Source: Candidatus Thorarchaeota archaeon (lineage in GTDB: Archaea > Asgardarchaeota > Heimdallarchaeia > Hodarchaeales > Hodarchaeaceae). From it: a stretch of 32,000 bases of DNA. How positions within the stretch are numbered: position 1 is the stretch's first letter; the number at the start of each line of letters is the position of its first letter. The stretch spans positions 210,001 to 242,000 of the forward strand of contig JBHLRO010000003.1 of NCBI GenBank assembly GCA_048882505.1, in the 5' to 3' direction. The notes beneath the pieces were generated by a model, which was not told where the DNA came from, ran no database searches, and saw only the letters and a list, made by a program, of their open reading frames with translations. Shown here one piece after another: positions 1 through 32,000 of the stretch. The translations under genes and the position numbers were made by a program.

Positions 1-303
1 ACCACGTTTGAGTGCACGGTCTCTCGCTAATACGTGTTTTTCACTGTTACTATAACGGAGGAAAGAATTAACCTGATTAAATCCGTTGACAAACAAAAAA
101 AGAGGAAACGTTAAGAATAAACCAATTAATGTCACCAAAAACCATATTAAACTCACCCCCCCTTGATCCCAATTAAGGACAGCCGGATAATCATACCAAA
201 TCATGCCATGAGTTATAATCATTAGAATTATTCCGATCCCTTTTAACAAATCAACTGAGAAAAGGTAGAATGAAGGCGATGGATTTCTTTTATTTGCTTC
301 CAA
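1..303 (-). CDS. Partial membrane protein, DUF1624 / heparan-alpha-glucosaminide N-acetyltransferase-like (runs off the left edge)
   Basis: Not in the ORF track; translated by hand. TTG start at 303 with AGGAG about 10 nt upstream. Reads (M)EANKRNPSPSFYLFSVDLLKGIGIILMIITHGMIWYDY...VSLIWFLVTLIGLFLTFPLFLFVNG..., open to base 1. The 'S-x-D-L-L-K/R-G-x-x-I-x-x-M-x-x-x-H' N-terminal motif is typical of DUF1624/HGSNAT/acyltransferase-3 membrane proteins. Confidence 0.7.
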   Translation of the reverse strand, partial: MEANKRNPSPSFYLFSVDLLKGIGIILMIITHGMIWYDYPAVLNWDQGGVSLIWFLVTLIGLFLTFPLFLFVNGFNQVNSFLRYSNSEKHVLARDRALKRG

Positions 304-602
304 GCCATTAGGACTCCTAACTTAGATCATCAGCGAATATTGTAGTTTTAAAATCTGTTGTGAAAAGATTCATAGCTTTTCTATTCCTCTGTCCTCCTCC
401 CGAATTAATATAATTCGGATGAGGGTTCCGTCAATTGAATAACGATTACCCGTAAAAATTGATGACACGCTCATCTTGGTCTTTGTTCAGCGAAAAACAA
501 TGACAGGAACTAGTGCGCTGAAAATTTGAAAATTTCAAAGTCCATCTACCAGCCCATTCCCCGTTGATTAGGTTTCCCGATCACCTTCCATTAAAACCTT
601 AG

Positions 603-1286
603 ATGATTGCCATGTCAGAGACCCCTAAACTATTCATTTTCGACCTTGATGATACATTGATTCGCTCAAACATTGACTATATGGCAATAAGATTGTCTAT
701 TGCAGAGCTTTTTGATTCTCCGCCCACATTAAAAGAACTATCGGGGACTCCGATATTACTTGTCCTGGAAAACCTCCGGAAGATCCATCCAGAAAGATAT
801 CGGGAGGGAAAAAGACGAATCTACGAAACCGAGGAAGAAGCCGCAAATACGGCAGCTGGGATTGATGGTGCGCACACCATTCCGGAGCTATTGGATCAAT
901 ATCAGATTTATTCCGCCATCCTCACAAATAACTCTCGAAAAGGTGTTGAAATTTATCTGAATAATCCAGAGCTCGCATACCTGACGAAATTCAAAATCTT
1001 CACACGGGATGATTTTTCCCAGGCCAAGCCTTCCCCAGAAGGTATTGAAACAATCATTAATTACTTTAAGAATCATGTGGACAGAGGAATTACAGGCGAT
1101 AATACTGTATACATAGGAGATTCCTATATTGATGCTTTGGCGGCTGATCGCGCTTGTGTGAGGTTTGTATGGTTTCATTCACGGAAAATTGCGGATCACC
1201 TGTTCCCCACACAACCAGTGGCCACTCTTTCCAACTGGAACCAACTTGAGGGCTTAATAGCTCGGTTTTCACAAACCGTTTTGTAA
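603..1286 (+). CDS. HAD-superfamily hydrolase (phosphoglycolate phosphatase-like)
   Basis: HAD motif I FDLDDT, motif II LTNN, motif III KPSP, motif IV GDSYID. Confidence 0.9.
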   Translation: MIAMSETPKLFIFDLDDTLIRSNIDYMAIRLSIAELFDSPPTLKELSGTPILLVLENLRKIHPERYREGKRRIYETEEEAANTAAGIDGAHTIPELLDQYQIYSAILTNNSRKGVEIYLNNPELAYLTKFKIFTRDDFSQAKPSPEGIETIINYFKNHVDRGITGDNTVYIGDSYIDALAADRACVRFVWFHSRKIADHLFPTQPVATLSNWNQLEGLIARFSQTVL

Positions 1287-1397
1287 CTGGAAAAAAAAAA
1301 GGGTACCTTATAATCAGCGAAGTATTCCCCCCGCTCGTGAATTTAGTTGCCCCCGTGCATTATTCTTTCATATTATTAGCCAATAAATACGTCGGAG

Positions 1398-1610
1398 ATG
1401 AAATCAAAATTGCGCTTGTTTGCGTTCCAAGAATTAGCTTATGCAATAGTAGTCGCTAGCGCTTATGGCCTCCTAATTGGCATTTTATATAACCCAGCCC
1501 CCGATGTGTTCATCTTCATCGTTTGGGGAGGTATGATTTTGTTACATTTGCTGGGAATAATTTTAATAGTTCGTCTTGAGGAACGAGAACAGAAATCAAA
1601 TGACATGTAA
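1398..1610 (+). CDS. Small two-TM membrane protein, unknown function
   Basis: 70 aa with two hydrophobic stretches and a charged tail; GGAG immediately upstream of the ATG. Confidence 0.55.
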   Translation: MKSKLRLFAFQELAYAIVVASAYGLLIGILYNPAPDVFIFIVWGGMILLHLLGIILIVRLEEREQKSNDM

Positions 1611-1746
1611 ACTGGCAATCAGTAAAACGTGAAACCTGGCGATGACTCCGAATAGGGTATGTCTTCACCTTTATAATAACATCACATAAGCCATCATTGA
1701 TCAATTCCCAGTTAATCGTATAGATAAATAAAAGGAAAAAGCAAGT

Positions 1747-1926
1747 ATGTCAACTCAATTAACCTGTCACGAATGTGGTGCCACTGAAGCAATTCCAAAC
1801 CACTGTGGGCAACCCATGCACATTGAAGAGGTTGAGGGCAAAGCGATACTTGTCTGTTGGATGGGTCCTGGGTGTGGAAAACGAGAAATACCCGTACATC
1901 ATGGTAAACCAATGTTCATTCCATGA
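1747..1926 (+). CDS. 59-aa Cys/His-rich metal-binding miniprotein with two desulforedoxin/rubredoxin-like repeats
   Basis: Below the ORF-track length cut-off; translated by hand: MSTQLTCHECGATEAIPNHCGQPMHIEEVEGKAILVCWMGPGCGKREIPVHHGKPMFIP*. Contains an internal repeat L-x-C..CG..IP-x-H[C/H]G-x-PM. Confidence 0.8.
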   Translation: MSTQLTCHECGATEAIPNHCGQPMHIEEVEGKAILVCWMGPGCGKREIPVHHGKPMFIP

Positions 1927-2016
1927 TGGTATCTATCTATTATAGCTGGGTCTGTTAACAGTTTTTATTTGAATATTGTTTTCCGAGAATAGACTGTAAC
2001 TCTTTTAAGGTAAAAA

Positions 2017-2030
2017 TTCACAAGTGTGAA
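2017..2030. promoter_or_regulatory. Palindrome TTCACA-AG-TGTGAA just upstream of a TATA-like TTATAT (2034-2039) in front of the iron permease
   Basis: Perfect 6-2-6 inverted repeat seen in the sequence. Its role as an operator is inference. Confidence 0.35.
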
Positions 2031-2096
2031 CAATTATATGATGATGAAATCACTACCTAGATCAAGATTAAAATTGTGTTAATTAAATAATTCAAC

Positions 2097-3098
2097 ATGA
2101 TTCTTGGTGAAACCAAATTGGCGTTGTCCGTAATTGTGAGTCTCTTAATATTCAGCTTTGTTACGTCGTTACGAGAAGTTCTGGAGGCCGCCCTGATCAT
2201 TGGCATGATTGGGAGCTATTTGGCTGTGATTAACCGTAAAGATCTCTTTAAAGATGTTTTATTTGGGATTGCTGCCGCAATTGTTCTCAGTATTGGTATG
2301 GCATGGATTTTTTTGACTTTATTTGCAGGATTGGAAGAATATCAAAAATTATTTGAAGCAGGGGTCATGCTTCTCGCAGCCGCCGTCCTTACATGGATGG
2401 TAGTATGGATGTCTCAGCAGGCCAAGAACCTCAAAACGGAGTTCCAAGAGAAAATTGATAAAGCTATTACCCGTCAGGAGAAAGCAGGTATCATTTTATT
2501 GGTCTTCTTTTCAGTGGGCCGCGAAGGGGCCGAACTGGTTCTCTTCCTGTATGCAAATTACCTCAGTGGTATCCAAGAGCTGGATCCGATCCTTAGTCTT
2601 TCCGTAAATCTGGGAGGATTTGTTATTGGCGTTTTCGGGGCTATAATGCTTGCTTTCATCCTATTTACAAGCACTCAAAGGTTGAGTCTCAAAAGATTTT
2701 TTCAAGTAACCAGCTTTATACTCATTGTGTTTGCTGCCGGACTCGTGGCCCATGGGATTCACGAAGTGTTTGAATATTTGGAAATTAGTGGCTCTTCGGT
2801 GACAGAACTCTTTATTTGGACCGAAGTCTGGAACATTAACTTTACTCCCTTAGGGGACATGTTTCAGCTACTTTTTGGATGGGGATATGATCCCAGCTTT
2901 CCGTTGCGGTTTGAAAAGAGCTTTATTGGCGGAATTTTAGTAGGTTTATTCGGTTGGAACGACAATCCCGCATTGATAGAAGTTGTTGCTTACATTGGCT
3001 ACTATGTTTTGCTAGCGTGGATACTGAGCCGAATCAAGCCCAAACTGATGCCAGATAAAGCTGAAATTCCTACTCCAGGAACGCCCATTAATCCATGA
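2097..3098 (+). CDS. ftr1: FTR1/EfeU-family iron permease
   Basis: Two RExxE motifs (REVLE, REGAE) in a multi-TM protein, plus AAGLVAHGIHE and the C-terminal 'LFGW' region typical of FTR1. Confidence 0.92.
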   Translation: MILGETKLALSVIVSLLIFSFVTSLREVLEAALIIGMIGSYLAVINRKDLFKDVLFGIAAAIVLSIGMAWIFLTLFAGLEEYQKLFEAGVMLLAAAVLTWMVVWMSQQAKNLKTEFQEKIDKAITRQEKAGIILLVFFSVGREGAELVLFLYANYLSGIQELDPILSLSVNLGGFVIGVFGAIMLAFILFTSTQRLSLKRFFQVTSFILIVFAAGLVAHGIHEVFEYLEISGSSVTELFIWTEVWNINFTPLGDMFQLLFGWGYDPSFPLRFEKSFIGGILVGLFGWNDNPALIEVVAYIGYYVLLAWILSRIKPKLMPDKAEIPTPGTPINP

Positions 3099-3145
3099 GC
3101 AGAAAGACATTCTATCATCTTTTTTTATCCAAATTTGAGTTAGGA

Positions 3146-5266
3146 CTAATCCAGGATTCTCAAGGAATTGAGGATTGTCAGAATTGTTACACCTACGTCG
3201 CCAAAAACTGCAGCCCACATAGTGGCAATACCCATTGCCCCGAGCAGGATGAAAACAACCTTCAAGCCAATAGCAAGTCCAATATTCTGCTTGGCAATTT
3301 TTCGGGTTTTCTTTGCAATTTCCATTGCAATCCCTAATTTTTCTGGATTGTCGTCCATAATCACTAGATCTGCTGCTTCAATGGTAGCATCGGATCCTAT
3401 TCCTCCCATCGCAACTCCTACATCGGCCCCTGCAATCACAGGCGCGTCATTAATTCCGTCGCCCACAAAAATAACGTATCGTCTTTTATTTTCGGATCCA
3501 TCGTTCATGTGCGCCTCCAAAATCTCCAATTTATTTAGGGGCATCAAGTTTGTATATATACTATCGGATTGGATCCCTAATTCATGACCCACCCGTTCTC
3601 CTATGTCTTTGGTGTCCCCAGTTAAGAGCCCAATTGTTTGGATGGAGAAATCATTCAATCTAGCTATTGCTTTCTTTGAGGACTCCCTGATACGGTCATC
3701 AACAATAATATGACCCATATACTCATTATTTTTGATGACATAAACCGCAGTTTGATCCTTAACGCAGTTCGGATGCGGACATTCTATTGAATGAACTAAA
3801 CGGTCGTTTCCCACCATTATTTCATCATTAAATCCACCGTTATCTACGCGGCACCTAATCCCCAATGCAGGGAGCTCCTCATATTGTTCAATTCTAGACA
3901 GATCTGTCGGTTTACCATATGCTTCGCGAATTGAAACAGCGATGGGGTGGGTCGAGTGAGCTTCAGCTATGGCAGCGATTTTAAGTACCTCATCGGGAGG
4001 TACACCTTTTCGCGGAACAACCGTAACTACTGAGAATTTTCCGACTGTCAAGGTTCCGGTCTTATCCCACAAGACGGTATTAATTTTGCCGAGTTCATCA
4101 AGGACATTGGCACCCTTGAAGAGAATTCCTTCACGGGAACTCTTGCCAATTCCAGAAAAATATGCGAGTGGAACAGAAACAACGAGCGCGCACGGACAGG
4201 AAATTACAAGAATCACCAGAGCTCGATATATCCACTCGTTCAGTGGTTCTTGTAAAAGAAGCGGAGGAAAAAGGCCCACTAAAATTGCAAAACCAAGAAT
4301 TATTGGAGTATAAATTCTTGAAAAACGAGTTATGAATCGTTCAGTGTTAGATCTCTTATTAGTAGCATTCTCGATGGCATTCAAGATCCTCGAGACCGTA
4401 GAATTATTAAAAACGGAAGTAACCCGAATACAAATGCTATTATTCGGAATGGCCCCCGAAAGTACTTCCATCCCAGGACTGACTCTAACTGGACGTGATT
4501 CCCCAGTTAAAGCTGATAAATCTAAATTCGCTTCTCCCTTTATGACCACACCATCTAAAGGAACTCGCTCTCCTGGTTTTACCAGAATAATGTCCCCAGC
4601 GTTAATTTCCTCTGCGGGTACTGTTTTTACTGAATCATCTAGCAGTAGGTGAGCCTGGTCGGGCCTAATATCTATCAATGCAGAAATAGATCTTCGAGAA
4701 CGGTTTACTGCTCTCATTTGTAGAGATTCGCCTATGGTGTAAAATACCATCACTGCTACGGCTTCTGGAACCTCTTGGATTAAAATAGCTCCAAGCGTTG
4801 CTATCGACATCAAGAAATATTCATTAGTAAGGTCTAGATTCCGTATTCGTTTCACTGCATTCCATAAAACCTTCCATCCCGCAACACCATATGCAACCAA
4901 CAGCGATATATATCCCAAAAGGATGATATCGCTTGGTAAACTAGAAGTAATCAGAACCATCCCTATCAAGAGCAGTATCGAAGCAAGTAGTGCTTGTACT
5001 AAAGGTAAATTCTCCCTAAACCATTTTTTGGTTACGCTCCCCATAGTTGAAGCTGATATTGCTTTAGTTTCAGGATCTACTTTTGAAATAATCTTGTTTA
5101 TTGTTTCCAAATCATCTGAAGATAGATATAGAGTATTTGTTGCAAAATTAACACAAACTTGTTGATAGTTGTGATTTTTCAGAGATTGTTCTATTTTTAA
5201 TGCGCAATCCGTGCATGTAAGTCCCTTTAATTCATATTTGAAGATAGTTTCTCCCATATTCGACAT
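3146..5266 (-). CDS. cadA: Heavy-metal-translocating P1B-type ATPase (Zn/Cd/Pb, ZntA/CadA type)
   Basis: N-terminal HMA motif GLTCTDC, TGES, CPC in TM6, DKTGT, HP, GDGINDAP, plus the TM7 Lys (GLKVV) and TM8 Asp (FGDVG) characteristic of P1B-2. The track start at 5308 overlaps arsR; the likely start is 5266 (MSNMGE) or 5257. Confidence 0.93.
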   Translation of the reverse strand: MSNMGETIFKYELKGLTCTDCALKIEQSLKNHNYQQVCVNFATNTLYLSSDDLETINKIISKVDPETKAISASTMGSVTKKWFRENLPLVQALLASILLLIGMVLITSSLPSDIILLGYISLLVAYGVAGWKVLWNAVKRIRNLDLTNEYFLMSIATLGAILIQEVPEAVAVMVFYTIGESLQMRAVNRSRRSISALIDIRPDQAHLLLDDSVKTVPAEEINAGDIILVKPGERVPLDGVVIKGEANLDLSALTGESRPVRVSPGMEVLSGAIPNNSICIRVTSVFNNSTVSRILNAIENATNKRSNTERFITRFSRIYTPIILGFAILVGLFPPLLLQEPLNEWIYRALVILVISCPCALVVSVPLAYFSGIGKSSREGILFKGANVLDELGKINTVLWDKTGTLTVGKFSVVTVVPRKGVPPDEVLKIAAIAEAHSTHPIAVSIREAYGKPTDLSRIEQYEELPALGIRCRVDNGGFNDEIMVGNDRLVHSIECPHPNCVKDQTAVYVIKNNEYMGHIIVDDRIRESSKKAIARLNDFSIQTIGLLTGDTKDIGERVGHELGIQSDSIYTNLMPLNKLEILEAHMNDGSENKRRYVIFVGDGINDAPVIAGADVGVAMGGIGSDATIEAADLVIMDDNPEKLGIAMEIAKKTRKIAKQNIGLAIGLKVVFILLGAMGIATMWAAVFGDVGVTILTILNSLRILD

Positions 5267-5270
5267 TTTC

Positions 5271-5633
5271 CTAGCTGTGATGAATCTCCTGGAGATGTTC
5301 CAAGGCATAGGTCAAAATTGGTTCCAAATGCTCAATTTCCAAAGAATAGTAGCGATGTTTATTATTCGCTTCACGGCGATATTTCACTAAACCACCTTCT
5401 CTCAATTCCTTCAATTGGTGTGAAATCGCGGAGACAGACATTTCCAGAACATCACTTAGATCACAAACACATAATTCACCTTTAGATAAGGCGATAAGGA
5501 TTTTTATTCTTGTATCACCTGCAAGAAGTCGGAAAAAGCCGCTGAGTTCTCCAATATTAGTGTTTTGAACTTCAACTTGGGCGTTCTTTATTTTTTCTGG
5601 ACCTTCGACGGTTTCGCTAGTGGATCCTGACAT
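5271..5633 (-). CDS. ArsR/SmtB-family metal-responsive repressor (CadC/SmtB-like), co-transcribed with the ATPase
   Basis: LAGDTRIKIL..ELCVCDL..MSVSAISHQLKELR HTH, and an alpha5 H-x10-H-x2-E ending ALEHLQE (SmtB has ALDHLQE). Likely start is MSGS at 5633 (track start 5708). Confidence 0.92.
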   Translation of the reverse strand: MSGSTSETVEGPEKIKNAQVEVQNTNIGELSGFFRLLAGDTRIKILIALSKGELCVCDLSDVLEMSVSAISHQLKELREGGLVKYRREANNKHRYYSLEIEHLEPILTYALEHLQEIHHS

Positions 5634-5684
5634 TTTCGAAAAATCCGGTAAGTTTCGATGATGATTGTATAATCTGATATTCAC

Positions 5685-5708
5685 TTGAACACTTGAGCAA
5701 TTGTTCAA
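5685..5708. promoter_or_regulatory. ArsR/SmtB-type operator upstream of the arsR-cadA operon
   Basis: TTGAGCAA|TTGTTCAA (5693-5708) is a 7/8 palindrome, and TTGAACA (5685-5691) is also inverted to TGTTCAA. This resembles the TGAACA..TGTTCA core of SmtB/ArsR operators and lies in the divergent intergenic region. Confidence 0.7.
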
Positions 5709-5825
5709 ATAACTTTCTATTTACAAACCATATTTACCCATCAGGGCTCAGAATCTGCATGGAGAATCAACTTAATCGTTTTTCGCAATTGAATGTTTAT
5801 ATGGAATGGATTTAATGCCTTAACT

Positions 5826-6500
5826 ATGGATTGTCCCCAATGTGCCGCGTTGGAAAAGCAATTTGGGAAAAAAACCGCTAGAAAAGATCTGAAGAGGTAC
5901 CAAAAGAAGGGCCCCAATCAGACAACTCAATATATTCTGAATTTTTTCGGGTCACTTGGAGTTAGCAATCTATCTTTACTTGATATAGGCGGGGGAGTGG
6001 GTGTAATCCAGCACGAACTGATTAAAAAAGGTATTGTATCGGATGTACTAAACGTAGATGCTTCTTTGTCATATCAACATGTAGTAAAAGATGTAGCCGC
6101 TCGGTTAGGTTACCAAGAAAAAATTAAATTCCTTTCAGGAGATTTCGTCTCCTTAAGCGATCAAGTTCCCGACGCGGATATTGTTGCTTTAGAACGGGTG
6201 GTTTGTTGCTATCCAAATATGGTTCAGCTTATTGAAGACAGTTTGGCCCGAGCAACCTCCTATTACGCAGTTGTGTATCCGCTTAAAACATGGTGGATGG
6301 AAATCGGGTTTGGGGTACTCAATTTCTTCATGCGAATCACCCGTAATAGTTTCAGGGTGTTCCTTCATAAGCCACGTGACCTACACGCTCTTATTCGCGC
6401 ATATGATTTCCATGAAGTCTTTAAAAAACGAGCAGGTATTTGGATGGTAGAAATCTATAAGAAAGAGTCATCGCGAGACGGGGATCATGTTAACGCCTAA
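5826..6500 (+). CDS. Class I SAM-dependent methyltransferase (BchM/Mg-protoporphyrin MTase-like fold), substrate unknown
   Basis: Motif I LLDIGGGVG, VDAS, GDF, and 'DIVALERVVCCYP'. Likely start is MDCPQC at 5826 (track 5793). Confidence 0.85.
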   Translation: MDCPQCAALEKQFGKKTARKDLKRYQKKGPNQTTQYILNFFGSLGVSNLSLLDIGGGVGVIQHELIKKGIVSDVLNVDASLSYQHVVKDVAARLGYQEKIKFLSGDFVSLSDQVPDADIVALERVVCCYPNMVQLIEDSLARATSYYAVVYPLKTWWMEIGFGVLNFFMRITRNSFRVFLHKPRDLHALIRAYDFHEVFKKRAGIWMVEIYKKESSRDGDHVNA

Positions 6501-7242
6501 TTCAGGATCGGGAGATTTCGCTGATATTTCTTCTCAGATTCACGAACTGCAAGACCTGATGGACGAGGGAATTTTAGACAAAAAGAAACATAGAAAGAAA
6601 TACCTCCGTGTGTTACGAAGAGCACGAAAACTCCCACCGATTCATCTGAATGATGATTCAATTGCGTTCTTAGATCAGATCGATCTTTATTTTTTCCAAA
6701 TATGGGATGTTCCCAAGTTTTCGGTTTTTTGGATGAATCTTCTTGTTCTCCTAGTTATTCCGCTAACTGAAATTCTCTATTGGGGACTCTTACCATTGAT
6801 TAAAGATATTATGCTGTCTTTCATCATCTATGTGGTCGTAAGTCTCTTTCTCTTCTTTTTTTCCCATTGTTTCTTCCATTGGCTCATCGGATTCTTGGTG
6901 GGAATTCGATTTCGGCAGTATTTCCTATTTCGGTCATCTTTTCGAAAAGTGAACATCTTCCCAGTAACCATTCTGACTCGATTTCCAGTTTTAGGGATCA
7001 AGTACGAACTTAGATCTTTCCTTAAAGTTTCTCGGTGGCGTCGTACATTAATGCTGATCTCCCCACCTTTTTTAACAGGCGGATGGTTTCTTTTACACTA
7101 TTTTCCCCTCGCTCAATTGTATGGAACAAATCCGCTTATTTCCCTCCTTGGTGGACTGATTTTGCTGGGGATCGTAATCTCCTTCATTGTCAGTTTCTTC
7201 TTTTATGGTGATTTATGGAAAGCTAGGCAGGTATGGAAATAG
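6487..7242 (+). CDS. Hypothetical multi-pass membrane protein
   Basis: 251 aa with a charged N-terminus followed by about 4 TM segments; overlaps the methyltransferase stop by 14 nt, consistent with an operon. Confidence 0.7.
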   Translation: MLTPNSGSGDFADISSQIHELQDLMDEGILDKKKHRKKYLRVLRRARKLPPIHLNDDSIAFLDQIDLYFFQIWDVPKFSVFWMNLLVLLVIPLTEILYWGLLPLIKDIMLSFIIYVVVSLFLFFFSHCFFHWLIGFLVGIRFRQYFLFRSSFRKVNIFPVTILTRFPVLGIKYELRSFLKVSRWRRTLMLISPPFLTGGWFLLHYFPLAQLYGTNPLISLLGGLILLGIVISFIVSFFFYGDLWKARQVWK

Positions 7243-7318
7243 CTGCAATACGAGGGGATTAGTTTCAAGGGAATATGGGCCAGAATAATTGGTTTCCTAT
7301 TTCTTAGAGCGAAAAAGT

Positions 7319-7858
7319 TCATACATGTGATTTGAGAAACTGACGAACGAGACTTTCATAAATTTCTGGGATCTTGTCCCCTCCTTCTTTAGCAGAACAT
7401 TCATAGAATGGATAGTTTAGTTGCTTGGCGATCTTATTGCCTTCTTTGGTTGGAATTTGCCGAAGGTTTTCCAGATCGATCTTATTCCCGATGATTATTA
7501 CATAGACATCATCTCCCACGACATCTTTGTAATCTTTGATTAACTCTGGCAACGTTTCCAACGTGTCTGGTCGTGTTATATCATATACCGCCAGGCAACA
7601 CGACGACCCCTCATAATATATCCTCCGCATTTTCCCGAACTGTTCCTGTCCAGCCGTATCCATCAGTACCATTCTAACCTGTTGCCCATCCATGGTTAAC
7701 CGTTTGACAGTAACGTCTACTCCTAAGGTTGGAATGTAATTCGAGGAAAAGGTATTTTCTGCGTATCGTCGGATTAGTGAGGTTTTTCCCACACTATAAG
7801 AACCGGTTGTACAGATTTTAACAATTATTTCATTCTTCATTTCGTTCTCACTGTTCAT
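7319..7858 (-). CDS. Rab-like small GTPase (Ras superfamily)
   Basis: G1 GSYSVGKTS, G2 YIPTLGVD, G3 DTAGQE, G4 NKID, G5 CSAK, plus Rab-like YYEGS..VYDIT. No C-terminal cysteine. Confidence 0.93.
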   Translation of the reverse strand: MNSENEMKNEIIVKICTTGSYSVGKTSLIRRYAENTFSSNYIPTLGVDVTVKRLTMDGQQVRMVLMDTAGQEQFGKMRRIYYEGSSCCLAVYDITRPDTLETLPELIKDYKDVVGDDVYVIIIGNKIDLENLRQIPTKEGNKIAKQLNYPFYECSAKEGGDKIPEIYESLVRQFLKSHV

Positions 7859-8550
7859 TGAAAAGGAAGTTCATGTTCCAAATACGATTTTAACCTATGC
7901 TAAACAGCTTGGATCACAGTATTCGTTATAACTTGACCAGCGGGGATTTCTGGTTTTCAGGGGGAAACAGTTCTTAAACTATTTCTCAAGCTCGAATCCG
8001 ACATCTGGTTGTTGATTATCGGCCTGTGAATCTAGTTAGTCAATTTGGGTAAGGAAGATACCAATTTGCCATGGTATAACGGTTCAGTTAAACAAATCCA
8101 GCCTAAAAGCACCTCCGTCATCACTAAATATCTCTTATAATTTATGAGTCGCAGAGGAAAATCCAAATAGGGCTGTAAATTGACCTTTCTTGAGGAAATT
8201 CATCTAGATAGTTATAGAGTGAAAAAAATTAGTATTCACCATATTTCGCAGATACTTTCTCCGAATTCAACCTTATTGAATTAGGGATATTGTCTTTCTT
8301 TCTTTTGGATCCAAAGGGTCGTTGTGATAAAAATTGAGGTAATTAACTCAAACGTAGTGTTCTTGAAAAGTTCGCGGGGTCAATTATCTTCGGTTAGACC
8401 GGCCATCATTAAGGATGTATAAGAGAATCTATTCCTCCTTTAAAATGCCCCCTCTTAACATCTTATTATCGATAAAAGGCAAAGGTAATATTCTTTCAAT
8501 GGTAAATATCAGGATTTAACTCGATCCCATTAATTACAGGGAGGCTAAAA

Positions 8551-8751
8551 CTAAGCGGCCCGAGAATCTTCCTCCGTTTCCTTTAAATCGTTCAGAAAAT
8601 CCTTCTGTAGTCTTGAATATGTTAAAAGGTCATCTCTTTCTTCCAGCTCTTCAAACGTTAAGTCCACTGCCTTAAACATGATGGTTTTTGCCCGTTCCTC
8701 CGAAATTTTTGCTGTTTTCTGCTTGAAGCTTCGAAGTCCTTTGCTGCTCAT
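8551..8751 (-). CDS. Small charged helical hypothetical protein
   Basis: MSSKGLRSFKQKTAKISEERAKTIMFKAVDLTFEELEERDDLLTYSRLQKDFLNDLKETEEDSRAA has amphipathic, protein-like composition. The ATG at 8751 is preferred over the TTG at 8775. Confidence 0.6.
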   Translation of the reverse strand: MSSKGLRSFKQKTAKISEERAKTIMFKAVDLTFEELEERDDLLTYSRLQKDFLNDLKETEEDSRAA

Positions 8752-8938
8752 CCAACAACCACATTCTGTAGGCAAATTTTGAGATTAGTCGGAAGATGGT
8801 ATTACCTGCTTATTAATCAGAGAAATACGGGGGTCATACCGCTTTAATCCTACTGGTTTTAGGCACCCCTTTGGCATTCTACTATTGCACACCCTCTCTG
8901 GTGGCGAATAATCATCCAAGTGCCAGTGTATTGGATCC

Positions 8939-9151
8939 TTACTTCTGTGAAAAATACTGATCTAATGTCTTTGCAAGAATAGGGAGACGTTCAACCTCAG
9001 AAGGATCCATGAGCCTTCCCATATGCTCAAACAACAGTTCTCGGATCGCTGACCGAATTAATTCAGACCTATTAGGGAACTTTCGAATCCGGACGAGTTC
9101 GGCCATAACTTGAAGCGTTTCCTCATCCACATATAGCGTAACTGTTTCCAT
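8939..9151 (-). CDS. Ribbon-helix-helix (CopG/Arc-family) DNA-binding protein
   Basis: METVTLYVDEETLQVMAELVRIRKFPNRSELIRSAIRELL matches the beta-strand plus 'NRSELIRxAIRxLL' RHH pattern. Confidence 0.85.
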   Translation of the reverse strand: METVTLYVDEETLQVMAELVRIRKFPNRSELIRSAIRELLFEHMGRLMDPSEVERLPILAKTLDQYFSQK

Positions 9152-9489
9152 GATACCGTTTTCGTTGAGGAATTATCAAACTTAAAAAACACTACTACCG
9201 ACAATATTTTATGAAAACGTCCTTCCCCGTGGATTTCGCTTAGATTTTGAAAAGCACATAATCTGCGCTGTGATCTAAGGGAGGGTGGCGAATTTCTTTA
9301 AGATTTTTGATTTGGTGGATCCAGGTCTTCTTATCATGTTCAATTCATTCAGGTAAGTCGTGGCTTTGTTAACCTATTCATTTCTTATTCAAATGAGAAA
9401 TGCTTGATTTTCAACTCTTTCCGAATTTCCAACTATTTAAGTGTCTCACGAAACTGGGGGATAGATGCCTTTAAACCTGAATGTGATGA

Positions 9490-10038
9490 ATGATGCCAGC
9501 TGAACATCGCCCAATAATGTATGAAAAGATTGTAATCAGTCCCAAGCGTTTCCTGACTGTGAAATTGTGGCCACCCACGGCCCATCCTCAATGGGGGGTA
9601 ACTCGTGGGGCCATTGAAATTCAAGAGTCACGGATCGGGGAGAACAATGCCATCACATATGGTCAAGCTATTCGCCTCCCATGTAGCGGATCCACGGCGT
9701 TGGTGGCGACCTATCTTCAGCAGTATTTGCTAGAAGGGCGTCGGTTAAATCTGGAGGCTTCGAGGAATGATAAAGAAACGCAAGTTCCTGAATCCGATCA
9801 AACAAAAACTGATGCCTCTGACATCAAAGAAGTGATCTTATCTGAACTTGCTGGATTACAGACCTCTAAGTCTAGAGCATTCAAAACATTACAGGATCAG
9901 GGACATTCATTAGATAAATATGAGTTCTACACAGCGTTAGAAGAGTTAGCGAGTGAAGGAAAAATACAGAAAGAGCAGCGAACCCTTAAGGATTCTAAGG
10001 ACACATACGATCTATGGATAATTCCTCCTCAAACGTAA
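9490..10038 (+). CDS. Hypothetical two-domain protein: PC4/Sub1-like N-terminal domain plus winged-helix-like C-terminal domain
   Basis: The ORF is clearly protein-like. The domain calls come from by-eye comparison only (see findings). Confidence 0.6.
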   Translation: MMPAEHRPIMYEKIVISPKRFLTVKLWPPTAHPQWGVTRGAIEIQESRIGENNAITYGQAIRLPCSGSTALVATYLQQYLLEGRRLNLEASRNDKETQVPESDQTKTDASDIKEVILSELAGLQTSKSRAFKTLQDQGHSLDKYEFYTALEELASEGKIQKEQRTLKDSKDTYDLWIIPPQT

Positions 10039-10126
10039 ATCGATTTCGTTCAAGAATGATTGTGAAATAAAGACTTCGGAACCACCTACTACAACACCAG
10101 GGAAAACAGGTTCGATACTGAATAGA

Positions 10127-10645
10127 TCATAAGGCGAAAGGCGCCTCCCAGGCTCCTTGCACTCGGCCTACCCAATGAAACGGATAGGATATGGTAGCCC
10201 AGTGATAGTCCAAGAATATCTCGATATCTATAACCAAATATGCATCCATAATTGCGAGTATGAAAATCCATGACGACACGTTGATATTGAGACTTAACTG
10301 GTAATACTCGTATGGATCAATCTGCTTAATTCTATGAGAGACATTCAGGATTGGCATATCAGGAAACAATCCAAAAGTTTCAATGCTTACTATTGAGAGG
10401 ATTGCTTCAATCCTTATATTTTCTAATGTTGCGGGGGATTGATTCGACACGTTAACTGGAATCGTTACGTCAATGTATCCGCTAAAGCTTGAACCCTCTC
10501 TAGAAAGGTTTGGTTTAACTGTTGGTTGAGGAGGTATTTCAACCTGGATGTTCTGAGCGGAAAAAAAGAGCATTATTGTTAATGATGCTATCAGTACAGT
10601 TGCCGTTATAGGGATGATTAATGGTTTCTTAGATCGAGGATTCAT
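10127..10645 (-). CDS. Membrane-anchored hypothetical protein (N-terminal TM plus beta-rich extracytoplasmic domain)
   Basis: Basic N-terminus, a TM segment (aa about 9-28), then alternating beta-strand patterns; ATGA 4-nt overlap with the upstream gene. Confidence 0.65.
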   Translation of the reverse strand: MNPRSKKPLIIPITATVLIASLTIMLFFSAQNIQVEIPPQPTVKPNLSREGSSFSGYIDVTIPVNVSNQSPATLENIRIEAILSIVSIETFGLFPDMPILNVSHRIKQIDPYEYYQLSLNINVSSWIFILAIMDAYLVIDIEIFLDYHWATISYPFHWVGRVQGAWEAPFAL

Positions 10646-10848
10646 GATTTAGACATCCAAAGACCCGCGATAGCTAAGCTAGATGCCATAACCATAAATA
10701 TGATCAAAACAATGGTGAGGTTTGAACCAACTTCAAAAATATAGGTTCCGCCCGTTCTACTACCAAGAAAAATACCAAGAATCGTAGATCCCGTCATAAT
10801 AGCGGTGATCTTCCCTACATCCAACAGATTCTTGTTATCCATTTGCAT
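10642..10848 (-). CDS. Small two-TM membrane protein
   Basis: 68 aa with two hydrophobic helices; translationally coupled (ATGA overlap) to 10127..10645. Confidence 0.65.
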   Translation of the reverse strand: MQMDNKNLLDVGKITAIMTGSTILGIFLGSRTGGTYIFEVGSNLTIVLIIFMVMASSLAIAGLWMSKS

Positions 10849-11004
10849 TCACAAATGATTCATCATGATTTATCATTTGATAATCATTTACTACCTTGAT
10901 ATATATAAGGTTAACTATATGTATATCATCCGCTTATCCAAAGATTTTTAAAGGATTATCAAACATAGTAATATGCATTAATCAACCATGTAACGGGAAC
11001 TATT

Positions 11005-11223
11005 ATGGCTAAAGGCAAACGAGAGAAGGAAACGGCCTCCAAAAGGTCAGCACAAATCACCAAGGCAAAAACAATCTTGTTAAGAGTTTCTGATAATCTT
11101 TATGATTCTATCGAAAAAGCCATCCAATTAGGGATCGCAGATAACGCCTCCGAATTTGTACGACGCTGCGTAGTCAATCAGCTTTTGGATTTACGATTAT
11201 TGGGATTGGAAGAGAAACAATAG
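11005..11223 (+). CDS. Ribbon-helix-helix (CopG-like) DNA-binding protein with a basic N-terminal arm
   Basis: KTILLRVSDNLYDSIEKAIQLGIADNASEFVRRCV fits the RHH strand-helix-'SEFVR' helix pattern. Confidence 0.75.
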   Translation: MAKGKREKETASKRSAQITKAKTILLRVSDNLYDSIEKAIQLGIADNASEFVRRCVVNQLLDLRLLGLEEKQ

Positions 11224-11444
11224 GCTGGTGGCAGTTTTTCTATTCAGGGAAGATTAGTCCCGAAATTCTACAAGCATTGATTCTCTTTTATGGCTTTATG
11301 ATAAAAATCCCGATGTATCGAAATGTTCCTTTTCCCTGTACGGGGCCTAGATACTGTAACAATTCTCGGCATTTATTCTACGAGTTCGATGAATTGAGGA
11401 AATGGGCCCGCCGTAAACATAAACGTTATTTATTGCCCTTATAA

Positions 11445-13034
11445 TTGAGCAGGCGTTTTCTTAAACGTTGTCTCAAGGAAAAGGGAACAGTCGTGTCAAA
11501 ACCAAGGAATCTTCTGATAGGTTGCCTGATTATAGTCATAACCATGGGATTGCTATCTATATATCCCGTAAAGGGATATAATTCCTTATCGATCAAATAT
11601 TCTACATATCTGGGGGGAAATGGTACAGAAGGATGGGGATTTCTGCATTTTGATAACTCAAATAACCTTATCCTAATCTCCAATACGGATAGCACCGATT
11701 TTCAAATGAAAGATGCCATCCAATCAACTAATGCCGGCGAACGAGATGCATTCTGTCTGAAATTCGATCCTAATGGTGAAACCCTCCTCCTTGCAACGCT
11801 TTACGGAGGCTCTGGAGATGATTTTACAAGTGATGCAGCCGTTGACTCACAAGGAAACGTCATCATAGCTGGCACAACCACCTCCACAGACTTTCCTGTA
11901 CATCATGCTCTAGAAGAGAATAAGAGCTCTTATAGCATCGATATTTTTGTGTTTAAACTTTCTTCCGACGGACAGAATGTGATTTTCTCTACGTTACTGG
12001 GTTCTGGGAGTGATTATCATTCAATTGGAGTTACCACCGATTCAAATGATAACATTATCATTACTGGATCTACTATTGCTCCTGATTTTCAAGTTAAAGA
12101 TGCTTATCAAGTGAATAAATCGGGCGGAACGGATGCTTTCATCACCAAAATCTCTCCAGATGGACAAAATGTAGTTTTCTCAACCTTTTTTGGAGGATCC
12201 GCTGATGACCAAATAAAAAGAGTTACCACCGATAAGAGCAATAACATTATTGTAATTGGAGTTACATCCTCTTTAGGGGATTTTCCTATTAAGAACGCCA
12301 TACAACCAAACAGAAGTTCCAGCGAGTGGGATGTCTTTCTCTCTAAGTTTTCTTCAGATGGACAGGAATTGATTTTCTCAACATTTTATGGAGGAAGTCG
12401 TCCGTGGGGCCCAGCAGCCGTGATTTGTGATTCGAATGACAGTATTTTGGCTGCTGGCGAAACAAATTCCCGGGAATTTCCAGTAAGAAAGGCATTTCAA
12501 GTGAACTATGGAGGAGGAGAATTAGATTCATTCCTTGCTAAGTTAAGTCCTGATGGGCAGGAAATTTTCTTCTCAACGTTCATTGGAGGAAAGGGTAGTG
12601 AAGGTCCAATAGGACTTACCATAAACTCAAAAGAAAACATTTTTTTAACTGGAAGTACGAATTCATATGATTTCGTGTCAAAAAATGCCTTTCAAGCTCA
12701 AAACAATGGTGTCTGGGAGGGATACATAATGGAGTTCAGTAATAATGGCCAGGATTTGCTGTTCTCGTCCTTTTATGGCGGATCTAGTAATGACTATTCC
12801 ACATCAGTCACGCTGATCCCTGAAACCAATGATTCTATGTTCATAGCCGGTCATGGAAGTTCTCGAGACCTTAGTCTTGTGTCTCCTTATCAAGAATCCT
12901 ATGGTGGAGGGGAATTCGACCTTTTCCTTTGCAGGCTGGAATATATTAGCCCTCAACAACCATCGACAACTGGGTTCGAAATGCCAGTTCTTTTAGGATT
13001 TGTTATTATCTTTTTAGCCAGAAAAAGGAAATAA
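11445..13034 (+). CDS. Secreted/surface SBBP-repeat seven-bladed beta-propeller protein with a C-terminal sorting signal
   Basis: Signal peptide; seven repeats of [F/Y/L]-S/A-T/S-x-x-G-G/S (YSTYLGG, LATLYGG, FSTLLGS, FSTFFGG, FSTFYGG, FSTFIGG, FSSFYGG); C-terminus STTGFE-hydrophobic-RKRK. The start may be GTG 11493. Confidence 0.88.
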   Translation: MSRRFLKRCLKEKGTVVSKPRNLLIGCLIIVITMGLLSIYPVKGYNSLSIKYSTYLGGNGTEGWGFLHFDNSNNLILISNTDSTDFQMKDAIQSTNAGERDAFCLKFDPNGETLLLATLYGGSGDDFTSDAAVDSQGNVIIAGTTTSTDFPVHHALEENKSSYSIDIFVFKLSSDGQNVIFSTLLGSGSDYHSIGVTTDSNDNIIITGSTIAPDFQVKDAYQVNKSGGTDAFITKISPDGQNVVFSTFFGGSADDQIKRVTTDKSNNIIVIGVTSSLGDFPIKNAIQPNRSSSEWDVFLSKFSSDGQELIFSTFYGGSRPWGPAAVICDSNDSILAAGETNSREFPVRKAFQVNYGGGELDSFLAKLSPDGQEIFFSTFIGGKGSEGPIGLTINSKENIFLTGSTNSYDFVSKNAFQAQNNGVWEGYIMEFSNNGQDLLFSSFYGGSSNDYSTSVTLIPETNDSMFIAGHGSSRDLSLVSPYQESYGGGEFDLFLCRLEYISPQQPSTTGFEMPVLLGFVIIFLARKRK

Positions 13035-13137
13035 GATAGTAATTTTGGCCCCTGTTTAGAAACAAACCCGATTGGGGATTTGTTTAGCAAAGGAAATGTT
13101 ATCGGTCAGGATCCGTAAACCAAGTAGAAGATGTCAA

Positions 13138-14040
13138 ATGACCCATCGCGAGATTCCAGATCGATTCTTCATAAATGAAACTCCGTCTGAAGCAGAGACG
13201 AAGATTGTTCAAAAGGGACTCGAAGATCATAACAAAAGGCACCCTTACGGTGAATTGGATATTCCTACTCCCGATATTAGTTTAGTCCTGAGAGACGCCG
13301 ATGGAATCATAATTGGGGGTGTGATTACAAGTATGCTCATTGGGGTCATGCATCTAGAAGTTCTCTGGGTTGAGGAAAGCTATCGAAACCAAGGTTTTGC
13401 GAAAGCTCTTGTTTTGGAGGCCGAAAGAATTGGGAAAGAGAAGGGCTACTCTGCATCACAGACATGGACCTTCTCCTTTCAGGCTCCCGGTTTTTACCAA
13501 CGAATTGGGTATAGGATAGTAGGCATCTTTGATGGATATAGTAATGGTATTACTGAGTACGTTCTCTTAAAGAAGTTTGAATTCGATGAACCGTCGTTAA
13601 ATAGTTTCACCCACGCTGGATTTAGCATTTTGGAAGATTCCTCAGAGGAATCAATGAGTGTTTTGCACAGAGGACTACGCCAATACGTGAAAAAGCACGT
13701 TGGTGAGTTACGAAAAAAACACCCAGGAATAAGGATCAACTTGGTTCTCAAGAATAGTGATCAACAGGTCATCGGAGGATTACATGCCTATACTACCCTT
13801 AGGGCCGTGCACACGGAATGTCTATGGGTTGATCGAAGTTCTCGCAAACTTGGTTATGGAAAAAAACTCTTGGTAGCCGCTGAAAAAATCGCAAAAGAGA
13901 ATGGTTGTATTTCAGGTTTAGTGATGGTATTCTCATTCCAGTCTCCTGAATTCTTTCAAAAATTGGGGTATGAAATATTTGGGGTTTCCGATGGCTATCC
14001 TGGTTCAATTAAGGAACATTTTCTGATAAAAAGGTTTTGA
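13138..14040 (+). CDS. Tandem (two-domain) GNAT acetyltransferase
   Basis: Two homologous halves: LWVEESYRNQGFAK..TFSFQAPGFYQRIGY and LWVDRSSRKLGYGK..VFSFQSPEFFQKLGY. Likely start is MTHRE at 13138 (track 13072). Confidence 0.9.
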   Translation: MTHREIPDRFFINETPSEAETKIVQKGLEDHNKRHPYGELDIPTPDISLVLRDADGIIIGGVITSMLIGVMHLEVLWVEESYRNQGFAKALVLEAERIGKEKGYSASQTWTFSFQAPGFYQRIGYRIVGIFDGYSNGITEYVLLKKFEFDEPSLNSFTHAGFSILEDSSEESMSVLHRGLRQYVKKHVGELRKKHPGIRINLVLKNSDQQVIGGLHAYTTLRAVHTECLWVDRSSRKLGYGKKLLVAAEKIAKENGCISGLVMVFSFQSPEFFQKLGYEIFGVSDGYPGSIKEHFLIKRF

Positions 14041-14123
14041 TCTCTCGTACACTACAATAAAGAGAGAAATTCTACGATTTAATGCCTGAATGAATTAGTT
14101 TGTGACCCCTAGCTGAATTTGCC

Positions 14124-14537
14124 ATGACCCAATCCTTTATAAACAACAACAACACGAACAACACGAACTCGAAAAATCGGGTTCGGGTTGAACGCAAAAA
14201 GTTGAACCAATATATCAATGCAAATGAAAGCCATATGAATGGGAAACTTTTCTTTGCCCTCGTGCTTGGAATTCAGAGCCTGATAATTCTCATCTGGCTT
14301 ATTCTTGGCGTAAGAACACCATTGATAGTAGTTTTTGCATGTATCTTTCTTGGCAGTATTCTCTGTCTGTCAATCTTTACTACGAAAAAACAGAGGCCAA
14401 GACAGTCATCTCCAGAGTGGGCATCTGGAGGGCACTCCTCCGCTTTGGGTTCAAGCAATTACTGCTCTAATTGTGGTATGGAAAACGCACGGGATAGCAA
14501 ATACTGCATCGCCTGTGGATTTCAACTAGGGCAATAA
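14124..14537 (+). CDS. Two-TM membrane protein with a C-terminal zinc ribbon
   Basis: Two TM helices, then YCSNCG...YCIACG (zinc-ribbon CxxC..CxxC); Asn-rich N-terminus. Confidence 0.8.
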   Translation: MTQSFINNNNTNNTNSKNRVRVERKKLNQYINANESHMNGKLFFALVLGIQSLIILIWLILGVRTPLIVVFACIFLGSILCLSIFTTKKQRPRQSSPEWASGGHSSALGSSNYCSNCGMENARDSKYCIACGFQLGQ

Positions 14538-14544
14538 TTTCCCA

Positions 14545-14558
14545 TTTTTTCTTTTTTT
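14545..14558 (+). terminator. Oligo-T tract after the Zn-ribbon gene (archaeal-type terminator)
   Basis: TTTTTTCTTTTTTT immediately after the stop at 14537. Confidence 0.45.
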
Positions 14559-14572
14559 CCGGTTCGTTTTTA

Positions 14573-15286
14573 CTACCATGGAAGTTCTTCATTCCGGTAG
14601 TTAATGAATTTTCCCGTGTATTCCATTGTAAGAGAATCAATTACACTAATCATTCCTTTGATCGATTCTGTTGGCGATAAAGGGGCACGATGTCCGCCCA
14701 AGTCAGTTTTTACATGACCTGGATGTAGTGGAATTACAATAATTCCTTCTTCCTTTAGTCGAAGGGCCATTAGTTTTGAAAGCATGCTTAGAGCGGTTTT
14801 ACTTTCACAATACGAATACCAGAATACTGTGGTCTTTCGTGCCAGTGAACTCAACCCAGAGGTAATATTAAGAATCCTTGGCTTATTTTCTTTCTTAATA
14901 ATGTCCAAAAACAATTCTACTAACAATACTGGTGCTAAAGAATTCACATTGAAGACTTCAAGCATATCTTCTGAACATAGTTCTCCCAGAACATAACTAG
15001 TACGGCCTCCGCCAGCCGCGATTCCCGCATTATTGATGAAAATATTAATGGATCCAAATTGTTCCTTGACATAGTTATAACCCTCTTTTCTCTCTTCCGC
15101 GTCAGTTACTTCAAGTTTCAGAATAATTAACCTTTCAGGATGACGCTTTTTCAGTTCGTTCAGATCGTTAGCGTCGATAGGGTTCCGACATGTAGCAATT
15201 ACCTCGTCTCCTCTTTCTAGATATTGGTTTACGAACTCCAATCCCAATCCCCTGTTGGTTCCAGTAATAAACACTCTGGCCATCAT
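14573..15286 (-). CDS. Short-chain dehydrogenase/reductase (CsgA/C-factor-like), copy 1
   Basis: TGTNRGLG, NNAG, catalytic S (ITS), YCESK (YxxxK), HPGHVKTDLGG, terminal LPW. Start MMARV at 15286 by alignment to copy 2. Confidence 0.92.
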   Translation of the reverse strand: MMARVFITGTNRGLGLEFVNQYLERGDEVIATCRNPIDANDLNELKKRHPERLIILKLEVTDAEERKEGYNYVKEQFGSINIFINNAGIAAGGGRTSYVLGELCSEDMLEVFNVNSLAPVLLVELFLDIIKKENKPRILNITSGLSSLARKTTVFWYSYCESKTALSMLSKLMALRLKEEGIIVIPLHPGHVKTDLGGHRAPLSPTESIKGMISVIDSLTMEYTGKFINYRNEELPW

Positions 15287-15591
15287 TATTCCTCCGTCAA
15301 TTACCATTTCATTCGTATGTCATTCATAACATTACTAACATCTTATTCCTTCTCTACAACTGAACCATCATGATATTGAGCAAATCGTCCTTTCGATGCA
15401 GGATGTACGGGGTCACTCCTCTCCCACGGCCAGCCACCAAATTGTGTTCGATGGAAATCAGCGAAGGCTTGTTGGATCTCTTGCCGAGTATTCATAATGA
15501 AGGGCCCGTATTGGACAACCTGCTCTTCTATGGCATTACCTTGGAGGAACAAAATTCGGCTCGGATCCGAACCGTTTTTCAGACTAATAGG
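14573..15591. repeat. Direct repeat copy 1 (SDR + intergenic + pirin 3' end); copy 2 is 16887..17905, constant offset 2,314 bp
   Basis: SDR stops (14573/16887), SDR starts (15286/17600) and pirin stops (15343/17657) all differ by exactly 2,314, consistent with a gapless alignment. Confidence 0.9.
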
Positions 15592-15612
15592 GCCTATTTC
15601 GTCCCTCACCAT
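15343..15612 (-). pseudogene. Truncated 3' fragment of pirin (duplicate of the last ~80 codons of 17657..18673)
   Basis: 15356-15582 is identical to 17670-17896. The fragment lacks the N-terminal cupin metal ligands, and its first ~10 codons are unrelated sequence. Confidence 0.85.
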
Positions 15613-15908
15613 AGTTCAGGAGGCTGTGAGGTGTTTTGCGTCAGTAACAGCGAAATTGACTGAAATTTTCAAAATTTCATCCACCTTTTTTGGAGACGAA
15701 AAAACCTTCCTGTTCTTTTTATATGCTCTAAATATTCATCCCCAAAGCCTTCAATGTTAGCATCGATTCGATAGAAAAGTTCCCCAAAGTATTAACTATT
15801 ATTCACCGAGCTGTTTAATAAGTAGTCAACGTCCATCAATTGCCAGTGGGTAGAAGGTGAACGATAAGCAGTTCAACATGTCAGAGGCTAGACAAATAAT
15901 AAAACCGT

Positions 15909-16004
15909 ATGCTTCCCACAATTTCTGAAACCCTCTCGGCACTCGCCAAGGAAAATCGTCTTAGATTACTAATTATGCTTTCTGATGGTATAAATGAGTC
16001 TTGA
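15909..16004 (+). pseudogene. Possible remnant of an ArsR-like HTH regulator N-terminus
   Basis: Hand translation MLPTISETLSALAKENRLRLLIMLSDGINES* resembles ArsR helix 1-2 (xxALAxxxRLRILxxL) and stops before the HTH. An out-of-frame ATG at 15878 could supply MSEARQIIKP. Confidence 0.35.
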
Positions 16005-16102
16005 GGAAGCCATTAATAAATGGTAAGACTATCAATAGGGGTACCCGCACCAAAGACGAGTTCTTCATAAGTTCGCAGTAAAGATTTTTTTGAGGATAAC
16101 TG

Positions 16103-16756
16103 ATGTTTAATATTGAAATAGACGAAATAAAGGCTAATGGTTATATTGCATACCCCAAGAATAAAGACGGTGATGGTATTCTTGTTTTACACGCTTGGTG
16201 GGGATTAAATGAATTCATCATACAGTTTTCTGACAGGTTAGCTGAAGAGGGGTTTTTGGTATTGGCGCCAGACCTCTATAAGGGAAAACTAGCCAATAAC
16301 ATCAGGGAAGCGGAAAGCCTAAGTAACAACTTAGACCCAAAAGAAACTAACTCCATCTTGAAAAACATCGTTGGTTATTTCCTAAAACATCCAAATTGTA
16401 AAAGTTCAAGACTTGGAGTGGTGGGACTTTCTTTGGGTGCTAGCTGGGCTGTTTGGTTGGCCCAGAACAGACCGAAAGAAATCGAGAAAGTAGTCCTTTT
16501 TTATGGCACTGGGGATGGCGATTTTTCTAATATTCTTGCTTCCTTGCAGTGTCACTTTGCTGAAAACGATCCTTATGAGGAAATTAAATATGTCAACAAT
16601 TTCAAAAGGCGCCTCCAACTAGCAAATATAGAAGCAAATCATTATCATTATCCAGATACAAGTCATTGGTTTTTTGAGACGAATCAGGGGGAGTATTTTC
16701 ATAAAGAAGCTTCAGAATTGGCTTGGAAAAGAGCTCTAGACTTTTTAAAAAGGTGA
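16103..16756 (+). CDS. Dienelactone hydrolase-family alpha/beta hydrolase
   Basis: VLHAWWGLN, APDLY, nucleophile elbow GLSLGA (Ser where the canonical DLH has Cys), HFAENDPY, HWF. Confidence 0.9.
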   Translation: MFNIEIDEIKANGYIAYPKNKDGDGILVLHAWWGLNEFIIQFSDRLAEEGFLVLAPDLYKGKLANNIREAESLSNNLDPKETNSILKNIVGYFLKHPNCKSSRLGVVGLSLGASWAVWLAQNRPKEIEKVVLFYGTGDGDFSNILASLQCHFAENDPYEEIKYVNNFKRRLQLANIEANHYHYPDTSHWFFETNQGEYFHKEASELAWKRALDFLKR

Positions 16757-16886
16757 AACTTGCGTACGATGAATTCGTTTTTTTTGAAGGTCAGGCCTAG
16801 AAAGGGTTGGTAGATCGCAACCTAAAACCCCTCCTCCGAACTTGGCTAATAACTAGCCTCAACTATTATTCTGAGATCGATGTTCT

Positions 16887-17600
16887 TCACCATGGCAATT
16901 CTTCATATCGCCAGTCAATAAATCTCCCCGTATCCTCTATTGAAAGGGCCTGAATTACTTTTATCATTCCTTCTATTGATTCCTTCGGATATAGCGGGGC
17001 ATGATAACCTCCTAAATCAGTCTTGACATGCCCAGGATGAAGGGGAATGACAATAATTCCTTCATCCCTCAGTTGAACTGCCATTAACTTTGAAAACATA
17101 TTTAATGCGGTTTTACTTGCACTATACGAATACCTAAACACAGACGTTCTCCTTACAAGTGAACTTAAACCAGATGTTATGTTGATAATCTTTGGATTCT
17201 TGCCTTTCTTAATCAGACCAAGGAATGTTTCGACAAGCAAAACCGGGGCAACGGAATTCACCTCAAAGACTTTTAGCATGTCTTCGTTATGTAGTTCTCC
17301 TAGAATGTAACTACCGCTTTTTCCTCCCGTTGCAATTCCTGCATTATTAATAAAAATATCTATAAAATCAAACTGCTTTTTAATGTCGTGATAAGCCTCC
17401 TTTCTCTCATCCTCGTTAGTTACATCAAGTTTAAAGATTGATAGATCATCAGGATATTCTTCTTTTAGTTTATTTAGTTCAAAAGCCGTGTCAGGCTTTC
17501 TACAAGTGGCTATTACTTGATCTCCTCTTTCTAGATATTGTTTTACGAATTCCAACCCCAACCCCCTATTAGTTCCAGTAATAAACACTCTTACCATCAT
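16887..17600 (-). CDS. Short-chain dehydrogenase/reductase (CsgA/C-factor-like), copy 2
   Basis: TGTNRGLG, NNAG, YSASK, HPGHVKTDLGG; 164/237 aa (69%) identical to copy 1 by hand count. Confidence 0.93.
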   Translation of the reverse strand: MMVRVFITGTNRGLGLEFVKQYLERGDQVIATCRKPDTAFELNKLKEEYPDDLSIFKLDVTNEDERKEAYHDIKKQFDFIDIFINNAGIATGGKSGSYILGELHNEDMLKVFEVNSVAPVLLVETFLGLIKKGKNPKIINITSGLSSLVRRTSVFRYSYSASKTALNMFSKLMAVQLRDEGIIVIPLHPGHVKTDLGGYHAPLYPKESIEGMIKVIQALSIEDTGRFIDWRYEELPW

Positions 17601-17905
17601 TATTCCTCATTCAATTACCATTTCAATCGTTAACCATTCAGAACGTTACTAACGACCTATTCCTTCTCCACAACTGAACCATCATGATATTGAGCAAATC
17701 GTCCTTTCGATGCAGGATGTACGGGGTCACTCCTCTCCCACGGCCAGCCACCAAATTGTGTTCGATGGAAATCAGCGAAGGCTTGTTGGATCTCTTGCCG
17801 AGTATTCATAATGAAGGGCCCGTATTGGACAACCTGCTCTTCTATGGCATTACCTTGGAGGAACAAAATTCGGCTCGGATCCGAACCGTTTTTCAGTCTA
17901 ATAGG
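16887..17905. repeat. Direct repeat copy 2 (see 14573..15591)
   Basis: Collinear with copy 1 at offset 2,314 bp. Confidence 0.9.
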
Positions 17906-18673
17906 TTGATCGCTGTAGACGTCAATGGTGCGGTACCTCAGAATTTCGCGGCCGTCAACCGTTAGAGAAGTACCTTCGAAAAAATAAAGCGAACGATTTG
18001 TCTGTTCTTTAGCGGCGGGGAGGAGGATTTGTGCCTCAGGCTCCATAGAAATTATCCAAATCGCAACCTGGTTTGAAGCTGAGTGAGCCCAAGAATCAGG
18101 AGCGGGTTCAAGAGCTGGCTGATTACCAAAATTGCCTGAAATGATACGGATACTAGTTGAACAACCACGAGAATCCTGAAATTTGACAATCGGAATCTCC
18201 TCGCTCCATAACATTTTATAGTGAGGGTCAACGAATTTATCTGCTTTCGGAAGATTTAGCCAGATCTGAAACAGGTCCAAAGAATTGGGACGATCGGTAT
18301 AGACGAGAGGGAACATTTCAGAATGCTGTAATCCGCTGCCAGCCGTCATCCACTGGACATCTCCTTGTCCATATCGCCCTGTAGCGCCCCCTGAGTCAAA
18401 ATGATCCACAAATCCCTCGAGTACAATTGTAACAGTCTCAAAACCTCGATGCGGATGAACGGGAAACCCAGGTACCTTCTTCCCGTGGTACATACGCCAT
18501 TCTGCATTGGAATCGAAATCTTGGCCAAGATCTCGGCCTGCCAGTGATTCAGCTGGGCCCATCTCGCCGTTACCTTGTGGGTAGGCATCCTGATGATGGA
18601 CACAGAATAGAAATGGATTGCTAGTTTCCCATACAAACCCCAGAGGATTTATCGTTTTGATTACTCCTTTCAT
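17657..18673 (-). CDS. Pirin family protein (bicupin), full length
   Basis: PFLFCVHH, GFPVHPHRGFETVT, MTAGSGLQHSE (H,H,H,E iron ligands), C-terminal GPFIMNT. Confidence 0.93.
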   Translation of the reverse strand: MKGVIKTINPLGFVWETSNPFLFCVHHQDAYPQGNGEMGPAESLAGRDLGQDFDSNAEWRMYHGKKVPGFPVHPHRGFETVTIVLEGFVDHFDSGGATGRYGQGDVQWMTAGSGLQHSEMFPLVYTDRPNSLDLFQIWLNLPKADKFVDPHYKMLWSEEIPIVKFQDSRGCSTSIRIISGNFGNQPALEPAPDSWAHSASNQVAIWIISMEPEAQILLPAAKEQTNRSLYFFEGTSLTVDGREILRYRTIDVYSDQPIRLKNGSDPSRILFLQGNAIEEQVVQYGPFIMNTRQEIQQAFADFHRTQFGGWPWERSDPVHPASKGRFAQYHDGSVVEKE

Positions 18674-18802
18674 GGCATTTATCTTCCAAGAATCTGCATA
18701 TCGTTCATGGATAGTGTGATTAGATAGCTACTGTTGCTTCGAAAGGTTCTTGGCGTTTCCCGGAATTTATCAATTTCCTTCGTGTGATCGAAATGAAATA
18801 AG

Positions 18803-20533
18803 TTAGGTGATATCCCTTCTTGGCGTCCAGAATTTGATAACAGAACTGAAAAAAGCAAAAATAATGGTTCCAAACGCAGCCGTTTCCAGAATAGCATTCT
18901 CTAGGATAACGTCATTTAACATTATGCCAATGATATCAAAGTAATTGAATGGCGAAAGAAAACGTAGCCAGGACAGGCTATCTTGATTCAAAAACCACAC
19001 TACTGGGACGAAAAGCGCCATCAAAAAGGCTCCGATCAGTGTGATTAACAGATATTTCGGACGTGGAATAGACGCCAGCGTAACGAATAGAACTAGAAAG
19101 ATACTATAACCTATTGCAAGATAGATAAAGGCCGAAATTGTAGTCACGAGATCAATTAACGCGACATCAACAAAAAAGCCGAGTACTATTTCTCCAGAAT
19201 ATAGAGCAATGAAATTGAATACTGTAATAATCCATAGATATAAGAGCGTGGCAATCGTCCTTTGGGTGATGACCCAAGCACGAGTACGGGGCATAGACCA
19301 CGTGATTTCATCGTAGCCTGCATTACGATCCCGCATGATAATGCTGTAGGTTGCAATGAAGAGAAACGGGCCATAATATATCCAATGGAAGATAAACAAC
19401 TTCATGATCACAAAACCCCCAAGCGTCGGAGTAACCGCATCCGCATGTCCGAAGAGAAAAGCCGCAAAGACGGGTGATGTTATCAACTCTGAAACCATTG
19501 TAGATAATAAATCTGCCATCAAAGCATCTCCTGGATAGGCAATTGCTACAACCACAAGCAAAATACTTGTTACGAGGAGATAAATTAGGAAAAAACCCGC
19601 GGATGACTGAAGTTGATCCCGAAATGCAGGATATTTCCAGCCTACCTTTGAAAGCACTGATTCCACAGGAGTTCGAATGAAGGAAAATTTGGCCATCATT
19701 CCTAGAGCATTCTCTTCTTTATCCACCGGATTGTAGCTTAACCGCGGTGCAATATAGTCTACTCTATAAAGAAACACAATCGTCATTATTGAGAGAAGTA
19801 GACTCAGAACAAGACATTTGAGGATGAATTCCTCATTCCACGTTCCCGCAATGGCGTGCTGAAAAGAGTTGATTTGCGACATGAGGTTGATATCTTTGAC
19901 AAAGTCTATTTCTTGCTGGAGGAGGTTTAAGGTAAACGAAACAATGAAAAAAACGCCTCCAAATGCATAACCGGTTTTTGGAGACGACCAGATGGCAGAC
20001 CCCAAACTAGTTATCATAGTAACAACAAGAACGAAGAACATTGGAAGGATTGCAGCAATAGTTAGAGCGGATAGGTCAACTTCGCCGCCGCTTGATAACA
20101 GAAAGCCCGCCCCAGTAAGGTACGCTGGCAGCACAGTAAGTGGAATCATTACAATAACTATGAGAAGGTTCTCAACAAAATACCATATGAGTGATTTATT
20201 GGTACTTAGGATTAGCTCTTTTCCTTCTTTCTCATTGAAAGGTAATATGTTGACACCAAAAAAAATCCCGATTAAAGGGTAGAAAATGGTTAAAACTATG
20301 GAACCAAAGAATATTAATAGCCAGATGAGCGCACCAGCGGTTTCTACATTATTTATGCCAGTAATAAGTTGAAAAACTGGAACGTTGATGAAGGCCTTCA
20401 GGGCATCAGGTCCAGGGTAAATAACGCAAATCAGAGCAATTCCAGCGGTTAATACTACTGTCGCTAGAGAAAAAGTAATCCTGTGCCTTTTCAAATTCAG
20501 CCAATAACGGTGGGCTGTATATTGAACGATCAT
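18803..20533 (-). CDS. ABC-2-type exporter permease (two fused membrane domains)
   Basis: About 12 TM segments in two halves with 'ELILSTNKS' and 'EITWSMPRTR' pseudo-repeats and 'SPFNYF'. Likely start is MIVQY at 20533, 7 nt after the ATPase stop. Confidence 0.85.
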   Translation of the reverse strand: MIVQYTAHRYWLNLKRHRITFSLATVVLTAGIALICVIYPGPDALKAFINVPVFQLITGINNVETAGALIWLLIFFGSIVLTIFYPLIGIFFGVNILPFNEKEGKELILSTNKSLIWYFVENLLIVIVMIPLTVLPAYLTGAGFLLSSGGEVDLSALTIAAILPMFFVLVVTMITSLGSAIWSSPKTGYAFGGVFFIVSFTLNLLQQEIDFVKDINLMSQINSFQHAIAGTWNEEFILKCLVLSLLLSIMTIVFLYRVDYIAPRLSYNPVDKEENALGMMAKFSFIRTPVESVLSKVGWKYPAFRDQLQSSAGFFLIYLLVTSILLVVVAIAYPGDALMADLLSTMVSELITSPVFAAFLFGHADAVTPTLGGFVIMKLFIFHWIYYGPFLFIATYSIIMRDRNAGYDEITWSMPRTRAWVITQRTIATLLYLWIITVFNFIALYSGEIVLGFFVDVALIDLVTTISAFIYLAIGYSIFLVLFVTLASIPRPKYLLITLIGAFLMALFVPVVWFLNQDSLSWLRFLSPFNYFDIIGIMLNDVILENAILETAAFGTIIFAFFSSVIKFWTPRRDIT

Positions 20534-20540
20534 CTTCGTA

Positions 20541-21464
20541 TTACCTTCTTTTTTCCTCATAGAACTGGAGGAAGAACTCTTCCAGACTGGCGGGAGGATA
20601 AACAAGTTCTTCAGGATCCATAGCTAATAGGATGCCGATATTATCTTTAATTGAATCCTCCACCCCAATTAATAGTTTAACGAAATTATCGTGCTTCCGA
20701 AATTCCAAAAGCCGGTCACCAAACTCTGTAAGGCGTAATTCATTTGGATTTCGAAGCCGTGCTTCCAAGACACGAGGAACATTCCTATTAAGGGCATTAA
20801 TTTCTTGGGTACTGATGAGAAAGCCATCATTAACTATTCCGACTCGGTCGCATACCTTTTGCACCTCTTCTAGATTATGAGAGCTCATGAAGAGGGTTTT
20901 TCCTTCCTTCTTCGATTCTAAGAGAATTTTGTATACCACCTGCTGGAGTAATGGATCTAATCCTGCGGTGGGTTCATCCATGATTAGGACGTCAGGATCG
21001 TTCATAAAGGCCGCTACAATGCCCACTTTCTGCTTGTTGCCTTTTGAAAGAGCGCCAATTTTCTTGTGAAGGTTAGAATTCAGATCAAATCGATCGATAA
21101 TTTCTTGCCTTCGTACTGCCGGCCTCGCGCGCATGGCTTCAATATAATTTAGGAATTCTCTTACCGTATAATATTCGGGTAGCGATAATTCACCTGGAAC
21201 GTAACCTATCTTTCCACGTAAGTCAGGATTTCCCCGTGAAACTATTTCCCCGTCTATTTTGATCTTTCCTTTAGTAGCTAGAAGAGTGTTCATCATACAG
21301 CGGATTGTTGTTGTTTTTCCTGCCCCATTAGGCCCCAGGAAACCGAATATTTCACCACTTTGTACTTCGAGATCCAAGTTCTCTATTCCACGGGTAGAAC
21401 TGTAATACTTCGTTAACCCTCTGATTTGAATTTTCGGCTCTCTAATCAACACGTTCACCAGCAT
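20541..21464 (-). CDS. ABC transporter ATP-binding protein (DrrA/CcmA-like exporter)
   Basis: Walker A GPNGAGKTT, signature LSKGN, Walker B LIMDEPT, H-loop SSH. Start 21464 preferred over 21476. Confidence 0.95.
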   Translation of the reverse strand: MLVNVLIREPKIQIRGLTKYYSSTRGIENLDLEVQSGEIFGFLGPNGAGKTTTIRCMMNTLLATKGKIKIDGEIVSRGNPDLRGKIGYVPGELSLPEYYTVREFLNYIEAMRARPAVRRQEIIDRFDLNSNLHKKIGALSKGNKQKVGIVAAFMNDPDVLIMDEPTAGLDPLLQQVVYKILLESKKEGKTLFMSSHNLEEVQKVCDRVGIVNDGFLISTQEINALNRNVPRVLEARLRNPNELRLTEFGDRLLEFRKHDNFVKLLIGVEDSIKDNIGILLAMDPEELVYPPASLEEFFLQFYEEKRR

Positions 21465-21673
21465 GCATAGACACATTATTGTCTGATTCGTAATTATCTA
21501 CATAAAAGGCGTAATGTCACCTCTATCCAAGCGGCTTAATGCTCATAATACTAGGTATTCTTTCCCTCGCCATTAATCCCGAAGGTTGGGAGGTGTACCT
21601 GCCTATCTAAGGACGACCTTCCAAAAATCTTTAAAATTTTATATTACTATTTGGGGAAAGGAGACGGTTTTTC

Positions 21674-22285
21674 TCACCCTCGCAACGTTAGGATATAACC
21701 AAAACGGGGCAGAAATCGTCCAGTTCTTTTCATATACTCTAGATATTCATCTCCAAACTGTTCTAATAGAATCTCCTCTTCGCTCCTAGCTATCCAAAAG
21801 AATGGGATTGCAATAGCAATAGCAAAGAAGATAGCCAATAAATTCGCGGTTATTAATGCAACCGAGATACCGAATATGTTGAAGGTTGTATACATAGGAT
21901 GACGAACTCTACTATAAGGGCCAGCGGTGATCAACTGGTGATCTTTTTGGATTTCCCACCTGGCAGCATATTGCTTACCCAAGGTGTGATGAATCCATAC
22001 AGTAAGCGCAATACCCACTGTAGCTAAACCCCCTCCAAGCCATCGCACCAATGATGGCAAAGGAACATAAAATTGAATAATGATCTGGGGAATGAAAAAC
22101 CATAAACCCAGAGATAGAAAATATCCCAGAATTGCGATCATGAGTGCTATCGTAGCTTTGTTAAACAAACTATATACTTTTTCACTCTCTCTTCCGAGAG
22201 TTTGACTTCTGTAAAAAATCCTCACACCAGCAAAGACGGCATAAACGGAGACAAAGAGTAACCTAAACACGGATTCCTCGTCCAC
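21674..22285 (-). CDS. Isoprenylcysteine carboxyl methyltransferase (ICMT/PEMT)-family membrane methyltransferase
   Basis: HQLITAGPYSRVRHPMY and EEEILLEQFGDEYLEYMKRTGRFLP family motifs; GTG start. Confidence 0.9.
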   Translation of the reverse strand: MDEESVFRLLFVSVYAVFAGVRIFYRSQTLGRESEKVYSLFNKATIALMIAILGYFLSLGLWFFIPQIIIQFYVPLPSLVRWLGGGLATVGIALTVWIHHTLGKQYAARWEIQKDHQLITAGPYSRVRHPMYTTFNIFGISVALITANLLAIFFAIAIAIPFFWIARSEEEILLEQFGDEYLEYMKRTGRFLPRFGYILTLRG

Positions 22286-22514
22286 AAGCGTTCACCGTTC
22301 ATCAATAACACTTCGTGTTTTTATAAATCCCTCTATGTATGTACTAACTTTCGAAACCAAAGCCATCAGTTTAAGACAATCGATATCCCGCCAATTTCTG
22401 CTAAAATGAATTGACTTGGAACTTTTTGATTCGAGATGGAACTCCTTCTCTCGTTTCCGACAATTTATAACTTAAGGGATTTTTCGTCAGAAAGATCTTT
22501 AGGAGTATGGTTGT

Positions 22515-24101
22515 ATGAAATATTGCGATTCTATTGCACCATCTATTGAAAACTTAAAACAGGACGCCAAAGATAGCGAATGGCCTAATCATTTTTCTCG
22601 GAATGCAATCCTAGAGCAAATTAAACATATCAAGTCGACACCCGATAAGTATCTGCCATTAGTCAATGCCTACGATCTCACTGAAAGCTCCCAAGCTGTG
22701 GGTCATGCTAAGGAACATGAACCGAAAATCAAGCTGCTCGGTCAAAGTCTCCACTCAGAAAAAGAAAGTAATTCGTGGGGGGGTATGTTATATCGGGTTC
22801 TTGGGGATGAAAGTACAGTTGAAGACTCATCGAAGCTTTGTATTCAATATATTTATACCTATGTCCGTCAAAAACTACCAATCACAATGTACAACCTCGT
22901 TTTGCCGTTACTCTTTCTTTTCTTCATCTCAATTTACTTTAAATTCGATACCATCACTTATGTCGAAACCTCCACGGGGGGGGTTGATCCTGATCAATTT
23001 CTAATAGTATCGCAATATTACTACGGTTTCGCAGTTATCCTTGGTTCATTAATCTTTATTGCAGGAATGGCTGACCTTAGCTATACCTATTATAGGAAAA
23101 AAGTAGTTTCAGTAAGGTCGCTGTTATTAGTCATTCTCATGGTCATCTTTGGGATCCTTCTAATCATAGAATTCTTCTTCTTCTTCAATCCATTTTGGAC
23201 GATTATTCTTGCGTATGCTATTAATCTTGAATCAACCGAAATTGACCAATGGATTATCCAGATAGGTTTAGTTCCAATAATTCTGTTAATCTTGATCATT
23301 GCGTCCGTCATTCTTATCCTATATCAGGATACTATCCTTAAAAACAAATTGACTGGCATTTGGAACTTTATAATCCGAAAACTCAGTCATGATATGGACT
23401 ACGCTCCTATATTCGTTTACTTGGAGAAAACCACCAAAAATAAATGGCAAGTATCTATGATCCGATCTGACAACCTCCATTACTGTATTACAGAGAAAAA
23501 GGGAAAATCTGCCCGAAAATACGAGCGGAAGGGAAGGCCGACTTTCATAATGAGAGGACTCCATCATTCTGTAGAACCCATACGGGGATATCAAATCAGG
23601 CTTTATTATCTTAAAATGATTTTTTCGTTTGTTTTACTTCTGATACTGGTGTTTATGTTTGTATTCCTGACAGTTCTTGATATAGATATCTTTTCTCTGA
23701 TACAAAGTAGGATCAGACCGCTGATTCCGAACTTCTTTGGTTTAGACCCAGTTGGGCTTGATAGATTTAGCTATGCGATTGCGATGCTTGTTTATAGATT
23801 GGTCTATAGCGTAGCGGTCTTCGGTTGTCTATATTACTTCATTACACGGAGACCCTTTGAATTAAGACTCGATGAAGACCAAAATCTCTCCGAAATACGT
23901 TATTACCACTTAAATTCCGTTAAACTCCAGACATTATGGAATCTGAAGACGGAAGCCCAATTTTTGATCCAGGAAAAACTCCAAAATCCATTTAGCGAGA
24001 ATATGACGGAAGAAGTACTGCGAAAAGGGAAGATCAAACAGAAGAGGTATTGGGACTCGTTCTATGATTCCGAACTTGAAAAAGGAGACATATGTTCCTA
24101 A
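22515..24101 (+). CDS. Large hypothetical multi-pass membrane protein with soluble N-terminal, central and C-terminal segments
   Basis: 528-aa ORF with about 7 TM segments; no family recognised. Confidence 0.75.
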   Translation: MKYCDSIAPSIENLKQDAKDSEWPNHFSRNAILEQIKHIKSTPDKYLPLVNAYDLTESSQAVGHAKEHEPKIKLLGQSLHSEKESNSWGGMLYRVLGDESTVEDSSKLCIQYIYTYVRQKLPITMYNLVLPLLFLFFISIYFKFDTITYVETSTGGVDPDQFLIVSQYYYGFAVILGSLIFIAGMADLSYTYYRKKVVSVRSLLLVILMVIFGILLIIEFFFFFNPFWTIILAYAINLESTEIDQWIIQIGLVPIILLILIIASVILILYQDTILKNKLTGIWNFIIRKLSHDMDYAPIFVYLEKTTKNKWQVSMIRSDNLHYCITEKKGKSARKYERKGRPTFIMRGLHHSVEPIRGYQIRLYYLKMIFSFVLLLILVFMFVFLTVLDIDIFSLIQSRIRPLIPNFFGLDPVGLDRFSYAIAMLVYRLVYSVAVFGCLYYFITRRPFELRLDEDQNLSEIRYYHLNSVKLQTLWNLKTEAQFLIQEKLQNPFSENMTEEVLRKGKIKQKRYWDSFYDSELEKGDICS

Positions 24102-24150
24102 AATGTATTACGATTGATTTCCCATAGACATCATTTTGGAAATGGATTAA

Positions 24151-24747
24151 ATGAATAAACATGATTCATTCAATAAACTATTCGAGAATGGCATCTCTTA
24201 CAAAGAATACACTAAAAAAAGTGATAAACACAAAGAAAGGATGAACGACAGTTTTAATGCTGGTCAAATGGCAGTTAACAGGCTTCCCCAGGATAAAGTC
24301 TCACTTTTGAATGAGAAACTGCGTGTACTTTGCATCGCGGAAAGTTGGTGTGGTGATTGTGCCAATGGAGTTCCTATCATAGCTGTACTTGCAGACATCC
24401 TTCCTAACTGGACATTTCGTATCAGTTCTCGTGATAGTTATCCTGACGAAATCGAATCGTTCTATTCAACTGCAGGAAGAAAGAAAATTCCAGTAATTGT
24501 TTTCGCGGATGAAGATGGAGATGAGATTATGCGATGGATCGAGAGGCCAATGCGAAGTTATCGGCTGTTGGGCAAGCTAAAAGACCAAAACCTAACAAAA
24601 GAGAGATACCTCGAGCAATACAAGGATACTCTCGAGTTTAAACCACCATTTGTCTCTGAGGAGATACTCAAAGAGCTGATTCGTGTAGCTGAAAAAGCAG
24701 CTTCGATTGTTCGTGCCAATCCACCATCAAAAAAAGTTCGAGAATGA
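24151..24747 (+). CDS. Thioredoxin-like protein (WCGDC active site)
   Basis: CIAESWCGDC, and IPVIVF with the cis-Pro of the thioredoxin fold; 'WIERP'. Confidence 0.88.
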   Translation: MNKHDSFNKLFENGISYKEYTKKSDKHKERMNDSFNAGQMAVNRLPQDKVSLLNEKLRVLCIAESWCGDCANGVPIIAVLADILPNWTFRISSRDSYPDEIESFYSTAGRKKIPVIVFADEDGDEIMRWIERPMRSYRLLGKLKDQNLTKERYLEQYKDTLEFKPPFVSEEILKELIRVAEKAASIVRANPPSKKVRE

Positions 24748-24762
24748 AAGCATGTTAGAGCC

Positions 24763-25542
24763 ATGCCTACGGTTAATATTGAGAAAGCAAAGCAAGAGGA
24801 CGCTCATAAACTTGCTTTAATTTCTAAAAAGGCGTTTGACAGTGATTCCGAAGTAGGGGCTCCTGGCCCTGGGGGCCCCCCTGGATATGACACTTCTGCT
24901 GCCCAACTTCGATTTATGAAGTTCATGGATTACTATAAGATACTCTTTGAGGAAAAAATCGTTGGCGGGATTTTTTCTCGAGGAGTTAAACATCATCGTG
25001 TTTTAGAAAGAATTTTTGTTGATCCTGCTCATCATAACAAGGGCATTGCTGCCAGGGCGATGGAATTACTTTGGGAACAATATCCCAGTGTCCAGTTATG
25101 GACATTAGGAACCCCTGAGTGGAACGTGAGGACGAATCACTTTTACCAAAAGCTGGGGTTCATTCAAATAGGATGGGATGATGAATACCCTGGCTGGCGC
25201 GGTATATGGTACCAAAAAGTGATGGATTCGTCTATGCCTTATGGGATTACAAAAATTGCGGATTTAAAAAAGGGAATGAAGGATGTCACCGTCGAAGGGG
25301 TCATCCATGCGGTATCGGCATCTAGAAGGGTAAAATCCAGATCCACTGGAAAATCACTGGCCGTTGCTGACGCGGAACTTCGGGATAACACGGGCAAAGT
25401 TGTTCTGGTACTGTGGAACGAACAAATATCTCGGGTGGGAGTCGAGGATAGGGTACGTATCGAGTTCGGTGCAGTAAATACATATAAGGGGATTAAACAG
25501 CTAACCTTAAGCTGGGCTGGACGAATTATTACCTTAGTGTGA
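24763..25542 (+). CDS. GNAT acetyltransferase fused to a C-terminal SSB/RPA-type OB fold
   Basis: GNAT motif A VDPAHHNKGIA and NHFYQKLGF. The C-terminal ~98 aa (KIADLKKGMKDVTVEG..LRDNTGKVVLVLWNEQ..TYKGIKQL) closely resemble crenarchaeal SSB/hSSB1-type OB folds. Confidence 0.88.
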   Translation: MPTVNIEKAKQEDAHKLALISKKAFDSDSEVGAPGPGGPPGYDTSAAQLRFMKFMDYYKILFEEKIVGGIFSRGVKHHRVLERIFVDPAHHNKGIAARAMELLWEQYPSVQLWTLGTPEWNVRTNHFYQKLGFIQIGWDDEYPGWRGIWYQKVMDSSMPYGITKIADLKKGMKDVTVEGVIHAVSASRRVKSRSTGKSLAVADAELRDNTGKVVLVLWNEQISRVGVEDRVRIEFGAVNTYKGIKQLTLSWAGRIITLV

Positions 25543-25723
25543 ACTTCTCGCCCTTTTTCCTATTTGAGTCACCTCTTTTCAATATAAGAAATCCCTCTAA
25601 AGTGATGATGAAGATTAAGACGAGATTAATCGGTGGCCCAAAAAAGATGAAAGCCATAGTTCCCAGCAGTACAAAAAAGAAGATACCCCAAAATTTATTG
25701 TAGTTTATTTCATTTGAATTCAT
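25529..25723 (-). CDS. Small two-TM membrane protein
   Basis: 64 aa with two hydrophobic segments and a basic tail; 14-nt convergent overlap. Confidence 0.5.
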   Translation of the reverse strand: MNSNEINYNKFWGIFFFVLLGTMAFIFFGPPINLVLIFIITLEGFLILKRGDSNRKKGEKFTLR

Positions 25724-25957
25724 ACTGCGCCCTCTGTTTTCGGTAATGAAACTTCACGAATCTGCGGATCTGTGGACTATTAAGGTTTTACATTAATCAA
25801 GAGTTACCCATTGATATCAATTTGACTCAAAAAATACCCAAACCAGTGATCAGACCATTGCTTATAAAAAGGATGACGATAAAAAATCCTTGAACTAACA
25901 ATAAATTTGAAATAAATACATGCTTTTCCATAATCCCATTCCTGATGGCGATAAAAT

Positions 25958-26950
25958 ATGGCCGAATGGACTGAGATCTTCAAATTTGATCCTTTGCCCC
26001 CATTAGAAAGGGCATCGAATTTAGCCGTCCGTCTAAATACACGGAAGTTTCTACTTGATGAAGAGACAGATCCTTCAGGTGACCTCTGGACATCAAAAGA
26101 AGTAGAAAGGATTTTTCGGAGACAGCACGAACGTGGCTTTTGGAAATATCCAGCTGGCAACTTGGTTGTCAGAACACAAGAGAATTACAACCAGCTTGAA
26201 ACTTATCGTCAGTTGGGGTTCTTGGTTGAAAAATATATGTTGAATAAAAAGCACCCTTCCATTCAGAAGGCTTGTGACTTCCTGCTATCCTTTCAAACCA
26301 CTGAGGGGGATATAAGGGGCATCTATGGAAATCAATACACTCCCAACTATACCGCAGGGATAATTGAACTATTAATCAAGGCTGGGTATGCGTATGATCC
26401 TCGGATTCTGAAAGGTTTAGAATGGTTACTAGGTATCCGTCAAAATGATGGAGGATGGGCGATTCCCATTCGCACACGACGCCTTAAATTGGATAGCATT
26501 ACTCCACAATCTAAAATGGAAGCCGTCCTCCCTGATATGAAAAGACCCTTTTCTCATTTGGTGACTGGTGTCGTTTTAAGAGCGTTGGCCATTCATCCGA
26601 AATATTCGAAGATCGAAGAAACATTGAAAGCTGGAGAACTGTTAATAGATCGGTTTTTTAAGGCTGATAAATATTCAGATAGGAAATCCCCAGACTTTTG
26701 GTACAAATTCGCATTTCCTTTCTGGTTTACTGATTTGCTTTCTGCACTCGATTCCCTGGCTTCATTAAATCATACACTTGAAAACGAGAAGATAAATGAA
26801 GCTGTACAATATTTCATAAAGACTCAGAGTGATTCAGGACTCTGGACGTCGTTAAAACTGTTGAAAATCAAAGGAACCATTGCCCACCAATGGATCAGTA
26901 TGGTGATTACTCGAACCATCAAAAGACTAATTCTGAATGCCAATCCATAA
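25958..26950 (+). CDS. Prenyltransferase/squalene-oxidase-repeat (alpha/alpha barrel) protein, function unknown
   Basis: QW-like repeats: RQHERGFW, FQTTEGDI, LLGIRQNDGGW, TQSDSGLW. Confidence 0.75.
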   Translation: MAEWTEIFKFDPLPPLERASNLAVRLNTRKFLLDEETDPSGDLWTSKEVERIFRRQHERGFWKYPAGNLVVRTQENYNQLETYRQLGFLVEKYMLNKKHPSIQKACDFLLSFQTTEGDIRGIYGNQYTPNYTAGIIELLIKAGYAYDPRILKGLEWLLGIRQNDGGWAIPIRTRRLKLDSITPQSKMEAVLPDMKRPFSHLVTGVVLRALAIHPKYSKIEETLKAGELLIDRFFKADKYSDRKSPDFWYKFAFPFWFTDLLSALDSLASLNHTLENEKINEAVQYFIKTQSDSGLWTSLKLLKIKGTIAHQWISMVITRTIKRLILNANP

Positions 26951-27446
26951 AATACATGCCCGTACCGCCTGCAATAAAAATCTTCATTTGATGACCTAGA
27001 TAGGCGGGAGCGTCGCTATTAGTAGTTTATTCTTTTCCGAATTTCATAGTCGCCTTAAGACCATCCATGAAACGCTGCATGCAGTTCTCGTCTTTCTTTA
27101 AGTTGTTTAGGAACGTTTCTTAGTTCATTTCTTCTTATATATTTACATAGCTTATCGACCGTCTTTTCCATTCCATTACTCTCTGGACAGGAGAGATCTG
27201 ATCCCCTATTGACACCATGAAACATTAATTAAAATATCTTTGACATTTTAAAATTCAAATGCCTGCAAAACTACCCGATGAAAAGCCCCGAAAAAAAATT
27301 GATATAAGGAAATCTCGTTCAACGTTTTCAAAAACGAAAAAGAAATTTTTCGTTAAAATCAGGTTCTCCTCCTGAATCTGACTCATAGGTGAAATATTTT
27401 TTTATCGTAGGCTTATATAACGAGAGTTCTTTTGAGGTTTTATCAA

Positions 27447-28499
27447 ATGAGTAAATCTGAAGCGGTAACAGAAAAAATGTCAGTTCTAGATAAGTTCCTT
27501 CCGTTGTTTATTATTGCAGCTATGATTTTCGGGTTATTCATGAATCGATTAGTTCCCAATATTCAGGATATTTTTAATCAAGTACAAATTGATACTGTCT
27601 CTCTTCCCATCGCAGTTGGTCTGCTATGGATGATGTATCCAATACTAGCTAAGGTACAATATGAGAAGATTCCAAAGGTACTTCAGGAATATAAGCTCTT
27701 TGGCACATCTCTTGCTCAAAACTGGATAATTGGCCCAATCCTCATGACATTACTTGCTTGGATATTTTTAGTGGACTATCCAGGTTATCGAGAGGGGATA
27801 ATCTTGGTTGGTTTAGCTCGATGCATCGCCATGGTTCTCATATGGAATATGCTAGCAGGAGGAGATGCGGAAAAATGTGCTATCCTAGTAGCTCTTAATA
27901 GTGTTTTCCAAATATTCTTTTACGCCATCTATGCTTGGATTTTCATTGATATTACGACAATCGACATACTAGATATTGCACGCAGTGTCTTTATTTTCTT
28001 AGGGATTCCCTTAATTGCTGGATTTTTAACAAGGGAACTTCTCCGTCGTCGAAGGGGTAACGATTGGTATACCACAGTTTTTATTCCGAAACTTGGCCCG
28101 ACTGCTATAATTGGATTGTTGTTCACGGTGGTAGCCATGTTTTCCATGCAAGGGGAAAAAATCCTAGGACAACCTTTGGATATCTTACTTATTTCAGTTC
28201 CTCTCTTCCTCTACTTCATTGGGATGTTCTTAACAAGCTTTCTCCTTTCTGTTCTCCTAAAATTCAACTATCCTGAAACTGTCACTCTTGCATTTACCGC
28301 AGCATCAAATAATTTTGAACTGGCTATTGCAGTTGCCATTGCCACTTTTGGCATTAATTCGGATCAGGCGTTGGCTACCGTAGTGGGACCTCTGATCGAA
28401 GTGCCAGTTTTATTATTATTGGTGTATCTAGCGCTTTGGCTTAAGCGATTTGCATTCAGAAGCGAGATCGTGGCCTTGGATCCAAGTAGTGTTTCGTGA
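27447..28499 (+). CDS. acr3: Acr3-family arsenite efflux transporter
   Basis: GLLWMMYPILAKV, QNWIIGP, GLARCIAMV, ASNNFELAIAVA, GPLIEVP. ATG 27447 preferred over TTG 27432. Confidence 0.95.
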   Translation: MSKSEAVTEKMSVLDKFLPLFIIAAMIFGLFMNRLVPNIQDIFNQVQIDTVSLPIAVGLLWMMYPILAKVQYEKIPKVLQEYKLFGTSLAQNWIIGPILMTLLAWIFLVDYPGYREGIILVGLARCIAMVLIWNMLAGGDAEKCAILVALNSVFQIFFYAIYAWIFIDITTIDILDIARSVFIFLGIPLIAGFLTRELLRRRRGNDWYTTVFIPKLGPTAIIGLLFTVVAMFSMQGEKILGQPLDILLISVPLFLYFIGMFLTSFLLSVLLKFNYPETVTLAFTAASNNFELAIAVAIATFGINSDQALATVVGPLIEVPVLLLLVYLALWLKRFAFRSEIVALDPSSVS

Positions 28500-28587
28500 A
28501 GATCCAAGGTGACGTACAATATTTCAGGAACTAAAGATCAACGAATTTGAGAATGCTCGATCAGTTTTCAAAGAATTTGATTTTCAA

Positions 28588-29634
28588 GTGGTTGTCAGAG
28601 CAGTAATAGAGGGCTCATCCCCAGGTAAGATTTGGGTGGATGACCCCCTCGACCCTCAGTGTGGATTCATGGCAACGAGAGAGGGTTGGTTTCTCGCTGG
28701 AGATCCCAGTGTTAAAAAATTCAATCAGGGCCTTAGAAATTTAGTTCACGACATGATCATAAAGCAAGATTTCTATTCTCCTATTGATCCCAAGTTTATC
28801 AGCTATCTATTCTTTCATATCGATATTGATTCATGGAAATCGAAATTTCCCGAAATATTCGATATACGGTTTCCGCCCCTCCCTACTCATAGAGTTCATC
28901 TTGTGTGCAACGAGGTTAGTCTGGACTGGAAAAACAATATCCCAGAAGGCTTTAGATTACTTCATATTGACTCGACCCTCGATATTGAGTCTCTAGATAT
29001 TCCTAAGGACATCGAAGATTGGATGGAGTATAGATTAGATTATGAAATCACGCTCGGGTTTGGAATGTGCTTAGTTCATGAAAACAAAATCGTTGTATGG
29101 GTGAATGCTGATTGTACTAGTGGAAAAGAATGTGAGCTTGGTATATTCACAACGAGAGACTATAGATTAAAGGGTTTGGGAGCACTGACGGCCGCGGCCA
29201 CCGTTGAACATTGCTTTTCCCTTGGTTATTCCGCGGTTGGCTGGCATTGTGAAGATCACAATTACGGATCACTCGGAGTTGCCCACAAGGTGGGTTTCAT
29301 CAAAGAACGGGACTATGTTCATTACATTTGCATGTTCAGTGAAGCTGAGCATGTTGCGGAGAAGGCCATGCGCCATTTCTATGCTCAGGAGTACGGAGAG
29401 GCAATTGCGGATTTTGAACGTGCATTTCGAATAGGAGAAGTCCCTACCTGGTCATATATCCTTGCTGCACGAGCTTATGCCACGAACAAAGAGGTAGGAA
29501 CAGTAATAAAGTATCTCAATAAAGCCATTGATGTGGGTTGGGAAAATTGGAATCATGTGATCAACAGTGATGAATTGGCATTAATTCAAGATAATGAGGA
29601 CTTTAAAGACTTTATTCGATTATTAAACAAATGA
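28588..29634 (+). CDS. GNAT acetyltransferase with a C-terminal TPR-like helical domain
   Basis: ELGIFTTRDYRLKGLG..WHCEDHNYGSLGVAHKVGF GNAT core, then TPR-like helices (QEYGEAIADFERA..YILAARAYA..KYLNKAIDVGW). Confidence 0.85.
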   Translation: MVVRAVIEGSSPGKIWVDDPLDPQCGFMATREGWFLAGDPSVKKFNQGLRNLVHDMIIKQDFYSPIDPKFISYLFFHIDIDSWKSKFPEIFDIRFPPLPTHRVHLVCNEVSLDWKNNIPEGFRLLHIDSTLDIESLDIPKDIEDWMEYRLDYEITLGFGMCLVHENKIVVWVNADCTSGKECELGIFTTRDYRLKGLGALTAAATVEHCFSLGYSAVGWHCEDHNYGSLGVAHKVGFIKERDYVHYICMFSEAEHVAEKAMRHFYAQEYGEAIADFERAFRIGEVPTWSYILAARAYATNKEVGTVIKYLNKAIDVGWENWNHVINSDELALIQDNEDFKDFIRLLNK

Positions 29635-29845
29635 GCTGTTTTTTCCTATAATCGTCTGCGATTTTTTCTGGTTGTCGCCAATATTTCCTCCTTATCAGGT
29701 GGCCTATTAGAATGGTGAGAGGTGCAGGAATTGGAAATTTGTGAAAATATCTGATGAGACGGACTATAGTATGAAAGGAGATTGCTAGGAAAATAAGCGG
29801 AATGAAACCAACTAGCAAATTAATGATTAGGTCTTTTGCTATCAC
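29612..29845 (-). CDS. Small membrane protein
   Basis: 77 aa, hydrophobic N-half with a basic C-terminus; GTG start; 23-nt convergent overlap. Confidence 0.5.
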   Translation of the reverse strand: MIAKDLIINLLVGFIPLIFLAISFHTIVRLIRYFHKFPIPAPLTILIGHLIRRKYWRQPEKIADDYRKKQLICLIIE

Positions 29846-30161
29846 AACTAGGTTAGTCTCAGAACGGGATTAATAGAATATGACCTTCTTTCGTGATTGA
29901 GATGAAACCAAAAAGGCTCTTGTTTATTCTTTACAAAAGGCAGACATAGCTTAGAAAAAGCCATTGCACTAGAAAACAATGAATTACAATGATGGTGTCC
30001 TAATTTCAAGAGTTTTAATTCTATCAATTTAGTATTCCATCCTTCACATATTTTATTAACATATCGAAACTGCAATGATATTACTCTGTGAATAAAAAAA
30101 GGAAATCAAATTTCACGAGGTAAAAGGGTTGGAAAATTCTATTTGAGATAGTCTATTCAAA

Positions 30162-30176
30162 CGAAAAGTATAAATA
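30162..30176 (+). promoter_or_regulatory. Archaeal BRE + TATA box of the Hsp20 gene
   Basis: CGAAAAG (BRE-like) directly followed by TATAAATA, about 70 nt upstream of the ATG, with a GGAGTGA RBS just before the start. Confidence 0.65.
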
Positions 30177-30247
30177 CATTGACATATCTGTTTCAAATAG
30201 GGAATTATTCCCAAGCAACAAGATGAAATATGAAAGGAGTGATTTAA

Positions 30248-30709
30248 ATGAGTTTAATAAGAAGAGATCGAAGATGGGGATTAGATCCATTCCAAGAAGT
30301 ATCTCGTCTTGAGGATGAAATGCGAAATTTATTTGCTAATGTCTTTGGTGACCGAGATCTTGCTCTTAGGGATCGAATTTTTGCCCCATTGGTAGACGTG
30401 CGCGAACTAGATGACAAATTTATTGTCGAAGCCGACATCCCTGGGTTTAAAAAGGAAGATATCACCATAGATGTAACACCTGAATCGATTGAAATATCAG
30501 CAGAGCATAACATGGAGGAAAAGGAAGAAAAGACGGAAAAAGACGGAAAATACCTTCGTCGGGAACGCGTGGCCTTTAGGTTTCATCGGTCTATTTCTCT
30601 GCCTACCTCAATCGATACAGAAAAAATCGAAACCGTATTCAAAGATGGGACACTACACCTGGATCTTCCCAAAATGCCAGGGACAGGTAGAAAACGACTA
30701 ACTCTGTAA
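30248..30709 (+). CDS. hsp20: Small heat-shock protein Hsp20 (alpha-crystallin domain)
   Basis: PLVDVRE..ADIPGFKKEDI..RER..FHRSISLP..FKDGTLHLDLPK, and a terminal LxL (IxI-like) motif. Confidence 0.95.
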   Translation: MSLIRRDRRWGLDPFQEVSRLEDEMRNLFANVFGDRDLALRDRIFAPLVDVRELDDKFIVEADIPGFKKEDITIDVTPESIEISAEHNMEEKEEKTEKDGKYLRRERVAFRFHRSISLPTSIDTEKIETVFKDGTLHLDLPKMPGTGRKRLTL

Positions 30710-30720
30710 GATCTGTTCCA

Positions 30721-30740
30721 TTTTCCCTTTTTCTTTTTTT
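30721..30740 (+). terminator. Oligo-T terminator after Hsp20
   Basis: TTTTCCCTTTTTCTTTTTTT begins 11 nt after the stop. Confidence 0.55.
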
Positions 30741-30821
30741 CTGCCAGAAAAGCCGCATCTTTCGTGGTTGCTCTGCTGTAAGTTTAGAGCTACATAACAA
30801 AAGACTCAAGGAAGTATGAAC

Positions 30822-30980
30822 ATGTCAGTTGAAACTACCCCCTCGATATTTTGCTCCTGTGGGGGATTTTGGCTGGTTAAAAGCGATGATGATGAAACCA
30901 GGATCCTAGTATGCCCCATGTGTGGAAAACATCAGCCGCTACCTGATAACACGTCCATGTTTCAACTCAAACTAAAGTAA
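30822..30980 (+). CDS. 52-aa zinc-ribbon miniprotein
   Basis: Below the ORF-track cut-off; hand translation MSVETTPSIFCSCGGFWLVKSDDDETRILVCPMCGKHQPLPDNTSMFQLKLK* has CxC and CxxC knuckles. Alternative in-frame ATG at 30816. Confidence 0.7.
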   Translation: MSVETTPSIFCSCGGFWLVKSDDDETRILVCPMCGKHQPLPDNTSMFQLKLK

Positions 30981-31272
30981 GGGACATAGGAACATCCATC
31001 GTCCATGATGTAAACATAAAAGAAACTGTTAATGCGTGATTTAGGTTGGTTTCGTGGTCAAGATCCAACGTATTGAGGGCGCTTCCTGCGGTGATCTAGG
31101 TGACCCAAATGGAAAATTCTTTGGAACCTTATTATTGAACCTTAGGGTTGTCTCCAGTTTTTTCTTTTCACCTAAAATTGGAAGATAATCATATCCTCTT
31201 CCTTAAAGATCCTAGTGATCAAACTTCCTTTCGGACTGATTGATTCCCCCTGTCCTTCTTAGGAGATTAACC

Positions 31273-32000
31273 TTGGTCAAAGGTATAGAAAAGATCCGTG
31301 AAAAGCTACCTGGATATCCAGGTATCAAAATTGTCAAACTTGTTGTACTTGCCCCTATTATGACTACTGTTGGCTTGGTGGGACAGCTCTTTATAGATAT
31401 TACACCCCGTTTGTTTCCTGGCATACCGATTCTGGCACAAATCGAACCAATTCTCCCCATATTTGGGAGTATTGCTGTTGCGGCCATTGGATTGACACTG
31501 CTAACGAGTCTTTGGCGTAAAAAAGGTTTTATGCAAGAGCTACATGGTGATCTTGCCTACCAAAGCATACTACCTAGAGGTATTGCCGGGGTTTATCTAA
31601 TGGTTTCAATTGTGCTTCACGCATTCTTCTCAATAAGATCCCTCCCTCCAGGCCCCCCTGTAAATGAATTGACAATTACGTTCTCCAAATCCGCTCTAAA
31701 TCATTTAGGGATCCCAACCGAGATTGATCTCGCTATCAGAATCACTATTAGCATTATCCTAGGGATTCTCGGTCTCTTAGCAATGGCCAGAGCTCTTCAC
31801 GTATTGGGGCTAGACCACGGACTCTTAGTTTATGTGTATTTTCCAGAAGAGGCTGAATTTAAAGAACATGCCATTTATTCAGTCATTCGACATCCTATCT
31901 ACTTTGGTGCATTACTAATAGGGGCCGCTGCATTTATATTCCGATTATCTTTATATTCGTTTCTTTTTTTCGGTTTGGTTTACATCTGCCTTAGAATTCA
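31273..32000 (+). CDS. Partial ICMT/PEMT-family membrane methyltransferase (runs off the right edge)
   Basis: Not in the track; translated by hand. TTG start at 31273 after AGGAG (31261-31265): (M)VKGIEKIREKLPGYPG...GLDHGLLVYVYFPEEAEFKEHAIYSVIRHPIYFG..., open to the end. IRHPxY is the family motif. Confidence 0.85.
   Translation, partial: MVKGIEKIREKLPGYPGIKIVKLVVLAPIMTTVGLVGQLFIDITPRLFPGIPILAQIEPILPIFGSIAVAAIGLTLLTSLWRKKGFMQELHGDLAYQSILPRGIAGVYLMVSIVLHAFFSIRSLPPGPPVNELTITFSKSALNHLGIPTEIDLAIRITISIILGILGLLAMARALHVLGLDHGLLVYVYFPEEAEFKEHAIYSVIRHPIYFGALLIGAAAFIFRLSLYSFLFFGLVYICLRI

Follow-up and report, generated by a model that had tools for sequence, protein, structure and literature searches.

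Introduction

PC4-like domains, exemplified by PC4/Sub1, Pur-alpha, Whirly and YdbC, are versatile binders of single-stranded DNA (ssDNA) and RNA. The solved structure nearest to the N-terminal domain of P0001, the archaeal protein examined here, is the Borrelia burgdorferi Pur-alpha (PDB 3n8b/3nm7), a single PUR repeat that assembles into a type II PC4-like homodimer. The two proteins are 11-12% identical, and the PUR models PF04845 (PurA) and PF11680 (DUF3276) do not match P0001 even at E 10. P0001 carries an extended b2-b3 hairpin (residues 28-40), a 31-residue helix and a winged helix, whereas Pur-alpha has a shorter helix and no winged helix. With PC4/Sub1 proper (PF02229; human PC4, YdbC, BPSL1147 and the phage T5 PC4-like protein) P0001 shows no detectable sequence relationship, the likeness being one of fold only.

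Two further systems recall the layout or the C-terminal part of P0001. RPA32 (RPA2/Stn1-type) likewise places an ssDNA-binding domain ahead of a C-terminal winged helix used for recruitment, but this is purely an analogy: the N-terminal domain of RPA32 is an OB fold, that of P0001 a four-stranded sheet followed by a helix, and there is no sequence similarity between them. The winged helices of MCM C-termini (PF21128/PF21100) and of Hop2 (PDB 2mh2) are among the nearest to the C-terminal part of P0001, the sequence similarity to MCM being weak. A literature search with archaeal and ssDNA-binding terms found no paper joining a PC4-like domain to a winged helix, and none of the papers listed by a separate PC4/Sub1/ssDNA search mentions Asgard archaea. 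Most members of the PC4-like fold lack sequence similarity and may have arisen independently, according to a review of the fold that does not mention archaea (PMC7549692).

Results

A conserved gene with two constrained domains

P0001 is encoded within a 32,000-nucleotide stretch of DNA from a Candidatus Thorarchaeota archaeon, the whole of which is referred to here as the window. The features of the locus, in window coordinates, are as follows.

9434-9441, plus strand: putative archaeal TATA box, TATTTAAG, with a conserved TTTCCAAC upstream of it
9483-9487, plus strand: Shine-Dalgarno-like GTGAT, 5 nt upstream of the second ATG
9490-10038, plus strand: ATG-started open reading frame of P0001, 182 aa, stop codon at 10036-10038
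9511-9780, plus strand: N-terminal domain (residues 8-97), PC4-like/PUR-like fold and predicted dimerisation module, basic (pI 9.4)
9781-9819, plus strand: flexible polar/acidic linker (residues 98-110), disordered in the model
9820-10026, plus strand: C-terminal winged helix (residues 111-179), net acidic (pI 4.8)

The true start of the gene is probably the second ATG, at 9493, giving a coding sequence of 181 aa (9493-10038), because the closest orthologue has ATA at the position of the first ATG and because GTGAT lies 5 nt ahead of 9493. The orthologues of P0001 are also 181 aa long, in agreement with this start. GTGAT matches the GGTGAT part of the anti-Shine-Dalgarno complement, and the heptamer GTGATGA is kept in the window and at the orthologous loci L001 and L003 (GGTGATGA in L003). 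Two orthologues and a paralog within the same genome retain the TATA-like box, as TTTTTAAG, TATATAAG and TATAAAAA, at the same distance from the start, and we infer that it is the promoter of the gene. None of the public runs listed as containing the stretch is an RNA run.

Comparison with the orthologues that are 91% and 78% identical to P0001 yields dN/dS values of 0.15 and 0.11, respectively. Against the 78% orthologue, pN/pS is 0.077/0.606 for the N-terminal domain and 0.074/0.716 for the winged helix; for the linker it is 0.438/0.170, and in that stretch pN is about equal to or above pS. Both orthologues retain the two domains while the linker diverges, which, together with the low dN/dS, argues that the reading frame is more than a chance one. 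Judged by these substitution patterns, the P0001 gene is real and under purifying selection, with both domains constrained and the linker free. The small opposite-strand reading frames at the locus need no more than chance to explain them.

A small family largely confined to one Asgard genus

Scans of P0001 against Pfam, NCBIfam, PHROGs and PADLOC returned nothing significant, and a search of PDB sequences with P0001 as single query returned no match. An exhaustive phmmer search over 1.84 billion cluster representatives, on the other hand, matched 14 proteins, among them full-length relatives of 170-186 aa, stand-alone N-domain proteins of 101-113 aa and one protein with a further fused module (P0010, described below). 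An N-domain profile search of 5.8 billion proteins recovered only unannotated family members, none of them with a Pfam domain. The description of P0001 as an orphan in the initial annotation thus holds with respect to curated families but gives way to a small unannotated family, represented by these 14 clusters and by matches to the N-domain profile in 19 of the 301 Asgard genomes searched. The N-domain family is carried by 14 of 20 species of the same genus, as well as by the window's own genome, and by both of the genomes (2/2) in each of two other Asgard families; the remaining 25 Asgard families searched do not have it. The family is small and unannotated, of Heimdall type, and probably lineage-restricted.

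Family members differ in what the N-terminal domain is joined to. In addition to the winged-helix and stand-alone forms, one member (P0010) has a weak helix-hairpin-helix (HhH) module ahead of the N-terminal domain (HHH_5, 18.4 bits, below the cut-off), so that the fusion partners, winged helix or HhH, are DNA-associated modules. The genome of the window itself encodes a paralog of P0001 with the same two domains and 61% identity (contig C14, 95.4-96.0 kb; L008:1222-1815, minus strand; L009:9407-10000, minus strand). The gene of this paralog is convergent with genes for an ERCC4+HhH2 (XPF/Mus81-type) nuclease and for a 230-aa protein without a family match.

Canonical PC4 proteins also occur among Asgard archaea. 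Single-domain PF02229 proteins of about 85-100 aa, scoring 39-49 bits, are present in 16 of the 19 genomes of another Asgard family (f17; loci L028-L042) and not in the genus of the window; in Hermod- and Promethearchaeota MAGs they bear the NCBI name 'transcriptional coactivator p15/PC4 family protein'. A word-indexed search from one Asgard PC4 protein returned almost exclusively close relatives, with just three matches at 44-51% identity.

The N-terminal domain adopts a predicted PC4-like fold

The initial annotation had proposed, by eye, that residues ~12-90 follow the PC4 fold and are succeeded by a charged linker and a winged helix. All of the peptides that it quoted are found where it placed them: IVISPKRFLTVKLW at residues 14-27, PPTAHPQWGVTR at 28-39, AIEIQESRIGENNAITYG at 41-58, AIRLP at 60-64 and LVATYLQQYLLEGRRL at 71-86, with the charged linker at ~91-110 and the C-terminal segment at 111-178. 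Because whole-protein fold searches were filled by the winged helix, the N-terminal domain was modelled and searched on its own. Modelled by AF2 with 14 relatives, residues 1-98 reach a pLDDT of 90.9 and contain four antiparallel strands (10-17, 20-27, 41-49 and 55-64) followed by a 31-residue helix (67-97), which is the b-b-b-b-a order of PC4 at the residues predicted. The full-length model (pLDDT 70) places the strands at 10-17, 20-31, 38-49 and 55-64 and the helix at 68-93. Residues 28-40, which had been claimed as an insertion in the hairpin, are modelled as an extended b2-b3 hairpin, with the hairpin at 30-38.

Solved PC4-like domains are the closest structural neighbours of the N-terminal domain and cover the whole of it, as the initial annotation had anticipated. 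The first 13 Foldseek rows are all PC4-like proteins, at modest E values of 0.006-0.2, and the best Foldseek and VIA matches are Pur-alpha, PC4 homologues and PURA. Searches of the Atlas and viral libraries returned clusters of PF02229, PF11680 and PF04845 together with phage ssDNA-binding proteins. A 185-aa Thermoplasmatota cluster was another of the Atlas clusters. Propeller blades match the sheet only. The full-length Atlas search returned no cluster matching both domains together, a result that is uninformative since the model sets the two domains at an arbitrary orientation to each other.

Sequence comparisons show no counterpart to this structural likeness. The PF02229 HMM (gathering score 25 bits) matches neither P0001 nor its N-terminal domain at E<=10, has no match at E<=1 in eight relatives (hmmscan) and matches nothing in the window's own genome. 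In hhalign, the alignment of 23 N-domain sequences scored against profiles of 14 and 37 Asgard PF02229 proteins with probabilities of 1.6% and 0.5%, respectively, the target profiles being shallow (Neff 1.4-2.1), which leaves room for a distant kinship. PUR chains are absent from the PDB sequence and profile searches at E<=10, and the N-domain profile retrieved only chance rows from the PDB (an ENTH domain and an antibody Fab; E 0.5-1.4). The by-eye residue correspondences with PC4 accordingly stand as to the order of the fold elements, and lack statistical backing from HMM or profile-profile comparison. The segment ISPKRFLTVK of P0001 resembles a KRF-x-L-x-VK-like motif of PUR repeats, a likeness to which we attach no weight.

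On the predicted structure, then, the kinship of the N-terminal domain to PC4 or PUR is visible at the level of fold only. Given that neither HMM nor profile searches provide a link, and that members of the fold may have independent origins (PMC7549692), P0001 is best placed in the PC4-like fold class and not in the PC4 or PUR sequence families.

A predicted helix-swapped dimer with a conserved surface

The initial annotation had further likened the amphipathic helix at residues 71-86 to the dimerisation helix of PC4. Prediction of the N-domain homodimer gave an ipSAE of 0.79 in two runs and 0.77 in a third, the highest of the three controls scoring 0.00; the corresponding mark is reached by 20 of 30 solved homodimers and by 1 of 23 monomers. 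The runs have at least 98% of contacts in common, with a partner pLDDT of at least 84 in each run (85 in each). Helix residues 63-94 touch the partner's helix and residues 14, 24-26 and 42 of the partner's sheet, and the two helices cross at residues 72-76, each resting on the sheet of the other subunit. The predicted arrangement is thus a helix-swapped, type II PC4-like dimer, which passed its controls and bears out the earlier proposal at the level of prediction, although the pass may lean partly on the predictor's memory of solved PC4-like dimers.

The N-terminal domain is basic in all 15 full-length relatives (pI 7.9-10.6). In a set of 18 diverse N-domains, S17 and E46 never vary, P8, L26, W27, Y57 and R84 are nearly invariant, and K25 and R62 are mostly kept. 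In the predicted dimer, the helix of the partner is touched by the even-numbered positions of b1-b3 and by residues 59, 61 and 63 of b4; strand alternation from these contacts would leave K25, W27, E43, Q45 and R62 facing the solvent. The solvent-facing sheet would therefore offer an aromatic-plus-basic surface of the kind used by PC4, and the E46-R84 pair probably locks the helix to the sheet in the model. The acidic E43, also conserved, would be exposed on the same face and speaks against nucleic-acid binding there.

A sheet-helix module of this kind could instead serve protein assembly. P0001 might be a protein-protein scaffold with no nucleic-acid binding at all, its b4-a module assembling into COMM-like or other oligomers and its acidic winged helix serving to dock partners. 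COMMD chains match the N-terminal domain with scores of about 5, and the COMM domain of COMMD and prokaryotic COMMD-like proteins is a weaker match than PUR or PC4. P0001 also differs from them in lacking the N-terminal HN helical domain, in carrying the sheet-helix module at its N-terminus, which reverses the order, and in having a basic and not a neutral surface. We regard a scaffold of this type as improbable.

The C-terminal domain is a predicted winged helix with an acidic character

The reading of residues ~111-180 as a winged helix agrees with both the AF2 model and the fold searches. The C-terminal part has the H1-S1-H2-H3-S2-W1-S3 topology with a beta-hairpin wing, its modelled elements being H1 at 112-119, H2 at 127-136, H3 at 143-155 and wing strands at 160-165 and 172-177. 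The preceding linker has pLDDT values below 50 at residues 93-109, and both its sequence and its length vary among relatives. The best score of P0001 in the curated libraries, 12.9-14.2 bits, is to MCM4_WHD (PF21128) and falls below the cut-off of 24.4 bits; among 16 members, P0008 is the only one to pass it (27.9 bits). Two family members match MCM_C (PF21100) at E 0.002, and the sole PDB match of the winged-helix profile is a PadR-like protein at E 0.03.

These features bear on whether P0001 is a conventional archaeal winged-helix regulator, in which the C-terminal winged helix would bind an operator and the b4-a module would only dimerise or sense a ligand. The best full-length structural matches are indeed PadR, Fur, MarR and VanR regulators, and among the Atlas neighbours of the N-terminal domain are a 144-aa archaeal cluster to which the name 'ArsR family transcriptional regulator' was automatically given and a viral 178-aa cluster that partly carries HTH_5. 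The strongly predicted dimerisation of the N-terminal domain is what regulators need, the SK[ST]R motif opening H2 and the Lys/Arg-rich wing are conserved, and the gene stands alone beside a divergently transcribed ribbon-helix-helix (RHH) regulator gene. In most relatives, however, the winged helix is acidic to neutral (11 of 15 have a pI of 4.7-6.1), with a variable, Glu-rich recognition helix, which also counts against classical sequence-specific binding of duplex DNA. The basic N-terminal domain occurs without a winged helix, or with HhH in its place, an odd distribution for a mere dimerisation domain, and no conserved target operon adjoins the gene. From its sequence, the winged helix fits better with backbone contacts or protein docking than with sequence-specific reading, and we consider a conventional regulator unlikely, if still the strongest competitor of the reading favoured below.

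Genomic context points to a chromosomal gene

In close relatives the order of the locus is conserved, with genes for a methyltransferase, a membrane protein and a Ras-family GTPase, a 74-aa reading frame and the divergent RHH gene preceding that of P0001. On its 3' side lie two small putative membrane proteins, a 72-aa reading frame, a beta-propeller protein and a GNAT protein. Beyond the close orthologues, no neighbour is common to the family members, and distant members lie in unrelated contexts.

The initial annotation had raised the possibility of an ssDNA-binding protein from a mobile element, that is, one encoded by an integrated virus, plasmid or similar element. Phages encode many PC4-like proteins, the N-terminal domain weakly matches PC4-like and SSB proteins of phages in structure (E 0.008-0.1), and an RHH gene lies next door. 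Synteny with the contexts of the 91% and 78% orthologues nevertheless extends over more than 10 kb of ordinary cellular genes. PHROGs, PADLOC and inspection of the neighbourhood reveal no integrase, capsid, replication-initiator or defence gene near P0001, which itself has no PHROG match; GC content is flat over the window, and the family is present in 14/20 species of the genus. The chromosomal setting and the lack of mobile-element genes nearby lend this proposal no support, and we deem a mobile origin very improbable.

Several other features of the locus were recorded. The RHH protein (70 aa; window 8939-9151, minus strand), divergent from the P0001 gene, scores 28.3 bits with Pfam RHH_1, and its best NCBIfam scores are to CdrS (41.3 bits against a cut-off of 100) and aCcr1 (27.4 bits against one of 60), which are archaeal cell-division/cell-cycle regulators. 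In three relatives its gene remains close to the P0001 family gene, in L003 despite an S8-peptidase insertion of 4 kb. A Peptidase_M55 segment of about 1.18 kb lies directly 3' of the orthologues in L001, L002 and L003 and is cleanly missing from the window (window 10038-10127 compared with L001:10605-11787), the flanks being 92-93% identical on both sides. Four small reading frames of 74, 172, 68 and 72 aa (window 8551-8775, minus strand; 10127-10848, minus strand; 11005-11223, plus strand) have no family match and are probably real genes, given their 90-97% conservation in the closest relatives; judged by sequence, the 172-aa and 68-aa products may be membrane proteins. The 74-aa frame was not found on L003, where the 172-aa frame is 74% identical.

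Members outside this locus have neighbours of their own. A stand-alone 88-aa N-domain gene in a distant Asgard family (L024; G014:C94) has a Y-family DNA polymerase/DJ-1 pair on one side and an MBL/beta-CASP protein on the other, in the following arrangement of Y-family/DJ-1, N-domain and MBL/beta-CASP genes.

L024, 2-721, minus strand
L024, 805-1386, minus strand
L024, 1483-1740, plus strand
L024, 1812-3224, minus strand

A TSCPD-domain protein precedes another stand-alone member, and the ERCC4 nuclease, Y-family polymerase, beta-CASP and TSCPD neighbours are each seen in one context. A Ras-family GTPase gene lies within 2 kb of members in three unrelated contexts (window 7319-7858, minus strand; L006:5031-5657, minus strand; L020:1952-2605, minus strand), among members that are only 26-36% identical to one another; this adjacency is only mildly above chance, the window genome having 51 such genes in 4.3 Mb. 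The contig of the distant homologue P0011 also carries a called gene (L006:1-2953, minus strand) whose product has 11,486 residues and no recorded Pfam hit.

Discussion

The reading that we favour, with a probability somewhat above even, is that P0001 is a dimeric binder of single-stranded nucleic acid with two winged helices that either bind duplex DNA or recruit partners. On the predicted structure, two b-b-b-b-a modules would pair, each long helix packing onto the partner's sheet, to make a single type II PC4-like domain. The basic face of its sheet, with the conserved K25, W27, Q45, R62 and Y57, could bind single-stranded or melted DNA or RNA. A linker of about 15-20 residues would tether one winged helix to each subunit, and the two winged helices could then hold flanking duplex DNA or recruit partner proteins, as do those of RPA32 and MCM. 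We infer in this way the binding face, nucleic-acid binding itself and a role in repair, replication or transcription.

Further evidence tempers this reading. The N-terminal domain has no sequence homology to any nucleic-acid-binding family, the searches of Pfam, NCBIfam and PDB being blank for it. Gene neighbourhoods are not conserved across the family, so that context designates no firm pathway, and the ERCC4+HhH2 nuclease beside the paralog and the Y-family polymerase/DJ-1 and MBL/beta-CASP genes around the stand-alone member are anecdotal neighbours.

A more elaborate scenario, which we hold to be doubtful, would make the family an invention of the Heimdall lineage: a dimeric PC4/PUR-fold clamp for melted or ssDNA, whose MCM/RPA32/Hop2-like winged helices recruit replication, repair or recombination proteins. 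Such a clamp would be a previously unknown ssDNA-handling adaptor beside RPA, functionally analogous to eukaryotic PC4/Sub1 or RPA32 and evolved independently. Its recruits might conceivably, on a similarly speculative footing, be the XPF-type nuclease, Y-family polymerase or beta-CASP nuclease encoded beside some members.

The family is narrow, being found in one genus and in four genomes from two other Asgard families, and it says little on eukaryogenesis, as it has no eukaryotic homologue. What is proposed for the function of P0001 draws entirely on predicted structure. Within that frame, P0001 adds a sequence-orphan Asgard family with a PC4-like fold and a new layout, in which a dimeric b4-a module is followed by a linker and a winged helix, accompanied by stand-alone and HhH-fused variants and by a second copy within this genome. 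Should binding be confirmed, Heimdall-type archaea would have a second kind of single-strand binder beside RPA, and the family would show cleanly how the PC4-like fold is reused as a module.
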